From contig NZ_CAKVMR010000003.1 of the NCBI RefSeq assembly GCF_934772795.1, positions 831 to 64,830 on the forward strand: a stretch of DNA of 64,000 bases. Direction: 5' to 3'. A model generated the notes under the pieces. It made no database searches. It had not been told where the DNA came from and worked only from the letters and a program-made list of their open reading frames with translations. The translations under genes were made by a program, and so were the position numbers. The stretch comes from an uncultured Holdemanella sp. (lineage in GTDB: Bacteria; Bacillota_I; Bacilli_A; Erysipelotrichales; Erysipelotrichaceae). Positions 1 to 64,000 of the stretch are shown in pieces. Positions within the stretch are counted from its first letter, which is position 1; every line of letters starts with the position of its first letter.

Positions 1-1
1 A

Positions 2-544
2 GAAAAGACGAAAACGAGAGATTATTTCCATCCAATTCAATGGTTGACTTTAGCTCATATTGTGAATCAATCTTTCCAATTAAAACAACATGTCACAATG
101 CCTCTGATTCCAGATGGTGAAGGTAAATTCAGATTGTTTTTGGGAGATATTGGTATGTTCTCATATCAAAGTGGAATTAATGCATCTTCTTTTGTTGCTC
201 CAAATAAAGAGAATACTTTATCTGGTATATTTTACGAAAACTATGTTGCGAATGAATTAGTCGCAAAAGGAATCGGACTATATTATTGGCGTGGAAAAAA
301 TGATGCAGAATTAGAATTCATTATTGAATCCGATAACAAACTGTATCCTTTAGATGTGAAAAAGGGTAAGGGTGTTTTAAATTCTTTAGATAAATTTTCA
401 AATCAAAATTCATTTGAAATGGCGATTAAAGTATCAAAGAATAATTATGGGTATGATCATGAAAAGAAATTGGTTACGATTCCATTTTACTTTATGCCTT
501 TCTTAGCAGAAGATTTGAAAAACGGATCATTTAAAATAGACTAG
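2..544 (+). CDS. C-terminal part of an AAA+ ATPase / DUF4143-family protein (5'-truncated by window edge)
   Basis: Frame open from position 2; motifs FRLFLGDIG, GIFYENYVANEL, YYWR...ELEFII...PLDVK resemble DUF4143 C-termini. Confidence 0.7.
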   Translation, partial: EKTKTRDYFHPIQWLTLAHIVNQSFQLKQHVTMPLIPDGEGKFRLFLGDIGMFSYQSGINASSFVAPNKENTLSGIFYENYVANELVAKGIGLYYWRGKNDAELEFIIESDNKLYPLDVKKGKGVLNSLDKFSNQNSFEMAIKVSKNNYGYDHEKKLVTIPFYFMPFLAEDLKNGSFKID

Positions 545-747
545 TCAAATTTGATTGGTCTTTTCTTGGATTCGTGTGAAAAAATGGTTTGTTTATCTTT
601 TCAAATCGGGACATTTTAAACTGGCTTTATTATTTTACAAAAAAAAGGAAGCAGTGTCGCTAACAAGACTGCCTCCTCAAAACGTATGTTTTTCCTAGCA
701 AATGTAGTTTAACACAAATTGATCATTGATTCAATTGAGTGAGTTTT

Positions 748-1416
748 TTAAAATATTTTACCTTCAAGCATTTGTTCAATCAAAGTAAAAACAGTCTGTT
801 CCATTCTTCCATCATACAACATTCTATGTTTGGCATCCTCAATATAAATCAGGCGTTTCTTTTGTGCTGGAATCTTTTTATAGGCATGTGTTGAGCTTGA
901 TGGAGCAATCACTTCATCACTTGTTCCGTGCAACATAAGGATTGGACATTCAATTTGAGAAATGGATTCTTTATATTGAGAAACAATCTTCGTGAAGGTT
1001 TGGTATTGCTTTGAGCTTGGACCTTTCTTTTCTTTGTCGGATTTTTTAAATAATCCTGTTACTTTTTTGATGTCTAGATATTCAAAGGCAGGAGCACATA
1101 GAATTAATGATTGTACTTTATAAATGCTTGCCAAATAACTGGCAATTACGCCTCCCATGGAAAAACCAATTAGAATCACGTTGGGATTTTCTTTGATGGC
1201 AAGACTTAATTTAGCTTCACATCTTTGAACCCAATCTTTGTAGTTGGCGTCATTTGGATTGTTTAAATCATACATATCAAATTGGATTACTTCATATTTT
1301 CTAGCCTTTAAATAGCGAGCCAATGGATCGAATTCATGACTTAGATTTCTTCCAAATCCATGGATTGTTACTATTATGGGTTTCTTTCTTCGATTAAATA
1401 AAGACATTCGCATCAC
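748..1416 (-). CDS. alpha/beta hydrolase (esterase-like)
   Basis: HGFG oxyanion motif, GFSMGG nucleophile elbow, HGTSDEVI, C-terminal His. Confidence 0.85.
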   Translation of the reverse strand: MMRMSLFNRRKKPIIVTIHGFGRNLSHEFDPLARYLKARKYEVIQFDMYDLNNPNDANYKDWVQRCEAKLSLAIKENPNVILIGFSMGGVIASYLASIYKVQSLILCAPAFEYLDIKKVTGLFKKSDKEKKGPSSKQYQTFTKIVSQYKESISQIECPILMLHGTSDEVIAPSSSTHAYKKIPAQKKRLIYIEDAKHRMLYDGRMEQTVFTLIEQMLEGKIF

Positions 1417-1466
1417 CTCGTTGTATAATTATTATAGCATCTATTGAAAGGAAGGTCACATGTATC

Positions 1467-2192
1467 ATGAAGGCAACTTTACTGATTAAAAATATTGAAA
1501 ACTTATATACATGTGATAAGGATTTTACAATCTTGCATCATGCCTTTATTGCGTGTCACCATAATAAGATTATTGAAATCAATACAGGTTCATATAAGGA
1601 ATGGTTAGATCCGGCAACTCGTGTCATTGATGCACAGGGAGAGTGTGTTGTACCGGCTTTTATTGATTGTCAATATAAAAGTTTTATGCATGTTCGTTTG
1701 GGGGATCAATTAAGACAGGATATCAATGCGTTATATGCGATGCGTCAAAATGGAATCTTAACTTTGATTTGTGACAATCCAAATTCGCAAAGAATGAAAT
1801 TAGAGCAGGATGTTTTTTATAAAAAGAATCAGCCTAAGCTTCCAGTTTTACATCGCTTAAGTGAATTAAAAAATGAAATTCCAGAAACTTTTTTAATGAG
1901 TTGTGGATTTGGACTTCCAAACTCCTATGTATATAGTATGGCACCCATGAGTTATGTGTTGTTTCAAACACATCGAGTATGTTCTAGAAAATTACTAGAA
2001 AGTATGACATCTTTACCAGCTAAAGAATTTAATTTAGCGGATCGTGGTTCGATTGAAATTGGGAAAACGGCAGATCTTTTAGTTTTACAAGTTACAACGA
2101 TTGAACATTATTTCCAGACTTTGGGAAGGCCTTTGATTCATCGTATGATTAAAAATGGGATTCAATTTTATCCAGAGTGGATGGTTTGTTAG
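1467..2192 (+). CDS. short, degenerate amidohydrolase-like (HutI-like) protein
   Basis: N-terminal IDAQGECVVPAFID and C-terminal PAKEFNLADRGSIEIGKTADL motifs; metal-binding HxH absent (DCQY). Confidence 0.6.
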   Translation: MKATLLIKNIENLYTCDKDFTILHHAFIACHHNKIIEINTGSYKEWLDPATRVIDAQGECVVPAFIDCQYKSFMHVRLGDQLRQDINALYAMRQNGILTLICDNPNSQRMKLEQDVFYKKNQPKLPVLHRLSELKNEIPETFLMSCGFGLPNSYVYSMAPMSYVLFQTHRVCSRKLLESMTSLPAKEFNLADRGSIEIGKTADLLVLQVTTIEHYFQTLGRPLIHRMIKNGIQFYPEWMVC

Positions 2193-2238
2193 GAAGAGTT
2201 TTCTTCCTTTTTTCTTTTTCTAAACAAAAAAAGATGGA

Positions 2239-3156
2239 CTAGTCGTTAGTCCATCTTCCAAAGATTCCACATGGTAATACACTGTTGTTTGTCGTAACAG
2301 GAAGTAGGTTTTCACCACATTCAATGTGCCCGCCTTTTTCTTTTTGAATTGATCTAGATAAGGCTTCATTTAGTGTTGAACAACTAAATCCAGTTGTATA
2401 ACAGTTCACAATAAAGAATAGCGCATCGTCACTTAAGATTTTCATACATTCTTGAATTAATGGGAATAATTCTTCTTCAAGTTTCCAAAGTTCGCCATTT
2501 GGACCTCTACCATAACTAGGTGGATCCATGACGATACCGTCGTATTTTCTTCCTCTTCTTTGTTCTCTTTTTACAAATTTAATACAGTCATCTACAATGA
2601 AACGAATTGTATGATCTTGTAAATTAGAAAGCTGCATGTTTTCTTTTGCCCATTGAATCATACCTTTTGAGGCATCTACATGCACAACTTCTTTAGCCCC
2701 AGCTTTTGAGCAAGCCATGGTAGCACCGCCTGTATAGGCAAATAGGTTTAAGATTCTTAGATCATCGCGTTTTGATTCTTTGATCTTATTGGCCATAAAA
2801 TCCCAGTTGCTAGCTTGTTCAGGGAATAGTCCTGTATGTTTAAATCCAGTTGGACTGATTTTAAAGCGCAATCCCTTATATCCAATTGTCCAGAATTCTT
2901 TAACAGGCTTTTTCATTTCCCAATGACCACCACCCGATTTAGAACGGTGATATACAGCATCCGCCTTATTCCATGCACGCTCATCTTCAATTGGCCAGAT
3001 TGCCACAGGATCCGGTCTTCTTAGAATCGTTTGATTCCATCTTTCTAGTTTTTCTTTATTTCCAGTATCAATAACTTCATAGTCTTGCCATTCTTTAGCA
3101 ATTTGATTCATACTTAGTTCTCCTTTAACTGTATAATTATAACATACATTTGCCAA
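2239..3156 (-). CDS. class I SAM-dependent methyltransferase (RlmI/RlmK-like)
   Basis: HTGLFPEQ, LNLFAYTGGAT, VDAS and DPPSYG motifs; true start probably near 3111. Confidence 0.85.
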   Translation of the reverse strand: MANVCYNYTVKGELSMNQIAKEWQDYEVIDTGNKEKLERWNQTILRRPDPVAIWPIEDERAWNKADAVYHRSKSGGGHWEMKKPVKEFWTIGYKGLRFKISPTGFKHTGLFPEQASNWDFMANKIKESKRDDLRILNLFAYTGGATMACSKAGAKEVVHVDASKGMIQWAKENMQLSNLQDHTIRFIVDDCIKFVKREQRRGRKYDGIVMDPPSYGRGPNGELWKLEEELFPLIQECMKILSDDALFFIVNCYTTGFSCSTLNEALSRSIQKEKGGHIECGENLLPVTTNNSVLPCGIFGRWTND

Positions 3157-3173
3157 CTATGATATAATAGAGT

Positions 3174-4379
3174 GTGACTCTAGAAGGAGGTTTTAACATG
3201 TTTGTTCAAATGATTTGTAAAGATCGAAATGAAAAAGAAATGAATGAATTGTATGAAGTTTTAGGCCTTATCGCAAGACGTGAAGAAGTGCAAATTGAAG
3301 ATCGTTATGATCATGTTGATATCTTAGTTTGTCCACAAGGAAAGATTGTTGTGACAGAAGAAGATGGCGACATGGTTTTACGTGCCAATACACGTCATGC
3401 AGGTCCTGGATTTCATGCGTTTGTGGTAGATATATTTAAAGATATTCAGGAAGAAGTTCCTGGTGAATATGAATTGATGGATGATATGGAATTCGATAAG
3501 GATGAAGATTTTGATCGATTGAGTTCTATGTATGAGGATGAAATGGATTATATTCGTGGAGTTCTTTTGGAAAATGAAGTGATGCGCCAACAAAATTATA
3601 TGTATGATGAAACATATTTCTTGCCTCTACAAAAAGAAAATCGCATTCTTACAAGTCAGGGCGATTTGGATTTAAAAGAATTCAAACATATGAATACTCG
3701 TGACTTAATGGATGCCTTCTATGTATGGAATGATTGGGAAAGAGATGCCAAATTCTATAAGAATTGTGCATTAACTTTACTTGCCAAAGAGGGTGTTGGA
3801 AAGTATACATTAATGAATGAAACAACAATTAAGCATGCCAATGATATTTGCGAATATATCGAAGCAGCTTATGAAAAAGATCATAATGTAGATCTTCCTT
3901 TGGATGCATATGCGGATCTATGTGAAAAGCTGGGTAGAGAAAATAAATTGTCTGATGCCAAAAATATGGAGCAGGAGGCCATTCAATATCGTATTCGTGA
4001 AGTGTATCACTTATTTGAAGATGCAAGAGTGGTTGCCAGTGGTGCCGCTGAAAGAAGTTATGATCCAGTCAATCAAGCCTTGTGTTTAATGTCACCATAT
4101 ACAGATGAAGCACAATGGGACTGGTTGATTCAGGCTAGTAAACAACCGGGTATTGTCACAAACTTAGATAACATTATGGAACAAGATCCAATCCAATATG
4201 ATAAGAAAACGATTTGGATGGATTCATGGCAAGAAGATGGTATCTATGTATTGGAGGCTGTGCTTCGTTATAAAGAAAAATTCTTATATTTCCACGATGT
4301 ATGTGCTAAAGAAAAAGACTTGGCTTTCTTAGAACAATGCATTAAGGAATCTGGTTTCACAAAGACACAGGAAGACTAG
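3174..4379 (+). CDS. acidic hypothetical protein
   Basis: Long ORF; SD AGGAGG suggests start at ATG 3198; no recognisable family. Confidence 0.7.
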   Translation: MTLEGGFNMFVQMICKDRNEKEMNELYEVLGLIARREEVQIEDRYDHVDILVCPQGKIVVTEEDGDMVLRANTRHAGPGFHAFVVDIFKDIQEEVPGEYELMDDMEFDKDEDFDRLSSMYEDEMDYIRGVLLENEVMRQQNYMYDETYFLPLQKENRILTSQGDLDLKEFKHMNTRDLMDAFYVWNDWERDAKFYKNCALTLLAKEGVGKYTLMNETTIKHANDICEYIEAAYEKDHNVDLPLDAYADLCEKLGRENKLSDAKNMEQEAIQYRIREVYHLFEDARVVASGAAERSYDPVNQALCLMSPYTDEAQWDWLIQASKQPGIVTNLDNIMEQDPIQYDKKTIWMDSWQEDGIYVLEAVLRYKEKFLYFHDVCAKEKDLAFLEQCIKESGFTKTQED

Positions 4380-4620
4380 ATAAAGTGTTAGAAAAGACAG
4401 CGAAAGTAAATGGCTATGCATCTGTTGATGGATTATAGATTTATTCCTACTGTTTTAACACCAAAACAGAAAAAGATAGAAATCGTCAAAGCAATCATGA
4501 AGAGTTTTACCAATAAATATAGTAAATACGAAGATATTCGTTTTCTGAGGTTTTGAGTGCTCATATTTCTGAGCACTTTTTTTGTGTTTTATGGTAAAAT
4601 TGATACGGTGATTAAAAATT

Positions 4621-6798
4621 ATGAGTAACTCAATATTAGATACATTAAATGAAAATCAAAGAACTGCCGCAACGACAATCAATGAACACGTTCGTATTAT
4701 TGCGGGTGCAGGTAGTGGTAAAACGCGTGTCTTAATGGCACGTATTGTTTATTTAGTCCAAGATTGTGGTATTTTACCAAACCGCATCTTGGCTATTACA
4801 TTCACGAATAAAGCAGCGAATGAAATGAAAACACGACTTACTGCACAATTAGGCAGTATGGCAAGTGTAGTGCGCATTTCAACCATTCACTCTTTATGTG
4901 TAAGAATGCTTAGAGAAGATGCCGACTTGATTGGGTATCCAAAAACATTCGCAATTATGGATCCAGAAGATCAAAAGGCCATCTTAAAGCCAATCTATAA
5001 AGCATTAGAAGTGGATAAAACAACGATTTCTTATAATCGTGCATTAGGTGCTATTAGTGCTTATAAGACAAACTATATCGATCCACAAATGGCAGGTAAT
5101 ATGGCAATGGATGATGTCAGCATTACTTTAGCTAAAATCTATGCAGGCTATGAAAAGCGTCGTAACGAAATGAAGGCTATGGACTTCGATGATTTATTAT
5201 TAGAAGGACATCGCTTATTAAATAGCGTATCTTCTGTTCGTGAGAAGTGGCAAAATCGTTTAGACTACATTCATGTTGACGAGTTCCAGGACGTGGACCC
5301 TATTCAGTATGGAATTATTAAACTACTAACTGGAAAGAATACACATTTATGTGTTGTAGGAGATCCAGACCAGACCATCTATACTTGGCGTGGAGCAAGT
5401 GTTGACATTATTTTGAAATTTAATAAAGATTTTGAACCATGTAAAACTGTAATTTTGAATGAAAACTATCGTTCAACACAACCTATTCTAGACGCAAGTA
5501 ATGCCGTTATTAAATACAATAAGGAACGTATTGATAAAGATCTATACACAAAACTTCCTGGTGATGAAAAGATTACGATGTTTGAAGGAAAAGAAGATAG
5601 TGAAGAACCAATCTTTGTAGCTCGTCAAATCAATGAAAAACATAAAAAAGGTTTAGAGTATAAAGATATGGCGATTCTTTATCGTTCAAACTATTCTTCA
5701 CGTGCTTTTGAACGTATCTTTAAATCGGTAGGCATTCCATATGTAATCTATGGCGGAATTCGTTTCTATGAAAGACAAGAGATCAAAGATGCCCTATGTT
5801 ATTTAAGATTATGTACAAACCGCAACGAAGAAGATCCAGACCAAATGGCATTAGATTTAGCTGTGCTTCGCGTTATCAATGTGCCACGCCGTGGTATTGG
5901 TGCACGTACAATTGAAAATCTTCAAAAACAAGCTGCCGAAAGACACATGAATCTATATGATGTCATGAAAGATCCAATCGGATTAAGTACAGCCGTTACG
6001 AAGAAATGTGAAATGTTTGTAGACTTGATTGAAGATCTACGTGAAAATAGAGAACATTATGCCTTAGAAGATTTCTTAGACTATGTATTAGATACAACTG
6101 GCTATATTTCGATGTTGAAAGAAGATCGCGAAAGTGGTCAAGACCGTATCGATAACTTAAAAGAATTAAAAGAAGACATTGCCCAAAGTATGATTGAAGA
6201 TCCAGAAATGACTTTGGAATCTTATTTGCAAGACATTGCCTTATTTACAGATAAAACACAGGAAACAAGCGAAAATACAGTCAGCTTAATGACGGTACAT
6301 GCCGCAAAAGGACTAGAATTTGACACAGTATTCTTAGTTAACTTTAACGATGGTGTATTCCCAAGTTCTAGAGCCTGTGATGAAGGTGGCATGAAGGCAT
6401 TAGAAGAAGAAAGACGACTTCTATATGTTGCGATGACACGTGCTAAAAAAACACTATATATTACATGGAATACAGGCTTTAGCTATATGCAGGATGCGTT
6501 TAAAACACCAAGTCGTTTTAGAGCTGAAATCCCAATGGAATATATTGAACAAGAAGAAAAAGAAGAAGCACCAAAACAACCAAAGACTGTTGTGTCTCAA
6601 TCCTTAACAGGAAGACCATCTAAGCTTGGTGCGAATAAAAAGAAAATACGTTTACGTAAAGGGGATGCCGTTGAACATACGATCTATGGTCAAGGTGTTG
6701 TGCTTGAAATTCGTGGAGATGTCGCAACCATTGCCTTTGGTCATACGATTGGTGTGAAAAAGCTAAATGCATCACATCCTTCTTTAAAGAAAGCCTAG
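4621..6798 (+). CDS. pcrA: ATP-dependent DNA helicase PcrA/UvrD
   Basis: AGAGSGKT, TFTNKAA, VDEFQD, VGDPDQTIY, HAAKGLEF, EERRLLYVAMTRA. Confidence 0.95.
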   Translation: MSNSILDTLNENQRTAATTINEHVRIIAGAGSGKTRVLMARIVYLVQDCGILPNRILAITFTNKAANEMKTRLTAQLGSMASVVRISTIHSLCVRMLREDADLIGYPKTFAIMDPEDQKAILKPIYKALEVDKTTISYNRALGAISAYKTNYIDPQMAGNMAMDDVSITLAKIYAGYEKRRNEMKAMDFDDLLLEGHRLLNSVSSVREKWQNRLDYIHVDEFQDVDPIQYGIIKLLTGKNTHLCVVGDPDQTIYTWRGASVDIILKFNKDFEPCKTVILNENYRSTQPILDASNAVIKYNKERIDKDLYTKLPGDEKITMFEGKEDSEEPIFVARQINEKHKKGLEYKDMAILYRSNYSSRAFERIFKSVGIPYVIYGGIRFYERQEIKDALCYLRLCTNRNEEDPDQMALDLAVLRVINVPRRGIGARTIENLQKQAAERHMNLYDVMKDPIGLSTAVTKKCEMFVDLIEDLRENREHYALEDFLDYVLDTTGYISMLKEDRESGQDRIDNLKELKEDIAQSMIEDPEMTLESYLQDIALFTDKTQETSENTVSLMTVHAAKGLEFDTVFLVNFNDGVFPSSRACDEGGMKALEEERRLLYVAMTRAKKTLYITWNTGFSYMQDAFKTPSRFRAEIPMEYIEQEEKEEAPKQPKTVVSQSLTGRPSKLGANKKKIRLRKGDAVEHTIYGQGVVLEIRGDVATIAFGHTIGVKKLNASHPSLKKA

Positions 6799-9859
<3,061 letters not shown>

Positions 9860-9868
9860 GAGGAAAGT

Positions 9869-10162
9869 ATGGAAAAGTTCAGTACAGAATATTTTCACAA
9901 ATTGGCAAACGACTTGAAGTTTGATTTGAGCGATGAAGAAATCGAAGAATTGAAAAAAGATTTCGTTGCCGTAGAAGAACAAGTATCCCTTTTTGAAAAA
10001 GTGGACACAGAAGGTGTAGAACCTATGGTTTATCCTTTTGAAGCACCTACAACATTCTTAAGAGAGGACGTTGTAAGTGATGTATTAACGCAAGAAGAAG
10101 CATTGAAGAATGTAAAAGATGCGCGTATGGGACATGTTCACGTTCCAAAGGTGGTGAAGTAA
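9869..10162 (+). CDS. gatC: Asp/Glu-tRNA amidotransferase subunit C
   Basis: VDTEGVEPM, LREDV, VPKVV; directly upstream of gatA. Confidence 0.93.
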   Translation: MEKFSTEYFHKLANDLKFDLSDEEIEELKKDFVAVEEQVSLFEKVDTEGVEPMVYPFEAPTTFLREDVVSDVLTQEEALKNVKDARMGHVHVPKVVK

Positions 10163-10163
10163 G

Positions 10164-11537
10164 ATGGAAATTTCAAATTGTGCAAATAAAACAGCCGTTA
10201 TTGAAAAAATCAATGCGGTTCAACCAAAATTAAATGCCGTAGTAACTATGATCGATGAGGATACAAATACAAATACTGGAAAACTTTCTGGTGTTAGTGT
10301 TGCCTTAAAAGATAACATCTCTACTTGTGGTATTCGTACAACCGCAAGCAGCCGTATTTTAGATAACTATGTTCCTGTTTATGATGCGACAATTGTAAAA
10401 AAATTAAGAGAAGCAGGAGCTGACTTTGTATGTAAGGCAAGCATGGATGAACTTGGTATGGGTGGAACCAACAAGAATGCTTACACAGGTGTTGTACACA
10501 ACCCTTATGATCTAGACCGCATTCCAGGTGGATCAAGCGGTGGATGTGCTGCTTTAGTTGCCGCAGGATGTGTACCATTGGCCATTGGTACAGATACAGG
10601 TGATAGTGTTCGAAAACCAGCAGCATATTGTGGTGTTGTTGGGGTTAAACCAACATATGGACGTATTTCACGTTATGGTATTATTCCTTATGCGAGTTCA
10701 TTAGATCACGTTGGATATTTCACAACGAATGTAAAAGATGCTGCATTAGCTTTAGAAGTACTTGCAGGTCGTGATGATCATGATATGACTTCAAGTTATG
10801 AAGCTGTTGGTGAATATTCTAAATTATTGAATAGTGATCTTACAAATAAAACGATTGGTGTATTTAAAACGGTAATCGATGAAGTTGAAAACGAAGAATT
10901 AAAGGCTCAATTCAACGCTTTAGTTTCTAAATTAGAAGAAAAAGGAGCTAAGATCGTTGAAGTGGAAATGCCAAAAGAATATATGGAATTGATTGCACCT
11001 GTCTATAAGACAATTGCGAATGCAGAAGCAACAGCCAATCATTCAAATCTAGATGGTATTCGTTTTGGTATGCGTGAAGATGGTCAAGATTTAGAAGAAG
11101 TCATGACAAATACACGTACAAAAGGTTTCTCAAGCTATGTTCGTGCTCGTTTCGTGATTGGTTCATATTCTTTGTTTGAAGAAAATCAAGATCGTTTATT
11201 TAGAAAAGCCCAAAAGATTCGTCGTTTGATCGTTCAAGCTTACGCGAAGATGTTTGAAGAATGTGATGCTGTATTAAGTGTTGCAGCACCAACAATTGCA
11301 CCATTAATCAATGAAAGTTCAGATGTTCGTTTTGGCGTATCTAGTTTTGCCGAAGAACATATGCAGTTACAAAATTTCTCTGGTTATCCAAGTATTACAC
11401 TTCCGCTAGGAAAAGTAGATTCTATGCCTGTGGCTGTGAATTTAACTTGTAAGCCTTTTGAAGAACAAAAAATGTTTGATGTATCTAGTGCGATTGAAGA
11501 ATGCACTGGCTTAAAAGGACAATGTTTGGAGGGATAA
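10164..11537 (+). CDS. gatA: Asp/Glu-tRNA amidotransferase subunit A
   Basis: Amidase signature PGGSSGG, GTDTGDSVRKPA, VKPTYGRISRYG. Confidence 0.95.
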   Translation: MEISNCANKTAVIEKINAVQPKLNAVVTMIDEDTNTNTGKLSGVSVALKDNISTCGIRTTASSRILDNYVPVYDATIVKKLREAGADFVCKASMDELGMGGTNKNAYTGVVHNPYDLDRIPGGSSGGCAALVAAGCVPLAIGTDTGDSVRKPAAYCGVVGVKPTYGRISRYGIIPYASSLDHVGYFTTNVKDAALALEVLAGRDDHDMTSSYEAVGEYSKLLNSDLTNKTIGVFKTVIDEVENEELKAQFNALVSKLEEKGAKIVEVEMPKEYMELIAPVYKTIANAEATANHSNLDGIRFGMREDGQDLEEVMTNTRTKGFSSYVRARFVIGSYSLFEENQDRLFRKAQKIRRLIVQAYAKMFEECDAVLSVAAPTIAPLINESSDVRFGVSSFAEEHMQLQNFSGYPSITLPLGKVDSMPVAVNLTCKPFEEQKMFDVSSAIEECTGLKGQCLEG

Positions 11538-11539
11538 TA

Positions 11540-12961
11540 ATGAATTATTTTGTAACGATTGGTATTGAAATTCACTGTGAATTAAAGACAAATACAAAAA
11601 TGTTCTCTGGTGCACCTGTGCGCTTTGGAGAAGTCGCAAATACATGTACAAGTGTTGTGGATCTAGGTCATCCTGGATGCTTACCATGTGTAAATAAAGA
11701 GGCTGTAGCCTTGGCTATCAAGGCATGTACAGCTATGCATTGTGATCTTGAAACATTGGTTCGTTTTGATCGTAAAAACTATTACTATTCAGATTTACCA
11801 AAAGGATTCCAGATTACACAACAATTTCATCCTATTGGAACAAATGGATATGTAGAAATTGATGTGGATGGAGAAAAGAAACAAATTCGCATCGAGCGTA
11901 TTCATATGGAAGAGGATACCGCAAAACAGTTCCATAAAGATACAGGTACATATATTGACTTCAACCGTGCTGGAACACCATTGATTGAAATTGTATCAAA
12001 ACCAGATATGCATAGTGCTAAAGAAGCAGCTGCTTATGTGGAAACACTTCGTAAAAATCTTTTATATCTAAATGTCAGTGATGTTAAGATGGAAGAAGGA
12101 AGTATGCGTTGTGATGTCAATATTTCTTTGAGTAAAGATAAAGATACTTTAGGAACAAAGACAGAAATCAAAAACTTGAACTCCATTGCGAATGTTCAAA
12201 AAGCAGTTCAAGCAGAAATTGAACGTCAATCTGCATTATTAGATGCAGGTGAAAAAGTAGAACAGGCGACTCGTCGTTATGATGAAGCACAAAAGACTAC
12301 AATTCTAATGCGTAAAAAAGAAGGAAATGTTGACTATAAATATTTCCCAGAACCAAATATTTTTCCTATCCAATTGGATCTTGACTGGGTTAAATCCATT
12401 CAGGATAATCTAGAAGAGCTTCCTGATGCTCGTTTAGCTCGTTTCATGAAAGATTATGAATTAAGTGAATATGATGCAGGTGTATTGGTTTCTGATCGAG
12501 AAATGGCAGATTTCTTTGAAGAAGTATTAAAATCGACAAAATTTGCGAAAAAAGCATGCAACTGGATTATTGGAGATGTTTCAGCTTATTTAAACAAAAA
12601 CAACTTAAGCTTTGCGAAGGTGCCTTGTACAAGTGAAAACTTGGCTAGCTTGATCAATGTGATCGAGGCTGGAGAAATCAGTGGTAAACAAGGTAAAGTT
12701 GTATTTGAAGAGGTTATGCAAGGAAAAGATCCTAAGAAGGTCATCGAAGAAAAGGGTATGAAACAAGTAAGTGATGATGGTGCTATTTTAGCTATCGTTA
12801 ACAGTGTTTTAGATGCCAACCCACAATCGATTGAAGACTTCAAGAATGGTAAGGATCGTGCCGTTGGATTCTTAGTAGGTCAGGTCATGAAGGCAAGTCG
12901 TGGTCAGGCAAATCCTAAGCGTACAAATGAGTTGATTCAAGAAGAATTAAAGAAAAGATAA
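11540..12961 (+). CDS. gatB: Asp/Glu-tRNA amidotransferase subunit B
   Basis: IGIEIHCEL, FDRKNYYYSDLPKGFQITQ, HMEEDTAK, GFLVGQVMK; start set at ATG after GGAGG. Confidence 0.96.
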   Translation: MNYFVTIGIEIHCELKTNTKMFSGAPVRFGEVANTCTSVVDLGHPGCLPCVNKEAVALAIKACTAMHCDLETLVRFDRKNYYYSDLPKGFQITQQFHPIGTNGYVEIDVDGEKKQIRIERIHMEEDTAKQFHKDTGTYIDFNRAGTPLIEIVSKPDMHSAKEAAAYVETLRKNLLYLNVSDVKMEEGSMRCDVNISLSKDKDTLGTKTEIKNLNSIANVQKAVQAEIERQSALLDAGEKVEQATRRYDEAQKTTILMRKKEGNVDYKYFPEPNIFPIQLDLDWVKSIQDNLEELPDARLARFMKDYELSEYDAGVLVSDREMADFFEEVLKSTKFAKKACNWIIGDVSAYLNKNNLSFAKVPCTSENLASLINVIEAGEISGKQGKVVFEEVMQGKDPKKVIEEKGMKQVSDDGAILAIVNSVLDANPQSIEDFKNGKDRAVGFLVGQVMKASRGQANPKRTNELIQEELKKR

Positions 12962-13035
12962 AAGTCTGATTCATTCAGACTTTTAATGTTTTTGTGTACT
13001 GTGTTATAATAAGTACGTTATTAGGAGGTTTTTTA

Positions 13036-13674
13036 ATGGCCAAGATGAAGCGTAGAAGACATACGTCCAATAAACCTACAGGCCAAGGACACAAGCTTGT
13101 ATGGTTTACTGTTATTATAATTATGATTCCTGTTGTGATTGTAGGATATGTATTATTGACAAGTTTAGGTGGACAAAATCGACCTGTAGAAGGTAGTCGT
13201 TTTTCAAAAACGGATTTAGATCCTGCCATCACAAAAGACAATATCTCATCTCTTGAGAGTGCTTTAGGAAACATTGATAATGTAGAAAAGGTAAGTGTGA
13301 ATTTATTAAGTGCAACACTACGTGTGCATATTGATCTAGTTGATAGTGCAACGGATGATGTGGCAAATGCAGCACTTGATAGTGCATATAATATTGTGAA
13401 TGAACAATTGCCAATTGATACATATTTTACAAATAAAGATAGCTCAAAGATGTATGATCTAGAAATTGATTCTTATAATTATTTGATTGATGATACACAT
13501 ACGGCCGATGGCTGGACATATTTAAAATTGACAAAAACCGGAGCTGGTGATGGTCCTGTTACGGATAATATGACAAGTGCGAAAGATCCTGATCTTTCAA
13601 ATCAATTAAAAGCGGCAAGTGAACAGATTCAACAAAATATCGCAAATGCGCAAAACGAAGATGATGGACAATAA
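13036..13674 (+). CDS. membrane-anchored hypothetical protein
   Basis: SD AGGAGG; basic N-terminus followed by a single hydrophobic helix. Confidence 0.7.
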   Translation: MAKMKRRRHTSNKPTGQGHKLVWFTVIIIMIPVVIVGYVLLTSLGGQNRPVEGSRFSKTDLDPAITKDNISSLESALGNIDNVEKVSVNLLSATLRVHIDLVDSATDDVANAALDSAYNIVNEQLPIDTYFTNKDSSKMYDLEIDSYNYLIDDTHTADGWTYLKLTKTGAGDGPVTDNMTSAKDPDLSNQLKAASEQIQQNIANAQNEDDGQ

Positions 13675-13706
13675 GAGTCCATCTTTTTTCTTGAAAGGAG
13701 CCAAAA

Positions 13707-13879
13707 ATGAAATTATATATTGATGAGAATAATAGAGTTGTCACTATGCATGAGGCAACGAGTGATATGAAGTGTTTTGAAGAGTTTGAAAATAAGAAGC
13801 CATATACTTTTGATGGAGTAAAAGAAGTTGAAAATAGTATTCATCCTGTTCATGTCTTATTAAATACGAGTATGATCGA
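13707..13879 (+). pseudogene. 5' fragment of peptidase E (S51)-like gene, interrupted by prophage
   Basis: ...LLNTSM-I-D joins in frame with I-D-EKWIY... at 49314 once the prophage and one ATCGA copy are removed. Confidence 0.85.
13875..13879 (+). repeat. 5-bp target-site duplication ATCGA (left copy; right copy 49314-49318)
   Basis: Identical pentamer abutting TG and CA termini, the hallmark of Mu-type transposition. Confidence 0.92.
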
Positions 13880-14426
13880 TGTGAGTTATCAAATAGAATA
13901 GAAAAGATTTACAGTGAGAAATTAAGCTGAAAAAATCCGTAAAAACCCGTAAAAAGTTTAAAAAAGCCCATAAAATCGTGCAATTTCGAGTGAAATTACT
14001 GTAATACTATGAAAAACAGTAATTTTTATTTTGCAACAAAAAAATCATAAAAAAAGAGCATTTTTGAAGAATAGTCGAATTTTAAAAAAATAATGAAAAA
14101 TGAACTTTTAAAAACCTTTTACTACCTTTTAAACAAAAATAAAAAAAGTCAATAATCGCCGATAAATAAAGGCTTTTATGACTTTTAAAAGGTAAGTTTT
14201 AAGGTTTTAAAAGAATTAAAAATCTGTATATATAAATTTAATTTTAAGAGGTAAAAAAAGAAATCTCACTGTAAGTTTTTAGGATTTTCACTGTAAATTC
14301 TCAAAAACCCCCATTTTATCGGCTTTTTTATAGTTTTCAACAACCTTTTAATAAAAATGGATTTACAGTGAGATTTTCAAAAAAAGACTAATTTTTTTAC
14401 GTTTCTTAAAAGGTGATTTTAAGCTA

Positions 14427-14624
14427 TTATTTTTTACTAATTTCATCAGCTTTTTGAATAGTATTATTCATGGCTTCACGAATAGCGTCTGCTTGACTAA
14501 TTCCAAGAATTTTACATGCCTCTTTGAATTGATCTACGAAGTCTTTTTTAAAGCTCGCACGAACAGGTTTCATGTTCTCTTTTCTCCATTCTCGTTTATA
14601 TTCATTTTCATTAAATTCAGTCAT
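14427..14624 (-). CDS. small DNA-binding protein, ribbon-helix-helix-like
   Basis: VRASFKK..DQFKEACKILGISQADAIREAM pattern; SD GAGGTG. Confidence 0.55.
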   Translation of the reverse strand: MTEFNENEYKREWRKENMKPVRASFKKDFVDQFKEACKILGISQADAIREAMNNTIQKADEISKK

Positions 14625-14787
14625 TTAAATCACCTCTTTTTCTGTAGTTGATATAGCATGCAATCATTGCTATACAGCTGATCCATTTCGTAATATCAAA
14701 AATAGTAGGATTGGCAAACTCTCCTTCGAAGCCTTCAATAATAACAACTAAGGATAATGCGCATACAATAATATCTAAGATTTTCAT
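14617..14787 (-). CDS. small two-TM membrane peptide, 56 aa (not in ORF track)
   Basis: Translates MKILDIIVCALSLVVIIEGFEGEFANPTIFDITKWISCIAMIACYINYRKRGDLND; overlaps next gene start. Confidence 0.55.
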   Translation of the reverse strand: MKILDIIVCALSLVVIIEGFEGEFANPTIFDITKWISCIAMIACYINYRKRGDLND

Positions 14788-14844
14788 TGATGATGATAGA
14801 CGAACATGTTATATTATAATTGAAATAGGGAGATGAGGTTTCCC

Positions 14845-14997
14845 TCATCTTTTAACCCTTTTTCGAGATTTGGATTTGGACTTCTTGGATTTTTTTCTAG
14901 CAGTAATAATGGTAGTAATGATTAAGCAGATCGAACTAACAATTGCTAGGAAAGCTTCTGAGAGGTCTTTTATAATCTCGCTAATATGTTCATCCAT
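14845..14997 (-). CDS. small membrane peptide with basic tail, 50 aa (type I toxin-like; not in ORF track)
   Basis: Strong SD AGGAGGTG; MDEHISEIIKDLSEAFLAIVSSICLIITTIITARKKSKKSKSKSRKRVKR. Confidence 0.65.
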   Translation of the reverse strand: MDEHISEIIKDLSEAFLAIVSSICLIITTIITARKKSKKSKSKSRKRVKR

Positions 14998-15027
14998 CTT
15001 AACACCTCCTTCCCTCTTTACATTATT

Positions 15028-15056
15028 ATTATAACATAGTATACCTACTATGTCAA
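15028..15056 (-). promoter_or_regulatory. consensus sigma-A promoter with palindromic operator in spacer
   Basis: Minus strand TTGACA-17nt-TATAAT; inverted repeat ACATAGTA-tacc-TACTATGT (15034-15053). Confidence 0.8.
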
Positions 15057-15183
15057 TGAAAACATAAAAAAGATGCAGATTTTATAATGGAATTTGCATC
15101 TTTTTTTTATAAAAATATCGTATTTTGATATATCCTATCGCACTTGGATATAAGGGAAGATAAAGTCTAATATATGTAGTATT

Positions 15184-15642
15184 TTAGTCGTGGGTTTTAT
15201 TAACTTTTAATGTATCGTTAATTGTTTTTAAATTAAGCATTGCCATGTAAAGAACTTTCTTTTTCTCTTCTTTTTTATTAGACATTAAGATACTTTGCAA
15301 TTCAGAAATTATTGTAAAAATTGCATGTTGGTTATCTTCGTCTTCTTGTTCAAATATATTTAATACTCTTTTAAGCATTTGAGGGAATTCGTTATTTATA
15401 GAATTTAGAACATCTAAATCATCCCATATCATAGGCTCTCTTATATCTGTTTCTCCACGCAAAAAAGATCCACTCACATTAAAAAATTTTTCTAGTGCAA
15501 CCATATTCTGTGAGCTAGGTTCTCTTACGCCACGTTCCCAATTCATAATTGTTCTAAATGGAATATTTAATTGTTCACCCATTTGTTTTTGCGTTAAACC
15601 TTTTTCTTTTCTTAAAAGTCTTATGTTGTCAGCGAGCTTCAC
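15184..15642 (-). CDS. prophage repressor, XRE-family HTH
   Basis: IRLLRKEKGLTQKQMG...TIMNWERGVREP; divergent from early operon; GTG start after SD GAGGTG. Confidence 0.85.
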   Translation of the reverse strand: MKLADNIRLLRKEKGLTQKQMGEQLNIPFRTIMNWERGVREPSSQNMVALEKFFNVSGSFLRGETDIREPMIWDDLDVLNSINNEFPQMLKRVLNIFEQEDEDNQHAIFTIISELQSILMSNKKEEKKKVLYMAMLNLKTINDTLKVNKTHD

Positions 15643-15674
15643 GCTTATCACCTCTTTTATAGTATAGCAATTAT

Positions 15675-15775
15675 GTAACCACTTGGATAGAAAAAACACA
15701 TCTAATAAATAAAAAAACGTCTTGACCTAACCATGTGGGTATCTTATAATATAACTAATGTAGCCATATGGATAC
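15675..15775. promoter_or_regulatory. immunity region: three quasi-palindromic operators plus early promoter
   Basis: GTAACCACTTGGATAG (15675), CTAACCATGTGGGTAT (15727), GTAGCCATATGGATAC (15760); promoter TTGACC-17-TATAAT at 15722-15750. Confidence 0.75.
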
Positions 15776-15791
15776 ATTTGGAGGTGATTAT

Positions 15792-16001
15792 ATGTATTTA
15801 ATACCAAATATTGACGAAATCAAAAAGAAGAGAAAAGCTAAAGGTTTGTCTAAATGCAAATTATCTATTGAGGCAGGCTTAGGTAATCAAGCTCTAAGCA
15901 GAATTGAAAGGCAAGAAACAAAAAAGATACATCCGTTAAGAGCTAAAGAAATTGCAAGAGTATTGGAATGTAATGTAAATGATATTTTTAAGGAGGAATA
16001 A
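15792..16001 (+). CDS. Cro/Ner-like HTH regulator
   Basis: Small XRE HTH, first gene of early operon, SD GGAGGTG. Confidence 0.8.
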   Translation: MYLIPNIDEIKKKRKAKGLSKCKLSIEAGLGNQALSRIERQETKKIHPLRAKEIARVLECNVNDIFKEE

Positions 16002-16003
16002 TA

Positions 16004-16606
16004 ATGATTATTTTCTATTATAACGATAACAAACAAAACAATAACAAGGGTGTTAAAACCGAAGAAATAGATCGCATATTTTCTCACATAGAAAGGGCAT
16101 CCGAATCCAACATAGACGTTGAACAATGTGAAATAGACACATTAGTTGAAGAAACGAGTGAACATAAAACAAATAATTTTAGTAAAAATCTTCGTTTATT
16201 AAGAAAATCTTTCAAACTTAAACAAGAAGATATTGAAGAAAAAACTAATATTTCTCATCACACAATTGCAAGTTATGAAATTGGTAGACGTGAACCTACA
16301 GCTAAAAACCTTTGCTTGCTTGCAAAACTCTTCAATGTAAATCCTATGTACTTAATGGAGAATGACTTATCTAAACACAAATATTTGCATGTTGTTAGTA
16401 AGAGCAATAGTTTTGCAGAGAATTTAAAAATAATAAGAAATTCTTTAAAAATGACACAAAAAGAATTTGCTTATTACACTGGCTTAACTCTCAAATCAGT
16501 TATTAATTATGAAAATAAAGTTCATTTACCTGATTATTCAAGTTTAAAAATACTAGCTGAGAAGCTGGTTATAGATCCATTTGAATTAGTGGGTACTGGT
16601 AAATAA
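16004..16606 (+). CDS. protein with two tandem XRE HTH domains
   Basis: FSKNLRLLRK...SYEIGRREP and FAENLKIIRN...NYENKVHLP. Confidence 0.8.
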   Translation: MIIFYYNDNKQNNNKGVKTEEIDRIFSHIERASESNIDVEQCEIDTLVEETSEHKTNNFSKNLRLLRKSFKLKQEDIEEKTNISHHTIASYEIGRREPTAKNLCLLAKLFNVNPMYLMENDLSKHKYLHVVSKSNSFAENLKIIRNSLKMTQKEFAYYTGLTLKSVINYENKVHLPDYSSLKILAEKLVIDPFELVGTGK

Positions 16607-16614
16607 TGACCAGT

Positions 16615-16672
16615 CCTTCTTAATGCAGCCAACGGAGGTCACAAGCCCTCGTAATAATGCAGAGTGAGGAGG
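16615..16672 (+). ncRNA. twister ribozyme-like RNA (type P1), copy 1
   Basis: P1 CCTTC/GGAGG, U-AA cleavage loop, P2 TGCA/TGCA, P4 GAGG/CCTC with loop TCACAAGC, T1 TCAC/GTGA, T2 GC/GC, conserved GA. Confidence 0.85.
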
Positions 16673-16679
16673 TGGTTAA

Positions 16680-18608
16680 ATGGAGACGCTAACACTTCAA
16701 GAATTAGCAGAATTAAAAGGATGTCACAGAGTTAGAATTCAACAACTTGTCACAGAAGGATTTTATAAATCTGTACAAGTTAAAAATTCAAGAGGTAGAT
16801 TAGTTCATGCCATACCTCTAGATCAACTGACAGAAGAGGAACAACAAAAATACTACCAATCTAAGGGTATCTTAAACACTAACATTGAAGTACAGAATGC
16901 TGAAAAGCTGGAGCTTATGAGCACCCAAGAAAGAGAGGAATGTGTTTTTTGGGAAAACGTTATTAATGAATGGCAATCCTTCAGGAATAAAGAAAACGCA
17001 AGAAATAAGAGTGAAGTTGATGAACTATTCATCACAAAGATGAAGTTAGAACATCCTGAGCTTAATTTCTCTACAAGTATTCTTTACCGCAAGTTTAAAG
17101 CTTTAAAAAATGGAGATCTAGAAGGCTTGATTGATAAACGAGGAAAAAAGAAAAAAGGCTACACGAAAATTGATGAACATGTGTGGCAAGTATTCTTGAG
17201 CTTCTTGTTAGATCAAGCAAAGCATCCACTTAGAAAATGCTATCAATATACTCAACTATATATTCAAAATACAGCACCTGAGTTATATGAGGATATACCA
17301 GCTTATTGTACTTTTACAAGACATGTAAAAGCCGATATTCCTGATGCAATCTTAACTCTTGGAAGAGATGGAGATAAGGCATTTGATGATAGATGTGCGC
17401 CATACATACGAAGAACTTATGACAACATGGATTCGAATGACTACTGGATTGGAGACAACCATACAATCGATGTAATTGTTGGGGATGGCGAAAAGACGTT
17501 CAGACTTTACCTAACAGCCTTTATGGATGCACGAAGCGGAATTATGACATGTATCTACATTACAGATACCCCATCATCGCAAGCTTCAATTTATTCATTA
17601 AGACGAGGTATCAAGAAGTATGGAATACCTAAAAATGTTTACTTAGATAATGGTCGAGAGTTCTTAACATTTGACTTTGGCGGTTCAGGACACAGAAAAA
17701 AGAAAAAGGACGAAGATAAATTTACTCCTCCTCCGATTCTTGAACGCTTAGGAATCAATATGGTCAATGCACTCGTTAGAAACGCAAAAGCTAAGATTAT
17801 TGAACGAAGATTCTTAGATTTCAAAAATAGTATTTCTAGATTATTTGCAACTTATACAGGTGGAAATGTAGTTGAAAAGCCTGAGATCTTAAAAGTTGAA
17901 CTTAAAAACGGAAATATACCTGAAAAACAAGCATTTATCAAAGAAATAGAAGAGCTGATTGAATATTACTTGAATTATGAAGAATACAACGGTGCAGTTG
18001 CAGCGGATAAAGGTAAAAGAAAGATTGATGTTTATCAGGAAAACCTACATACGAAGACAACCGCAACCGAAGAGCAGTTAAATCTTATGATGTTAAGATC
18101 CACTCGAGCTCAAAAAGTGACAAGACGTGGCGTTAGTTTGAAGATTGGTGGAACTCAGCTGGATTACTTCAACAATGAATTAATCATGCAGATGCTGAAT
18201 AAGAAAGTTTATCTAAGATATGATCCAGATGATTTATCCAGAGTTAGAGTATATGACCTTGATGATAGATTCATCATGGAAGTTGAAGCAGACAATGTCG
18301 CAGTACTTGAATACGGCGCAAGTAAGGACGAAGTAAAACTTGCGATGGCTAAAACTAGAGAACTTAAGAAAGTTGCGAAGGAAGCAATCAAGGATTCAAT
18401 CATTGCTAATATCGATAGAAATACTGCACTTGAATTGTTGCTGAAATCTGCTAAAGACAACAAAGACAGTGATGTTTCTAAACCAAACTACGATTTAGAG
18501 ATCTTAAATGCGGATGAAAAGCCAATGTTATACAAAGTGCATGATGTGGATTTAGACAAGATGAATATAAACTCAATTAAGCGACAAGGAGGAGATTATT
18601 ATGCTTAA
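16680..18608 (+). CDS. MuA-like DDE transposase
   Basis: WIGDNHTID, YLDNGREF, AKIIERRF catalytic motifs; C-terminal VYLRYDPDDLSRVRVY. Confidence 0.92.
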   Translation: METLTLQELAELKGCHRVRIQQLVTEGFYKSVQVKNSRGRLVHAIPLDQLTEEEQQKYYQSKGILNTNIEVQNAEKLELMSTQEREECVFWENVINEWQSFRNKENARNKSEVDELFITKMKLEHPELNFSTSILYRKFKALKNGDLEGLIDKRGKKKKGYTKIDEHVWQVFLSFLLDQAKHPLRKCYQYTQLYIQNTAPELYEDIPAYCTFTRHVKADIPDAILTLGRDGDKAFDDRCAPYIRRTYDNMDSNDYWIGDNHTIDVIVGDGEKTFRLYLTAFMDARSGIMTCIYITDTPSSQASIYSLRRGIKKYGIPKNVYLDNGREFLTFDFGGSGHRKKKKDEDKFTPPPILERLGINMVNALVRNAKAKIIERRFLDFKNSISRLFATYTGGNVVEKPEILKVELKNGNIPEKQAFIKEIEELIEYYLNYEEYNGAVAADKGKRKIDVYQENLHTKTTATEEQLNLMMLRSTRAQKVTRRGVSLKIGGTQLDYFNNELIMQMLNKKVYLRYDPDDLSRVRVYDLDDRFIMEVEADNVAVLEYGASKDEVKLAMAKTRELKKVAKEAIKDSIIANIDRNTALELLLKSAKDNKDSDVSKPNYDLEILNADEKPMLYKVHDVDLDKMNINSIKRQGGDYYA

Positions 18609-19548
18609 CGTTGCAGTAAAAGAAAGACTTGAGAAATACATGAAAGAAGCTGGTGTTTCTCAAGCGAAGATTGCGCCACTGATTGGCGTGAGTATGACAG
18701 CTCTTTCGCAGTATAGAGGTGGTAAATACAAAGGCGATGTAACAGCAGTAGAAGCTAAAATCGTTGAATATTTAGACACTATTACTGAACAAAAGGAAAT
18801 CAAAGAAAAGGTTCAAACATATAAACCAATGGAAGATTACATTCCTATTTCTATCAGCGAAGATATTTATAAGATGATTAGATATGCTCAATTAAATGGA
18901 GGTATCGCAATCGCCCATGGTGATGCAGGAATTGGCAAAACAAAAGCGGCGCAGAAGTATGTAAGAGAAAATCCAACGCAAGCAATCTATATGGAAATGA
19001 GTCCTGTAGCTGGAACTCTAGGCAATATGCTTAGACTTCTAGCTAGGACACTTAAAATTCCTGAAAGTAGAAACAAGATGGAGTTGATGCTTTCGATTAG
19101 AGATAAGCTTGAAGGAACAAACAGAGTGATCATCATCGATGAAGCTCAACACTTGAAATTATCGGCTCTTGAACAGATAAGAACACTTGCTGATCCAAAC
19201 TCAATCACAGGAACAAAGGGTGTTGGAATCGTGTTGATTGGTAATACAGAGGTCTATTCAAAGATGAAAGGAAAACAGGAAGCACAATTCGCTCAGCTAT
19301 TTTCAAGAATCAAGATGAGCCGATATTATTCAACATCCAATGTTACGGATGATGATGTAGAAAAATTATTCCCAGCGTTAAAACAACAAGGATTGAATAA
19401 AGAATTGAACTTCTTAAAAGGTGTTTGTAAATCAAAATGGGGCATTCGTGGAGCAACCAATGTTTATGAAAATAGCATTAACAATGATGATGTTTCAGTC
19501 AACGGACTCTTTGCCATGGCTAGAACATTAGGAATAGAGGTTATTTAA
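18601..19548 (+). CDS. MuB-like AAA+ transposition ATPase
   Basis: N-terminal HTH, GDAGIGKT Walker A, IIIDEAQHL Walker B; follows transposase. Confidence 0.92.
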   Translation: MLNVAVKERLEKYMKEAGVSQAKIAPLIGVSMTALSQYRGGKYKGDVTAVEAKIVEYLDTITEQKEIKEKVQTYKPMEDYIPISISEDIYKMIRYAQLNGGIAIAHGDAGIGKTKAAQKYVRENPTQAIYMEMSPVAGTLGNMLRLLARTLKIPESRNKMELMLSIRDKLEGTNRVIIIDEAQHLKLSALEQIRTLADPNSITGTKGVGIVLIGNTEVYSKMKGKQEAQFAQLFSRIKMSRYYSTSNVTDDDVEKLFPALKQQGLNKELNFLKGVCKSKWGIRGATNVYENSINNDDVSVNGLFAMARTLGIEVI

Positions 19549-19627
19549 CAAATGATCTATAAAATCTGCACTGCCATAGTTGTATATGCAATCTATGTAA
19601 GTATAAAAAACAATAAAAAGGAGAGAA

Positions 19628-19891
19628 ATGAAAGTGCGAAAGAGAAAAATTAAAAAAACATTGATTAGCGTTGTAATCGGAGTGATTTTAGGTGTTTTGC
19701 TTAGTCAAGTAACTTCTAAGCTAAGCATACAAGACTGTTTGTTATTAGCATCTATTCTATTGATTCTTGTGATTGTAACTGCAGCTATTATGGCTGAAGA
19801 TCTAGAGATTAGAATTAAAAAAGCCTATTTAGAAGGAAAACAAACGCTAAATTGTAAATGCACACACACATTCAAAACTGAGGACGAATAA
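19628..19891 (+). CDS. small two-TM phage protein
   Basis: SD AGGAG; two hydrophobic segments. Confidence 0.65.
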   Translation: MKVRKRKIKKTLISVVIGVILGVLLSQVTSKLSIQDCLLLASILLILVIVTAAIMAEDLEIRIKKAYLEGKQTLNCKCTHTFKTEDE

Positions 19892-19894
19892 AGT

Positions 19895-19951
19895 CCTCCT
19901 TAATGCAGCCAACGGAGGTCACAAGCCCTCGAATAATGCAGAGTGAGGAGG
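19895..19951 (+). ncRNA. twister ribozyme-like RNA (type P1), copy 2
   Basis: P1 CCTCC/GGAGG; 31-nt core TAATGCAGCCAACGGAGGTCACAAGCCCTCG identical to copies 1 and 3; T1 TCAC/GTGA. Confidence 0.85.
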
Positions 19952-19959
19952 TGAAGCTA

Positions 19960-20223
19960 ATGAGATTAGAAAAAGATTCTCTATACTTTGAAGCTAGAGT
20001 TATCACTATGGTCGGCTCATTGCATTGGTTTGGTGATACTTATCTTGCTGAAGAATTGTTAAAGCTGGCAACGAAAACAGTTTATATCCGAGATGACAGA
20101 CGATATCTATATGTTTATCGAATCAAAGAAGATGCATTGTTTAATGTAGAAAAGATACAAACGACTTTTGAATTAGTATGCAAGTTGAAAAAACATGACG
20201 ATAAAAGAAGATATGGTAACTAG
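19960..20223 (+). CDS. hypothetical protein resembling the Mu transposase C-terminal domain
   Basis: SD GGAGGTG; YLAEELLKLATKTVYIRDD..LYVY resembles YFNNELIMQMLNKKVYLRYD..VRVY of the phage's own transposase. Confidence 0.55.
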   Translation: MRLEKDSLYFEARVITMVGSLHWFGDTYLAEELLKLATKTVYIRDDRRYLYVYRIKEDALFNVEKIQTTFELVCKLKKHDDKRRYGN

Positions 20224-20244
20224 TTCTTAAAGTAGGAGGAGTAT

Positions 20245-20616
20245 ATGGCAGCGAAGAAATATAAACGTATGACCAATCGTGAAAAAGACGAAAGAAAACG
20301 TTTCAAAAAGGATTTACAGGAAAAAGGGATTATCCCGCCTGATAAGCCAAGACTAAACAGAAAGAAGTTTGCTCAAGAAGTTTGTGATGAATGGAAAGAT
20401 TACAGCTTAGTAGAATATGCAAAACTGAACACATTTATGATCGTTTTAGGAATGATGACGAATTCAGGTCGATATGGAAATGTAAGTAAAGAAGATCTTG
20501 GCATTTTAAAACTTAAGAAATGTGCGATAGTTTTAGATCAAAAGTTTCAAGAGAACGATAATAAGATGACATATGAACAGATCATTGAAGTTCTTAAACC
20601 TATATGGGAATTGTGA
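20245..20616 (+). CDS. phage hypothetical protein
   Basis: SD AGGAGG; ORF in early operon. Confidence 0.7.
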   Translation: MAAKKYKRMTNREKDERKRFKKDLQEKGIIPPDKPRLNRKKFAQEVCDEWKDYSLVEYAKLNTFMIVLGMMTNSGRYGNVSKEDLGILKLKKCAIVLDQKFQENDNKMTYEQIIEVLKPIWEL

Positions 20617-20626
20617 GGTGATAAAA

Positions 20627-20806
20627 ATGGAATATCAGAATATGACCAATGAACAAATCAAAAGAAGAATTGAATGGATTGACAGAGAGTTGTTCTGTAT
20701 CGATATGAAAGACCGATGGGATGCTTGTGATTGGAGTTTAGTGCACGAGTATGAAAAGGAAAAAAGAGAGCTTCAGGCAAAATTGGAAGCTAGAATCGAA
20801 AAATAG
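20627..20806 (+). CDS. phage hypothetical protein
   Basis: SD GAGGTG before MEYQNMTNE. Confidence 0.6.
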   Translation: MEYQNMTNEQIKRRIEWIDRELFCIDMKDRWDACDWSLVHEYEKEKRELQAKLEARIEK

Positions 20807-20807
20807 T

Positions 20808-21026
20808 ATGACTGGACAAGAATTCTTTGAAAAAGTAACTAAAAACCCAAGATACAAGCACTTATATGAAGAAAATATACACTTCAATACGCAAATGCAA
20901 TATCTCAAGTCAAAGCCCAAAGTCCTCACTTCAACCTTGCTAGGTTCAATTGCATACTTAAGCGTACTTCTTATGTATCAAGATCTAGAAAAAATAAGAG
21001 AAAGTGACAATGAAATAGGAGTTTAA
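20808..21026 (+). CDS. phage hypothetical protein
   Basis: ATG immediately after preceding stop (MTGQEFF...). Confidence 0.5.
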   Translation: MTGQEFFEKVTKNPRYKHLYEENIHFNTQMQYLKSKPKVLTSTLLGSIAYLSVLLMYQDLEKIRESDNEIGV

Positions 21027-21062
21027 CATGGATAAAAAAGTGGTTTTAAACAAACTTAAAAA

Positions 21063-21686
21063 ATGCAAGAGGATGAAGCAATGAAAAGATCTCTTCTGAT
21101 GGTTTCACTAATAATCACTATCATAGTAACGAATAAGATATATGCATTGACAATTACTCCTGCGAATAAACCAATAGAAGTCGAAACACAAATTGTTGAA
21201 ACTAAAGCTAAGGAGTTAAAAACAGAGGTCAAAACATACTACAATGTCCCTCTTGATATGGATTTGCAAGATTATATAAGAGAAGAGTGCATAGATGCAG
21301 GATTAGATATGAAATTAGTACTTGCGATTATGAAAGTAGAAAGTAATTTCAATCCAGAAGATATATCATGCACAGATGATTTTGGACTTATGCAAGTCAA
21401 TAAAGTCAATTTTGAAGAGGTAGAAAGAGAGTTAGGACTAACAAATATGCTTGATCCATACCAAGGCGCTAAGGCTGGCATCTTCTTATTAAGCAAGTTG
21501 AAATGGAACGAAAGCGAACATCAAATGCTTATGGCTTATAACATTGGTTTTGCAGGAGCTCAAAAGTTATGGGAACAAGGCATTTATGAAACAGACTACT
21601 CTAAAAAAGTATTAAAAGCAAAAGAACTGATAGGAGGTACTCAATATGAAATCACAGTATTTTGTGATCAAGAATCTGAACGGTGA
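21063..21686 (+). CDS. lytic transglycosylase (SLT domain) with N-terminal hydrophobic segment
   Basis: LAIMKVESNFNP, GLMQVN, AYNIG motifs; start probably 21081. Confidence 0.85.
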   Translation: MQEDEAMKRSLLMVSLIITIIVTNKIYALTITPANKPIEVETQIVETKAKELKTEVKTYYNVPLDMDLQDYIREECIDAGLDMKLVLAIMKVESNFNPEDISCTDDFGLMQVNKVNFEEVERELGLTNMLDPYQGAKAGIFLLSKLKWNESEHQMLMAYNIGFAGAQKLWEQGIYETDYSKKVLKAKELIGGTQYEITVFCDQESER

Positions 21687-21813
21687 AAAGCGATTTGTCG
21701 AGATTGATGAAGAGCTAACAGAGGAAGAGTTTATGGCTTACTTTTCTTTATATGTTAAAGAAGCCTATCCGATTACAGAAGATGAATACAAAAAATGCAC
21801 TGGGGATAAATAA
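21646..21813 (+). CDS. small acidic phage protein, 55 aa (not in ORF track)
   Basis: SD AGGAGG; MKSQYFVIKNLNGEKRFVEIDEEL...CTGDK. Confidence 0.65.
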   Translation: MKSQYFVIKNLNGEKRFVEIDEELTEEEFMAYFSLYVKEAYPITEDEYKKCTGDK

Positions 21814-21818
21814 CCCAT

Positions 21819-21873
21819 TGCTCTAATGCAGCCAACGGAGGTCACAAGCCCTCGGATAATGCAGAGTGGAGCA
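21819..21873 (+). ncRNA. twister ribozyme-like RNA (type P1), copy 3
   Basis: Same core; compensatory P1 TGCT/AGCA; T1 TCAC/GTGG. Confidence 0.82.
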
Positions 21874-21898
21874 TAGGAAAACAAAGGAGGAAAAACAG

Positions 21899-22156
21899 AT
21901 GGAAAACAAACTATTTAAAAAGATTTCTAGAACTGGTGGAATTACGATTCCTGCACAGATTAGACATCAGATGAACATTCCAAAAGGTGCAGCAGTAGAA
22001 ATCGTTCAAACGGAAGACAATAGCCTTCTCATCAAAAAGCATATTCCCACATGCATGTGTTGTGGAACTGCTGACCATGTAAAAGTATTTAATAATGTAG
22101 AACTATGCACTACATGTGCTAGTAAGTTTGCTGGAGGTGGCGAACATGGAAATTAG
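21899..22156 (+). CDS. AbrB/MazE/SpoVT-family DNA-binding protein with C-terminal Cys cluster
   Basis: KKISRTGGITIPAQIR..MNI..GAAVEI; CMCCG...CTTC. Confidence 0.8.
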   Translation: MENKLFKKISRTGGITIPAQIRHQMNIPKGAAVEIVQTEDNSLLIKKHIPTCMCCGTADHVKVFNNVELCTTCASKFAGGGEHGN

Positions 22157-22778
22157 AGAGAAAGTTGATCGCTACGCTGAATTAGATGCACAATTGGCTG
22201 GCATCAAAAATGAAATGGAAAATTTAAAGGCTGATTTTGAAGAATACGCCGAAAAAGATCTGCAGGATACAAAACTAAAAACCGTAGAAATCTATGGAAA
22301 TAATGGTGCTAAAGTCATCGTACAAAATGCGGCTACAGTAAAACCAATTTCGTGGGTAGTTATCAAAGAGGTTTTAGGAAAGACTGTTCCTGATTTTATT
22401 AAAGAAGAAACAAAGCTCTCATTGACCGATGTTGCCAAAACAATGTTGGCGAATATGTTCAAAGGAGATTATATTGAAGACACATTATCTAATGTTGTCA
22501 CTCATATGACTCCTGATCAGAAGAAACAAGCGCTTCTTATGAAACGTTTAAAAGGAAAATACAAGCAAGATCAAAAGAACATCTTGAAGTACACAGACCT
22601 TAGCGAAAAAGAAGCGAGTGATAATGCATTCCTTGTACAGGATGTTATGGCTTATCAAAATATCTTGAGAATCATTGAAGCTTCGGGATTTGATGGAACG
22701 GTTGAAGAAGCAGTTGCTAAAATCAAGAGTTCATTGATTGTTGAAGATTCAATCAAGGTAACGCTAGAAGCGGAATAA
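22146..22778 (+). CDS. phage hypothetical protein (coiled-coil N-terminus)
   Basis: SD GGAGGTG; lies among Mu-like early genes. Confidence 0.7.
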   Translation: MEIREKVDRYAELDAQLAGIKNEMENLKADFEEYAEKDLQDTKLKTVEIYGNNGAKVIVQNAATVKPISWVVIKEVLGKTVPDFIKEETKLSLTDVAKTMLANMFKGDYIEDTLSNVVTHMTPDQKKQALLMKRLKGKYKQDQKNILKYTDLSEKEASDNAFLVQDVMAYQNILRIIEASGFDGTVEEAVAKIKSSLIVEDSIKVTLEAE

Positions 22779-22795
22779 CGGAAAGGAGCAATCTT

Positions 22796-23245
22796 ATGAA
22801 AACTGTTGAGAGATGGCAGACCAAAAAAATATATGCTATTGCAAATGCATTAGGATATGTTGATCGCCAAGATAAAGATAATGACATCTTGCATATGATT
22901 ATTTTTAGTCAGACATGTAAACATTCAACTAAGGAACTAACGTATCGTGAAGCCAATGAAATCATCGCCTACTTGGAAAAACAACAGAATAATAAGATTG
23001 ATGAAGTTATGACAGCAGGACAAAAGAAGAAATGCTGGTCATTGATGTATGAGCTTCAATCTTTGGATAGAGAACCAAATAATGCTCCTGTAGGCGAAAG
23101 ATTGGCGGGTATTATAGAAAGACAGTTCCAAGTAAAATCAACCCCACAACGCATATTTAATCGTCTTTCAAGAGATGATGGAAACAAACTGATTGAAATT
23201 TTAAAAAACTACGTTAGGACGGCTGAAAGAAAATGGATGAATTAA
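22796..23245 (+). CDS. GemA-like (Mu gp16) regulatory protein
   Basis: QTKKIYAIANALG...STKELT..EA..II...GNKLIEILK pattern; adjacent to mor as in Mu. Confidence 0.6.
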   Translation: MKTVERWQTKKIYAIANALGYVDRQDKDNDILHMIIFSQTCKHSTKELTYREANEIIAYLEKQQNNKIDEVMTAGQKKKCWSLMYELQSLDREPNNAPVGERLAGIIERQFQVKSTPQRIFNRLSRDDGNKLIEILKNYVRTAERKWMN

Positions 23246-23565
23246 TGACAGAAAGTGCAGATGTAACATTAGATGATTTAAATGAAGAACAGTTACAAGT
23301 CGTTGAAGTCATTGGTTTAGAAGCCTATAAGAGGTTGATTCACTATTATGCAGGAACAAGCATTTATATTCCTAAGTTCAGTGAAATCGAGCGAAGAAAA
23401 CGTAATGAGAAAATACGCATTGAGTATGAAAAAAATGGGGATATCAAAGCACTCGCATTGAAGTATGGCTTATCAGAAATACAGATACGAACAATCATCG
23501 GCGATTTGTTCAAAAACAAAAAAATCGATCCATACGAAGGACAAGTCACATTGTTTGATTTATAG
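23233..23565 (+). CDS. Mor/C-family transcription activator
   Basis: IGLEAYKRL..YYAGTSIYIPK...RNEKIR.EY...IKALALKYGLSEIQIRTI. Confidence 0.85.
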   Translation: MDELMTESADVTLDDLNEEQLQVVEVIGLEAYKRLIHYYAGTSIYIPKFSEIERRKRNEKIRIEYEKNGDIKALALKYGLSEIQIRTIIGDLFKNKKIDPYEGQVTLFDL

Positions 23566-23671
23566 AAAATTTAAAGAAAGTAGTAAAGTTTAACTATAAA
23601 GTAGTTTATTTTACCACTTTCTTTTTTTTATCTAAAATTTGCCTTGTAATAACGAGCAAGGAGGTATAGAA

Positions 23672-24028
23672 ATGGATTATTTTTTAGAATTGGCAATTGG
23701 TACAGTAATTACAATTATCACTTACTTTTTAAAAAAGACTATGGACAAGATTGATAAAACAGATTATAAAATTCAGCAAATTGAAAAAGATTATCTTACC
23801 GAAGTTGCTCATGAAAAAATCATTAAAGAAGTCAAGAAAGATATTCAAGATATTAAAACTGACTACACGCCTAAAACCGAATTCAAAGAATCGGTCAAAG
23901 AATTCAGAAACGATTTAAAAGAAGCACAAAAACAGTTCTTAACGAAAGAAGACTTTATTCGTGAACAACGAAAAACAGAAAATAAACTAGATGAAATCTA
24001 TAAATTACTATTGAAAGAGAGGGTATAG
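23672..24028 (+). CDS. phage membrane-anchored coiled-coil protein
   Basis: SD AGGAGG; N-terminal TM helix. Confidence 0.7.
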   Translation: MDYFLELAIGTVITIITYFLKKTMDKIDKTDYKIQQIEKDYLTEVAHEKIIKEVKKDIQDIKTDYTPKTEFKESVKEFRNDLKEAQKQFLTKEDFIREQRKTENKLDEIYKLLLKERV

Positions 24029-24030
24029 AA

Positions 24031-24372
24031 ATGGCAGATAAAGAAACATTAAAGAAGCGACTAGAAGCTGCAAACTTTATCAGCAACAATGGTCGCGTGT
24101 TAAGAACGATTAATGTTCTTAGATACAAGTACAACGAACTTAAAAGCGTTGAAACAGTGTTAGAAATGGATGGAGTTGAAAAATGGGAGTTTTTAGACTG
24201 CATCAACTATTTGACTGAAGAAAAATATATTCGCTTAAGAGATATCGCTACAAGAAATGAAGTGTTGGAGCTATCTCAGGATGTCAACTACAGAAACCTT
24301 GAAGCTAAACTTACTAGCAAAGGAATAAAGCTTTTAGCAAGAAACATTGTAGACGATATGATCGAGGTTTAA
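24031..24372 (+). CDS. phage hypothetical protein (possible winged helix, Mu gp26-like position)
   Basis: INYLTEEKYI...AKLTSKGIKLL; precedes gp27-like gene. Confidence 0.6.
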   Translation: MADKETLKKRLEAANFISNNGRVLRTINVLRYKYNELKSVETVLEMDGVEKWEFLDCINYLTEEKYIRLRDIATRNEVLELSQDVNYRNLEAKLTSKGIKLLARNIVDDMIEV

Positions 24373-24376
24373 ACCT

Positions 24377-24925
24377 ATGGCCAATCGGAAACACAGTAAG
24401 ATTGACAACTTGCCTGAAGATCTTAAATCTGTAGTTGAAACTATGCTTCAGTCTGATGCAACTTATACTGAAATTGTAGATTTTCTAAAAGAAAATGAAC
24501 AATCGGTATCTGTAGCTAGTGTGTGTAGATATGCTCGTTCGTTCAATGCCAATATGGAAGCATTGAAGATGACACATCAGAACTTCAAGTTAGTAAAAGA
24601 AGAATTGGATCGTAATCCTGATTTAGATATGGCAGAAGCGATCATCCGTATCACATCAGGTAACGTGTTTAATCGCTTAGCAAGCACGAAAGAAGAAGAT
24701 TGGGATGAAGTAGATTTAGCGAAACTTATGAAGGAGTCAAATGCACTTATTCGTGCGACTGCTTATAAGAAAAGAGTTGAAATCCAAAACCAAGATGTTA
24801 AGGATGCAGCGATTGAAGAATTTAAAACATTACTGTTCTCTTCCATGGCGAAGGAAAAACCTGAGCTATACAAGGAACTTGTCCAGTATTTAAACACAAA
24901 GAAAACAGAAGAAATGGAGGGATAG
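24377..24925 (+). CDS. DUF3486 / Mu gp27-like protein (putative small terminase)
   Basis: RKHSKIDNLPEDLK...TYTEIVDFL...SVASVCRY. Confidence 0.8.
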   Translation: MANRKHSKIDNLPEDLKSVVETMLQSDATYTEIVDFLKENEQSVSVASVCRYARSFNANMEALKMTHQNFKLVKEELDRNPDLDMAEAIIRITSGNVFNRLASTKEEDWDEVDLAKLMKESNALIRATAYKKRVEIQNQDVKDAAIEEFKTLLFSSMAKEKPELYKELVQYLNTKKTEEMEG

Positions 24926-24927
24926 AT

Positions 24928-25443
24928 ATGTGGTGTGTGATACAAGTGAAAGGAAGCCAAGAGCTTCAAATACAGAAGCAATTAGAGTTGGCTGGGTATC
25001 AAGCTCTTGTTCCAAGAGAAAGTCGCTTGATTCGTTCAGGAGGCGCTTGGATGCAAAGAGAATACATATTATTTCCTAACTATGTTTTCGTACAAACCAA
25101 ATTCAAAGCCGAAGACTTTTACAAAATCAAAGGTATTAATGGGGTTCAACGTTTCTTGGGGGACAAAACTTCTCCATCCACTCTTACCTTCCTGGAAGAA
25201 GAATGGGTAAAAATTTTAAACAACGATGGTCATCCGTTAGAACCAACTGAGGTAACGGTAGATGAAGATGGAAATGTCATCATTTTAAAAGGTATCCTTT
25301 TAAAATTTAAAAGCAGAATAAAAAGTTTTAATAAAAGACAAAGAAAAGCAACATTTGAAATTACTGTATGTAATGAAATTAAAGAAATCACGTTGAGTTT
25401 GAATGTGATTGATACTACAAAGCCAACAGAAACAAACGGTTGA
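24928..25443 (+). CDS. NusG-paralog (LoaP/UpxY-like) transcription antiterminator
   Basis: WCVIQVKGSQE, ILFPNYVFV, GVQRFLG NGN motifs; KOW-like C-terminus. Confidence 0.85.
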   Translation: MWCVIQVKGSQELQIQKQLELAGYQALVPRESRLIRSGGAWMQREYILFPNYVFVQTKFKAEDFYKIKGINGVQRFLGDKTSPSTLTFLEEEWVKILNNDGHPLEPTEVTVDEDGNVIILKGILLKFKSRIKSFNKRQRKATFEITVCNEIKEITLSLNVIDTTKPTETNG

Positions 25444-25633
25444 TTCGTCCTGTAAGCGGAAATTGGTGGTTAAATAGCATGAACCATCCTAGAAAATAAA
25501 ATATCTAGGATGGCGAAGCACACCCTAATGTTCGTAAAGGGCGCATTACCTTTTAATTCGCGCAAAAACCCCTTTAAAAAACGAATTAGGCATAAAGTTG
25601 AGTAATTGTGGGGTACAAGAAAAAACAACGCTT

Positions 25634-25658
25634 AAAATCGCTTTATAGCGATTTTTTT
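25634..25658 (+). terminator. putative intrinsic terminator upstream of terminase gene
   Basis: AAAATCGCT-ttat-AGCGATTTT continuing into a T run. Confidence 0.55.
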
Positions 25659-25681
25659 ATACAACGAAAGGAGATGATAGA

Positions 25682-27448
25682 ATGGGAAGACTCAAAAAAA
25701 GAAGTTTAGACATGCTTTTGGAAGGAATTTTGGAAGCTGAAAATCAAATAGCAGATAGTGAAGCATATGATACGCAAGAATATACAACCTATTTGAACGA
25801 CCTTTTAAAAGAGTTTTTAAAAAAGGACAACAACCTTTTAAGAAAACAACTTCTTGATGATTTTGAAAGAGGAGCTCCTCTTACTGGAAAGAATGGAATA
25901 CGAAAAAAACTGGCTTCGTTTGATATGGAATTTTTTGGAAGAGCCTACCTTCCTCATTACTTTGTCAGAAAGTCTCCCCACTTTCATGAAGAGCTCGATA
26001 ACATTTGGAAGCATGGCGTTATGAAAGACGAAGTACCACTTTCAAAAAGCGTTCAAAAGAAGATAAGCAGAATGGCAGGTTGCAAAAGAGCGATTGCTGC
26101 ACCTCGTGGTCATGCTAAATCAACGAACCTTACATTCAAAGGATCACTTCATGCAGCATTATATGAGTATAAGCACTACATCATTATCTTGTCCGATAGT
26201 TCAGAACAGGCTGAGAGTTTCTTAGATTCTATTAAAACCGAGATGGAAGAAAATGAACATATCATCGAAGATTTTGGGAAACTAGATGGTAAGGTATGGC
26301 GTTCGAACGTTTTATTAACAAAGACAAACATAAAAATTGAAGCTATTGGTTCAGGCAAAAAGATTCGTGGTAGAAAGCACAAGAATTGGAGGCCTGATTT
26401 ATTGGTTCTTGATGATATTGAGAATGATGAAAATGTAAGAACGGTTGACCAGCGAAAGAAACTATCCGACTGGTTTTATAAGGCAGTATCGAAAGCTGGT
26501 GATGATTACACCGATATTATTTATATTGGAACAATGCTTCATTATGATTCGTTGCTTGCTAATGTGTTGAAAAATCCAAGCTATAAAAGCATTAAATATC
26601 AAGCAGTCCTTTCTTTTTCATCTGCAGTTGATCTATGGGATGAATGGGAAAAGATATATACCGACCTTGATGAACCTGAACATGAAGCTAAAGCGTTGCA
26701 TTTCTTTGAACAACATAAAAAAGAAATGCTGGAAGGTACAAAAGTGTTATGGGAAGACAAACTTTCCTATTACAACCTTATGTGCATCAAGGTGTCTGAA
26801 GGTGATGCCTCATTCAATTCAGAATTACAGAATGAACCAATCAGCCCTGATGATTGCTTGTTCCAGGAAGAATGGTTTGATTACTACAACGAATTTGAAA
26901 TGAACTTTAATTCGAAGGATTTTGAATTCTATGGAGCAGTAGATCCATCGCTTGGTAAGAATAAGAAATCAGACTATTCAGCCATTATCACTATCGCCAA
27001 ACAAAAGGCAACTGGATATATGTATGTTATTGATGCCGATGTGATGCGTAGACATCCTGATCGCATCATTAACGATGTGCTCGAAAAAGAAAGATGGCTT
27101 AGAAAGACTTATGGAAAAGGTTTTAAAAAACTTGGCTGTGAAACTGTACAGTTCCAATGGTTCTTGAAAGAGGAAATTTCCAAAGCTTCTGCTAAAGCTG
27201 GGCTCTACTTGCCAATCGAAGAAATCAATTCAACTGGTGACAAGGTGCTGCGTATTCAATCGCTGCAACCTGACATCAAGAATAAATACATCAAGTTCAA
27301 TCGTAGACACAAATTGCTTTTAGAACAGCTTATGCATTTTCCTATGGCAAGCCATGATGATGCGCCTGATGCATTGGAAATGGCACGAACGATTGCTAAA
27401 AAAGGAAAGAGATTCAGAATATTAGACCGTTCGCTTTTTGGAGGATAG
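25682..27448 (+). CDS. terminase large subunit
   Basis: APRGHAKS Walker A, RGRKH, LVLDDIE, AVDPSLG, HDDAPDA nuclease motif. Confidence 0.93.
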   Translation: MGRLKKRSLDMLLEGILEAENQIADSEAYDTQEYTTYLNDLLKEFLKKDNNLLRKQLLDDFERGAPLTGKNGIRKKLASFDMEFFGRAYLPHYFVRKSPHFHEELDNIWKHGVMKDEVPLSKSVQKKISRMAGCKRAIAAPRGHAKSTNLTFKGSLHAALYEYKHYIIILSDSSEQAESFLDSIKTEMEENEHIIEDFGKLDGKVWRSNVLLTKTNIKIEAIGSGKKIRGRKHKNWRPDLLVLDDIENDENVRTVDQRKKLSDWFYKAVSKAGDDYTDIIYIGTMLHYDSLLANVLKNPSYKSIKYQAVLSFSSAVDLWDEWEKIYTDLDEPEHEAKALHFFEQHKKEMLEGTKVLWEDKLSYYNLMCIKVSEGDASFNSELQNEPISPDDCLFQEEWFDYYNEFEMNFNSKDFEFYGAVDPSLGKNKKSDYSAIITIAKQKATGYMYVIDADVMRRHPDRIINDVLEKERWLRKTYGKGFKKLGCETVQFQWFLKEEISKASAKAGLYLPIEEINSTGDKVLRIQSLQPDIKNKYIKFNRRHKLLLEQLMHFPMASHDDAPDALEMARTIAKKGKRFRILDRSLFGG

Positions 27449-27451
27449 AAA

Positions 27452-28804
27452 ATGGCAGTAATTTATATGGATAAAGAGAGTTTTAACTCTTTGGATGAAA
27501 ATGATATCAAAAGAATCTATATGGAAAACCGATATTTAAACAGTACATATAGAACTCTTGATAACTACTATGCTGGGAAGCATAAAATCGTGTACAAGCA
27601 AAAATACAACGCAAACGATCCCAATAATAAGATTGTCAACAACATGTGTAAGTACATTACTGATAGTATGGTTGGTTATTTTGTTGGAGATCCTATCAAA
27701 TACAACTCACAGAATGATGAGTATATGGAAAAGATACAGAATGTACTTGAATACAACGATGAACAGGACGAAAACACAGAAATTGCTAAAAAAGCATCCA
27801 TTCATGGCGATTGCTTTGAAATTTTATATATTGACGAAGATGCCAATATTCGTTTTACCAAAGTGCCAGCGAACGAAGGTATCTTGATTCGTGATTCAGG
27901 TGGCGAAGATAACTATTTAGGTTTTATTCGTATTATTCGTTCATATACCAAGCGAAAGGTCGAAATATTGAAGTTGGAATTCAGCACAAGTGAAAGCACC
28001 TGGTATTTTGAATCAAGAGCTGGTGGAAGCTTACAGTTGAAAGATATTGTTGATCATTACTGGAAAGATGTTCCAGTAGTTGAGTTTGTCAACAATGAAG
28101 AGCGAATTGGTGATTTTGAAGGCATCATCAGTATTGTGGATGCCTATAACACAGTCCAATCGAATACAGCAAATTTATTCCAATATAACGATGAGGCGTT
28201 GATGAAGATTTCTAAGCTTGGAGATGTAACAACAACCGACATTCAAGAGATGCGAAAAAAAGGAGCAATCATTCTTGACGATGGCGGTGATGTATCTTGG
28301 ATGTTAAAAGAAATTAATGATACAGCTTTAGAAAACTATAAGAACCGCCTAGTAAGTGACATGCATTTGTTTAGTTCAGTTCCGAATATGACAGATAATG
28401 CTTTTGCATCTAATCTTTCAGGTGTGGCTATTTCTTACAAGATGTGGTCAATGGATCAAGTCGTTGCAATCAAAGAAAGAAAATTTAAAAAATCGCTTCA
28501 AAGAAGGATTGAATTGATTACCAATATTTTGAATTTATTCGGCGGCAATTATGACTATCGAGATATCAATGTCGTATTTAATCGAAATCGACCTCAAAAC
28601 AAGCTAGAGAACGCTCAAATTGCTCAAATGATTTCACCGTTCATTTCTCATCAAACACTACTTTCTAAATTGGACGATATCGAAAATGTTCAAGAAGAAT
28701 TGGAAAATATCAAAGAAGAAAATGAAGATGAAGAGGTCAAGCAAGGTGTTTATCAAAATCTAGTCAAAGCATTTAAGCTTAGCGAGGATGAATTGGATGA
28801 ATAA
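27452..28804 (+). CDS. portal protein, SPP1 gp6-like
   Basis: YYAGKH, NNKIVNNMCKYITD..VGYFVG, NLSGVAI. Confidence 0.9.
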   Translation: MAVIYMDKESFNSLDENDIKRIYMENRYLNSTYRTLDNYYAGKHKIVYKQKYNANDPNNKIVNNMCKYITDSMVGYFVGDPIKYNSQNDEYMEKIQNVLEYNDEQDENTEIAKKASIHGDCFEILYIDEDANIRFTKVPANEGILIRDSGGEDNYLGFIRIIRSYTKRKVEILKLEFSTSESTWYFESRAGGSLQLKDIVDHYWKDVPVVEFVNNEERIGDFEGIISIVDAYNTVQSNTANLFQYNDEALMKISKLGDVTTTDIQEMRKKGAIILDDGGDVSWMLKEINDTALENYKNRLVSDMHLFSSVPNMTDNAFASNLSGVAISYKMWSMDQVVAIKERKFKKSLQRRIELITNILNLFGGNYDYRDINVVFNRNRPQNKLENAQIAQMISPFISHQTLLSKLDDIENVQEELENIKEENEDEEVKQGVYQNLVKAFKLSEDELDE

Positions 28805-29813
28805 GAATGAAAAAGAAAAACAGTTAGCAATTGCTAAAGATTGTCTATTGGATGAGCTAGAAGAAATAGATGACATTGTAGAAGATCTACTGGATGTCTA
28901 TGATGAAGCAGCTGAACGCTTAAAAGCAGATATTCAACGATCCTTGATTCGATTTGCCGAAAACAATGAAATATCTATCGAGGAAGCAAAAGGGCTACTA
29001 AGCAGCCAAGAATTTACTAAGTGGAAAAAAAGTATTGAAGAATACATTGAACAAATAGAAAAAGAAGCTGATGGAACAAAGATGTTAATGGAATTAAATA
29101 CTTTATCAGCTAAGACAAGCCTTTCAAGAAAGGAAGAACTGCTTTCGCAGATTGATAAAGAAATGATGAATTTAGCTAATAAAACCACAAGAAGTATTAA
29201 AAAGCATCTTGGCATCGTACTTGTCAACAACTATTATCGTGGTTTCTATTCTGTTCAAAAAACAGTCGGCTTGGGATTTAATGTTGCAAGATTTAATCCT
29301 CAACTGGTTAAAAGTGTTCTTGAATACCCATGGTCAACGAAAGTGTATTCCAAAACGATTTGGGATAACATTGACAAATTGACCGAAACCTTAAGAAAAG
29401 AACTGGCAACGGGGTTTGTGGATGGAAGTTCTATTCAGAAGATGACAAAGCGAATTGATGATGTTCTTGGTAAAGGTAAATATGTTACGGAGCGTGTGGT
29501 TAGAACAGAAGCAAAGTATTTTGCTCAACAAGCGCAATTGATGTCATATAAAAAAATGAAGATTGATGAATATATGTACAGAGGCGCTGGATGTCCCAAA
29601 TGCATACCATTGAATGGTAAAAAGTTCAAAATCGAAGATGCAATAGTCGGTGTCAATTGTCCGCCAATGCATCCGAATTGCAAATGCCGAGTAATCGCAG
29701 TTCACGCAATGAGTATTTTTGATCAAGAACGAAATGTCGTTCCGTTGGAAAAGAATATCAACTATCAAAAATGGAAAGAAAGATTTGTTAAAAATGGTAA
29801 TAAAGCGAAATAA
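28788..29813 (+). CDS. minor head protein (SPP1 gp7/MuF-like)
   Basis: ERVVRTE, CPKC, PPMHPNCKC. Confidence 0.88.
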   Translation: MNWMNKNEKEKQLAIAKDCLLDELEEIDDIVEDLLDVYDEAAERLKADIQRSLIRFAENNEISIEEAKGLLSSQEFTKWKKSIEEYIEQIEKEADGTKMLMELNTLSAKTSLSRKEELLSQIDKEMMNLANKTTRSIKKHLGIVLVNNYYRGFYSVQKTVGLGFNVARFNPQLVKSVLEYPWSTKVYSKTIWDNIDKLTETLRKELATGFVDGSSIQKMTKRIDDVLGKGKYVTERVVRTEAKYFAQQAQLMSYKKMKIDEYMYRGAGCPKCIPLNGKKFKIEDAIVGVNCPPMHPNCKCRVIAVHAMSIFDQERNVVPLEKNINYQKWKERFVKNGNKAK

Positions 29814-29851
29814 GGCTTTGTTATAGAGAGTGGTTAAAGGAGGAAAACAAA

Positions 29852-30457
29852 ATGGAAGAAGCTCAAGAAACAAAACAAGAAAAAACAATCGGAGAAAAAA
29901 TCAAAGAAGTTATTTTTGGCAAAAAGAGTGATGAAGAACCATCGGAGGTAGAAACAACAGTTGAAGCAGAACCAACTGCTGAAGAACCAAAGGAGGATGA
30001 GGCTCAAGAAGGCGCTTTATCAAAGGAAGATATGGATGCAGCCATTGAAAAAGCGAAAGCAGATGCTATTGAAGAATATAAAAAAGCACAGGCTGAAAAA
30101 GAAAGAAAAGCATCCTTGACGCCTGAAGAATTAAAAGCAGAAGAAGATGCTGAAAAAGACAAGAAGATTCAGGCGTTGGAACATGAGATTATGGTCAACA
30201 ATTCTAAAAACGATGCAATCAAAAAATTAGATGAAGCTGGTTTACCAGTAAAATTGGCAGATATTATTAACTATTCAACAAAAGAAACTGCTGAAGCATC
30301 GTTGGATCATATTATTAAAACTTATAGTGAGTGTCTTGAAAATGGAATTAAAGAGAAGTTAAAAGGTAAGACACCTGAAGGACTTCATTCAAATGCCGCA
30401 ATCAATGATATGCAGGATAAACAAAATAAAATCAGAAAATATATGGGAATTAAGTAA
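29852..30457 (+). CDS. capsid scaffolding protein (DUF4355-like)
   Basis: Acidic coiled-coil, EKLKGKTP C-terminal motif, precedes capsid gene. Confidence 0.75.
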   Translation: MEEAQETKQEKTIGEKIKEVIFGKKSDEEPSEVETTVEAEPTAEEPKEDEAQEGALSKEDMDAAIEKAKADAIEEYKKAQAEKERKASLTPEELKAEEDAEKDKKIQALEHEIMVNNSKNDAIKKLDEAGLPVKLADIINYSTKETAEASLDHIIKTYSECLENGIKEKLKGKTPEGLHSNAAINDMQDKQNKIRKYMGIK

Positions 30458-30472
30458 TAGGAGGAAAGAAAA

Positions 30473-31333
30473 ATGGAAAATGTAATTGATTATGCTACTT
30501 TATTTGCACCTTTGATGGATGAACTTTATAAACAGGAAGCTAAGACTTCTATCCTTGAAGGTGATGAAACCACTGTTTTAAAAGGAGCACATGGTGAAAT
30601 CAAGGTTGCAAAAATTGACATGGATGCACTTGGTGACTATGACCGTAAATCGGGTTATACAAAAGGAGGAACAAAATTTGCTTGGGAAACAGTCAAATAT
30701 GACAAAGAACGTTCTCAAGAGTTAAACATCGACCGAATGGATAACGAAGAAGCATTAGAAATGCCTGCATCTAAACTATTAAGCGAATTCATTCGTACAA
30801 AGGTTATTCCTGAAACGGATGCAGCTCGTATTGCTAAAATTTGTGGAACTACTGGTATTACAGTAAAAGAAGAAAAATTAGCTGACGGAGCAGCTGTTGT
30901 TAAAGCATTAAGAGCAGCATCGGACAAAATGGATAACGATGAAGTGCCTGAAGAATCACGTATCCTGTTCATTGTCGGTTCTTACCTTTCATTGATTGAA
31001 GATATGGATACAACCAAATCTAAAAAGATTTTAGATAAGTTCTCAACAATCATCAAAATGCCACAATCTAGAATGTACACTCAAATCACATTGGCAGATG
31101 GAAAAAGTGAATATGGTTATAAGAAAACACCAACAACTGGTAAAAACGTCAACTTTGTTGTGATTGAAAAATCAGCTGCAGTATCAGCGATGGAACAATG
31201 GATCAAGTATTTTTCACCTGATGAAAACCAGAATGGCGATTCTCATAAGTGGGATTATCGAAACAACAACTTATACGCGCACGTTTATGAAAATAAATTA
31301 GCTGGAGTTTATTGCTCACACGATTCTGAATAG
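30473..31333 (+). CDS. major capsid protein
   Basis: Position, size, LGDYDRKSGY, FIRTKVIPETDAARIAK. Confidence 0.8.
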   Translation: MENVIDYATLFAPLMDELYKQEAKTSILEGDETTVLKGAHGEIKVAKIDMDALGDYDRKSGYTKGGTKFAWETVKYDKERSQELNIDRMDNEEALEMPASKLLSEFIRTKVIPETDAARIAKICGTTGITVKEEKLADGAAVVKALRAASDKMDNDEVPEESRILFIVGSYLSLIEDMDTTKSKKILDKFSTIIKMPQSRMYTQITLADGKSEYGYKKTPTTGKNVNFVVIEKSAAVSAMEQWIKYFSPDENQNGDSHKWDYRNNNLYAHVYENKLAGVYCSHDSE

Positions 31334-31344
31334 GAGAACAAGAT

Positions 31345-31575
31345 ATGGAAACAAAAGGAACAGTAATTGGTTTAGGCACTGAAAAGCCTGGAAGTGAATT
31401 GGAAGAATTAAAAAAAGAAATTTCTAAAAAAGATGGTGAAATCAAAAAACTATCAGAAGAAAACACTTCTTTGAAAAAGAAGATTAATGAACTTGAAAAA
31501 GGAGGCTCTACAGATGGAACAAATGACAAAGATACTGAAGGAAGTTCTGGAACATCCAAAGGTAAGAAATCTTAG
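31345..31575 (+). CDS. small phage protein
   Basis: SD AGGAG directly after capsid gene. Confidence 0.6.
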   Translation: METKGTVIGLGTEKPGSELEELKKEISKKDGEIKKLSEENTSLKKKINELEKGGSTDGTNDKDTEGSSGTSKGKKS

Positions 31576-31903
31576 TGATGAACAAAAAGAACAGTTAGAA
31601 CCGATTATCACACGATATGCAAACCGTGTTAGATTAAAGGTTTTAGCGCATTGCAATCGTAATGATTTACCTGAAGCACTGGAATCAGTTGTAGCAGAAA
31701 TCACTGAAGAAATGCTGATGGCTGACAAAGTTGTTGCTACCGATAACAAGGAAGTTGCCAGCGTGAGTCGAGGTGATACAAGCATTACCTACAAAGATCC
31801 TGCTTCAGCCTATAACAATGCAATTGACTTTATGAAAGATTATTCATGTCAATTAGTCCACTTTAAAAGAATGAGGCTTCCAAGAGATCCTAATGATGAG
31901 TGA
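31487..31903 (+). CDS. head-tail connector protein (start uncertain)
   Basis: HCNRNDLPEALE, VASVSRGDTSITY. Confidence 0.75.
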   Translation: MNLKKEALQMEQMTKILKEVLEHPKVRNLSDEQKEQLEPIITRYANRVRLKVLAHCNRNDLPEALESVVAEITEEMLMADKVVATDNKEVASVSRGDTSITYKDPASAYNNAIDFMKDYSCQLVHFKRMRLPRDPNDE

Positions 31904-32258
31904 AGCTGAAATTCTAGCATTAACTTATTATGATAAAATGAGCGTTTATCGACCTTTTAAAGACACTTTACCGACTGGCGAAAGTGTCTTTTATAAAGGC
32001 CTAGATGGCAAAAAAATATATGATGATATACCATGCGCCTTGTCTAGCTTTTCTAATGGCAAGTCAAATAAAAATGATGTAAACGTTAAAATCGAAAGTG
32101 ATTATAAGTTGTTTTATGATCCAAAAATAAATGTTGAAAAGAATGACACAATCGTTTGTACACACGAAGGCACACGCTATGTATTGGTGGCTGGAAAACA
32201 ATATACTTTACCAAGTCATGCAGAGCTTCCAGTCTTGGAGGGTAAGAATACAGCATGA
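31893..32258 (+). CDS. putative head-closure protein
   Basis: Synteny in head-tail joining module. Confidence 0.6.
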   Translation: MMSEAEILALTYYDKMSVYRPFKDTLPTGESVFYKGLDGKKIYDDIPCALSSFSNGKSNKNDVNVKIESDYKLFYDPKINVEKNDTIVCTHEGTRYVLVAGKQYTLPSHAELPVLEGKNTA

Positions 32259-32659
32259 GTCAAACGGATATTGTAATTGAAGGTTTAGATGAATTTGAAA
32301 AGAAACTTGTACAAATCATTTCGCACGATTATCCGCACGAGTTTGAACAGATGGTCATTCAAGTTGCAAACGATCTTCAAGCTGCTACTGCTGATGCTAC
32401 TCCAGTACGCACGAGCCATCTTCAAGAAAATTGGTTTGTCGGAGAACTGGTCAAACGAGGGAACAACTATTACATCGAGGTATATAACAATGTTGAGTAT
32501 GCTGAACCTGTCGAGTATGGACATAGAACAAAAAGTGGTGGTTTTGTTGAAGGAGCTCATATGATGGAGATATCAGTTGAACTTTTAAAAATACAGTTAC
32601 CTTCTTATTTAAGAGACTGGTTGAGTGATTTTATAAATAAGCATGATCTAAATGATTAA
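32255..32659 (+). CDS. HK97 gp10-like neck protein
   Basis: TPVRTSHLQENW, NNVEYAEPVEYGHRT. Confidence 0.8.
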   Translation: MSQTDIVIEGLDEFEKKLVQIISHDYPHEFEQMVIQVANDLQAATADATPVRTSHLQENWFVGELVKRGNNYYIEVYNNVEYAEPVEYGHRTKSGGFVEGAHMMEISVELLKIQLPSYLRDWLSDFINKHDLND

Positions 32660-33107
32660 GATTACAGAAATTAAAACAGCCATAACCAGCCTTTTAAAAA
32701 AAGCGGAAAACATTGATGTATTTTTTACAAATGTCAGCAAAACAGATTCAAGTGTTGAAGAAAACCAAATTTATAAGTATTTCCATGTTTCTTTGATTCC
32801 AATCAGTACAGCGCTATTTGGAAAGTATTTAAGAGATAGAGCGTTGTTTGTTGATGTTGCTTATATCAATGATGAAGCAGATAGCAACACTTTCTATAAT
32901 TGGATGGAAACAATGGATCAAAACTTTTTGCCTTATGTTCAAATTGGCGAACGCTCAATCACAATTGAAAACAGTTCTTTTAAAATCGTGGACAATATAG
33001 GACATTACACTTTCACATTGAGGTTTAGAGATGTGATTGCGATTGATTATAAAGAGCAAGGTGTACTTGCAGAAAATCTAAACATTAACTTTGTACAGGA
33101 GGATTAA
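32652..33107 (+). CDS. putative tail terminator protein
   Basis: Synteny immediately before sheath. Confidence 0.6.
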   Translation: MIKITEIKTAITSLLKKAENIDVFFTNVSKTDSSVEENQIYKYFHVSLIPISTALFGKYLRDRALFVDVAYINDEADSNTFYNWMETMDQNFLPYVQIGERSITIENSSFKIVDNIGHYTFTLRFRDVIAIDYKEQGVLAENLNINFVQED

Positions 33108-33112
33108 ATTTT

Positions 33113-34174
33113 ATGAATTTACCACAAATTTTGATTGAGTTTAAAAGCAAAGCTCAATCTATTATTCAACGAAGCGAGCGTGGAGTTGTTGCAGTCATTC
33201 TAAAAGACAATACTGCAGGTGCGATTCCATTTAGTATTTATAAAAGTTTGAGTGATGTAGAATTTGAAAAAATGAGTGAGAAGAACTATCGCTATTTGAA
33301 ATTGATTTTTGATGGAGCACCATACAAAGTCATGGTTGCGGTAATTCCAGAAGAAGACAACAACTATAGTAAGGCATTAAAAGTTTTAGAAAACTATAAA
33401 TGGAACTATTTAGTTGTCCCATCCGCAAATGAAGAAAGCACTCCAGTTATTAGTTCATGGATTAAAGAGCAAAGAACTAATAACAAGAAAACATTTAAAG
33501 CAGTACTTGCCAATCATGCTGCGGATTGCGAAGGGATTATTAATTTCACAACTGGGAATATTGTTTCAACAATCACAGGAAATGAAGTGAAGCTAACAGC
33601 TGCTGAATATTGTGCTCGTATTGCTGGTATTGTTGCTGGGCTAAGTTTATCTCGAAGTTTAACATACTATGTTCTAACAGATATTATCTCAGCTGACATT
33701 CCTAGTAATCCTGAAGAATTAGTCAATAAAGGCGAATTGGTTATTTTGTTCGATGGAGAAAAATACAAAATCGCAAGAGGTATCAATAGTTATACTTCAG
33801 GGAACAATGAAGATCTTAAAAAGATTAAGGTTATTGAAAGTAAAGATACCGTCTATCAAGATATCAAGACTACATTTGAAGAAAAGTATGTGGGCAAGGT
33901 TATTAACGATTACGACAATAAACAAAATCTAGTAGCAGCGATTGTTACATATTTCAAAAGCATGGAAGGAGATGTATTAGATCGTACTTACAATAACAGT
34001 TGTGCAATTTCGCTCGAAGACCAACGCAGTTATTTATTAAGTCAAGGCGAAGATACTGAAGCTATGAGTGATATTGAAATTTTACAAGCCAATACAGGAA
34101 GTTTGGTTTTTTTAACTGCGGCAATCAAGTTTGTTGATGCAATGGAAGATTTAAAAATGGAAATCAATATGTAG
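33113..34174 (+). CDS. tail sheath protein (XkdK-like)
   Basis: RSERGVVAVIL, KIARGINS, KKIKVIE, FVDAMEDL. Confidence 0.88.
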   Translation: MNLPQILIEFKSKAQSIIQRSERGVVAVILKDNTAGAIPFSIYKSLSDVEFEKMSEKNYRYLKLIFDGAPYKVMVAVIPEEDNNYSKALKVLENYKWNYLVVPSANEESTPVISSWIKEQRTNNKKTFKAVLANHAADCEGIINFTTGNIVSTITGNEVKLTAAEYCARIAGIVAGLSLSRSLTYYVLTDIISADIPSNPEELVNKGELVILFDGEKYKIARGINSYTSGNNEDLKKIKVIESKDTVYQDIKTTFEEKYVGKVINDYDNKQNLVAAIVTYFKSMEGDVLDRTYNNSCAISLEDQRSYLLSQGEDTEAMSDIEILQANTGSLVFLTAAIKFVDAMEDLKMEINM

Positions 34175-34192
34175 GAATAGGAGGATACAACG

Positions 34193-34627
34193 ATGAGTAT
34201 AAGAGGAAACAAAGTCCTTTCAGGGACATGGGGTGAAATTTGGGTAGATGGTGTTCCAATTATCGAATTCAAAAAAATTGAAGCGAAAGTATCAGCCAAT
34301 CGAGAAGAAGTTCAGATGGGTATTGATATCGACAGCAAGATGACAGGCCTCAAAGGAGAAATCTCAATCACAATTAATAAAACATACAGCAATTACAATG
34401 ACGTTATGAAGAATTATGTTCAAGGTAAGGATGTACGTTCTCAAGTAATTGCAAAGTTAGCAGATCCTGATGCAGTGGACGCTCAACAAGAGCGCTGGTC
34501 ATTCGATAATGTATGGTGGAATGATATTCCATTATTCGTTGCCGAAAAAGGAGCGCTTATTGAAGAAGAATTAACTGGAGGCTTTACACCAAGCGATGCA
34601 GTTAACTTAGATACGATCAAACGATAA
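34193..34627 (+). CDS. tail tube protein (XkdM-like)
   Basis: SGTWGEIWVDG, KLADPDA; follows sheath. Confidence 0.85.
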   Translation: MSIRGNKVLSGTWGEIWVDGVPIIEFKKIEAKVSANREEVQMGIDIDSKMTGLKGEISITINKTYSNYNDVMKNYVQGKDVRSQVIAKLADPDAVDAQQERWSFDNVWWNDIPLFVAEKGALIEEELTGGFTPSDAVNLDTIKR

Positions 34628-34638
34628 GGAGGATTTAC

Positions 34639-35079
34639 ATGGAAAAGAAATCAACATTAGAAATATTTGCTGCGAAAGCTTCAGCAGCTATGAAAAGAAA
34701 AAAATCATTCGTGCAATACACTTTAAGCTTCCCTTCTTTTGAAAAGCTAGAAGATGAAAATGGTGAAGGACAACCGTTGGAAATTAAATTCAGAACTTTA
34801 TCCGATGCTGAAATCAATGATTGCTTGGCGTATGAAAGTGATGATCCAAACGGAGCAGATAAATATGCTATGTATATTGCGTCAGTTGAACCATCATTGA
34901 AAAAATTAGGCCAAGCCTTAAAAGAAGCTGGTGATATTGTTCATCCTATGGAAGTAATGGAAATGTTTGAACGACACGAAATTACGGAAGCTGCCATGAT
35001 CATCATGGAAAAATCAGGCGTACTAAGTAAAAACAAAGTTACAGTCGTTGATAAAGGACTAGAAAATTTAAAAAACTAA
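34639..35079 (+). CDS. tail assembly chaperone (XkdN-like)
   Basis: Between tube and tape measure; ends in slippery A AAA AAC TAA. Confidence 0.8.
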   Translation: MEKKSTLEIFAAKASAAMKRKKSFVQYTLSFPSFEKLEDENGEGQPLEIKFRTLSDAEINDCLAYESDDPNGADKYAMYIASVEPSLKKLGQALKEAGDIVHPMEVMEMFERHEITEAAMIIMEKSGVLSKNKVTVVDKGLENLKN

Positions 35080-35264
35080 TTCGAACTAATGGTGATTTTA
35101 ATCTGCTACATCATTATGTTCAATTAGGATGGAAAATAGAGGAGTTTGTAGAATTGCCGAATTACTACAAACTTTTTTATAAAGCTTCTATGGATGTAGC
35201 AATAGAAGATATGCAAAAAGTAGCGCAGATTAAGATTGGAGGTGGCAAGAATGGCAATTGTTGA
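35070..35264 (+). CDS. -1 frameshift extension of tail assembly chaperone
   Basis: Heptamer AAAAAAC at 35070-35076; -1 frame open (LIRTNGDFNLLHHYVQLGWKIEEF...) to TGA at 35262-35264. Confidence 0.7.
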   Translation, partial: KKLIRTNGDFNLLHHYVQLGWKIEEFVELPNYYKLFYKASMDVAIEDMQKVAQIKIGGGKNGNC

Positions 35265-37566
35265 AAAGATTAAGATTTCAGATGAAGGTATAGCAACGCT
35301 TAAAAAGTTGAAAGATGAGCATAAGACTTTCAAGGATGAAGTCAAATCAACAAGAGATGAGTTGAAAAAAGCATGGGATCATAAATATAAGCCAGCTATT
35401 GAAACAACATCAGCCATGAAATCAATTCGAGCCATGCAATCCAAAGCAAATGAATTTAAGAATAACCTAAAAGCGAGGTTTCATTTAGAAGATAATGCAG
35501 CTTTAATCAAGTTAAATAGTATTTATAAAAGGATGTTAAAACTATCAACAATGGCAGTTGCGCCGATTGTTAAAATTAGAGATCATGCATTATCAAAACT
35601 GAAATCTACAAATAAATTGTTTGATGGTCTAAAAAATAAAGTGGTTTCCCCTATTGTCAAGATTAAGGATAACTTCACTTCAAAGGCTAGTAAAATCAAA
35701 ACAGAAACAAAGTGGCTTTCAAAAACAGTTGCAAGACCAGCAGTGTTATTGAAGGACATGATAACCAGCAAGTTGTCTCCAATCAAGGTTGCTTTAAAGA
35801 CGTTAACCCAAAAAGCCTTTAAGGCAACGATAACAGCAGTCAATAAAACAGCTAGTGGTATATCTTCTGCTATGAAGGGTTTGGCTAAAATAGGAAAGAA
35901 ATTAGTTGTTCCTGTTACAGTAGTAGCTACAGGCACAGCTGCTGCACTTGGGGCTGCTGTCAAATCAGGAATGGCTTTAGAAAATCAACAAGTCAGCATT
36001 GAACATTTTATCGGGGCTACCAATAAAGACTATGGTGAATCACAGATAAAAGAAGCTGCAAAAACATTTACTAATCAGTTAAGACAAAATGCCAATGCGA
36101 CACCATTCGAAACTGGCGAAGTCATTCAAGCAGGAAGTCGTGCAGTAGCGATTACACAGGGGAACACGAAATCAGCAATGTCCTTGGTTCGGTTGGCAGA
36201 AGATATGGCGGCTGCTTCAGGTGGAACAAAATCAGTCAGTGATGCTATGGAAGCCTTAGCCGATGCGAAACTTGGAGAAATGGAACGTTTAAAGGAATTT
36301 GGCTTTAAAGTATCGGCTGATGAATTTAAACAAAAAGGGTTTGAAGGTGTTTCCAAAGATTTAGAAGACTTCTATGGAGGTGCTGCAGCCAAACTGGCTA
36401 CAACTGGTACAGGGTTATTATCTACAATTACTGGTAAGTTAAAGTCAGGAGTTGCTGATTTTGGATTGAATATTGTAGAACAACTAAAACCAGTCTTTAC
36501 AAACATTATCGGTTTGATTGATAAAGCGATGCCTTATGTCCAAGAGTTCGGGGTAAAGTTTGGTGAAGGCCTTGGAAAAGGAATTCAATATATATCATCA
36601 ATCATGCCATCGTTTATCAATGGTTTCAAAATGATGATGCCTGCAATCCAATCAATTATTTTAGGAGTTCAGCAGATGCTGCCACCAATTATGGCTTTTG
36701 GTGGAACGATTGTTACTACGATACAAAATGTAGTAATCAAGGCAACACCGATCATTGACCAGATTATTCAAGCGATTGCTCGTATCTTACCTGCAGTTCA
36801 GCCAATTTTTTCTACTCTCGTTACAACAATCGGAAACATAGTCACAACTGTATTGCCTCCACTTGGAACTGCTTTTTCAATGATTGCAGATGTTATCGTA
36901 GCGATAGCACCTATTATTTCAGATACATTCGCAGGAATCAGTGAGGTTGTAACGAATGCGATATCAGGTATTAGTTCGGTGATTCAAGGTGGACTTGATC
37001 TGATCAGTGCTATTTGGACAGGAAGCTGGCAAGGTGTCGTAGATGCCTTTGCATCAATCTTTGGTGGAATTGCTGAAATTTGTAAAGCTCCTATGAATGC
37101 AGTCATTGCGATTATCAATGGAGCAATTAGAGCAATTAATAGTATTTCAGTTGATATCCCTGCCTGGGTTCCAGGTGTTGGTGGTCAACACTGGGGATTA
37201 AACTTAGGGCAAATCCCATACCTTGCCAAAGGTGGTGTTGTCAACGAGGCAACAACAGCGGTCATTGGTGAAGCTGGTAAAGAAGTGGTTATGCCTCTTG
37301 AAAGAAATACAGGTTGGATTGGTCAGTTAGCAGGACAGATTATGAGTAGGATGGCTGGATTCAGTATCCAATTGCCTACTGTAGGTAAAGATATACCGAT
37401 GACTAATGGAAACGCTATGTTTCCAGCTTCTAGTGGAAAGACTTTATCAGTAGTCATTACGATTGCGAAACTTGCTGACAGTATCATAGTCAAAGAAAAA
37501 GATGATATTGATGATATTGCTGAAGAAGTTGCTGATAAGATTTTAGAAGTTGTTGAAAATTTATAG
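35251..37566 (+). CDS. tail tape measure protein
   Basis: Long Ala/Ile/Gly-rich ORF, ANATPFE motif, IPYLAKGG, GEAGKEVVMPL. Confidence 0.9.
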   Translation: MAIVEKIKISDEGIATLKKLKDEHKTFKDEVKSTRDELKKAWDHKYKPAIETTSAMKSIRAMQSKANEFKNNLKARFHLEDNAALIKLNSIYKRMLKLSTMAVAPIVKIRDHALSKLKSTNKLFDGLKNKVVSPIVKIKDNFTSKASKIKTETKWLSKTVARPAVLLKDMITSKLSPIKVALKTLTQKAFKATITAVNKTASGISSAMKGLAKIGKKLVVPVTVVATGTAAALGAAVKSGMALENQQVSIEHFIGATNKDYGESQIKEAAKTFTNQLRQNANATPFETGEVIQAGSRAVAITQGNTKSAMSLVRLAEDMAAASGGTKSVSDAMEALADAKLGEMERLKEFGFKVSADEFKQKGFEGVSKDLEDFYGGAAAKLATTGTGLLSTITGKLKSGVADFGLNIVEQLKPVFTNIIGLIDKAMPYVQEFGVKFGEGLGKGIQYISSIMPSFINGFKMMMPAIQSIILGVQQMLPPIMAFGGTIVTTIQNVVIKATPIIDQIIQAIARILPAVQPIFSTLVTTIGNIVTTVLPPLGTAFSMIADVIVAIAPIISDTFAGISEVVTNAISGISSVIQGGLDLISAIWTGSWQGVVDAFASIFGGIAEICKAPMNAVIAIINGAIRAINSISVDIPAWVPGVGGQHWGLNLGQIPYLAKGGVVNEATTAVIGEAGKEVVMPLERNTGWIGQLAGQIMSRMAGFSIQLPTVGKDIPMTNGNAMFPASSGKTLSVVITIAKLADSIIVKEKDDIDDIAEEVADKILEVVENL

Positions 37567-37579
37567 GAAGGAGATTTGC

Positions 37580-38290
37580 ATGAAAAGAAGAATAATTGAA
37601 TTGAATGTGAATAACCGACAGGAATTTTTAAAGCTATCAGTAAATCCAGCTTCTATTGTTTTTACCGATATGCAAAATAACCAGCAGATTAATTTGTTGG
37701 AAGTGGGAACTGCACTTCTTTTAGGGAACAGAGGCTTGATAACAACAACACTTGAGAGTTTCTTCCCTTCTGAAAGTTCCCCTTTTTATAAAAGATATGG
37801 AGGAGCTAGGACACCACAGGAGTGCAAGGCTCTTATTAAAAAATGGAAAGATAAAAATATGATTGTGCGCTTGATCATATCAGATATGGATATCAATTTA
37901 GCCATGGCAATCAATAACTTCACAACAACACATCGTGAAGGAGATAATGATATTTATTACAGTATTGAGTTAGTTGAATACAAGACTTTAAACGTCCCAA
38001 CCGTTAAGGTTTCGACCAAAGTGAAAAGTTCGATTCAAAGAAGACCTGCACCAACCGCTCCCACACAAGCCAAACCATCAGGTGGTTCATCTGCAGGAAG
38101 ATCATACACGATCAAAAGTGGTGATACTTTATGGGCGATTGCTACAAGATACTATGGTAATGGCGCTCAATATTCGAAGATATATAACGCTAATAGTGGA
38201 ACTATAGAGTCTGTAGCCCGAAGCCGAGGGTTTAGAAGCTCACAAAACGGACACTGGATTTTTCCAGGCACGAGTATAACGATTCCATAA
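37580..38290 (+). CDS. LysM-domain tail protein (XkdP-like)
   Basis: YTIKSGDTLWAIATRYYGNG..YSKIYNAN. Confidence 0.88.
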   Translation: MKRRIIELNVNNRQEFLKLSVNPASIVFTDMQNNQQINLLEVGTALLLGNRGLITTTLESFFPSESSPFYKRYGGARTPQECKALIKKWKDKNMIVRLIISDMDINLAMAINNFTTTHREGDNDIYYSIELVEYKTLNVPTVKVSTKVKSSIQRRPAPTAPTQAKPSGGSSAGRSYTIKSGDTLWAIATRYYGNGAQYSKIYNANSGTIESVARSRGFRSSQNGHWIFPGTSITIP

Positions 38291-39246
38291 TGCAATTATT
38301 AACAGGTGGAAAAGATATCATTGAGCTTGTAAGGGAGATAACATGGTCAGGCGATACAAAAGAAGTATCAAGAAAGCTCAATTTCGTAATTTATCAAAAC
38401 GACATAGATAAGTTAATGCCAGCAGTTTCTATCAACGAAGGAGATGACATCATCTTTAAGGATGATGCAGGAAAAGCTATCTTTGGTGGAGTTATTCATA
38501 AAAAAGATAGAAAAGCAGCAGAAAAGAGTTTCACTTTTCTAGCGTACGATTTACTGTTCTATGTCAATAAGTCAGAAATATCTAAGATATTCAATTCAAC
38601 TCCTGAAGCAATTACAAGATCTATTTGTAACGATCTTAATATTCCAGTTGGAAGTCTAGCTTCAACAAATGTTAAGGTTTATTATCCTTGTCTTGGGAAA
38701 ACCGCTTATGAAGCAATAATGATTGCTTATACACAAGCGGGCTATCAAACTGGAAATGTTTATATTCCTATCATGAAAGATATAAACAAATTGAGTATCA
38801 TCCAAAAAGGTCAGTATTCAAATGTGGTTTTAGAAGGTACGTACAATCTTGAAGATAGCACTTATTCAGTTACTTCTGAAAATGTAGTCAATAAAGTGGT
38901 GATTACCGATAAAGAAGGAAATGCCATCAGAACATTAGAAGATATTGACTCGATGAATAAGTATGGAACAATTCAAAAGGTTTATAAAACACAAGATGGA
39001 AAAGATTCCAACGTTGAGGCAAAAGCTCTCATGCATGGAATTGATAAAAATGGTTCTGTTCTAGCTTTAGGTGATGTTCGTGCAATATCAGGATATTCAG
39101 TGGCGGTACAAGAAAGTAAATCTGGACTATACGGTCTTTTTTATATTGAAAGTGATTCTCACACATTTATGGATGGGAAACACGAAATGTCACTCACATT
39201 AGCATTCGAAAATATGATGGATGAAAAGGAACTTCCTACATCCTAG
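38290..39246 (+). CDS. baseplate hub / tail protein (XkdQ-like)
   Basis: ITWSGD..EVSRKL, FYIESDSHTF; synteny. Confidence 0.8.
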   Translation: MQLLTGGKDIIELVREITWSGDTKEVSRKLNFVIYQNDIDKLMPAVSINEGDDIIFKDDAGKAIFGGVIHKKDRKAAEKSFTFLAYDLLFYVNKSEISKIFNSTPEAITRSICNDLNIPVGSLASTNVKVYYPCLGKTAYEAIMIAYTQAGYQTGNVYIPIMKDINKLSIIQKGQYSNVVLEGTYNLEDSTYSVTSENVVNKVVITDKEGNAIRTLEDIDSMNKYGTIQKVYKTQDGKDSNVEAKALMHGIDKNGSVLALGDVRAISGYSVAVQESKSGLYGLFYIESDSHTFMDGKHEMSLTLAFENMMDEKELPTS

Positions 39247-39258
39247 AAAGGAGCACCT

Positions 39259-39615
39259 ATGAAAAAAACAGATAGAAAAATAGTGAATTTAGTGAACGCA
39301 CTAAAGAGCAAATGTCAAAATAGCAACAATCTATATGTTGCTAAAGTAGTCAGTACTAGTCCGTTCAAGCTAAAACTGTATGATCAAATAATTACTGAAC
39401 ATATTTATGTCAATAATTCATTTTTAAAAACATCATCAAAAGCAATAGATTCCAATATTACTTGGGATATGAATCACAATTATGTTCCTAGCAGTTTACT
39501 TAGCTTTATAAGAAAGATGTTTAAAGCTGACCTATTAAATGCTGGTGATACTGTTATCGTTCTTTTAGATGGTGTTTCCTTTTATGTATTGGAAAGAGTT
39601 ACGAAGGTTGCATGA
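39259..39615 (+). CDS. DUF2577 / XkdR-like protein
   Basis: AKVVSTSPFKLKL, LNAGDTVIVL; synteny. Confidence 0.7.
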   Translation: MKKTDRKIVNLVNALKSKCQNSNNLYVAKVVSTSPFKLKLYDQIITEHIYVNNSFLKTSSKAIDSNITWDMNHNYVPSSLLSFIRKMFKADLLNAGDTVIVLLDGVSFYVLERVTKVA

Positions 39616-40070
39616 ACAATTCAATCTTTCCTTTTATCGATACAAGCAAGTACGAAGATGTTATTGAGAGTGATAAATTAGAAGAATTATGCGAGTATGC
39701 GTTTGATTTCAAAAATAATTGTCTTTTAGCGAACAGTGCGGGACAAAACTATTATGTATATCGAAACGAGGCTTTGAAAGTGTGGATATATAAGGCATTG
39801 ATGACTCCACGCTATCAGCATCTAGCCTATACGGAAGATTATGGAAATGAGATGTTTTCTATGATTTCTCAAGCGATAGACCAAGAAGTCATGCTTCTTG
39901 AATTGAAGAGATACATTACAGAGGCATTGATGTATAACCCTTATATTCAGGAATTGAATAGTTTTGAATTTGAAGTAAAAGGCTCGGAAGTGTTGATTCG
40001 ATTTACTGTAATTTCTATATATGGACAAATGCAGTATGAACAGATAATGAAAGAAGGTGTTGGACAATGA
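39612..40070 (+). CDS. DUF2634 / XkdS-like baseplate protein
   Basis: EALKVWIYKALMTPRY..LAY..DYGNE. Confidence 0.8.
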   Translation: MNNSIFPFIDTSKYEDVIESDKLEELCEYAFDFKNNCLLANSAGQNYYVYRNEALKVWIYKALMTPRYQHLAYTEDYGNEMFSMISQAIDQEVMLLELKRYITEALMYNPYIQELNSFEFEVKGSEVLIRFTVISIYGQMQYEQIMKEGVGQ

Positions 40071-41167
40071 AAAGAGATTATCAAGAAGTGATAGATGCTA
40101 TGAGTAATGGCGAATACACAGCTGAAGAAATCAAAAGTCGTATTAGATCATACTTGAATAATCCAGCATCTAAAATCGAAGGTTCATTCGCTATGGATAG
40201 CATACAGGCAGTAGCTCAGGAAATGGCAAGAGCTATCAACATGCGAATTATTGATTTTATTGATATGGCGATGCTAGACACAGCAGTATATGAATTTTTA
40301 GATCGAAAAGGATTGGATTATGGATTGGCAAGAAATCTAGCAACTGCATCTAGTGGTTATGTTAAATTCACTGGAGCACAAGGAACAATCATCCCAAAAG
40401 GAACGACCCTTTTGTCAGACACCTGTACGTTTACAACTGATTTTGAAGCGATCATCTCTTCTTCAGGAACAACTAGTGTTAGAGCAACATGTACAGAACT
40501 CGGAATTGCTGGAAACGTTCTAGCAGGTGCGATTACTGGAATTAGGGCTACAGAAGGAATTGATGGGGTACAAGTAACCAATGAAGAACCTTTTGAAGGT
40601 GGAACTGAAGAAGAAACGGATGATTCTTACCGAAAAAGGATTTACGAAAAGATACAAATGCCGATTGCTTCAGGAAATGCCAATTCTTATATATATTGGG
40701 CAAAACAGGTTTCAGGCGTTGGAAACGCTCGATGTATTCCTTTATGGAATGGAGCTGGGACTGTCAAGGTCGTAATTTTATCTTCAAACGGAACTGCCCC
40801 TGATGATACAGTGATAAAAAATGTTGCGGACTACATTGAAGCACAAAGACCGATAGGTGCTAAAGTAACAGTTTCAAAAGCTGAAGCAAAAGAAATTATT
40901 ATTGATTGCACAATTAAAGTTTCAGCTGGTTATAGGCTTGCTGATGTTCAAACAGAAGCCAATCGCATTATCCGTGAATATCTAACAGGAATTGCTTACG
41001 AGGAAGAAAGCAAAGTGTTATCTTACTTCAAGATAAGCGACTTGATATTTAACGTTGAAGGAGTTGCAGACGTCTTGGATTATACGGTTAACGGTAGGAA
41101 ACAATCCATCACGGCAGAAGCTGCAGAATTCTTTTCTCTATCGGAGATAACACTTCATGAGAATTGA
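40067..41167 (+). CDS. baseplate J-like protein (XkdT)
   Basis: GGTEEETDDSYRKR, SGNANSYIYWA, PLWNGAGTVKV. Confidence 0.9.
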   Translation: MKRDYQEVIDAMSNGEYTAEEIKSRIRSYLNNPASKIEGSFAMDSIQAVAQEMARAINMRIIDFIDMAMLDTAVYEFLDRKGLDYGLARNLATASSGYVKFTGAQGTIIPKGTTLLSDTCTFTTDFEAIISSSGTTSVRATCTELGIAGNVLAGAITGIRATEGIDGVQVTNEEPFEGGTEEETDDSYRKRIYEKIQMPIASGNANSYIYWAKQVSGVGNARCIPLWNGAGTVKVVILSSNGTAPDDTVIKNVADYIEAQRPIGAKVTVSKAEAKEIIIDCTIKVSAGYRLADVQTEANRIIREYLTGIAYEEESKVLSYFKISDLIFNVEGVADVLDYTVNGRKQSITAEAAEFFSLSEITLHEN

Positions 41168-42044
41168 TTCAGTTAACTATCTTCCTCAATTTATACTTGA
41201 TATTCCTGAAATGAAGGAACTTTTATATGCCGAACAAAAAGGCCTGGATGAGTTCTTTGACTATATTGAATTGATGCGGAATCAAACTTCGATCAGTACA
41301 GCCAGTATCTACCTTTCAAGATATGAGAAAATGTTCGGATTGAATGTCAGTCCTGCTCTTACCGATTCAGAAAGAATAGGAAGAATTCTTGCAAAGCTAA
41401 ATACAAGAACAAATTCAACTGTAGATGCCATCAAAACAGTTGTTTCATCTATTACTGAATGCGATACGGAAATAGAAGAATACTACGGTAAGTATGCTTT
41501 TATGATTGATGTCTTAAGAGATAACGACCAATTAATCAATATCGAAGATATCAAAGCAGCGGTGGAAATTATTAAACCAGCACATCTTGCTTTTACAGTT
41601 ATGATGTGCTGGAAATGGACAATCGGAATTAAAGTCAGTTCAACCATTTACAAAGTAGCTCATGATGTATGTGGTGGTCTTGGCAATGATTTTGATTATT
41701 GTGGAGAAACACCTGAACTAAGCTATATAGGAAAGATAGAAAAACCAGGAATACAAGTTCAAGCAAGAAATGAAAGTCATTCATTCCCTTATGTGTATAC
41801 AGGTCAATATCCAATAATTTCTACTTTAGGAAGTGTAGAGGATGGAGATATTAAAGTTAACGCGGTACATGAAACACATGGATATGATTATGACTTTACA
41901 TCTTTTGAAGCGGGGATAATCCCTCATATTTCAACGCTGGGCGTTGGTAATGAAGAGAACGGACAAATAAACGTGGATATAGAAAACTACGCCACACCGC
42001 TTTTATTTGTCCAAGAGGATGGCGATTATTGTGGCGAAGATTAG
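41157..42044 (+). CDS. DUF2313 / XkdU-like baseplate protein with C-terminal extension
   Basis: LSRYEKMFGL, IIKPAHL; follows baseplate J. Confidence 0.78.
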   Translation: MRIDSVNYLPQFILDIPEMKELLYAEQKGLDEFFDYIELMRNQTSISTASIYLSRYEKMFGLNVSPALTDSERIGRILAKLNTRTNSTVDAIKTVVSSITECDTEIEEYYGKYAFMIDVLRDNDQLINIEDIKAAVEIIKPAHLAFTVMMCWKWTIGIKVSSTIYKVAHDVCGGLGNDFDYCGETPELSYIGKIEKPGIQVQARNESHSFPYVYTGQYPIISTLGSVEDGDIKVNAVHETHGYDYDFTSFEAGIIPHISTLGVGNEENGQINVDIENYATPLLFVQEDGDYCGED

Positions 42045-42049
42045 GAGGT

Positions 42050-42364
42050 ATGGATATGCCATTTAGTACGAAAGCATTTAAAGGTTTGGTATCTCATGCA
42101 CATAGAGAAATTGTTTCAGCAAAGTATAAAATCCAAAATACCTATTATGAGGCAACGATTAACAGTATTGAAGAGAATGAATCGGAGTTAGTATTGCATT
42201 TACAATTTAACCCATCAATCAGTCAAGAAGTAACTGTATCTGAAATCGCCTTATATGACACATCAGGAGATCTATTTTATAAAAAGGCTGAAAACATTAA
42301 ATTCAATCCTTTGAATGAAGGAATTATTGTAAAGATAACGATTAATTTTATGGAGGTAAGCTAG
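42050..42364 (+). CDS. phage tail-associated hypothetical protein
   Basis: SD AGGAGG; synteny. Confidence 0.65.
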   Translation: MDMPFSTKAFKGLVSHAHREIVSAKYKIQNTYYEATINSIEENESELVLHLQFNPSISQEVTVSEIALYDTSGDLFYKKAENIKFNPLNEGIIVKITINFMEVS

Positions 42365-42365
42365 T

Positions 42366-42866
42366 ATGGGATTATTGTATAAAGCAACAAAATGGCTCGA
42401 TCACGTAACGCAATATCCAATGCGTAGACGAATTACAAACAATAAAGATGGAACTGCAGATATAGTTCGTGCAGAAGGTGATGTGATTCAACAAGGAACG
42501 CCAAGAAACGCTAAAAACTATAACAACATGGAAGAAGGGATTCTTGCAAATCAGATTCTTGCTCTGTTTTTGCAACAAGAAACGCTTCAGCTACAAAGAG
42601 CAGCTGCAGAAAATCATGGTGAATTTGGTGTAGTAACTATCAAAAATACAAATAAATATCCATTTTCATCTGGTTCGATAACAGTCCCAATTAAAGAAAA
42701 AAGGTCAAATCTTGATTATGTTGTTCAAATCGAAGTGTCGGAAACGGACGGGAATATTGAAACAATTGAAGTTTTTGACAAGCAGTTAAATGGATTTAAA
42801 TTGGCGTTTAAAGGCAGTGCAAAAAATGTGAAATTAAAATATAAAGTAACAGGAGGACGATATTAA
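42366..42866 (+). CDS. phage tail-fibre-associated hypothetical protein
   Basis: GDVIQQGTP.NAKNYNNMEEGI motif; synteny. Confidence 0.65.
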   Translation: MGLLYKATKWLDHVTQYPMRRRITNNKDGTADIVRAEGDVIQQGTPRNAKNYNNMEEGILANQILALFLQQETLQLQRAAAENHGEFGVVTIKNTNKYPFSSGSITVPIKEKRSNLDYVVQIEVSETDGNIETIEVFDKQLNGFKLAFKGSAKNVKLKYKVTGGRY

Positions 42867-43198
42867 TGAATGGTGTAAAGATAATCAATAAGAACGAAGG
42901 AACAAAGATTGACTATGAAATTATTGGAAATAAAATTATTTTCAATGATGAATTAATGTTGAATCTAGCTAAGTATGAACGTGATGATCCAATGCATATC
43001 GACATTTGCATGGATGAATTTGGATGTTTGCGCATGGGACTAGCTAATAATTATGTGGCTCAAATTGATATTTTAGCTAGAAAATACCAATTTGTAGAAG
43101 ATGGTGTGGATGAAGAAGGCCACACAAAATACAACAAGGTAGCAGTTCCTTTTGATATTAAAAATGTAGACATTACATTATGGGGGGTTGAAGAATAA
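42866..43198 (+). CDS. phage hypothetical protein
   Basis: Translationally coupled to neighbours. Confidence 0.65.
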   Translation: MNGVKIINKNEGTKIDYEIIGNKIIFNDELMLNLAKYERDDPMHIDICMDEFGCLRMGLANNYVAQIDILARKYQFVEDGVDEEGHTKYNKVAVPFDIKNVDITLWGVEE

Positions 43199-44277
43199 TG
43201 GAAACAAATTTTGATGCGATCAAGTTAGCAGTTGAAGCAGCAACTGGCGGAAAAAATACAGTCTTATTTGATGATTTAGGAAATCCGTCAATCATGGTAA
43301 GAATTCCTAAATTTAAAATTTCAGATGTAATTCAAGGTGGTTCTAATTCCGTCCATCCAGCTTTTATTGTCAATGGTGTAGAAAAAGATGAGATTTTTAT
43401 TAGCAAGTACCAAAATATCGTAGTGAATGATCGAGCATATTCTTTACCAATGCAAGATCCAAAAGTTTATGTTGATTTTGATACAGCAAGAAAAGCTTGT
43501 GAAAACAAAGGTAAAGGATGGCACTTAATGACGAACGCAGAATGGGCTGCAATTGCATTGTGGTGTAAAAAGAACGGATACTTCCCAAGAGGGAATAACA
43601 ATTACGGAAGCGATGTATCATATCCGCATGAAAAAGGTGTTGAAACCTATAAATATGATGGAAAAACTGGAAGAACTGGAACAGGTTCAGGCCCAGTTAC
43701 ATGGGCACACGATGGTAGCAATTCAGGTATCTTTGACTTGAACGGAAATGTATGGGAATGGGTTGGAGGACTTCGCTTAGTCGATGGTGAAATCCAAGTA
43801 ATTGCTGATAATAATGCAGCATGTGATGCAGATATGAGTGCAAATTCTAGCCATTGGAAAGCGATTGATAAGAGTGGAAACTTAGTTGCTCCAAAATCTG
43901 CTAATACATTAAAGCTTGACTATACAGTAGATCCAGGCACTGTAAATACAGGAAAAGGAGTTCCTAAATTAGTAACTGCTCTAGCACATCAACAAACTAC
44001 TGATGATCCATATGCAGCAGGACAATTTGAAGATATGACAGCAGATGGAAGCATTACTCCGCCTGAAATCTTAAAGGCTTTAGCAATTTATCCTGATGGA
44101 ACAAAAGCAAATCATGGTGATTATATCTATATGAGAAATAAGGGAGAGCGTTTGCCTTTTCGTGGTGGCGGCTTCAATAATTCTAGCAATGCAGGCGTGT
44201 TCGCTTTGACTTTGAGCAACCCACGCTCCTCTTCGTATCACAATGTAGGTTTTCGCTCCGCTTTTGTCGGTCAGTAA
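43198..44277 (+). CDS. DGR target protein; FGE-sulfatase/C-type-lectin fold, putative receptor-binding tail protein
   Basis: ISKYQ, GWHLMTNAEWAAIA, GIFDLNGNVWEW, C-terminal RGG...GFRSA containing the VR. Confidence 0.9.
   Translation: METNFDAIKLAVEAATGGKNTVLFDDLGNPSIMVRIPKFKISDVIQGGSNSVHPAFIVNGVEKDEIFISKYQNIVVNDRAYSLPMQDPKVYVDFDTARKACENKGKGWHLMTNAEWAAIALWCKKNGYFPRGNNNYGSDVSYPHEKGVETYKYDGKTGRTGTGSGPVTWAHDGSNSGIFDLNGNVWEWVGGLRLVDGEIQVIADNNAACDADMSANSSHWKAIDKSGNLVAPKSANTLKLDYTVDPGTVNTGKGVPKLVTALAHQQTTDDPYAAGQFEDMTADGSITPPEILKALAIYPDGTKANHGDYIYMRNKGERLPFRGGGFNNSSNAGVFALTLSNPRSSSYHNVGFRSAFVGQ
44147..44262 (+). repeat. DGR variable region (VR)
   Basis: Colinear, gap-free homolog of 44970-45085 and 45123-45234 at the 3' end of the target gene. 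Confidence 0.92.
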
Positions 44278-44299
44278 TTTTGGTATCAGTGTTCTGTTT

Positions 44300-44317
44300 T
44301 TGCCACGTAAGTGGCAA
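44300..44317 (+). promoter_or_regulatory. hairpin/cruciform downstream of VR (putative DGR target-recognition element)
   Basis: TTGCCAC-GTAA-GTGGCAA, 7-bp stem with 4-nt loop, 22 nt after the target stop. Confidence 0.7.
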
Positions 44318-44321
44318 TCAT

Positions 44322-44358
44322 TCCCACCAGCGATTAAGCTGGTGGGATTATTTTTTTT
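44322..44358 (+). terminator. intrinsic terminator after DGR target gene
   Basis: TCCCACCAGC-gattaa-GCTGGTGGGA followed by TTATTTTTTTT. Confidence 0.8.
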
Positions 44359-44405
44359 ATTGTGTATATTCTTACACATGTTATAATTTACCAGAGGTGG
44401 TAACA

Positions 44406-44906
44406 ATGGATAATCAATTAGGTTCGTATGAAACGCAGCTGATCATACAGCAGGAGGTTTATGATATGTTGCTATATGCCTATCCATTGTTGGATCATTT
44501 TCCAAAGAGTCAAAAATTTTCTTTAGTTCAAGATATTAAAAAAAAGATGGATTCAGTTCTTGAATATGCTATTGCTGCTAATAAAAAATACGCTAAGACT
44601 ACAACACTCGAAAAAATGGATGTAGAACTAGCTGTATTAAAGGTTTATGTAAGATTAGCATTTGACTTGAAATATTTTAAAGGCGAAAACCACTATATGG
44701 AAATGTCTAGAAGATTAGATAAAGTCGGCAAGATGTTAGGTGGTTGGATTAAGGCTGAAAAAGAAAAATCAGGAAATAAAGCTGTTGATAAACCATATGT
44801 TTGTGAGAAATGTGGCACAAGAATAACTCCTAAGTCTTATGAATATTCAATGAAAAATTTTGGTAAATCTCTTTGTTATACATGTCAAAAAAGTCATAAG
44901 GTTTAG
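44406..44906 (+). CDS. avd: DGR accessory variability determinant with C-terminal zinc ribbon
   Basis: YDMLLYAYPLLDHFPKSQKFSL..DIKK...VGKMLGGWIK four-helix signature; start ATG after GAGGTGG. Confidence 0.88.
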   Translation: MDNQLGSYETQLIIQQEVYDMLLYAYPLLDHFPKSQKFSLVQDIKKKMDSVLEYAIAANKKYAKTTTLEKMDVELAVLKVYVRLAFDLKYFKGENHYMEMSRRLDKVGKMLGGWIKAEKEKSGNKAVDKPYVCEKCGTRITPKSYEYSMKNFGKSLCYTCQKSHKV

Positions 44907-44969
44907 ATGAATTGTGAGCCCTTTTTCGCTCCACTCTATTCTTTTATGCTATTTTGGGATTAGGCTATT

Positions 44970-45085
44970 AGCGTTTGCCTTTTCGTGGTGGCGGCTTCAA
45001 TAATTCTAGCAATGCAGGCGTGTTCGCTTTGAATTTGAACAACCCACGCTCCATCTCTGACGATAATAGAGGTTTTCGCTCCGCT
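44970..45085 (+). ncRNA. DGR template repeat TR1
   Basis: Non-coding, between avd and RT; matches VR 44147-44229 except two A positions. Confidence 0.85.
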
Positions 45086-45122
45086 CTAACCCTATAAAGA
45101 GTAATGGGATTGGACTATATGA

Positions 45123-45234
45123 TTTGCCTTTTCGTGGTGGCAATTGGAATAATGGTGGCAATGCAGGCGTGTTCGCTGTCTACTTGAATGACCCACGCTC
45201 CAATTCGAATCACAATGTAGGTTTTCGCTCCGCT
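45123..45234 (+). ncRNA. DGR template repeat TR2
   Basis: AAT-rich; matches VR 44219-44262 except three A positions; followed by spacer to RT. Confidence 0.87.
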
Positions 45235-45398
45235 CTGCTCTTGTAATTAGGTATATGATGGATACGTCTGTCATTTCAAATCAAGGGAATAAAGGAGTCT
45301 AATTCCATGCTGAATAAGCAAAAAAATTAAATAAAGATGAAAACCGATAGTAATGTTAAATGAACTCCGTTAAGCATCTTAAAAATTAGGTGATGATC

Positions 45399-46553
45399 AT
45401 GGCGAAAATAAAGAATGTATATGACTATATCGTTAGTGATGAAAACATATACAAGGCTTATTTAAACGCTCGTAAAAACAAAAGATATAGAAAAGATGTA
45501 CTCATATTTACCCAAAATCTAGAAGCAAATCTAGTTAAGATTCAAAATGAATTAAGAAGTGAAGTTGCTGATTATCCTAAATATAAAGAGTTCTATATTT
45601 ACGAACCAAAGTGTCGTTTGATCCTTGCTCAAGACTTTCCTGAAGTGATAAAACAGTGGGCGTTTTATCAAGTTTTAAGCCCTATGTTTACTAGGATGTA
45701 CATCAAGGATTCCTATGCTTGCATCAAAGGAAAAGGACAAATTGCAGCAGTTAAAAGACTTCATTATTGGCTTAAATTAGTCAATAGCACAAGATACAAT
45801 AAGCTGAAACACGGTTTAGATGTATCCGATCTAAACAAGTGGTATTACTTGAAAATAGACTTTAGCAAATACTTTTATAGAGTAGATCATAAAGTCATGA
45901 TTGATGTATTGAAGAAGAAAATTAAGGATAATCGTGTTGTTAGATGGCTTGCAACCCGCATAGAAAGCCCTGATATGCCTTTTGGTTTGCCTAGAGGCAT
46001 GCGTCCTGAAGATGTTGAAATGAGCGAACGTTTATATGATAAAGGAATGCCAGTGGGCGCTTTGATTTCACAGATGTTAGCGAATGTTTATAATGATCAG
46101 ATAGATCAATATGCTAAAAGGACATTAGGAATCAAGTGTTATATACGCTATCAGGATGATATTGTGGTGCTTTCTGATGATAAGAAACAAATAAAAGAAT
46201 GGCATCAAAAACTAGAAAAGTTCGCAAATAATGTCATGAAAATGGAAATGAACCAAAAGACCTGTATTAGACCAATCAATCAAGGAATAGAATTTTGTGG
46301 TTTTCGCTTATGGGCTACACATATAAAAATAAGGAAGAGCACATCCTTGAGAATTAAAAGGAACTTAAAAGGCGTGATGAAACGATACAATGAAGGAGAT
46401 TGCACTTTAGAACACGCTATGCAAGTAGTTAATTCATATTTTGGGCTGTTGAAACATTGTAATAGTTACGCATTAAAAACAGAAATATTTGGTGATTATG
46501 AAAAAGGAATAGATGGTTGGTTTGTACTGACTAGAAATCAAGGTAACGATTAA
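45399..46553 (+). CDS. DGR reverse transcriptase
   Basis: YEPKCRLI, DSYACIKGKG, YYLKIDFSKYF, GMPVGALISQ..AN, YIRYQDD, IEFCGF; avd/TR context. Confidence 0.93.
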   Translation: MAKIKNVYDYIVSDENIYKAYLNARKNKRYRKDVLIFTQNLEANLVKIQNELRSEVADYPKYKEFYIYEPKCRLILAQDFPEVIKQWAFYQVLSPMFTRMYIKDSYACIKGKGQIAAVKRLHYWLKLVNSTRYNKLKHGLDVSDLNKWYYLKIDFSKYFYRVDHKVMIDVLKKKIKDNRVVRWLATRIESPDMPFGLPRGMRPEDVEMSERLYDKGMPVGALISQMLANVYNDQIDQYAKRTLGIKCYIRYQDDIVVLSDDKKQIKEWHQKLEKFANNVMKMEMNQKTCIRPINQGIEFCGFRLWATHIKIRKSTSLRIKRNLKGVMKRYNEGDCTLEHAMQVVNSYFGLLKHCNSYALKTEIFGDYEKGIDGWFVLTRNQGND

Positions 46554-46643
46554 TTTCGTTACCTTTTAATTATGTTTTAAAGTTCTTTATTTTTCGACTT
46601 TATTTATTTTTTATAGAATGAGCGATGAAAGGAGGAATATGTA

Positions 46644-47015
46644 ATGGATATTTCGAAAACAACATCATTACTATTATTATTGATCGTTTTTGCGGTGTTG
46701 ATTCAATTTATCGTTGAACGCTTAAAAGTAGTCTTAGGTAATAAGGTAATGAAGTATCTACCAGCGGATGTGTTGGCTGCATTATTAGGCGTTTTGTTTG
46801 CGTTTATGTTTAGTATCGATGTATTTAAATACTTCGATATGAATGAAACAATTCCATATGTAGGCAATATCATTTCAGGTTTGATTATTTCAGCGGGAGC
46901 ACCTGCTATTCATGAGTTTATTGCTAATATTCGTGAACAAAGAAAGTTGCTTCAAGATTCTATCTCTACTGGAGTGGAATTATTAGAAAAATCAGGAGGT
47001 GAAGAAAATGAATGA
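46644..47015 (+). CDS. putative holin
   Basis: Three hydrophobic segments, upstream of endolysin. Confidence 0.75.
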   Translation: MDISKTTSLLLLLIVFAVLIQFIVERLKVVLGNKVMKYLPADVLAALLGVLFAFMFSIDVFKYFDMNETIPYVGNIISGLIISAGAPAIHEFIANIREQRKLLQDSISTGVELLEKSGGEENE

Positions 47016-47100
47016 AGATGTAAAAGATATTGTAATTACTCCAGAAATGGAAGAAGAACTTAACGCCATGGGAAAAGGTGTGGAAGGAAGTGATGAGTAA
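47008..47100 (+). CDS. small acidic peptide, 30 aa (not in ORF track)
   Basis: SD AGGAGGTG; MNEDVKDIVITPEMEEELNAMGKGVEGSDE; stop overlaps endolysin start. Confidence 0.55.
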   Translation: MNEDVKDIVITPEMEEELNAMGKGVEGSDE

Positions 47101-48077
47101 TGGATTGGAAAAACTTAAATGCTGATGTAAATAAAATCCTGAACACGCACTATACTAGTGGGCGTTCAGGACGAAAAATCAATAAAATTATCATTCATTA
47201 TAACGCAGGCGATTTAACTGTAGAAGGATGTTATTCTGTATGGCAAAACAGACCAGCTTCAGCACACTATCAAGTTGAATCTTCAGGTCGTATTGGACAG
47301 TTGGTTTGGGATAGTGATACAGCATGGCATGCAAGCAACTGGGATGCTAACTGTTCAAGTATTGGAATTGAACATGCTAATAAAGAAGGCGGATATATTA
47401 GTGAAGCATGCTTAGATGCAGGAGCTCATTTAGTTGCAGCGCTATGTAAGTATTATGGATTGGGACGTCCTCAATGGAAAGTAAATGTATTCCCTCATAA
47501 TCATTTCGCAGCTACATCTTGCCCTGGTCGTTTACAGGATGAGCAAAGAGATGCTTATATGCAAAAAGCTCAACAATGGTATGATCAAATGATGAATGGA
47601 ACTGAATCTCCATCTACACCATCTACAGGTAACAAAAAATCCAGTGAGGAAGTTGCAAGAGAGGTGGTTGCTGGTAAGTGGGGAAACGGAGCTGATCGCA
47701 AGAACCGTTTAACTAGCGCAGGTTACGATTATAATGCTATTCAATCATTAGTAAATCAAATGGTAGGAAATTCAAGCCCTGCTCCAAAGCCAACAAAAAC
47801 CATTGATCAGTTGGCAGATGAAGTCATCGCTGGTAAGTGGGGAAATGGAGCTGATCGTAAGAATCGTTTAACTAGCGCAGGTTACAATTACGATGTAGTA
47901 CAAGCAAAAGTTGATGAAAAATTATATGGTTCAAAGCCTGGTAAATCCAACGAAGCAATTGCTAAAGAGGTTATTGCTGGTAATTGGGGAAACGGAGCTG
48001 ATCGTAAGGCCCGTTTGACAGCTGCTGGGTATAACTATGATGCAATTCAAAGCATTGTAAATAGTTTGTGTAAGTAA
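47100..48077 (+). CDS. endolysin: N-acetylmuramoyl-L-alanine amidase with three Cpl-7 (CW_7) repeats
   Basis: IIIHYN, ASAHY, AWHA, SIGIEH, ATSCPG; three EV.AG.WGNGADRK.RLT.AGY repeats. Confidence 0.92.
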   Translation: MDWKNLNADVNKILNTHYTSGRSGRKINKIIIHYNAGDLTVEGCYSVWQNRPASAHYQVESSGRIGQLVWDSDTAWHASNWDANCSSIGIEHANKEGGYISEACLDAGAHLVAALCKYYGLGRPQWKVNVFPHNHFAATSCPGRLQDEQRDAYMQKAQQWYDQMMNGTESPSTPSTGNKKSSEEVAREVVAGKWGNGADRKNRLTSAGYDYNAIQSLVNQMVGNSSPAPKPTKTIDQLADEVIAGKWGNGADRKNRLTSAGYNYDVVQAKVDEKLYGSKPGKSNEAIAKEVIAGNWGNGADRKARLTAAGYNYDAIQSIVNSLCK

Positions 48078-48153
48078 TTTGTAGGATAGTAGGAAATGCT
48101 ATCCTACTCTCCTTTTCATAGCAATGCCCTTTGTGTGGAAGGAGAGATTAAAA

Positions 48154-48909
48154 ATGAATAGTTTTATACCATGGATTGGCGGTAAAAAGTTACTTAGAAA
48201 AGAGATATTAAGCAGGTTTCCTAAAGAGCAACCATCACGCTATATCGAAGTGTTTGGAGGTGCAGGATGGGTATTATTTGCAAAAGAACAATACGGTAAG
48301 CAATTAGAGGTGTATAACGATCTAAATGGTGATTTAGTTAACCTATATAGATGCGTTAAATACCACGCTCAGGAAGTCCAAAGAGAATGCGAATTCTTAT
48401 TAAATTCTAGAGAGATTTTTATTAACTATAAAGAACAAATGAATATCAATGGATTAACTGATATTCAAAGAGCAGCACGCTTTCTATATTTAATAAAGGT
48501 ATCTTTTGGGGCTGACGGAAAAACATATGGAACAAACGCTAAAAATATATCGTATTCGGTGAATATGCTTCCTGAAATCAGTAAACGTTTAAATAGAGTT
48601 GTCATAGAAAATAAAAGCTATGATAATCTTATTAAAGTATATGATAGAAACAATGCTCTGTTTTATTTAGATCCACCATATTATAAGACTGAAAAATATT
48701 ATGGTAACTTGTTTGACGAAGAAGATCATATTAAATTAAGAGATATTCTAAGAGATATAAAAGGTAGGTTTATTCTTTCCTATAATGATTGTGCATTCAT
48801 AAGAGAGTTGTATTCAGACTTTTATATAGAAGAGGTTGAAAGAAATAACAATCTTGTTAAAGATGGCGATTCTAGATATAAAGAATTGATTATAAGAAAT
48901 TACAAGTAA
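48154..48909 (+). CDS. DNA adenine methyltransferase (Dam/D12 class)
   Basis: WIGGKK, YIEVFGGAGWV, YNDLN, FYLDPPYY. Confidence 0.92.
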   Translation: MNSFIPWIGGKKLLRKEILSRFPKEQPSRYIEVFGGAGWVLFAKEQYGKQLEVYNDLNGDLVNLYRCVKYHAQEVQRECEFLLNSREIFINYKEQMNINGLTDIQRAARFLYLIKVSFGADGKTYGTNAKNISYSVNMLPEISKRLNRVVIENKSYDNLIKVYDRNNALFYLDPPYYKTEKYYGNLFDEEDHIKLRDILRDIKGRFILSYNDCAFIRELYSDFYIEEVERNNNLVKDGDSRYKELIIRNYK

Positions 48910-48989
48910 AATATCAAAATACGATATAAAATATCAATAATGTTATAGCAATGTTTGGGGTGATAAAATTCACTTAAAGGGGCGTTGCT

Positions 48990-49199
48990 ATGGCGATTAA
49001 AATATACCTGTCTGAGCTATTAGGAAATAAGAAAATGACTCAGGCAGAACTTGCTAGAAAGACTGGTATTAGACCTAACACGATTAATGAAATATATTGG
49101 GAAATGGTGGATAGAATCAGTCTAGAACATATTGAAAAAATATGCTCAGTTTTGAATTGTGAAGTGTGTGATTTAATCAAAATAAGAAACAGAAAATAA
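48990..49199 (+). CDS. small Cro/C1-type HTH protein
   Basis: MTQAELARKTGIRPNTINEIY...IEKICSVLNCEVCDL. Confidence 0.85.
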   Translation: MAIKIYLSELLGNKKMTQAELARKTGIRPNTINEIYWEMVDRISLEHIEKICSVLNCEVCDLIKIRNRK

Positions 49200-49313
49200 G
49201 CATTAAAAAAGGACATTTATTTGGCGTTTAAAAGCCGTTTAAAATGTCTTTTTTTTAAACCTATTTTTTGCATTTTATTTGCAACATTTTTGCATTTTGC
49301 GCGCAACACTACA

Positions 49314-49940
49314 ATCGATGAAAAGTGGATCTATATGAATTTAAAATCGTATATATCTAAAAATGATCGTGTTTGTATCCTTCCATTTAGCTTTTTTGAT
49401 GATACAAAAAATGAATTGGATTGGAATAAACAATATGCGCCTGGACAAGGCATATGGTATCGCTCTAATCAAGATGTGTTCTACAAGTATGGAATTGGTA
49501 AGGAACAAATTGTATGGGTCAATTACTTTAAAGATTCGATGGATGAAATGAAGAAAAAGATTTTAAATAGTTCTGTTTTGATGTTGACGGGTGGAGCTCC
49601 AGATCTGATGATGAAGCGAATTAAAGAAAAGAAATTAAAGAAGCTGATTAAAAATTATAAGGGAATTATGATTGGATATAGTGCAGGAGCCATGATTCAG
49701 CTTGATTCTTATCACATAAGTCCAGATGAGGATTATCCAGAATTTTCATATCAGACCGGTTTAGGCTGTTTATCTGGTTTTGCGATTGAACCTCATTTTA
49801 GAAGAAGTAAAGTACAGATGCAAAGTATTGAAAAGGTGAATTCTGAAAAACAAATTCCTGTGTATGGCATCTATGAAGAGGGTGGAATGATTATAGATTC
49901 AAACATTAAATGTTTCGGTAAAATAGAGAAATTTGAGTGA
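49314..49940 (+). pseudogene. 3' fragment of peptidase E (S51 / class I GATase-like) gene interrupted by prophage
   Basis: LTGGAPD and GYSAGAM nucleophile motif, IEPHF; in frame with 13707-13879. Confidence 0.85.
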
Positions 49941-50096
49941 AAAATCATAAAAAGGTACTATTTATTTGTACAAATTAATCGAAAGTTTGCACAAATTAAC
50001 AAAAAGTTAGTTTTTAATGTTAAATTCACATAGATATGGGATACTATTGATACGAGCCAAATGTGAAATGGTTAGTTAAAGGAGAAAAGTATACAT

Positions 50097-50615
50097 ATGA
50101 AGTTTTGTAAATTGATTACGGAGGTCGATTTAGAACTGCTCGAAGAGTTAGTCGATAATGGATATCCTGTGGATCGTATTGAAGAAAACGGGCAGGTTTA
50201 CTACAAAACACCAGCTATGTTATGCCAAAACTTAAAAGTGAATGATGAAGTGAGAAATTACAGTAACGGATTGATTTCAATGTCTATTGAAAATGTTCGA
50301 AAGAAAAAGGGGTTATATAGAACAGGAAATCTATTGATTGATATGGATTCTAACATTATCCAAAAGGGTAAAGAAAAGATCTTTATTCCTAAGGCAAGTT
50401 TTACCATTATTTCAACACTGATGGACGTTCCTCACAAAACAGTATCAAGATCGGCGTTGGTTTTTTACTTGGAACAGGCGTATCATCACGAAATTTTGGA
50501 TAACACTTTGACGGTTCATATCGCCTCAATTCGTCGCCTTTTGGGTGATGAATACATCAAAACCCATAAAACTGTTGGCTATTTTTGGGATTTTGATGTT
50601 TTTAAAGTGGGATAA
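50097..50615 (+). CDS. OmpR/PhoB-type winged-helix DNA-binding protein lacking a canonical receiver domain
   Basis: VSRSAL, DNTLTVHIASIRRLLG..YIKTHKTVGY. Confidence 0.75.
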   Translation: MKFCKLITEVDLELLEELVDNGYPVDRIEENGQVYYKTPAMLCQNLKVNDEVRNYSNGLISMSIENVRKKKGLYRTGNLLIDMDSNIIQKGKEKIFIPKASFTIISTLMDVPHKTVSRSALVFYLEQAYHHEILDNTLTVHIASIRRLLGDEYIKTHKTVGYFWDFDVFKVG

Positions 50616-50675
50616 AGTTGAAAAATGGCTTGAAATAAAGGTATAATGTAAAAGTGTTGGAAGGAGATTTAGATT

Positions 50676-53090
50676 ATGCCACATCTATTTGAGTCTAAAG
50701 ATAGTTTTAAAGAAAGCTTTAAAGAAGCTGTTTCTGATGCCTATGGACGTGATTTTGAAGATACATATCCTGAAGAGAGATATATTGTCCTTGGTAACAT
50801 GATTCGTGATTTTGCCGGAGAGCATTGGAGAGAAACTAAAAATGCGATCAAGAAAACAGAATCAAAACAGCTTTATTATTTTTCTATGGAATTCTTGATG
50901 GGTCGTTTAATGACAAGTAACCTAATGAACTTAAATATTTATGATATTGTTAAAGATGGTTTAAAAGATTTGGGTATGGACATCAATGACATGGAAAACA
51001 TTGAAAGTGATGCAGGATTAGGAAATGGTGGTTTAGGAAGACTTGCCGCATGTTTCATGGATTCATTAGCATCTCTTGACTTACCAGGACATGGTAACTG
51101 TATTCGTTACCGTTATGGTTTATTCAAACAAAAAATTGAAAATAACCAACAGGTTGAATTACCAGACTGCTGGTTAAAGAATGGTAATGTTTGGGAAGTA
51201 TGGAAACCTCAACATGCCGTAAAAGTTAAATTTGGTGGTTACGTAGATGGATATATGGATGGATATGGAAAATTCCATGCACAACATCATCCAGACTTTG
51301 TAGTACGTGCCGTACCTTATGATGAACCAATCGTTGGATATCATACAACAACTACAAATACACTTCGTTTATGGGATGCAGAAGTTGATGAAGATTCTGT
51401 AAACTCAGGTGGATTAAATGAATACTTAAATCAAGTAACAGCTATTACAGCTAACGTATATCCTGATGATTCAACAATCGAAGGAAAACGTTTGCGTTTA
51501 ACACAAGAATATTTCTTCGTATGTGCTGGAATTGATCAAATTATTCGTTCACACTTACGTGTATATCCAAGCCTAGATAATTTAGGTGATAAAGTTGCGA
51601 TTCAGTTAAACGATACACACCCTGTTTTAGTTATTCCTGAATTAATGCGTGTATTATTGGATGATTACTTCTATGACTGGGATGATGCTTGGAATATCGT
51701 AACTAAGACTGTTGCGTATACAAACCACACAGTTATGGCAGAGGCACTTGAAAAATGGTCTCAAGACATGGTTCGTTCATTGTTGCCACGTCTATACATG
51801 ATCATTGAAGAAATCAACCGTCGTTTCAAATATGACGTAGATCACAGAGGATTATGTGGAATCTTCAACAATGTTTCTATTCTTAAAGAAGGACAAGTAC
51901 ACATGGCTAACTTGGCTGTTGTGGGTTCTCACAGTGTAAACGGTGTTGCGAAACTTCACTCTGAAATCTTAGTAAATGATGTATTCAAAGATTTTGTGAC
52001 AATTTATCCAAATAAATTCAACAATAAGACAAATGGTATTACACACCGTAGATGGTTATTGTTCTCAAACCCTCAATTGACTCAATTATTAGAAGAAACA
52101 ATTGGAGATGAGTTCAAGACAAATCCAGAAAAATTAGAAGATTTAATGGCACACGTTGAAGAAGAAGATTTACAAGCTAAATTCATGGATGTGAAATTAG
52201 AACGTAAAAAGATTTTGGCTGCCTATGTAAAAGAAAACTTAGGTATTGATATTGATGTGAATTCCATCTTTGATTGCCAAGCTAAACGTCTTCACGCATA
52301 CAAACGTCAATTATTAAATATCTTCCACGTTATGTATTTATACTTAAGAATGAAACAGGATCCTTCATTTAGAATTTACCCTCGTACATTCTTCTATTCT
52401 GCAAAAGCAGCAGCAAGTTATGATTTAGCGAAGGAAATCATTAAATTGATCAACATGGTTGCAGGTGTTGTGAATAATGATCCAGAAATCTCTAAATATA
52501 TGAAGGTTGTCTTCATTCCTAACTACTCAGTATCTATTGCTGAAATCTTATTAAATGCGGCCGATGTTTCTGAACAAATTTCTACAGCAGGTAAAGAAGC
52601 AAGTGGTACAGGAAACATGAAGTACATGATGAATGGCGCAATCACTCTTGGTACTCTTGATGGAGCTAACGTTGAAATCGTTGAGCGTGTTGGATACGAA
52701 AATGCTGAAATCTTTGGTTTACATGTAGAAGACATCAATGAACTTCGTCATGAAAACTCATATAATGCATGGAACTTATATAACAAAAGCTACAACATTC
52801 GTATGGTGGTTGATTCACTTAAGAATTGCACATGGTCAAATGATCCAAACGAATTCAAGTTGATCGACAACGACTTAATGATGCGTAATGATGAATTCTT
52901 TGTATTAGCTGACTTTGATGCTTATGTATATGCTCAAGAAAAAGTACAAGCACGTTACATGGACAAGAGTCGCTGGGCTAAGACAATGTTAGTCAACATC
53001 GCCAAATCAGGATACTTCTCAAGTGACCGTACAATTAGCGAATATGCTAAAGAAATCTGGGATTTAAAACCATTGTCATTTGAAGATTAA
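50676..53090 (+). CDS. glgP: glycogen/starch phosphorylase
   Basis: GLGNGGLGRLAACF, QLNDTHP, KRLHAYKRQ, EASGTGNMK. Confidence 0.96.
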   Translation: MPHLFESKDSFKESFKEAVSDAYGRDFEDTYPEERYIVLGNMIRDFAGEHWRETKNAIKKTESKQLYYFSMEFLMGRLMTSNLMNLNIYDIVKDGLKDLGMDINDMENIESDAGLGNGGLGRLAACFMDSLASLDLPGHGNCIRYRYGLFKQKIENNQQVELPDCWLKNGNVWEVWKPQHAVKVKFGGYVDGYMDGYGKFHAQHHPDFVVRAVPYDEPIVGYHTTTTNTLRLWDAEVDEDSVNSGGLNEYLNQVTAITANVYPDDSTIEGKRLRLTQEYFFVCAGIDQIIRSHLRVYPSLDNLGDKVAIQLNDTHPVLVIPELMRVLLDDYFYDWDDAWNIVTKTVAYTNHTVMAEALEKWSQDMVRSLLPRLYMIIEEINRRFKYDVDHRGLCGIFNNVSILKEGQVHMANLAVVGSHSVNGVAKLHSEILVNDVFKDFVTIYPNKFNNKTNGITHRRWLLFSNPQLTQLLEETIGDEFKTNPEKLEDLMAHVEEEDLQAKFMDVKLERKKILAAYVKENLGIDIDVNSIFDCQAKRLHAYKRQLLNIFHVMYLYLRMKQDPSFRIYPRTFFYSAKAAASYDLAKEIIKLINMVAGVVNNDPEISKYMKVVFIPNYSVSIAEILLNAADVSEQISTAGKEASGTGNMKYMMNGAITLGTLDGANVEIVERVGYENAEIFGLHVEDINELRHENSYNAWNLYNKSYNIRMVVDSLKNCTWSNDPNEFKLIDNDLMMRNDEFFVLADFDAYVYAQEKVQARYMDKSRWAKTMLVNIAKSGYFSSDRTISEYAKEIWDLKPLSFED

Positions 53091-53157
53091 TTCAAAAAAC
53101 AGATCATATTTACCGAACAAAGGTGATATGATCTTTTTTTCGTGATAGAATTGTTGT

Positions 53158-54246
53158 ATGAACGAAATTCTTTTTGCGGAAATCTATTATATATGTGTAG
53201 CTATCATGCTGATTTTAGGATTTAAAACCTATCGTTCTATGATGAAAAATACTCAAAAAGTCAGCTTTTTAGCTGTTGTCATTTTACATATATTATATTT
53301 TCAAACCGATTTAGTCCGAATGACGACAAATAGTCAGGACCTATTTCTAAATGAAATGTGCTTCCTGTTCTTTTCGTTATGTACACTTGCATGGTTTAAC
53401 TATATTCAGACAATGCTTGATATTCATTATGCAAAGAAATCGCAAACGTTATTCGCAATGATTCCTGTGGTCGCAAGCGTTGTCCTTTTACTTGTGAATA
53501 CATTGAATGGCTGTTTATTTCAAATCGATTCATATGGAAATTTTCGAGAAGGACCACTCTATATTTTGTATGTATTTATAAACGATCTCTATTTTATGGT
53601 TGGAGCTTATCAAGCTTATATTTATAGTCATAGGGCTAAGAATTATCAACAAAAGAAATCGAATCAGATATTAGGCATTTATATGGTGTCACTATTGTTG
53701 ATTGGCACAATGCAAGATTTTTTCCGTGATATTCCTATTTTCTGCGTAGGAACCAGTCTTAGTATATTGATCGTATACATTAGTTTAGAAGAACAAATGA
53801 TTTCTATTGACCCATTAACCCAATTAAACAACCGCAATCGTATGGAACAGCATTTGTTTGAATGTGTAAGAAGTCAAGATGTAAATATGCATTTGTTGGT
53901 GCTGGATGTGAATCGATTCAAAAAGATCAACGATGAGCATGGACATGCTCAAGGTGACTTAGCACTAAAATCCATTGCGAATTGTTTAAAAGAATCCTGC
54001 ATTGAAAAGAGTGATTTTATTGCTCGTTATGGTGGGGATGAATTTGTGATTGTCTATAAGGGGAATGATGTAGAAGGTTTATGCCAAAGAATTCATGATT
54101 CGATTCAAAAATTAGCTTTTCCATTTGATCTAGATGTGAGTATTGGTTGCGCACCATATCATAAGGGTATACATAAATGGAGTGATTGGTTTATTGAAGC
54201 GGATAAACAACTATATAATGAAAAGAAGAAATTAAAAGACCGGTAA
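53158..54246 (+). CDS. membrane-bound diguanylate cyclase (GGDEF)
   Basis: Multiple TMs; DPLTQLNNR, FKKINDEHGH, RYGGDEF. Confidence 0.9.
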   Translation: MNEILFAEIYYICVAIMLILGFKTYRSMMKNTQKVSFLAVVILHILYFQTDLVRMTTNSQDLFLNEMCFLFFSLCTLAWFNYIQTMLDIHYAKKSQTLFAMIPVVASVVLLLVNTLNGCLFQIDSYGNFREGPLYILYVFINDLYFMVGAYQAYIYSHRAKNYQQKKSNQILGIYMVSLLLIGTMQDFFRDIPIFCVGTSLSILIVYISLEEQMISIDPLTQLNNRNRMEQHLFECVRSQDVNMHLLVLDVNRFKKINDEHGHAQGDLALKSIANCLKESCIEKSDFIARYGGDEFVIVYKGNDVEGLCQRIHDSIQKLAFPFDLDVSIGCAPYHKGIHKWSDWFIEADKQLYNEKKKLKDR

Positions 54247-54254
54247 TCCGGTCT

Positions 54255-54893
54255 TTATTCATTCCAGGCAATTGCTCGTATTGGTGAGCCATCGCTATCT
54301 TTGATTTTAAGTGGGAAACAACTAAACCAAAACAAATCCTCTCCACATTGATCTAAGTTAGCAAGGTTTTCGATATTCACAATATCTGTATCTTTAAATA
54401 ATGCTTTGTGTCGAGTCAAATTTTCATCATGTATGGGATCCAATCCGATCACATCAAAGCCAATACCTTTAAAATTTCCTTGAAGTATGAATTCTAATAC
54501 TTCTTCATCAATACAAGGATAGTCATTAAAATAAGTGTCTTTCTTCCAACGTTTGTCCCAACCAAGATTAAAGAGGAGAAAATCGGCCGATTTGGCTTTA
54601 ACCATATTGATTTTATCGGTTGTGATGGCTTGTCCTTCCTTTAAATCTCTACAATCTACAACTAAAGCTTTACCGATGAATTGTTCTGGTGAAAATTGAT
54701 CCAATGTGGTGCGATTTTCATAAATATGGGCTGGTGGATCCATATGCGTTCCGACATGAGAACAAATTTGGATGCATGTTTCTTTAAATCCATCTTTTGA
54801 ATACGTATTGACTGTAGTGAGTTTAGGTTTTTCTGTACCCGGATAAACTGGCATATCTTCTGAAATGGTATGTGTTAAATCGATGACTTTCAT
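54255..54893 (-). CDS. cyclase-family metal hydrolase (kynurenine formamidase-like)
   Basis: DLTHTI..MPVYPG, HVGTHMDPPAH, ENLANL, DGSPIRA. Confidence 0.88.
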   Translation of the reverse strand: MKVIDLTHTISEDMPVYPGTEKPKLTTVNTYSKDGFKETCIQICSHVGTHMDPPAHIYENRTTLDQFSPEQFIGKALVVDCRDLKEGQAITTDKINMVKAKSADFLLFNLGWDKRWKKDTYFNDYPCIDEEVLEFILQGNFKGIGFDVIGLDPIHDENLTRHKALFKDTDIVNIENLANLDQCGEDLFWFSCFPLKIKDSDGSPIRAIAWNE

Positions 54894-54968
54894 AAGGTAC
54901 CTCCTTATGATTATTTAACCACAATTCTATCTGTATTGTGTTAAAATTATAAGTACAGGTGATGAATT

Positions 54969-56105
54969 ATGAAAAGAATATTATTATTAGGAGCTACAGG
55001 CTCTATCGGTTTACAAACAGTGGATGTGATTGAACAACATCCAGACCAATTTTGTCTAGTTGGTATTGCGGCTGGACATCAAGCAGATGTAATGCAGAAA
55101 ATCATTGATAAACATCCAACCATTCAGGTGGCTGGTATTTCAGATGTTTCTAAGGCTAAAGAATTAAGTGGCGTTACTGTGTATAGTGGTGATGAAGCCA
55201 TGGTTCAATGTATTGAAAACTGTGAATACGATTTGTTGGTGAATGCTGTTGTTGGATTTAGAGGTTTAAAACCGACACTTACATCCTTAAAGAAAGGGAT
55301 CGATGTGGCATTGGCCAATAAAGAAAGCTTGGTTGCGGGTGGTGTTTTGGTGCGTCAGACATTGCAGGAAACAAACACCAAACTATATCCAATTGATTCA
55401 GAACACTCTGCCATCTTCCAATCTTTGCAGGGAAATCAAAGTGTTGATGTGAAGCGCTTAATTATTACGGCAAGTGGTGGTAGTTTTAGAGATAAGACAA
55501 GGGATGAGTTAAGTGATGTAACAGTAGAACAGACTTTAAAACATCCAAACTGGAATATGGGAAAACGAATCACTGTGGATAGTGCGACTATGGTGAATAA
55601 AGGTTTTGAAGTGATTGAGGCACACTATTTATTTGATTTGCCTTATGAAAAAATTGATACGGTATTGCACCGTCAAAGCATTGTGCATTCTATGGTTGAA
55701 TACAATGACAACGCAATTATTGCACAACTTGGATCTGCTGATATGCGTTTACCAATTCAATATGCGTTATGTTATCCTGATCGTCCGGTATTAAAGGAGG
55801 ATCATCCTTTGGATATGACAAAAACAATGGATTTGAACTTTAAAGAAATGGATTATGTTCGTTATCCGATGTTGAAGTTAGCATATTCCATTGGTAAAAA
55901 AGAAGGAAATCTAGGTGCTGTATTTAATGGAGCGGATGAACAGGCGGTACAGCTTTTCTTAGATAAAAAGATTTCATTTCTACAAATTGAAGAAAGTATT
56001 GAACAAGCTTGTAAGCAGGCAGAATATATTGAAAACCCTACAATTGAACAATTAGAAGCAACGGATGCATGGGCGCGAAAGTTTGTTGTGGAATATTGGG
56101 ACTAG
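54969..56105 (+). CDS. dxr: 1-deoxy-D-xylulose-5-phosphate reductoisomerase
   Basis: LGATGSIG, LANKESLV, PIDSEHSAIFQ, HPNWNMG, DSATMVNKGFE. Confidence 0.96.
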   Translation: MKRILLLGATGSIGLQTVDVIEQHPDQFCLVGIAAGHQADVMQKIIDKHPTIQVAGISDVSKAKELSGVTVYSGDEAMVQCIENCEYDLLVNAVVGFRGLKPTLTSLKKGIDVALANKESLVAGGVLVRQTLQETNTKLYPIDSEHSAIFQSLQGNQSVDVKRLIITASGGSFRDKTRDELSDVTVEQTLKHPNWNMGKRITVDSATMVNKGFEVIEAHYLFDLPYEKIDTVLHRQSIVHSMVEYNDNAIIAQLGSADMRLPIQYALCYPDRPVLKEDHPLDMTKTMDLNFKEMDYVRYPMLKLAYSIGKKEGNLGAVFNGADEQAVQLFLDKKISFLQIEESIEQACKQAEYIENPTIEQLEATDAWARKFVVEYWD

Positions 56106-56132
56106 ACCAATTGATATTTTGGGAGTAAAATA

Positions 56133-57692
56133 GTGAAATGGAATGGAGGGTTTGTCGTGAATAAAGCAAAAGTTTATTGTGTCGCAAGTGCTGTAGCAGT
56201 TTGTGTGGCTTCAAATCCAAATATGGATGTGCTTGCCAAACAAGTACAGCCAGTAAAATTAGAAGAAAAAGCCCAACAGACAATTACTGCCGATGATTTT
56301 ATCAAACAATATTTGAGTACAAAAGAAATTGTTAAAGATAGTACAAATAAAGATGTAGAAAAATATACATTGATCACTAAGGTGGATGAAAAGAATTATT
56401 CTTTCGTATTAGCAGGAGATCAATTGTTTAAAGTCTTGACTAAAGAAAACCAGGATCAAATCAAAAAAGCTTATGAAGATGCATATAGTAAAACAGGTAT
56501 GAAAAAAGCTGAAGGATGTAATTTAAGTGCATATGATATTATTGTAGCTGAGGCAAATACGTTGATCATAAACGCTAAAAACGCATTGGATTCATCTTTA
56601 AAGGATGCACAAAGTTTAGATTCTACAATCTTTACTGCAAATAGCTATGCCACTTTAAAAACAGTGATGGATGAATCAAGTCAATTGCTTGGATCTACAA
56701 CTTCAACTTTAGAACAATTAACGTTAGAATTGTCTAAGTTAGATGGTGCAAAAAAAGCATTGATCAATATTTCTGGTTTAAAAGCTATCGTAGATCAATC
56801 AAGTACATATGGTAAAGATAGCTATACGACTCGTAGCTATACTGCATATGAAACAAGTTTGAATGAAGCTAAAAAGGTATTAGAGAATGGTGCAAGTACT
56901 GTTGAAGATATCACAAAGGCACAGTCTGCTTTAAATGCGGCAGCTACTTCTTTAGTTAAAAAAGCGGATTTTTCTAAGTTGAATGAAACAGTACAGGAAG
57001 CCAGTGAAGTCTTAGAATCGGATAAGGACATGCTTGAAGAAGAGTCTTATAATAACTTCAAGAAAGAATTGGATGCTTGTAGTCTTGTACTTTCAAATGA
57101 TGAGTCAACACAAGAAAAGATAGATGAGACATTAGCGCATTTAAATGCGTATTTAGAAGATAATTCAAACTTTGTATACAAGGTGGTTACTTTAGAAGAA
57201 AAGGTTGCACCAAAAGTAGAAGCAAGCAATGAATTACTAGCACAAACACCAATTGTACAAGAACAGCCTCAAGTTGTGGTTCCAACTGTAGAAACAAAAA
57301 ATGTGGAAGCTGCAAAAGTAGAAACTGTAGTCAAACAAGAGGTTACAAGTACGGCAGCGGATAATTTCATTAAGACATATTTAACGAGTGCAAGTGGAAA
57401 TATCTTTACAAGTGCTAATAATTTGAATTATCAAAAGATCCTTTCTGCGATGCCTAGCTGGGTAAAATTATCTACAGCGGATAAAAATGCAGTCAATGCA
57501 GAATTAGTGAATAAGGTTGGTAAAAAATATCAACGTTTATTGCAGGAAGCACAAAAATTTAGTATGAGTGCAGGAAAGTATACACCTGTAAACACATCAA
57601 CAAACACAAATGTATCGATCTATTCATGGTTATGTATGATGTCTTTGGGGGCATTAACATTTGCACTAAAACGTTTAAGAAAACAAGATTAA
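56133..57692 (+). CDS. secreted/surface protein with FIVAR-like helical repeats and C-terminal TM anchor
   Basis: Signal-like N-terminus; repeated YT..SY..L...L.EA..VL units; C-terminal hydrophobic segment plus basic tail. Confidence 0.65.
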   Translation: MKWNGGFVVNKAKVYCVASAVAVCVASNPNMDVLAKQVQPVKLEEKAQQTITADDFIKQYLSTKEIVKDSTNKDVEKYTLITKVDEKNYSFVLAGDQLFKVLTKENQDQIKKAYEDAYSKTGMKKAEGCNLSAYDIIVAEANTLIINAKNALDSSLKDAQSLDSTIFTANSYATLKTVMDESSQLLGSTTSTLEQLTLELSKLDGAKKALINISGLKAIVDQSSTYGKDSYTTRSYTAYETSLNEAKKVLENGASTVEDITKAQSALNAAATSLVKKADFSKLNETVQEASEVLESDKDMLEEESYNNFKKELDACSLVLSNDESTQEKIDETLAHLNAYLEDNSNFVYKVVTLEEKVAPKVEASNELLAQTPIVQEQPQVVVPTVETKNVEAAKVETVVKQEVTSTAADNFIKTYLTSASGNIFTSANNLNYQKILSAMPSWVKLSTADKNAVNAELVNKVGKKYQRLLQEAQKFSMSAGKYTPVNTSTNTNVSIYSWLCMMSLGALTFALKRLRKQD

Positions 57693-57757
57693 GGGCTATG
57701 GCCCTTTTTTTCATGTCCAAAAATTGTTATAATAACGAAAGAAAGGCTTATGATTTT

Positions 57758-59269
57758 ATGAAACAACAGAAATACAATTTTAAAGATCTAACTCTAGCAT
57801 ACTTTCAAAAAAAATCGAAATTGTATCGTGCAGGCGGATATAAATATGCTACTCCATTAAAGCGAAATCTAAGAGATTACCAAAATCACTTCTTTGCGTT
57901 TTTGATGGATGTCAACATTTGTTTGTTGCCTGTTTATATATGGGTTCTTGAGTTTTTATTAATTATGTGTGGATTGATTCCACCGCACTTCTTTGATTTA
58001 TTATTCTATTTAATGTTTGCCTTGTTGTTTGTATCTAGCGTATTATTGCTTGCGTTTTTTACAGCACGAACAAATGGGCAGTCATTTGGATATGCCATTA
58101 TGGATTTGAAATTGGTTCGTAGAAACAAAAAAGAGGCAATGCCAATCAATTTGATTTTACGACAAGCATTGGGATTTGGTCTTCCCTTGATGATTTTAGG
58201 ATTCTTCTTTCAAGTGCCAGGCGTCATCTTATGGTGGCTCATCAATGGTATTGTTGTCTTGATCACGCCAAACCAACAAACTCTATTTGATTTGATTTTT
58301 GGTTTGGTTCCAGTGAATGAACCCGATCAGGAAATTCGTTTTGAAACAAAAGTAGAACCAGCTTTAGTAAAAGAAGAATTGGTTGTAACACCAATCGATT
58401 TACATATTCGTTCAAACTACAGCGATGATGGTTATTATGATGTAGAAGAATTATTCAAACAAGCCAAAGAAAATCACTTGGAAGTTATCTCAATCACAGA
58501 CCATAACTGTGCAAGAGCGAATGCGGCAGCGGTTCGTTTTTCAAATTTGTACAACATTCAATATATTCCAGGCGTGGAAGTGGATGCACAATATAAAAGA
58601 ATGCGAGTACGTATTCTAGGTTATTATATTGACTGGACGAATGAAGTGTTTGAAGTGTTAGAACAAAATTCTTTAAAGCGTGAAAAAGATTTATCAATGG
58701 AGCGTGTTGAAAAATTCGAAAATTACTCAGGCATTCGTATTGATGTAGATTCATTAATTTCAAATTCTCGTTTCCAAACGATTACACCAGCTGAAATCAC
58801 AAAGATGGTGTTCCATAACGAAAGAACGCGTTTATTGCCTTTTGTGAAGAAGTATATTGATAGCTGTGAAAGTGAGAGTGTTGCGATGTCTCGTTTTGAA
58901 ACGGATGTATTTGGAAAGAATGGACCTTGTTATGTAAAGGCTAACTATCCGGATGCGAAAGCGGTGATTGATGCGATCCACAGTGCTGGAGGTATTGCGA
59001 TTTTATCAAGCTGGCACTTAGACTATATTTCAGATGATGTTCTAGAAGAAATTGTGGATTTAGGCATGGATGGAGTGGAATGTTTCTCTAATGATATTCA
59101 TGAACAAACCATTGCGGCGGCATTAAAAATTGTTCAAAAGCGTAAATTATTCGTATCTTGTGGTAGTGATTATCATGGTCCTACTAAGCCAAAATACCAT
59201 ATGGGTGTTTCAAATTGTCCTGAAAAGGCTTTGCCGTTGGTAAAAATTTTGACAAAAGCTGCGAAATAA
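57758..59269 (+). CDS. RDD-domain membrane protein fused to PHP-domain phosphoesterase
   Basis: GQSFG..IMDLKLV RDD motif; DLH..SNYSDDG, ITDHN, PGVE, GSDYHG. Confidence 0.75.
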   Translation: MKQQKYNFKDLTLAYFQKKSKLYRAGGYKYATPLKRNLRDYQNHFFAFLMDVNICLLPVYIWVLEFLLIMCGLIPPHFFDLLFYLMFALLFVSSVLLLAFFTARTNGQSFGYAIMDLKLVRRNKKEAMPINLILRQALGFGLPLMILGFFFQVPGVILWWLINGIVVLITPNQQTLFDLIFGLVPVNEPDQEIRFETKVEPALVKEELVVTPIDLHIRSNYSDDGYYDVEELFKQAKENHLEVISITDHNCARANAAAVRFSNLYNIQYIPGVEVDAQYKRMRVRILGYYIDWTNEVFEVLEQNSLKREKDLSMERVEKFENYSGIRIDVDSLISNSRFQTITPAEITKMVFHNERTRLLPFVKKYIDSCESESVAMSRFETDVFGKNGPCYVKANYPDAKAVIDAIHSAGGIAILSSWHLDYISDDVLEEIVDLGMDGVECFSNDIHEQTIAAALKIVQKRKLFVSCGSDYHGPTKPKYHMGVSNCPEKALPLVKILTKAAK

Positions 59270-59319
59270 ATTTGCTCAAAATACGTTTTATAGCGTATAA
59301 TAAACAAGTCAATAAGCTT

Positions 59320-59521
59320 AGAAAAGAAGAGTATTTATATGGCGTACTAAAGAGAGCGGATGGTTTGGTGTGAATCTGCGTACAATATATAGAGAAGATG
59401 GTCTTGGAGCTTCTTTATCGATAGGTAGGTAAAGACGTATGCTGGCGTTAACAGCTTGAGGTGTGAAAACACAAACTAAGGTGGTACCACGAAGCTTTCG
59501 TCCTTGGATGAAGGCTTTTTT
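59320..59521 (+). promoter_or_regulatory. T-box riboswitch (Met specifier) with terminator
   Basis: AGAGA and GGTGTGAA stem I motifs, ATG specifier at 59398-59400, T-box AAGGTGGTACCACG at 59478-59491, terminator AAGCTTTCGTCC/GGATGAAGGCTT plus T run; upstream of metG. Confidence 0.9.
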
Positions 59522-59541
59522 AATTTGTAGGATAGGAGGAA

Positions 59542-61485
59542 ATGAAGATGACACAAAAGAAAGAACCATTTTATTTAACAACGGCCATTGCGTATACATC
59601 AGGTAGACCTCACATTGGGAATACATATGAAATTATCTTGTCGGATGCGATTGCTCGTTTTAAAAGAGCACAAGGATACGATGTATTCTTTCAAACAGGT
59701 ACAGATGAGCATGGTGTAAAAATTGAAGAAAAGGCAAAAGCCGCAGGTGTAAGTCCACAAGAATTCGTAGATGGTGTGGCTGCTCAAATTAAATCAAACT
59801 GGGATTTAATGAACACAAGCTATGATTATTTTGTACGTACTACAGATGATTATCATGTAAAAGAAGTACAAAGCATTTTTAAACGTTTATATGATCAAGG
59901 CGATATCTATAAAGGAACTTATGAAGGATGGTATTGTACGCCTTGTGAATCATTCTGGACAGAATCTCAATTGGTAGATGGATGTTGCCCAGATTGTGGT
60001 CGTCCAGTTAAGAAGGCGAAAGAAGAAGCTTACTTCTTTAATATGCAAAAGTATGCAGATCGCTTGATCAAATATATTGAAGATCATCCTGATTTCATTC
60101 AACCAGAATCTCGTAAGAATGAAATGCTGAATAACTTCTTGCGTCCAGGATTACAAGATCTTTGTGTATCTCGTACATCATTTACATGGGGAGTTCCTGT
60201 TGACTTTGATCCAAAACACGTTGTATACGTTTGGATTGATGCATTAAGCAACTATATCACTACACTTGGCTATCATGCCAATGGTGAAAGTGATGAAAAG
60301 TTTAAAAAATATTGGCCAGCTACTCACATTATTGGTAAAGATATTTTGCGTTTCCACACAATCTATTGGCCAATTATTTTAATGGCTTTGGATTTACCTT
60401 TACCTAAGAAAGTATTTGGTCATCCATGGTTACTTACTGGAAGTGACAAAATGTCTAAATCAAAAGGGAATGTGATTTATGCCGAAGATTTAGTAGCTCA
60501 CTTTGGTGTAGATGCTGTTCGTTACTATTGTTTACACGAAATGCCATTTGCACAAGATGGAACGATTACTTGGGAATTGATGATTGAAAGAATCAATTCA
60601 GACTTGGCAAACATTTTAGGAAACTTAGTATCTCGTACAATTGCGATGTCAAATAAATACTTTGGTGGTTTAGTCACAAATCCAAATGTATGTGAACCAG
60701 TGGATGAAGAATTAAAAGCTTGTGCTTTAGAAACGAAGAAGAAAGTTGAAGCTAAGATGGAAGAACTTCGTGTTGGTGATGCATTAGATGAAGTATTCAC
60801 ATTGCTTCGTCGTACAAATAAGTATATTGATGAAACAATGCCTTGGGTACTTGCGAAGGATGAAACAAAACAAGATCGTTTAGCTACAGTTTTATATAAC
60901 TTATTAGAATCTATTCGTATTTCAGCTGTATTGTTGCACTCATTCTTACCTGAAACTGCAGATAAGATGTTCGCATATTTAAATACAAAAGTAACGGATT
61001 TAGATTCTTGTGAATCTTTTGGAAACTTAGAAACAGATATTCATGTCGTTGAAAAGTGTGAACCATTGTTTGCGCGTATCGATGAAAAGAAATTCATGGA
61101 AGAATTCAATAAAGAAAAAGAGGCAGCTAAAAAAGAAGCACCTAAAAAAGAAGAAAAAGTAGAAGAAGTCACAATTGATGATTTTGCGAAACTACAATTC
61201 AAAGTAGGTACGATCGTGAAGTGTGAACCACATCCAAAGGCAGATCGCTTATTGGTTGAACAAGTTGATTTGGGTGGTGAAGTTCGTCAAATCGTGAGTG
61301 GTATTGCGAAACACTACAAACCAGAAGAATTGATTGGAAAACAGGTTGTTGTTGTGACAAACTTAAAACCAGTTAAATTACGTGGTGTAGAATCAAATGG
61401 TATGATTTTGTGTGCTACAGATGAGAAAGACTTGTCATTTGTCACAGTCGCAAAAGAAATGCCTAATGGCGTAACTGTTCGCTAA
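59542..61485 (+). CDS. metG: methionyl-tRNA synthetase
   Basis: HIGN, TGTDEHG, YVWIDAL, KMSKS, C-terminal tRNA-binding domain. Confidence 0.97.
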   Translation: MKMTQKKEPFYLTTAIAYTSGRPHIGNTYEIILSDAIARFKRAQGYDVFFQTGTDEHGVKIEEKAKAAGVSPQEFVDGVAAQIKSNWDLMNTSYDYFVRTTDDYHVKEVQSIFKRLYDQGDIYKGTYEGWYCTPCESFWTESQLVDGCCPDCGRPVKKAKEEAYFFNMQKYADRLIKYIEDHPDFIQPESRKNEMLNNFLRPGLQDLCVSRTSFTWGVPVDFDPKHVVYVWIDALSNYITTLGYHANGESDEKFKKYWPATHIIGKDILRFHTIYWPIILMALDLPLPKKVFGHPWLLTGSDKMSKSKGNVIYAEDLVAHFGVDAVRYYCLHEMPFAQDGTITWELMIERINSDLANILGNLVSRTIAMSNKYFGGLVTNPNVCEPVDEELKACALETKKKVEAKMEELRVGDALDEVFTLLRRTNKYIDETMPWVLAKDETKQDRLATVLYNLLESIRISAVLLHSFLPETADKMFAYLNTKVTDLDSCESFGNLETDIHVVEKCEPLFARIDEKKFMEEFNKEKEAAKKEAPKKEEKVEEVTIDDFAKLQFKVGTIVKCEPHPKADRLLVEQVDLGGEVRQIVSGIAKHYKPEELIGKQVVVVTNLKPVKLRGVESNGMILCATDEKDLSFVTVAKEMPNGVTVR

Positions 61486-61667
61486 TGAATGATAAACAAA
61501 AGGTTGTTTTTAAACAATTACAGCTTGCTGGACTTGGCATTGTCGTCTTTGTGTTTGGCTTGTTGTATCAAGAAAAAGCGATTTCTATTATTGGAATCGT
61601 GATCTTGATCTTTGGCTTATTAAGAACCTACTACATAAAAAAAGTGATTGATAAATTGGATGAGTAA
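61485..61667 (+). CDS. small two-TM membrane protein
   Basis: Coupled to metG stop; two hydrophobic helices. Confidence 0.65.
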   Translation: MNDKQKVVFKQLQLAGLGIVVFVFGLLYQEKAISIIGIVILIFGLLRTYYIKKVIDKLDE

Positions 61668-61720
61668 ATAAAATCTCATCCTTTTTTTGTGCAAAATAAA
61701 AAGGCGATTGCTCGCCTTGA

Positions 61721-62911
61721 TTATTGCATCAAACGATGCATGTTTTTAGCTTCATACATAGAATCATCCATTGCGGATAAGAATGTATCGATGTTTTTTC
61801 CGTTGTATTTTGCGATTCCAATCGAGAATGATAAATGGAATGGTTCTTTAGAATGGATATTGAATTGACGAACATTGTATTCGATTCGCTTTTTCAATTT
61901 CACAGCTTCTGTATCGGACTGTAGTTTTGCGAAGACCACAAATTCATCACCACCCATACGAATGGCGACTGAATCTTTATCGATTGAATGTTGTAGAATT
62001 TTACCAAACTGTATGAGGGCATGATCGCCTTTTAAATGTCCATAGGTATCATTGATGGCTTTAAATTCATTGATATCCATCAAGAATCCGTATACATGTT
62101 TCGTTTTATTGTTTTGTAGCTTGTTTAAATAATGATTCATGTATTTTCGATTGTAAAGTCCAGACAAATCATCAATATAGGAGATGGATATTTGAATTTC
62201 AATATAAACTAAGATAAATGCGATCGCAACACATAGCCAAATTGTACTAATCCCAAAGAAGAAACCTTGAATCATGGTGCCAATCATACAAGGAATGATA
62301 AAGTAATATATAGGAAAGAATTCGACTAAAGTAGAATCGTTTTTAGCTTTTTGAACCGTATATATACTTTCAATATAATAAATAAAGACAATGATATACA
62401 AAATAAAGTTCATTGGGCCACGGGTATATATGTTTTCTTTTGAAATATCAAAGATGATGCCGTTGCCAAATAAATTGATAATGATCAAGATCGTGGCCAT
62501 CATCAATGGAATGGCTAAGCGTCTTGATTTCTTCTTGATACGCTCAAAATTTCTATGAATATGATATTCCACGAATAGACACCAACAAAATCCGATGATG
62601 CCTGAGATAGCTGAAGCTATTGTATTTGTGAGATATTGCAGAATATAAAAGATAAAACCTGGGCGTGCTTCAATGATAAAACTAAGCGTTTCATTGATTG
62701 TGGCAACAAAGGTGATTATCAGCATAAAGTTGTATGCTTTTTCGTCAAACTGATTCGTTTGTGCAACACGAATTCGATATAAAAGTAAAAAGAGTACTAA
62801 AAATGCTCCAGTCCCGTTTGCCACCAGTATCTCGGGTATGTTGATCATAATTAACTCCGTTTCTATATGGTTAGTTACTTTAATCATAATCCTCTTTATC
62901 AGAAGTTGCAA
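61721..62911 (-). CDS. membrane-bound diguanylate cyclase (GGDEF)
   Basis: Multiple TMs; DDLSGLYNR, FKAINDTYGH, RMGGDEF; start probably near 62848. Confidence 0.9.
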   Translation of the reverse strand: MQLLIKRIMIKVTNHIETELIMINIPEILVANGTGAFLVLFLLLYRIRVAQTNQFDEKAYNFMLIITFVATINETLSFIIEARPGFIFYILQYLTNTIASAISGIIGFCWCLFVEYHIHRNFERIKKKSRRLAIPLMMATILIIINLFGNGIIFDISKENIYTRGPMNFILYIIVFIYYIESIYTVQKAKNDSTLVEFFPIYYFIIPCMIGTMIQGFFFGISTIWLCVAIAFILVYIEIQISISYIDDLSGLYNRKYMNHYLNKLQNNKTKHVYGFLMDINEFKAINDTYGHLKGDHALIQFGKILQHSIDKDSVAIRMGGDEFVVFAKLQSDTEAVKLKKRIEYNVRQFNIHSKEPFHLSFSIGIAKYNGKNIDTFLSAMDDSMYEAKNMHRLMQ

Positions 62912-63055
62912 ATGAGAAATTGAATCTTATGTAAATTAAAATTAACATAGATTAAGGATAAATTAAGCGTTGGATAAATGTCTGTTCAATCGTATCTAGT
63001 CATATTGTACTTTATTTAAAGTGTTTTATACTAAAAATGTAAAGGAGGTACAGAT

Positions 63056-63232
63056 ATGACTATGATTAAAAATTCAGTTGTAGAATTATTAATTTTACTA
63101 CTTTGCGCATGTACCGTTTTTATTTATAAAATACCGAGTACAATCAACACTTGGTTATTAAACTCAATTGTGATTGTGGTGATGGGCATTTGTGTTCTTA
63201 GAATTGCACTTAAGATGATGAATAATAAATAA
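63056..63232 (+). CDS. small two-TM membrane protein, 58 aa (not in ORF track)
   Basis: SD AAGGAGG; MTMIKNSVVELLILLLCACTVFIYKIP... Confidence 0.6.
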   Translation: MTMIKNSVVELLILLLCACTVFIYKIPSTINTWLLNSIVIVVMGICVLRIALKMMNNK

Positions 63233-63281
63233 TCTTGGCTTTTCCTGATGGGAAAGCCTTTTCTTGTGGTATATTATACTT

Positions 63282-63560
63282 ATGAAAAGATTTTTAAAAG
63301 ATATTGCACAAGGTATATATGATGGACTACAGGAAAATGAAGCTACACATAATCAATATAGTTTTCAAGAAATCTATGATGTAATCCAGGAATTTGTATC
63401 CTATGTATTTGTTGGCCTGATTTTAAGCGTAGGAGCTATTTTTGGATATTCTTATTATAAGACGTTTATATCATTGGGTGCGGTACTCCTTCTTGTATGG
63501 GCATTTATCTTGTATTATTTTTTAAATTCAAAAGATTTTAAAAAAATCAAAAAGAAATGA
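63282..63560 (+). CDS. small membrane protein
   Basis: Two C-terminal hydrophobic segments. Confidence 0.6.
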   Translation: MKRFLKDIAQGIYDGLQENEATHNQYSFQEIYDVIQEFVSYVFVGLILSVGAIFGYSYYKTFISLGAVLLLVWAFILYYFLNSKDFKKIKKK

Positions 63561-63569
63561 GGGAGAGAT

Positions 63570-64000
63570 ATGCAGACTATTTTAGTTTTACTTGTGGCAT
63601 TTGTCGCAGGTATTGAAGGCATCTTGGATGAGTTTGAGTTTCATCAACCCATTGTTGCCTGTACTCTAATTGGTTTAGTGACAAACCATTTAACAGAAGG
63701 ATTATTATTAGGTGGATCTTTACAATTGATTGCCTTAGGTTGGGCCAACATTGGTGCAGCCGTGGCTCCTGATGTATGTTTAGCGAGTGTGATTTCATCT
63801 ATATTGATGGTTCATGGATTAAATAGCGCAATTGAAGCAAGATTTGTGATTGCGATCAGTATTGCGCTGGCAATTCCATTATCATTAGTGGGTTTATCTT
63901 TGACAAAGGTATGTCGTAATTTAGCAATTAAACTTGTGCACAAGATGGATGAGACAAAAAAAGTTTCATACTATCAATGGGTTGGCATTTGTATGCAAGG
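63570..64000 (+). CDS. PTS mannose/fructose/sorbose-family IIC component (3'-truncated by window edge)
   Basis: GILDEFEFHQPIVACTLIGLV...GGSLQLIALGWANIGAAVAPD. Confidence 0.9.
   Translation, partial: MQTILVLLVAFVAGIEGILDEFEFHQPIVACTLIGLVTNHLTEGLLLGGSLQLIALGWANIGAAVAPDVCLASVISSILMVHGLNSAIEARFVIAISIALAIPLSLVGLSLTKVCRNLAIKLVHKMDETKKVSYYQWVGICMQ

Follow-up and report, generated by a model that had tools for sequence, protein, structure and literature searches.

Three P3-less type-P1 twister elements punctuate the early operon of a Mu-like prophage

Introduction

The early operon of a Mu-like prophage in the window (the whole stretch of 64,000 nucleotides analysed here) is interrupted by three copies of a short repeat, which raises the question of what these repeats are and what they would do to the RNA that carries them. 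A preliminary description read them as twister-ribozyme-like RNAs that cut the early mRNA into separately regulated segments, an idea that has already been published for hammerhead and twister ribozymes of bacteria. In the accessible part of Perreault et al. 2011 (PMC3088659), same-orientation clusters of hammerheads are described that flank prophage genes or short blocks, three arrangements are reported to cleave both in vitro and in E. coli, and long phage transcripts are proposed to be processed into shorter mRNAs.

Results

The repeats lie in the gaps of a Mu-like early operon

Pfam and PHROG matches identified a Mu-like early operon consisting of a divergent repressor, a small HTH regulator, MuA, a MuB-type ATPase, GemA and Mor, followed by Mu-type head genes (Table 1), with phrog_310 and phrog_296 matching across the MuA/MuB block (16680-19548). 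The early genes follow an order like that in the annotated record of phage Mu, and the transposition operon of the preliminary description was borne out, since MuA, MuB, GemA and Mor were all found. The promoter-like site that faces away from the divergent repressor gene is likely the early promoter, and on the + strand after it a consensus scan gave no convincing terminator-like site before 25937; from these consensus scans the operon would form a single early transcript. The same phage carries a conserved RAGATH-28 RNA, and its host lineage is Firmicute-like judging by the MuA relatives.

Exactly three sites in the window share an identical 31-nt core, at 16621-16651, 19901-19931 and 21824-21854, always on the + strand. 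No further copies were present in the window at a tolerance of up to 3 mismatches, and the count expected by chance from 100 dinucleotide shuffles was 0. Each core is followed by an A-rich junction of 6-7 nt, then by TGCA and GAGTG. All three elements are intercistronic and fill gaps of the early operon. An exact search and the ORF map thus agreed with the earlier placement of the cores between genes, and the sequence described 3' of them was as stated at all three sites. Across its 133 contigs, which total 2.34 Mb and are 91.7% complete, the phage's own host genome contained no other twister-P1 match at E<=0.01.

Table 1. Coordinates in the window of the twister elements, the adjoining hairpins and the prophage features discussed
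Feature	Position	Strand	Details
Gap 1	16607-16679		2xHTH gene to MuA
Gap 2	19892-19959		87-aa membrane-like ORF to 87-aa ORF
Gap 3	21814-21898		55-aa ORF to AbrB/MazE-like gene
Twister 1	16615..16672	+	RF03160 45.8 bits, model 1-68; own model R1 71.3 bits
Twister 1 stems	P1 16615-16620/16667-16672; P2 16624-16627/16658-16661; P4 16635-16638/16647-16650		alignment A1 columns
Twister 1 pseudoknots	T1 16640-16642/16664-16666; T2 16628-16629/16645-16646
Twister 1 catalytic positions	U16621/A16622; G16662		predicted cut; invariant G
Twister 2	19895..19951	+	RF03160 46.3 bits; R1 75 bits
Twister 2 stems	P1 19895-19900/19946-19951; P2 19904-19907/19937-19940; P4 19915-19918/19927-19930
Twister 2 pseudoknots	T1 19920-19922/19943-19945; T2 19908-19909/19925-19926
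Twister 2 catalytic positions	U19901/A19902; G19941		predicted cut; invariant G
Twister 3	21818..21874	+	RF03160 44.4 bits; R1 72.2 bits
Twister 3 stems	P1 21819-21823/21869-21873; P2 21827-21830/21860-21863; P4 21838-21841/21850-21853
Twister 3 pseudoknots	T1 21843-21845/21866-21868; T2 21831-21832/21848-21849
Twister 3 catalytic positions	U21824/A21825; G21864		predicted cut; invariant G
Hairpin before twister 1	16595..16614	+	abuts P1; upstream stop codon 16604-16606 in loop
Hairpin before twister 2	19880..19898	+	upstream stop 19889-19891 in loop; fold of identical L145 stretch
Hairpin before twister 3	21801..21817	+	small, UGGG/CCCA; upstream stop 21811-21813 in loop; MFE fold
Repressor gene	15184-15699	-	divergent from early promoter-like site
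Promoter-like site	15722..15750	+	TTGACC-17-TATAAT; consensus scan, 11/12 hexamer positions; consensus match only
MuA transposase	16680-18608	+	Pfam Mu-transpos_C, HTH_Tnp_Mu_2, rve; PHROG
MuB-like AAA ATPase	18601-19548	+	Pfam AAA_22; PHROG
Small ORF (87 aa, membrane-like)	19628-19891	+	between MuB and twister 2
87-aa ORF	start 19960	+	downstream of twister 2
SpoVT/AbrB-fold gene (85 aa)	21899..22156	+	Pfam MazE_antitoxin, E 1e-8
NusG-like gene	24928-25443		same phage

The elements match the twister-P1 model in its P3-less form

A covariance-model search, the check named in the preliminary description, gave significant matches: the Rfam twister-P1 model (RF03160) aligned over its full length (positions 1-68) with each of the three sites, at 44.4-46.3 bits and window E-values of 4.3e-7 to 1.5e-6. 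These scores lie 21-23 bits below the gathering score of 67.2 bits, a curation cut-off, a shortfall due solely to the short junction that takes the place of the optional P3 stem. P3 is 'phylogenetically expendable', a short junction standing in its place in about 20% of twisters, of which the Oryza sativa twister (4OJI) is cited as an example (PMC5408937); this solved structure is eukaryotic and comes without operon context, and its likeness to the window copies is one of P3-less form. One of 20 twister matches to our own model R1 in 12 related loci reached the RF03160 gathering score.

The window copies share with the type-P1 twister (RF03160; Roth et al. 2014 via PMC5408937) the order P1, UAA loop, P2, GCC and P4/L4, followed by the A-rich junction, P2', GAGNG and P1', and have T1, T2, the cleavage-site A and the invariant G in common with it. 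They differ in having a short linker (CAACG in the Rfam alignment) instead of P3, an A-U rather than a C-G as the middle pair of T1, and an A-U rather than a C-G at one P4 pair. Each highly conserved consensus position is either kept or changed jointly with its pairing partner, and UAA, GCC, GGUC-CAAGCCC and GAG-G are kept in all three copies in the RF03160 alignment. T2 is GC/GC throughout. The cleavage-site A after U and the invariant G, the catalytic residues of twisters (PMC5408937), are present in every copy; from the published cleavage site the U^A cuts are predicted at 16621/2, 19901/2 and 21824/5, and a reading of the published numbering places the active-site G at the first G of GAGUG. 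Nested MFE folds recovered P1, P2 and P4 with z-scores of -1.09, -1.28 and -1.59, which are not significant under an energy model that ignores pseudoknots. On these features we assign the three elements to the type-P1 twisters, in their P3-less form.

Stems and both pseudoknots covary in phage relatives

When 146 phage candidates were selected on the 5' half alone, the P2 partner plus GAGNN was present in 130. The middle pair of T1 was Watson-Crick in 104/108 unique candidates (A:T 88, C:G 7, T:A 6, G:C 3) and non-Watson-Crick in the other 4. Alignment A1 contained 53 P3-less sequences and showed 92.3% of cells paired versus 74.5% in shuffles, a percentage inflated by the selection for P2 4/4, Watson-Crick T1 and P1>=3. 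Both-sided changes occurred in 13/19 of its pairs (P1 6/6, P2 4/4, P4 2/4), and the covariation score was 0.479 compared with 0.123 for shuffled and at most 0.093 for slid alignments. Alignment A3 comprised 123 matches (80 distinct) found by a model without pseudoknot and fitted to nested pairs; here both-sided changes were seen in P1 6/6, P2 2/4 and P4 3/4. Among the 80 distinct sequences T1 was AU in 67, GC in 9 and UA in 4, with 99.6% paired and 13/80 rows changed on both sides, and the outer pair of T2 was GC in 64, AU in 14 and GU in 2, with 100% paired.

P1, P2, P4 and both pseudoknots thus covary among phage relatives, and this upholds the fold first proposed (UAA loop, P2, P4, T1, T2 and the conserved GA) with two amendments. 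P1 does pair in all copies, the true pairs being CCUUCU/AGGAGG, CCUCCU/AGGAGG and UGCUC/GAGCA for twisters 1, 2 and 3, slightly different from the strings originally given. T1 is likewise present, but of the four pairs proposed (UCAC/GUGR) three are supported, CAC/GUG in all three copies.

A predicted self-cleaving RNA occupies a fixed slot before MuA

Ribozymes, either twister or hammerhead, were found in 81/81 related MuA loci and always on the MuA strand. At least one R1 match occurred in 77/81 loci, all 123 R1 matches lying on the MuA strand; three of the four loci without one offered just 0.85-1.1 kb of sequence after MuA. Counting both classes, 230/230 matches (123 twister, 107 hammerhead) were on the coding strand, and the number of ribozymes per locus varied from 1 to 6. 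We scored a pre-MuA slot, defined as within 80 nt upstream of MuA, in the 74 loci with enough upstream sequence, and it held a ribozyme in 70: a twister in 7 and a type II hammerhead in 63. Upstream of MuA, relatives have from 1 to 4 hammerheads of type II. The occurrence of two unrelated ribozyme classes at this site argues that the cut itself is under selection. The class split tracks MuA identity, with twisters at >=63% and hammerheads at <=53%, and may reflect a single replacement event. The slots are fixed over MuA identities of 45-99%. The commonest gene directly after a twister encodes an AbrB/MazE-fold protein (28 of 74 distinct downstream proteins scanned). Over 99 unique contexts the median distance to the preceding stop codon was 8 nt and that to the following SD plus start 19 nt, and 19 contexts were crossed by some mechanical + strand ORF of >=40 aa. 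The first 12 kb of E. coli phage Mu gave no ribozyme match at E<=1, and the ner-A gap there is 1 nt.

Hairpins and Shine-Dalgarno sequences adjoin P1

Each element is preceded by a hairpin (Table 1), that of twister 2 overlapping the P1 5' strand with its 3' arm by 2-4 nt. The 34 nt 5' of P1 had a mean folding energy of -9.56 kcal/mol, versus -4.27 in random windows and -3.33 in 1429 other ORF-stop windows; a fold of <=-6 kcal/mol was found in 83% of the 99 unique P1 contexts versus 28% and 17%, respectively. The hairpin abutting P1 may be the optional twister stem P0, which a review names as optional without giving its position.

For twister 1 the P1 3' strand AGGAGG is the SD of MuA (ATG 16680), and the corresponding strand of twister 2 provides the SD for the ORF that begins at 19960; in both, GGAGG lies within P1, 7-8 nt upstream of the ATG. 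The SD following twister 3 is separate from P1 (21884-21890, ATG 21899). Of 99 unique contexts, only 18 had the SD within P1, 16 of these 18 belonging to the window's own clade; in 74/99 it came after P1. As a general role, SD unmasking is therefore excluded. When the twister 1 product was folded in its cleaved form, the MFE structure showed weak re-pairing of part of the SD with the coding sequence.

Discussion

From the observed sequence, fold, covariation, placement and conservation we infer that these are functional P3-less twisters which probably cut the early mRNA co-transcriptionally into blocks that differ in stability and can be translated independently. Each twister would fold during transcription and cut itself at U^A in the UAA loop, so that the early RNA would fall into four blocks: a regulator block of about 0.87 kb; a 3.28-kb block with MuA, MuB and a small ORF, freed between twisters 1 and 2; a 1.92-kb block of six small accessory genes; and a block with AbrB-like, GemA and Mor. 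Upstream products would carry the hairpin (possibly P0) close to their 3' end, which would lie a few nucleotides further on and bear a 2',3'-cyclic phosphate. The 5'-OH of each downstream product would be hidden inside the compact P2/P4/T1/T2 fold, with a ribosome-binding site directly after that fold. The blocks would then be free to differ in stability and to be translated independently.

A close natural parallel, the hammerheads of Perreault et al. 2011, likewise consists of several same-orientation ribozymes flanking prophage gene blocks in the part of that paper available. They belong to another ribozyme class, and the flanked gene identities 'are not constant' (PMC3088659), the available text making no mention of a transposase, whereas the window phage and its relatives keep to fixed slots, one preceding MuA and one preceding the AbrB-like gene.

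An unlikely alternative is that the ribozymes are active but mainly destabilise the downstream block, the 5'-OH product being decayed 5'-to-3' and expression of the transposase and accessory genes held down. The precedent is glmS, according to a review the one self-cleaving ribozyme of bacteria whose role is settled, and its cleavage leads to degradation by cellular RNases. The Firmicute-like host lineage would fit glmS in Firmicutes, and tight transposase limits would suit a transposable phage. Like the window twisters, glmS lies in a bacterial mRNA leader and is a self-cleaving RNA, whose cut changes expression; however, it needs a metabolite cofactor, serves a single gene family and lowers expression via decay, while nothing about the window twisters suggests a ligand. 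Against this alternative, the 3' product would retain its pseudoknotted fold, with a 5' end described as buried in the structure, twister cleavage in a 5' UTR in E. coli left mRNA level and expression unchanged (PMC5052635), pRAP cistrons starting with a twister were well expressed (PMC9872166), and an SD inside P1 is sensible only if the cleaved RNA is translated.

Selfish or near-neutral cassettes, spread by recombination among intergenic gaps with incidental effects on expression, seem improbable. Core identity is indeed higher within a phage (0.931, 56 pairs) than between phages (0.821, 7447 pairs), the same T2 change from G-C to A-U recurs in 3/3 copies of L150 and 2/3 of L153, and copy number varies between loci. 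Such cassettes would nevertheless sit poorly with the fixed slots before MuA, the recurrent AbrB/MazE-fold neighbour, the uniform coding-strand orientation and catalytic positions kept throughout. Still less probable are RNAs that fold without cleaving in vivo and act as binding sites for a phage regulator or antitermination factor, for example the NusG-like protein. P1 is conserved though dispensable for catalysis, and the NusG-like gene and the RAGATH-28 RNA occur in the same phage; but the related clustered prophage hammerheads cleave in vitro and in E. coli (PMC3088659, accessible part), every catalysis-linked position is kept, and a shared binding role would not explain an unrelated self-cleaving class in the same slot in 63 loci. 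A function of the repeats at the DNA level, for example as sites for recombination or for binding of the transposase or the repressor, with a coincidental RNA fold, can practically be dismissed: Mu-type phages carry repeated protein-binding sites and the three cores are identical, yet compensatory changes preserve pairing at the RNA level, some of it by G-U pairs that hold on one strand only, both pseudoknots covary, all matches lie on the transcribed strand, and an RNA covariance model matches at E of about 1e-7.

Within the reading of cleavage into separate blocks, the P1 arrangement of the window's own clade suggests a further step for twisters 1 and 2. The P1 5' strand would act as an anti-SD and the P1 3' strand as the SD, so that upon cleavage the short 5' strand would leave and expose the SD of MuA or of the gene after twister 2. 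Engineered devices show the same architecture. In the 'type P1 SD construct' (Felletti et al. 2016, PMC5052635) SD and anti-SD form P1, and the active ribozyme gave 5-fold more reporter than the inactive one, though absolute expression stayed low because of the remaining fold directly ahead of the SD. The pRAP order of stem-loop, twister, RBS and ORF, in which the stem-loop was critical for all cistrons except the last (PMC9872166), matches the hairpin, twister and SD at all three sites. These devices are man-made and were assayed in E. coli, whereas the natural elements are predicted from sequence and have the SD after P1 in most relatives.

We tentatively raise the possibility, which we hold with much less confidence than the reading of cleavage into separate blocks, that a pre-MuA ribozyme is obligatory in this large Firmicute Mu-like clade, its class being interchangeable, and that the window's own lineage uses it as a natural ribozyme-gated RBS, with MuA translated only from self-cut RNA. 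The MuA SD would be locked in P1 by the anti-SD, and the abutting upstream hairpin would compete for the anti-SD strand. The kind of element is already known; its fixed position before a transposase gene offers a clean system for probing ribozyme role. If the gated-RBS reading is true, these twisters would be a natural version of the engineered SD-in-P1 twister switch, the first of its kind, and would give bacterial twisters a defined biological role.

Twister-like elements in the early operon of a Mu-like prophage

Scanning of 24 ORFs of the window against Pfam and PHROG showed that it contains a Mu-like prophage. By consensus scan only, no convincing plus-strand terminator-like site was found between the promoter-like site at 15722-15750 and position 25937. 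The 31-nt core that the preliminary description had placed at three sites was present in exactly three copies in the whole 64-kb window, all on the plus strand, at 16621, 19901 and 21824; no further copy with up to 3 mismatches was detected there, and the chance expectation from 100 dinucleotide-preserving shuffles was 0. Each core was followed, as described earlier, by a 6-7 nt A-rich junction, TGCA and GAGTG. The elements, hereafter twisters 1, 2 and 3, lie in the early operon of the prophage and occupy inter-ORF gaps of the plus strand before MuA, after MuB and one small ORF, and before an AbrB-like gene, in agreement with the intergenic placement originally proposed.

Features of the prophage and neighbouring RNAs in the window
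Feature	Position	Strand	Basis or remark
sRNA family of Clostridioides difficile	6379-6470	+	sub-threshold: 39.7 bits, gathering 65.2; E 0.006
HTH repressor, divergent	15184-15699	-	Pfam/PHROG scans
Strong promoter-like site	15722-15750		upstream of operon; consensus match only, 11/12 positions
Two HTH genes	15768-16001, 16004-16606	+	Pfam/PHROG scans
Hairpin 5' of twister 1	16595-16614	+	fold
Twister 1	16615-16672	+	gap 16607-16679; predicted cut 16621/2
MuA	16680-18608	+	Mu-transpos_C, Mu I-gamma domain, rve; phrog_310 3.8e-99
MuB-type AAA protein	18601-19548	+	phrog_296
Hairpin 5' of twister 2	19880-19898	+	fold
Twister 2	19895-19951	+	gap 19892-19959; predicted cut 19901/2
Several small ORFs		+	Pfam/PHROG scans
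SLT transglycosylase	21063-21686	+	Pfam/PHROG scans
Hairpin 5' of twister 3	21801-21817	+	fold
Twister 3	21818-21874	+	gap 21814-21898; predicted cut 21824/5
SpoVT/AbrB-fold protein, 85 aa	21899-22156	+	Pfam MazE_antitoxin
220-aa ORF	22116-22778	+	weak DUF7376 match only
GemA, Mor, Mu gp27-type small terminase			next in order; Pfam/PHROG scans
NusG-like protein	24928-25443		Pfam/PHROG
RAGATH-28 RNA	25434-25519	+	55.5 bits, gathering 45.3; between NusG-like and large terminase genes
Large terminase	25682-27448		Pfam/PHROG
Portal, Mu F-like protein			last in order; Pfam/PHROG
RT-14 RNA	45238-45379	+	65.9 bits, gathering 48.1; late region of window
T-box leader	59310-59508	+	128.7 bits

At Rfam gathering thresholds no twister was reported in the whole window, only the T-box, RT-14 and RAGATH-28. 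When matches were reported by E-value, the Rfam twister-P1 model RF03160 spanned all three sites over its positions 1-68, with 46.3, 45.8 and 44.4 bits (whole-window E from 4.3e-7 to 1.5e-6; gathering score 67.2 bits), which agrees with the type-P1 twister fold assigned previously. The scores fall below the gathering score because the P3 hairpin of the model is replaced in the window copies by a 5-nt linker, the sole place of the shortfall. All highly conserved positions of RF03160 are present, and the two departures from its consensus each carry a matching change of the partner: the middle pair of pseudoknot T1 and one pair of P4, both C-G in the model, are A-U in the window copies, whose P4 stems are identical. 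In the twister class stems P1, P2 and P4 are described as essential and P0, P3 and P5 as optional; P3 is called ‘phylogenetically expendable’, a short junction taking its place in ~20% of twisters, for example in the rice twister structure, and P1 is described as conserved yet dispensable for cleavage (PMC5408937). MFE folds of the window elements recovered P1, P2 and P4, but their z-scores were not significant. Judged from sequence, the three elements are very probably genuine twisters.

Covariation of the twister fold in phage relatives

The exact core was found elsewhere in 13 copies on five IMG/VR contigs, 2-3 per contig, and a degenerate pattern covering only the 5' half matched at least 128 stretches, giving 146 candidates together with the exact-core loci. 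Among the matches listed, the P2 partner and GAGNN were correctly placed in 130 of the 146 candidates. The free T1 position in the 108 unique sequences among these matches was A:T in 88, C:G in 7, T:A in 6, G:C in 3 and non-Watson-Crick in 4, and 74 of the 108 had a 6-nt P3-less linker; the P3-less form is therefore common in phage contigs. An alignment of 53 P3-less sequences had 92.3% of its cells paired versus 74.5% after shuffling, a percentage inflated by the choice of sequences with full P2, Watson-Crick T1 and at least 3 pairs in P1. Both sides had changed in 13 of 19 pairs of this alignment, and its covariation score was 0.479 versus 0.123 for shuffled alignments and at most 0.093 with slid partners. 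A less circular set consisted of 123 matches (80 distinct) to a search model that held nested pairs only. There the middle pair of T1 was AU in 67, GC in 9 and UA in 4, and the outer pair of the second pseudoknot, T2, was GC in 64, AU in 14 and GU in 2, with T1 paired to 99.6% and T2 to 100%. From the variation of pairing in both sets it follows that covariation extends to each of the fold's five helical elements.

Variants were shared within phages. The G-C to A-U change in T2 was present in all three copies of one viral locus (L150, 2916-5598) and in two of three of another (L153, 3022-9323), and core identity was 0.931 within loci versus 0.821 between loci, which suggests duplication or homogenisation inside genomes. 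Nine further loci (L125, L035, L041, L077, L090, L100, L121, L136 and L137) carried a perfect 5' half, comprising UAA, P2, GCC, P3 or linker and the L4 loop, with no recognisable P2'/GAGNG 3' half, each followed by a Shine-Dalgarno (SD) sequence and ATG; in L125 four of these stood in tandem at a spacing of ~350-480 nt. Such sequences may be a split or permuted form, may use another 3' partner, or may be decayed copies.

In a genome-wide pattern scan the 80 listed loci of 125 contained 29 full twisters. Most of these came from gut Clostridia, a few from Collinsella and one from a Bacteroides MAG. We claim no wide host range, since most matches in Proteobacteria and other phyla were chance matches to the 5' half.

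Twister and hammerhead ribozymes flank MuA in related loci

An alignment search with MuA relatives yielded 309 confirmed viral loci. We searched the best 80 of these and one more from a single-protein search, 81 loci in all, with MuA identities of 45-99%. Our own twister model gave 123 matches in these best 80 plus one, all 123 on the MuA strand, and at least one match in 77 of the 81; in three of the four negative loci just 0.85-1.1 kb of sequence lay 3' of MuA. Seven matches ended 8-12 nt before MuA, all in loci with at least 63% MuA identity to the window, and the remaining 116 lay 1.0-4.3 kb past the MuA stop, 45 of them at 1.0-1.5 kb, the position of twister 2.

A scan of twelve more distant loci at Rfam gathering thresholds detected 14 type II hammerheads in 10 loci, and in 9 of the twelve one of these ended 16-27 nt before the MuA match. 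A twister exceeded the Rfam threshold there once, versus 20 matches of our model; in practice, standard annotation at gathering thresholds overlooks such twisters (0/3 found in the window, 1/20 in the twelve related loci). A hammerhead model built from the 14 sequences gave 107 matches in the 81 loci (L145-L225; best 80 of 309 plus one), all on the MuA strand, and 1-4 type II hammerheads per locus were located upstream of MuA on the coding strand in 67 of the 81. No type II hammerhead was found in the window or in its own genome, and this model gave none in the window's close relatives. Each of the 81 loci contained 1-6 ribozymes, mostly 3.

The MuA match was preceded by at least 100 nt of sequence in 74 loci. 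Within the 80 nt next to the match, 63 of these loci had a hammerhead and 7 a twister; in the 4 empty slots no other ribozyme class was found at E<=0.01. Two of the four (L174 and L212) had a hammerhead 318 nt inside a longer tblastn match, which probably is the pre-MuA one. Two unrelated self-cleaving RNAs thus share one operon position and, since the split between them tracks MuA identity, a single replacement event may account for it. In contrast to this ribozyme-bearing slot, the ner-A gap of E. coli phage Mu is 1 nt; no ribozyme match was found in the first 12 kb of that phage at E<=1.

No named cultured relative emerged when 15700-22200 was compared by megablast with 50,697 deposited phage records, none of which matched. 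Eubacterium sp. TM05-53 (L252 and L253) has an 84,478-nt contig with the same twisters, and an equally long contig under this name encodes a MuA 95% identical to that of the window, which places the phage in a named isolate.

RAGATH-28 RNA was above threshold in 9 of the 12 distant MuA loci and was found in 3 of 4 further ones, once above and twice just below threshold; every match was on the MuA strand. This RNA therefore forms a conserved component of these Mu-like phages and may be linked to the NusG paralogue; the literature searched contained no paper that mentions RAGATH-28. RT-14 belongs to a motif class associated with reverse transcriptase genes (Weinberg 2017), and the T-box leader presumably lies in host DNA past the prophage end.

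Hairpins, Shine-Dalgarno sequences and downstream genes

The surroundings of the twisters were compared in 99 unique contexts from the 81 MuA loci (best 80 of 309 plus one) and the window. A median of 8 nt separated the twister from the stop of the upstream ORF (<=40 nt in 93 of 99), and a median of 19 nt separated it from the next SD and start (<=40 nt in 94 of 99); counter to a strictly intergenic placement, however, a mechanically called plus-strand ORF of at least 40 aa spanned 19 of the 99 contexts. The 34 nt directly 5' of P1 had a mean MFE of -9.56 kcal/mol, versus -4.27 for random windows of these loci and -3.33 for windows at other ORF stops (n=1429), with values of -6 kcal/mol or lower in 83%, 28% and 17%, respectively, and a mean z-score of -2.76 versus shuffles. 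The hairpins adjoin P1 and vary in sequence between phages, and the upstream stop codon is often in the loop. The hairpin is probably the optional stem P0, for which no position was stated in the literature searched.

AGGAGG forms the 3' strand of P1 in twisters 1 and 2 and stands 7-8 nt ahead of the ATG, with its complement as the 5' strand; an MFE fold of cleaved twister 1 RNA predicted weak re-pairing of part of the SD. Of the 99 contexts, 18 had the SD in P1, and 16 of these 18 belonged to the clade of the window, at the slots of twisters 1 and 2; the SD followed P1 in 74, and 7 had no recognisable SD. In the wider phage set it was in P1 in ~15 of 85. Unmasking of the SD was considered as a general function and rejected on these two counts; the SD in P1, found in a minority of contexts, is therefore a lineage-specific elaboration.

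The genes directly 3' of a twister gave 86 distinct proteins. We left out 13 of these, eight encoded by MuA genes and five near-duplicates from the nearest relatives, added the ORF after twister 2 and scanned the resulting 74. The AbrB/MazE fold was the commonest, with 28 of 74 at E<=0.001, 25 of which exceeded Pfam's own cut-off. HTH_3 was found in 4, IstB-like ATPase in 3, the 3D domain in 2 and a weak single match in each of two; 35 matched no family. The small AbrB/MazE-fold protein might act as a regulator and not as an antitoxin. In the window its gene overlaps the 220-aa ORF by 41 nt, and the two could form a two-gene module.

A proposed role in transcript processing in Mu-like phages

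The elements belong to an already known kind of ribozyme; the observation in the preliminary description is confirmed and its interpretation as twisters is supported. What the analysis adds is their fixed setting within the operon, the conservation of the hairpin, a natural SD in P1 and the fact that the Rfam threshold misses such elements. What twister and hammerhead ribozymes do in bacteria is still ‘largely elusive’ according to a 2019 review, which says that the cause of the gene associations common to both ‘has not yet been determined’ and that transcript processing had likewise been suggested for twisters (PMC6765202). Perreault et al. (2011) described several hammerheads flanking prophage genes, demonstrated cleavage for three arrangements and proposed processing of long phage transcripts; in their account the identity of the flanked genes varies (‘are not constant’), and transposase is a word that their paper does not use (PMC3088659). 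The literature searched contained no paper joining self-cleaving ribozymes with Mu-like phages and no relevant one linking a twister with a prophage, though Mu-type genes may already figure in the association tables of these ribozymes in Roth 2014 and in Weinberg 2015.

Engineered systems show that such a layout is workable. In pRAP a stem-loop, a twister, an RBS and an ORF are placed between cistrons and the polycistronic RNA is split into independently translated mRNAs; when the stem-loop before the cleavage site was omitted, the last cistron alone was expressed (PMC9872166). Felletti et al. (2016) placed SD and anti-SD in twister stem P1; reporter output was 5-fold higher with an active than with an inactive ribozyme, at low absolute expression (PMC5052635). 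The phage units of hairpin, twister and SD appear to be the natural equivalent of these designs, and the three elements can therefore be read as processing sites. We infer that the twisters would cut the early RNA into regulator, MuA-MuB, accessory and AbrB-GemA-Mor blocks, that the upstream hairpin would shield each new 3' end and that each new 5' end would carry the residual twister fold as a cap. Departure of the short 5' strand of P1, which the partial overlap of the upstream hairpin with this strand would promote, would free the SD at twisters 1 and 2.

The window and its relatives link the gene association of these ribozymes to one concrete setting that is amenable to genetics, namely the early operon of Mu-like phages of Firmicutes. 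There the slots before the transposase gene and the AbrB-fold gene are fixed, the ribozymes are accompanied by a conserved 3'-end hairpin and, in one lineage, P1 includes the SD. A vague idea of ‘mRNA processing’ thereby becomes a set of specific predictions, concerning fragment sizes, the chemistry of the ends, and how far single-base changes would alter the output of transposase and the induction of the phage.

Follow-up and report, generated by a model that had tools for sequence, protein, structure and literature searches.

Twister ribozymes with a Shine-Dalgarno sequence in their closing stem upstream of the transposase gene of a Mu-like prophage

The association of twister ribozymes with genes of Mu-like phages has been published, and in the accessible part of that report the reason for it is stated as unknown (PMC10085705); more generally, according to reviews it is largely unknown which biological role twister and hammerhead ribozymes play in bacteria (PMC5408937, PMC6765202). 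Twister cleavage reaches up to ~1000 per min at its optimum (PMC6154101). Twister cleavage reportedly does not depend on stem P1, stem P3 is optional and P0 is a known optional stem (PMC5408937). As far as the available parts of the two papers go, arrays of hammerhead ribozymes in prophages have been proposed to process polycistronic RNA (PMC3088659; review PMC6765202). Ribozymes have also been engineered to control translation by masking the Shine-Dalgarno (SD) sequence: according to the accessible portion of PMC5052635, a P1-format twister with the SD masked in P1 gave ~5-fold more reporter in E. coli when active than when inactive, a P3-format twister with a masked SD gave ~100-fold regulation, and hammerhead platforms based on SD masking are cited in the same paper.

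The window, by which we mean the whole 64,000-nt stretch of DNA analyzed, comes from a gut bacterium and contains a Mu-like prophage whose early operon bears three twister motifs. The assignment to the Mu-like phages follows from a set of genes arranged in Mu order, encoding MuA transposase, MuB ATPase, GemA, Mor and Mu gp27, with a repressor and Cro/Ner-type regulators on its 5' side; a RAGATH-28 RNA is also present in the same prophage. All features described below lie on the forward strand. A candidate early promoter, TTGACC-17-TATAAT (15722..15750), recognized as a consensus match only (11/12 positions), precedes the HTH / HTH / MuA / MuB operon. The ORF 5' of twister copy 1 (16004..16606) encodes 200 aa with two HTH_3 domains, and its TAA stop codon (16604-16606) lies inside the P0 loop, with the cleavage-site U following 17 nt further 3'. 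It is followed by the gene for the 642-aa MuA-type transposase (16680..18608; phrog_310, E 3.8e-99; Mu-transpos_C and HTH_Tnp_Mu_2 domains) and by that for the MuB-like AAA+ transposition protein (18601..19548; phrog_296, E 1.1e-66; AAA_22). Copy 2 is preceded by a small ORF of 87 aa (19628..19891), whose TAA stop codon (19889-19891) again lies inside a P0 loop, 12 nt 5' of the cleavage-site U, and is followed by a second ORF of 87 aa (19960..20223, hereafter ORF 19960), the product of which has no match in Pfam or PHROGs and is conserved in a related phage with 50% identity from Met1. The gene after copy 3 (21899..22156) encodes a MazE/AbrB-like small protein of 85 aa. Support for the start codons of MuA and ORF 19960 comes from relatives, the proteins of which are 45-50% identical and align with no offset from Met1 onward.

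The three motifs (16617-16670, 19897-19949 and 21820-21872) are minimal type-P1 twisters without P3. They match the full Rfam twister-P1 model (RF03160) with 45.8, 46.3 and 44.4 bits, respectively (E ~1e-7 in 7.5 kb), and are the only matches to this model in the 2.34-Mb assembly. All three scores fall below the Rfam gathering score of 67.2 bits, which is a curation threshold and not a structural feature, and the shortfall can be attributed to the deletion of the optional P3 stem. The full-length model alignment shows the type-P1 helix order P1, P2, P4, with the ends in P1, in every copy, and the conserved core nucleotides of the Rfam consensus are present throughout, including the U-A step at the cleavage site; the single core deviation, C to A together with G to U, amounts to a compensated T1 pair. 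Among 10 related twisters there is covariation in P1 and P4 and no change in P2; of the 50 cells for the inner five pairs of P1, 48 are paired, each pair being altered on both sides somewhere, and the T2 pair changes from G-C to A-U in three of the 10 sequences. A Watson-Crick pair is seen in the middle of T1 in 103 of 104 distinct phage twisters, with all four pair types represented, so that both pseudoknots of the twister fold are accounted for. The original reading of the three elements as ribozymes is supported, in that all of them are genuine twister motifs. No other RNA family was found to overlap the motifs, and at 52-54 nt, with neither P3 nor P5 insertions, they contain no sensor domain of the kind that would make them ligand-sensing ribozymes or riboswitches. 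The sub-threshold scores and the repeat-like near-identity of the three cores (44/46 columns identical) would be expected if the motifs were inactive relics or DNA-level repeats, their overlap with the SD being coincidental; given the compensatory changes in P1, P4, T1 and T2, the completeness of the conserved core and the conservation of the position across phages, we regard this explanation as highly improbable.

In copy 1, a P0 hairpin (ACUGG / CCAGU, 16595..16614) abuts P1 without overlapping it. The P1 5' strand, CCUUCU (16615..16620), is an anti-SD strand, and the core (16621..16666), with predicted cleavage between U16621 and A16622, comprises P2 (16624-27/16658-61), T2 (16628-29/16645-46), P4 (16635-37/16648-50) and T1 (16640-42/16664-66). 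The P1 3' strand, AGGAGG (16667..16672), is itself the SD of MuA, with GGAGG at 16668-16672 and the MuA ATG at 16680; P1 thus has 6 bp, one of them G-U, and both of its strands are supported by covariation, the 3' strand also by locus L118. In copy 2, the 3' arm of the P0 hairpin (GAGGAC / GUCCUC, 19880..19898) shares 4 nt with the P1 5' strand, CCUCCU (19895..19900), and P0 is therefore in competition with P1. The core (19901..19945; predicted cleavage U19901/A19902) is followed by the P1 3' strand, AGGAGG (19946..19951), which completes 6 Watson-Crick pairs and is the SD of ORF 19960 (GGAGG 19947-19951, ATG 19960). In both copies AGGAGG lies 7-8 nt 5' of the ATG. Copy 3 (21819..21873; predicted cleavage U21824/A21825) has a different P1 of 5 bp, UGCUC (21819-21823) with GAGCA (21869-21873), and the separate SD of its gene, GGAGG (21886..21890; ATG 21899), lies 13 nt beyond P1. 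The SD is accordingly placed in a predicted helix that would turn two-piece on cleavage in copies 1 and 2 but not in copy 3, and in each of the three cases the sequence agrees with what had been predicted, namely that the 3' strand of P1 doubles as the SD of MuA and of ORF 19960 and that copy 3 has a separate SD.

Comparison with relatives separates the position of the ribozyme from the masking of the SD. Among 17 divergent relatives, 16 have a self-cleaving ribozyme motif directly in front of the ribosome-binding site of MuA, the occupants being 2 twisters, 12 type II hammerheads identified by Rfam and 2 hammerheads identified by eye; the remaining locus has no ribozyme in the 94 nt available. 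A free-standing SD is found in 15 of the 16 ribozyme-bearing loci, that is, in the 14 hammerhead loci and in L171, where the SD abuts the twister P1, and L170 is the sole case in which the SD is inside the closing helix. It is the ribozyme slot in front of the ribosome-binding site of MuA that is conserved, and not SD masking. For the hammerheads 5' of MuA, no pairing that would sequester the SD in closing stem II recurs across loci; a distal CACAU/AUGUG pairing in L014 and L176 and a GCAGG repeat in L172 were considered as possible cases of sequestration and dropped, as they are absent from the other hammerhead loci. We read the SD-in-P1 layout as a lineage-specific, compacted form of a general rule that places a ribozyme of either class immediately 5' of the MuA ribosome-binding site.

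A directed scan, the reach of which is bounded by the choice of pattern, returned 17 matches, 15 of them twisters; L147 and L151 were discarded, since they come without a twister 5' half. Among the 15 twisters, 14 have an ATG 11-14 nt past the core, and the P1 5' strands complementary to the SD comprise CCUUCU, CCUCCU, CUUCCU, UCUCCU, UCUCCA and CUCCU, with a further pairing of UCUCCAG with CUGGAGG in L013. At L150 there is a twister with GGAGG and no nearby start, and at L146 the SD-in-P1 module stands ahead of yet another gene. The pairing between P1 and the SD is kept by covariation even though the proteins encoded downstream share only 45-50% identity in their N-terminal parts. Because it is supported by the sequence match, by the start codons of relatives and by P1 covariation, we conclude that the overlap is real and maintained.

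Among the matches listed, 92 non-redundant phage twisters served as an unbiased sample; a strong SD and a start codon follow 10-60 nt 3' of the twister in 43 of them, versus 3 of 92 in the antisense control. For these listed matches, the SD lies wholly within P1 in only one of 42 twisters with a strong SD and a start within 60 nt, and this one belongs to the window's own lineage; the distance from ribozyme to start is 13-16 nt in 5 cases, 23-44 nt in 37 and 17-22 nt in none. In the same listed set the first 4 nt of the P1 3' strands are 79% purine, and 50 of 90 strands begin with AGG, GAG, GGA or GGG, implying that an SD-like P1 strand is partly a habit of the family. P1 measures 5-8 bp in SD-in-P1 twisters versus a median of 4 bp in those with a separate SD, the latter lengths being underestimates, as the contiguous-pairing measure scores 0 for several real twisters with an innermost mismatch or offset. 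Within the window's own family, twisters occur in 3 of 151 genomes, including that of the window, and add no independent lineages.

These distributions bear on a possible but less probable explanation, in which the overlap is compaction without regulatory effect: the ribozymes would only cut polycistronic RNA and define its ends, the start codon would have moved beside an already purine-rich P1 strand and, with fast co-transcriptional cleavage, the masked state would hardly exist. The two groups of distances with the gap between them are the outcome expected from loss of a spacer, and the SD-like P1 3' strands throughout the twister family, the conservation in relatives of the slot instead of the masking, and the high twister rates (PMC6154101) fit this explanation too. 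Simple compaction accounts less readily for a P1 5' strand that follows the SD along 5-8 nt in several settings, among them L159 and L013_a, where the register is shifted, for the longer P1 relative to that of separate-SD twisters, or for an arrangement that outlasts the N-terminal divergence of the neighboring proteins.

The interpretation that we favor, at slightly better than even confidence, is that the ribozymes cut the early polycistronic RNA before each ribosome-binding site and that in this lineage the cut also frees the SD held in P1. At each site the upstream ORF ends in the P0 loop, followed by the P1 5' strand, a core of ~45 nt and the ribosome-binding site of the next gene, so that the predicted cut site falls 12-17 nt past the first base of the upstream stop codon. 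Each ribozyme would cut itself during transcription and separate the cistrons, and the downstream mRNA would gain a 5'-OH end buried in the compact ribozyme fold. In uncut RNA of copies 1 and 2, the SD would be base-paired as long as P1 is formed and stacked on pseudoknot T1. After the cut, P1 would become a 6-bp two-piece helix from which the upstream fragment could depart, aided by its own P0 hairpin, which in copy 2 and most relatives overlaps the P1 5' strand and would compete with P1. The departure would leave the SD free, and translation of MuA and ORF 19960 would thereby be tied to RNA processing. Considering that P1 is reportedly dispensable for cleavage, masking and cutting would be separable, and masking of the SD is a possible reason why P1 is conserved at all.

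The energetics of these steps were estimated by nearest-neighbor folding in two set-ups, the outcome of which varies with the flanks and in which pseudoknots are outside the model. The calculated contribution of P1 in copy 1 is -6.8 kcal/mol, and that of the two-piece P1 after cleavage is -5.8 kcal/mol in copy 1 and -8.7 kcal/mol in copy 2, a weak helix whose strands should part. In 6 of 8 SD-in-P1 cases, opening the SD costs 2.3-7.8 kcal/mol more before cleavage than after it. For the MuA copy the gain in SD accessibility depends on the flanks, being +2.2 kcal/mol in one set-up and -0.4 in the other, and for L158, a close variant of the MuA copy, it is +0.3 kcal/mol. For copy 2, equal stability is calculated for the P0 hairpin and for P1 (-14.8 vs -15.0 kcal/mol), suggesting that P1 may often consist of 2 bp only, with the SD free before cleavage. 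The original prediction that cleavage releases the P1 5' strand and unmasks the ribosome-binding site is supported in part: the weakness of the two-piece P1 and the engineered precedent in the accessible portion of PMC5052635 favor it, and the rivalry of P0 in copy 2, the ambiguous gain for MuA and the mostly unmasked SDs of relatives count against it.

The competition between hairpins could also have a function of its own. Two partners are open to the pyrimidine strand: an SD-like purine arm within the end of the upstream ORF, which gives P0, and the real SD, which gives P1. Together, P0, P1 and the SD might constitute a three-way switch that responds to ribosomes translating the upstream ORF; translation or termination there would decide both the masking of the SD and the folding of the ribozyme. 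In 7 of 8 SD-in-P1 cases the outer 3-5 nt of the potential P1 5' strand are shared with the 3' arm of P0 (counting L159, with 3-4 nt, for which the strict P1 count is zero through an innermost G-A mismatch), P0 and P1 have equal calculated stability in copy 2, and in 9 of 12 cases the cut site follows the upstream stop codon by 11-17 nt, the codon mostly lying in the P0 loop. Given the footprint of the ribosome, one terminating at such a stop codon would reach the P1 5' strand. We nevertheless consider the switch unlikely, as a P0 hairpin ending 0-5 nt from the cut site is also found in 35 of 37 twisters with a separate SD, indicating a general feature not specific to masking, and the simple P0 of copy 1 abuts P1 with no overlap.

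The proposal that self-cleavage acts as a post-transcriptional timer or safety catch, which would delay or gate the transposase and so control replicative transposition, found no support and appears very doubtful. What speaks for it is anatomy only, namely the MuA SD in P1 and the conservation of ribozymes 5' of MuA. Against it stand the very fast cleavage of twisters (PMC6154101), the dispensability of P1 (PMC5408937), the small size of the motif with its lack of a sensor domain, the presence of the same module ahead of the unrelated 87-aa ORF and of another gene in L146, and the unmasked SD of most MuA relatives.

A broader and more tentative version of our favored interpretation, which we put forward as a possibility of rather low probability, is that the ribozymes are an integral part of the MuA translation-initiation region in Mu-like phages of Firmicutes. 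A translatable and stable MuA mRNA would need a cut at a short, constant distance in front of the ribosome-binding site; its 5'-OH end would be capped by the ribozyme fold, with a strong SD behind it, and in the twister lineage P1 would serve as an SD mask that is released by P0 or set by ribosomes finishing the upstream gene. In this locus and its relatives, the position of the ribozyme is fixed: it follows the stop codon of one gene and precedes the ribosome-binding site of the gene after it, and the slot 5' of the transposase gene is kept even when the ribozyme class is swapped. If the ribozyme were indeed integral to the initiation of MuA translation, this would be a first concrete function for bacterial twister and hammerhead ribozymes; if masking had no effect, the value would be smaller, that of a well-defined example of intercistronic processing in a phage.

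Among natural systems, the glmS ribozyme likewise alters the fate of the downstream mRNA by self-cleavage in a 5' leader, as proposed here; it needs a metabolite cofactor, lowers expression and does not involve the SD, whereas the twisters of the window have no ligand domain and their predicted effect is permissive. With the type-P1 twisters of RF03160 they share the fold and core, i.e. P1, P2, P4, T1, T2 and the optional P0, as well as the genomic company of Mu-like phage genes and a RAGATH-28 RNA; they differ in lacking P3, in scoring below the gathering threshold and, for copies 1 and 2, in having a P1 3' strand that serves as the SD of the gene that follows. A full-text literature search, with the 2014 twister paper and the 2015 pistol/hatchet/twister-sister paper outside its scope, found no report of a twister P1 3' strand serving in this way, and a ribozyme expression platform based on SD masking is known only as an engineered device. 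As in the prophage hammerhead arrays, to the extent that these are described in the available parts of the papers, several ribozymes flank single genes or short gene blocks within an operon, and in relatives of this phage type II hammerheads occupy the same slot 5' of MuA. The exact placement relative to the ribosome-binding site is not discussed in the accessible parts of PMC3088659 and PMC6765202, and the text of PMC3088659 contains none of the strings 'Shine', 'ribosome bind' or 'translat'. The engineered platforms, as described in the portion of PMC5052635 available, follow the same logic as proposed for copies 1 and 2, the SD being paired in a ribozyme helix and freed by cleavage. These platforms are synthetic, tested in E. 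coli and often coupled to aptamers, and the predicted arrangement in the window is natural and free of a sensor. The engineered P1-format construct (PMC5052635) has the same topology, in that the folded ribozyme remains directly in front of the SD once cleavage has occurred; a design constructed by hand in synthetic biology is present in one phage lineage, where the SD itself forms the closing stem.

The Rfam scan at gathering threshold gave no match at the coordinates of the three ribozyme elements. An E-value scan of positions 15500–23000 with Rfam models aligned each of them full-length to the type-P1 twister model RF03160 on the plus strand: copy 1 at 16617–16670 (45.8 bits, E = 7.2e-08), copy 2 at 19897–19949 (46.3 bits, E = 5.1e-08) and copy 3 at 21820–21872 (44.4 bits, E = 1.7e-07). 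The scores fall below the gathering score of 67.2 because the P3 stem is missing, its positions being deleted in all three alignments; the available text of PMC5408937 names P0, P3 and P5 as the optional twister stems. The three cores are invariant at 44 of 46 columns. Structural covariation was assessed on ten related P3-less twisters, in which P2 and T1 pairs showed no variation, P4 changed from A-U to C-G in three sequences and from G-C to A-U in one, T2 changed from G-C to A-U in three, and the inner five P1 pairs were formed in 48 of 50 cells, each varying on both strands. Overall, 92% of the cells were paired, compared to 32–52% when partners were slid by 1–3 columns. In a pattern scan leaving both middle positions of T1 free, the middle pair was Watson-Crick in 103 of 104 distinct phage twisters (A-U 90, C-G 7, G-C 3, U-A 3, A-C mismatch 1). 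From these alignments we conclude that the three elements are genuine twister motifs, with self-cleavage predicted and, in copy 1, a scissile step at U16621/A16622 assigned by homology. They are the only RF03160 matches in the 2.34-Mb assembly. Among 151 genomes sampled within the host's family, just three, the window's own genome included, gave any twister match, indicating that the ribozymes travel with the phage. The T2 pair is G-C in all three window copies (16621–16666, 19901–19945 and 21824–21868) and A-U in all three copies of the related locus L013 (2918–2970, 3264–3315 and 5544–5596), which suggests that copies within one phage evolve in concert, by homogenisation or recent duplication in each genome.

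The Mu-like prophage is encoded at 15.2–45 kb, and its nearest named records are a Holdemanella sp. (MuA 99% identity) and an "Eubacterium sp." genome (MuA 95%). Next to a divergent HTH repressor on the minus strand (15184–15699), the plus-strand operon, preceded by a strong promoter-like site (TTGACC-17-TATAAT, 15722–15750), encodes two HTH regulators (15768–16001 and 16004–16606), a MuA-type transposase (16680–18608; phrog_310, E = 3.8e-99; Pfam Mu-transpos_C and HTH_Tnp_Mu_2) and a MuB-like AAA+ protein (18601–19548); small ORFs, an SLT transglycosylase, GemA, Mor, Mu gp27, a NusG-like protein and the large terminase are further prophage genes. Other plus-strand RNAs in the window are a RAGATH-28 RNA at 25434–25519 (55.5 bits, gathering score 45.3), which overlaps the 3' end of the NusG-like gene (24928–25443) upstream of the large terminase (25682–27448), an RT-14 RNA at 45238–45379 (65.9 bits, above its gathering score) directly 5' of a 387-aa ORF (45390–46553) and, outside the prophage, a T-box leader at 59310–59508 (128.7 bits).

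According to the original prediction, P1 sequesters the Shine-Dalgarno sequence (SD) of MuA and of the ORF at 19960, and its coordinates for the overlap proved correct on the sequence of all three copies. In copy 1, P1 pairs CCUUCU (16615–16620) with AGGAGG (16667–16672), the SD for the MuA ATG at 16680; in copy 2, CCUCCU (19895–19900) pairs with AGGAGG (19946–19951), the SD for the ATG at 19960. Copy 3 has a different P1, UGCUC (21819–21823) with GAGCA (21869–21873), and a separate GGAGG (21886–21890) ahead of the ATG at 21899. The start codons of MuA and ORF 19960 are backed by one related phage (L148 and L149, on a single contig), whose proteins align from Met1 with zero offset at 45% and 50% identity, respectively.

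To place this overlap among phage twisters, IMG/VR was scanned with a 3'-half pattern of the twister core, giving at least 129 loci; among the matches listed, 112 had the 5' half no more than 90 nt away and 92 were non-redundant. Twisters adjoin gene starts: a strong SD with a start and an open frame 10–60 nt downstream accompanied 43 of the 92 listed twisters vs 3 of 92 antisense controls. With a best-SD criterion, 42 of the 92 had a strong SD and a start within 60 nt, at a distance from the core end of 13–16 nt in 5 cases and 23–44 nt in 37 (median over all 42, 29 nt), none of these 42 listed matches having a strong-SD start at 17–22 nt. Among the same 42, the SD lies wholly inside P1 only in L118, the window's own lineage, overlaps P1 by 1 nt in three and has zero overlap in 38, so the layout of copy 3 is the common one and that of copies 1 and 2 is rare. 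P1 3' strands are purine-rich generally (79% purine over the first four positions among the matches listed), and 50 of 90 listed phage twisters begin this strand with AGG, GAG, GGA or GGG, which makes an SD-like strand less surprising. The 79% purine content in the IMG/VR sample holds even where the strand is too distant from a start to act as an SD.

A directed scan for GGAGG at 0–3 nt from the twister core gave 17 loci, of which 15, on nine contigs, are twisters, 14 of them with an ATG 11–14 nt past the core; L150 carries GGAGG with no start nearby, and L147 and L151 were discarded since they have no twister 5' half. In addition to both module types of the window, the P1 helices of this set include UCUCCU/AGGAGG (L148), UCUCCA/UGGAGG (L159), CUUCCU/AGGAGG (L149, 5' of MuA, with different P4 and loops) and CUCCU/GGGAG (L160); L013, with a MuA 75% identical, contributes UCUCCAG/CUGGAGG. 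The P1 3' strand is fixed by its role as SD, and the 5' strand varies chiefly by C/U exchange opposite G, whereas the inner P1 pairs covary in modules whose SD lies further out. At L146, the copy-2 twister and SD precede an unrelated gene (protein beginning MATKKYKRM...), which places a mosaic junction just 3' of the SD. Across a small set of related modules, the P1-SD pairing has thus been kept.

An alignment-based scan for MuA relatives returned 24 loci, and after setting aside five that are 95–99% identical to the window and two lacking the N-terminus (L174 and L182), 17 remained at 38–71% identity. Directly 5' of MuA, two of these carry a twister (L170, on the contig shared with L149, and L171), 12 a type II hammerhead recognized by Rfam at 36.4–47.8 bits (L172, L173, L175, L177, L178, L179, L180, L181, L183, L184, L186 and L187) and two a hammerhead identified by eye only (L176, a second copy, and L188), while L185 has no ribozyme within its 94 nt of upstream DNA. 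In 11 loci the hammerhead model stops 14–41 nt short of the MuA match, and in L186 the gap is 127 nt; the genome-derived relative L007 likewise has a hammerhead 5' of MuA. Among the 16 ribozyme-bearing loci, the SD is inside the closing helix only in L170; in L171, AGGAGG starts right past a 4-bp P1, and in the hammerhead loci the SD is free-standing, often as a conserved AAAGGCAGGUGA. The conserved feature is thus a self-cleaving ribozyme closely 5' of the MuA ribosome-binding site. As judged by these alignments, MuA relatives conserve a ribozyme of either class rather than SD masking, and twister and type II hammerhead are interchangeable at a fixed genomic position. Just 5' of the MuA match, L172, L173 and L175 have ACG where close relatives have TTG, and an in-frame GTG within the conserved AGGUGA motif is a candidate alternative MuA start.

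A hairpin immediately 5' of P1, corresponding to the optional P0 stem, is nearly universal; in 35 of 37 separate-SD twisters, 0–5 nt lie between its 3' end and the cleavage-site U. The stop codon of the upstream ORF starts 11–17 nt 5' of this U in 9 of 12 cases (17, 12 and 13 nt in the window), usually in the P0 loop. In seven of eight SD-in-P1 examples, the 3' arm of P0 extends over the outer 3–5 nt of what could form the P1 5' strand (for L159, where an innermost G-A mismatch sets the strict P1 count to zero, a 3–4 nt overlap was read off the sequence), so the 5' arm of P0 is SD-like too. In copy 2, P0 (GAGGAC 19880–19885/GUCCUC 19893–19898) overlaps the P1 5' strand by 4 nt, with calculated energies of −14.8 kcal/mol for core plus P0 and −15.0 kcal/mol for core plus the 6-bp P1. 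Copy 1 is the eighth example: its P0 (16595–16614) abuts P1 and the two coexist at a calculated −16.9 kcal/mol (P1 share −6.8), although the minimum-energy fold of the upstream flank alone also pairs the P1 5' strand upstream. The stretch 16595–16624 (+), comprising this P0 and the U/C-rich P1 5' strand, was scored as a weak intrinsic-terminator-like site, and transcription may partially terminate there ahead of MuA. The two-piece P1 remaining after cleavage was calculated at −5.8 kcal/mol in copy 1 and −8.7 kcal/mol in copy 2. By folding that ignores pseudoknots and P1 stacking on T1, the SD opening cost before minus after cleavage is positive, 2.3–7.8 kcal/mol, in six of the eight SD-in-P1 cases, inconsistent for copy 1 (+2.2 or −0.4 kcal/mol in two set-ups) and +0.3 kcal/mol for its close variant L158, with controls at 0.6 (copy 3) and 1.4 kcal/mol (L171).

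From this anatomy and its conservation we infer that co-transcriptional self-cleavage would separate the cistrons, leaving a 5' product that ends in P0 and a 3' product whose first nucleotide, bearing a 5'-OH, sits within the folded core; according to a methods paper (PMC8782182), crystallography suggests that the 3' fragment of twister has its 5' end buried. In copies 1 and 2, the SD would be paired while P1 is intact and freed as the short two-piece helix dissociates, assisted by P0 forming in the leaving fragment. Bacillus mRNAs are stabilised by a 5'-terminal structure with a strong SD behind it, and RNase J1 can accept 5'-OH ends as substrates; a ribozyme cap with a strong SD could therefore matter for mRNA stability as well. 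Several points speak against strong regulation: cleavage is reported not to need P1 (PMC5408937), twister is among the fastest ribozymes (PMC6154101), P0 is a competitor of P1 in copy 2, and the opening-cost estimates for the MuA copy disagree. Unmasking by cleavage, as originally proposed, would on comparative grounds be a lineage-specific extra, and the proposed timer or safety catch on transposition found no support.

These ribozymes add new members to a known class, and their kind of neighbourhood is known as well. Twister and hammerhead enrichment near Mu-like phage genes is already published, the paper giving its reasons as unknown (PMC10085705); the literature covered yielded no description of a set ribozyme position at the MuA ribosome-binding site. 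A full-text search, with the 2014 twister and 2015 discovery papers outside its coverage, found no natural twister that uses the SD as its P1, and none appears in the available portions of PMC5052635, PMC6765202, PMC3088659, PMC5408937 and PMC6154101. That cleavage would unmask the ribosome-binding site is plausible and has an engineered precedent: in E. coli, reporter output from a P1-format twister construct that masks the SD was about 5-fold higher with the active than with the inactive ribozyme, its absolute expression being lowered because the folded ribozyme remains just 5' of the SD, and an engineered P3-format twister reached about 100-fold (PMC5052635).

Follow-up and report, generated by a model that had tools for sequence, protein, structure and literature searches.

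A multi-template diversity-generating retroelement with a mosaic variable repeat in a Holdemanella prophage

A textbook diversity-generating retroelement (DGR) has one invariant template repeat (TR), and the non-adenine positions of its variable repeat (VR) are therefore fixed. In Borrelia vls and Neisseria pilS, silent variant cassettes patch one expressed gene into a mosaic by DNA recombination.

The DGR of BPP-1, ordered mtd-avd-TR-Sp-brt, carries a spacer that forms two duplexes: template:primer with the TR 3' end and, after a gap of two bases, the 11-bp cPRT Stop with a strand that lies upstream of the TR. A short hairpin and adenines come next (bioRxiv 10.1101/2023.10.23.563531). The 3' entry point is fixed in BPP-1, and the 5' junction needs homology only, of at least 8 bp (PMC3240598, PMC5703328). 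Beyond BPP-1, two TRs and six VRs are listed for the Stenotrophomonas SKA14 element (PMC6642488), and individual people have been found with multiple TRs, which came from several Treponema clones (PMC4891356). Multi-target DGRs apply one template to many targets, and the accessible parts of their descriptions mention no tandem TR library onto one VR, mosaic VR or shared spacer.

The element described here resembles BPP-1 in gene order, adenine-specific TR-to-VR changes, a candidate hairpin behind the VR and the arrangement of the spacer duplexes (bioRxiv 10.1101/2023.10.23.563531). Whereas BPP-1 has one invariant TR, the family of this element has 2–4 divergent TRs on one spacer, all of them apparently donating; its VR is a mosaic, the head (the cPRT-Stop-like duplex strand) lies outside avd and is repeated in each unit, Avd carries a Cys4 extension, and the TR slots also undergo overwriting. 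Among Bacillota phages, single-TR DGRs with FGE-type C-type-lectin targets share the target family and the head/spacer pairing, with reverse transcriptases (RTs) 40–52% identical, but have one TR and an Avd without the Cys4 extension. With SKA14 and the multi-target DGRs the element shares more than one repeat pair per element, and with vls and pilS a row of non-expressed cassettes leading to one mosaic expressed gene; unlike in vls and pilS, transfer in the family shows the adenine changes that mark an RNA intermediate, and each cassette has putative RT-priming elements. Full-text literature searches turned up no description of TRs in tandem arrays, of mosaic VRs or of a zinc finger in Avd, any of which subscription papers, bioRxiv supplements and large catalogue tables could list; the accessible parts of PMC5758913, PMC8144416, PMC6642488, PMC4891356, PMC12875486 and of bioRxiv 10.1101/2024.11.15.621889 and 10.64898/2026.07.21.739853 contain none.

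Organisation of the element and its prophage

The window, the whole 64,000-nucleotide stretch of DNA that was analysed, contains a real DGR in the order target-avd-TRs-spacer-RT, a multi-template element with combinatorial VR assembly. Its genes and flanking elements are as follows.

15184–49199: Mu-like prophage with repressors, terminase, portal, sheath, baseplate, amidase with CW_7 repeats and D12 adenine methylase
16680–18608 and 18601–19548: transposase and transposition protein of the prophage
43198–44277, + strand: target gene in the tail module, 359 aa, with an FGE-sulfatase-like (C-type-lectin-fold) domain
44300–44317, + strand: candidate target-site hairpin 3' of the VR, with a GC-rich 7-bp stem and a 4-base loop
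44322–44347, + strand: terminator-like hairpin after the target gene
44379–44387, + strand: extended -10-like element before avd, by consensus match only
44406–44906, + strand: avd, 166 aa, with a C-terminal CxxC...CxxC extension at residues about 133–160 (window 44802–44885)
45390–46553, + strand: DGR reverse transcriptase, an open frame of 387 aa, with YQDD at 46149–46160

The target matches PF03781 (E 1.7e-9), with the VR at the gene's 3' end, as well as phrog_2889 and phrog_5302 (tail protein). Across residues 6–357 it aligns with chain A of PDB 5VF4 at E 3.7e-74, the structure of a Thermus aquaticus DGR variable protein (PMC6328139). It is predicted to be a tail-associated binding protein whose tip gets rewritten. 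The candidate hairpin behind the VR takes its putative function from BPP-1 (PMC3240598); the second base of its loop is not a purine, and there is no exact GRNA match. An element similar to the -10-like one occurs in relatives, and a promoter scan did not flag 44379–44387. Avd matches PF22296 (residues 12–117, E 1.7e-27) and phrog_3206, and the RT matches PF00078 and phrog_1423 and clusters with RTs of A-biased TR/VR loci. A bidirectional terminator-like hairpin (46540–46565) overlaps the RT stop codon.

The DGR sits between the baseplate genes and the lysin of the Mu-like prophage. Among named relatives of the prophage, the closest is found in Holdemanella. RTs 96–97% identical occur in Holdemanella sp. 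and Eubacterium sp. records. The RT is present in two of the 11 other genomes of the window's genus, in 3/401 genomes of a family sample and in 3/401 of an order sample, with one genus throughout; the GenBank phage collection gave no match.

Template repeats and mosaic variable repeats

The repeats lie on both sides of avd, and a single spacer follows the last TR.

44147–44262, + strand: VR, TR1-type at 44147–44218, with a shared switch block at 44219–44229, and TR2-type at 44230–44262
about 44900–44955, + strand: collapsed remnant of a further TR unit, with degenerate head, deleted core and retained tail; intact in L006/L108
44956–44966, + strand: head of unit 1, a cPRT-Stop-like duplex strand pairing 11/11 with 45296–45306
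44970–45085, + strand: TR1, a fusion of the relatives' TR-A (5') and TR-B (3'), with its tail at 45085–45095
45106–45116, + strand: head of unit 2, pairing 11/11 with 45296–45306
45119–45234, + strand: TR2, the relatives' TR-C, with VR homology from 45123 and its tail at 45234–45244
45235–45389, + strand: single spacer, with a hairpin at about 45256–45275, putative primer strand 45283–45293 and putative stop strand 45296–45306

The original prediction, made from the window's letters, described a dual-template DGR with three gap-free repeat copies, and these were found at 44147–44262, 44970–45085 and 45119/45123–45234. The TRs differ at 23/112 positions, as it had counted by hand, and 15 of the 23 sites have no A on either side. 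VR 44147–44218 equals TR1 except at 44210 (A>C) and 44216 (A>G), and VR 44230–44262 equals TR2 except at 44230, 44231 and 44236, all template adenines, with 0 non-A differences in either part. Compared with the other TR, each half does show the claimed non-A mismatches: 12 between VR 44151–44218 and TR2, and 8 between VR 44230–44262 and TR1. The switch falls where it had been placed, in the 11 bases common to TR1 and TR2 (44219–44229). A two-donor fit puts 5/5 VR differences at template adenines, and neither TR alone fits (8 and 12 non-A). The first 63 bases of the VR are identical to TR1, with 0/10 adenines changed. No further VR or TR copy exists elsewhere in the genome assembly.

Three features go beyond that prediction: the TR-A/TR-B fusion in TR1, the remnant unit at about 44900–44955, and a conserved spacer-pairing head for each TR. 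TR1 joins the head and 5' part of TR-A to the 3' part and tail of TR-B, with the crossover between about 45036 and 45053, so one unit has been lost. In the term dual-template, the plurality of TRs stands, but the family has 3–5 templates and the two of the window are a deletion product.

The search for tandem TRs in related phages that had been proposed was carried out through scans of viral, genome and metagenome collections, and loci with 3 or 4 units were found (designated by L numbers). These units, of 140–150 bases, stand between avd and a single spacer. All 38 distinct template cores are free of stops in the target frame, and their differences sit in variable codons. Donors were counted in 13 distinct loci with a VR and at least two TRs. 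Duplicates (L008, L009, L108, L122 and repeated fetches), loci without a VR or without an array (L002, L110, L113, L119, L120, L124, L130, L133, L118) and loci with N runs in the VR (L218, L219) were left out, as were the VR-TR hybrids L003, L095, L109, L121 and L015, in which the target gene is joined directly to a TR tail and avd is absent, by VR-TR deletion or misassembly.

Five of the 13 VRs have a single donor, which is TR-A in L006 and L131, TR-B in L111 and L125, and TR-C in L001. The other eight are mosaics (by TR number: window 1/2, L004 3/1/2, L005 3/4, L107 3/2, L112 2/1/2, L116 3/4, L126 2/3, L128 2/4). Across 12 gap-free loci, which are kin and whose counts are not independent, 99/261 template adenines are changed compared with 4/1035 other bases, which places 99/103 VR differences at template adenines. 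The best single TR per VR leaves 64 non-A mismatches in the same loci. Counting against the model, one non-A change is required in L112 and two in L128. The mosaic fit is not free, because, as a control, mutated templates taken from other lineages leave 4.8–15.1 non-A mismatches on average when an array is fitted to them. The own array is best or equal-best for the VR in 12/12 rows, and variants private to an array recur in its VR. Every donor segment, mosaic or single, has at least two A changes relative to its donor (21/21). The visible TRs leave the 3' part of the L140 VR and the whole of the L242 VR unexplained.

The proposal that one VR receives sequence from several TRs, so that non-A positions are shuffled in addition to adenine mutagenesis, is upheld by relatives in which each TR appears as sole donor and by the many mosaics. 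All templates very probably serve as reverse-transcribed donors. In L116, a one-base deletion lies exactly at the TR3/TR4 junction and frameshifts the target end; such a slip fits microhomology annealing. The L004 RT and the avd of L131/L132 have in-frame stop codons, and these elements may for that reason be switched off.

Templates can also be recipients, as slot A of L113 holds an adenine-mutated copy of TR-B across the whole core within its own flanks, with five A changes and no other. The 5' half of slot A in L001 is likewise A-mutated TR-B. With L113, slot A of L001 and the window's fused unit set aside, TR orthologues drift at 9/66 consensus-A sites and 28/258 other sites, without a significant preference for adenines (p 0.52).

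Spacer pairing and the probable route of mosaic formation

The window spacer has the BPP-1 layout: a primer strand (45283–45293), two G, a stop strand (45296–45306), a short hairpin and then an A-run. The roles of both strands, and of A45293 as the priming base, are inferred from this likeness. Across 18 loci, 57/58 unit heads pair 11/11 with the sole stop strand, and the five head variants differ by G-U-compatible changes only, bar one terminal mismatch. On the + strand of the window, only 44956 and 45106 pair 11/11 with the stop strand. In single-TR relatives the stop duplex covaries at the same offset (147/168 paired, compared with 126.8 ± 3.8 after permutation, 0/5000). Tail-to-primer pairing is weak and interrupted, at 5–10 of 11 positions, with a permutation p of 0.01 in which 3/14 rows are mis-anchored. 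Folding of the whole region was no better than that of shuffles (z 0.9). The primer RNA of BPP-1 favours the VR over the TR in pairing (PMC5703328); no such VR advantage was found in the window (VR -8.5, TR1 -9.3, TR2 -14.1 kcal/mol). One spacer can serve any TR, because each unit has its own copy of both spacer-pairing strands.

Successive partial retrohoming through the shared spacer is probably the best mechanism for the mosaics. A single RNA would carry avd, the TR units and the spacer. Each unit's head would pair with the spacer and stop reverse transcription, its tail would pair with the priming segment, and RT-Avd could clamp and copy any one unit, a pairing seen in the sequence and a use modelled on BPP-1. 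The adenine-mutagenised cDNA would enter the VR at its 3' end and finish at any short identity block further 5', usually an invariant framework block. A later event from another TR would overwrite only the 3' part of the VR, with the youngest patch presumably 3'-most. In the window, a TR1-type VR would have come first, followed by a TR2-derived patch ending in 44219–44229. The array would turn over by unit loss, fusion and overwriting.

Junction polarity was counted over 11 mosaic VRs, including three with an own spacer per TR (L241, L250, L251). In 9 of 13 junctions the 3' patch comes from the downstream unit and in 4 from the upstream unit (p 0.27), the reversed junctions lying in L004, L107, L112 and L250. 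The polarity described for the window, with the 3' part from the downstream TR, does not hold as a rule, 4/13 junctions being reversed. An RT template jump or loop-out as the rule falls with it, since a single downstream-to-upstream jump or loop-out cannot produce a reversed junction, while successive partial retrohoming, named last among the original options, accounts for 13/13. The occurrence of both polarities therefore favours successive partial retrohoming over a template jump.

It is unlikely that the mosaics arise in single events, with priming on the downstream TR and the spacer clamped to the upstream head, the RT jumping at a framework block or a long cDNA looping out a unit. The head of a distant unit could indeed be clamped together with a nearby tail, since one spacer pairs equally with every head; the mosaic share is high (8/13 VRs), and the nine junctions of predicted polarity include that of the window. 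The four reversed junctions contradict this route, as do upstream TRs that are sole or 3'-most donors (L006, L131, L111, L125, L004, L107, L112) and mosaics that also arise where each unit of the array has its own spacer and stop. Such events may contribute; they cannot be the only route.

Less probable again, and doubtful, is that the spacer-adjacent TR alone is reverse-transcribed and the upstream copies are silent cassettes that donate by RT-independent gene conversion. VRs derived from upstream TRs (L006, L111, L125, L131) differ from them at 7–10 adenines and 0–1 other bases, the at least two A changes in 21/21 donor segments do not agree with faithful copying, and upstream heads vary by G-U-compatible changes only, which argues for a constraint at the RNA level. 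On the other side, plain recombination would equally give the 63 VR bases that match TR1 with no A changed, and TR-VR recombination with a dead RT occurs in an engineered system (bioRxiv 10.1101/2025.03.24.644984). Some patches may for these two reasons be plain recombination. Avd-less VR-to-TR junctions (L003, L095, L109, L121, L015) indicate that DNA-level recombination or misassembly does happen in the family.

An assembly artefact, in which mixed phage populations or the repeats would have been joined into chimeric VRs, is very improbable: G000 is in 133 contigs, the VRs of L218 and L219 contain N runs and the avd-less hybrids may be misjoins, but switch blocks span 11–16 bases with VR-private bases on their flanks, every VR is different and obeys the A rule, a mosaic VR occurs in L107, a Holdemanella strain's genome record, and arrays recur in three collections. 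For the window in particular, a chimera is unlikely because the shared block has only 11 bases and VR-private bases (44210, 44216; 44230, 44231, 44236) flank it on both sides, interleaved with diagnostic sites.

Template arrays in the wider clade and their meaning

A further 78 loci with related RTs comprise 65 with a single TR, 10 with no repeat and 3 with arrays. In these 3 arrays and in L232–L236 the whole head-TR-spacer module is repeated 3–5 times, with unit-by-unit covariation. Module arrays (2–5 modules, period about 210–315 bases), in which each unit's head covaries with its stop strand, comprise L137, L138, L232–L236, L140, L241, L242, L249–L251 and L015, of which L015 repeats part of the spacer only. 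Arrays with own spacers also give mosaic VRs (L241 1/3, L250 3/2, L251 2/3), and L249 is single-donor. Some templates exceed their neighbours by one codon (unit 3 of L232/L235, unit 3 of L241, units 1 and 4 of L249, unit 2 of L015), with no transfer to the VR seen in these loci.

The CxxC...CxxC extension occurs in 12/14 distinct Avds of array loci and in 0/94 Avds outside the array set. One of the two exceptions keeps the coding sequence for it behind a nonsense codon, and the other, L140, is on a separate branch. Used as a predictor, the extension led to six new loci, with arrays in five and a single TR in one; three further Avd matches without it showed no array. Going by the CxxC...CxxC pattern only, the extension is a candidate zinc-finger-like element; Atlas scores for its identity were below 0.8, and a region search gave one protein.

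A quick tree of 40 RTs places the extension-bearing loci on a single branch (SH-aLRT 92), with L140 apart and the shared-spacer arrays nested within that branch (99), beside L015; a second tree is similar, both being quick trees without bootstrap. This arrangement suggests that module duplication came first and that all spacers but the last were lost later. The link between extension and arrays counts as one evolutionary event, and the extension may have hitch-hiked. L248 and L234 are single-TR members inside the array clade and are probably collapsed arrays.

Adenine mutagenesis of AAY codons cannot produce W, M, K, E or Q. In the window family, the differences between templates fall precisely on the variable codons and provide W, E, Q or M. 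Roughly counted, protein variants in the window rise from about 10^11.3 per TR to about 10^12.6 with three-block mosaics, and in a three-TR relative from 10^11.8 per TR to 10^13.2 with mosaics. Non-A bases at which templates differ naturally mark the ends of cDNA tracts, which makes DGR cDNA integration testable by amplicon sequencing. For multiplexed directed evolution with DGRs, nature here offers a compact design, in which a row of 140–150-base units shares one spacer. Such elements would presumably be missed or scored as atypical by pipelines that accept only A mismatches to a single TR.

More tentatively, the family may have a clade-wide second, combinatorial tier of diversification, in which one RT-Avd would choose among interchangeable RNA templates through alternative pairing to a shared spacer. 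The zinc-finger-like extension of Avd would be enabling, the templates would add residues and loop lengths beyond the reach of adenine mutagenesis, and back-writing into template slots would evolve the library itself.
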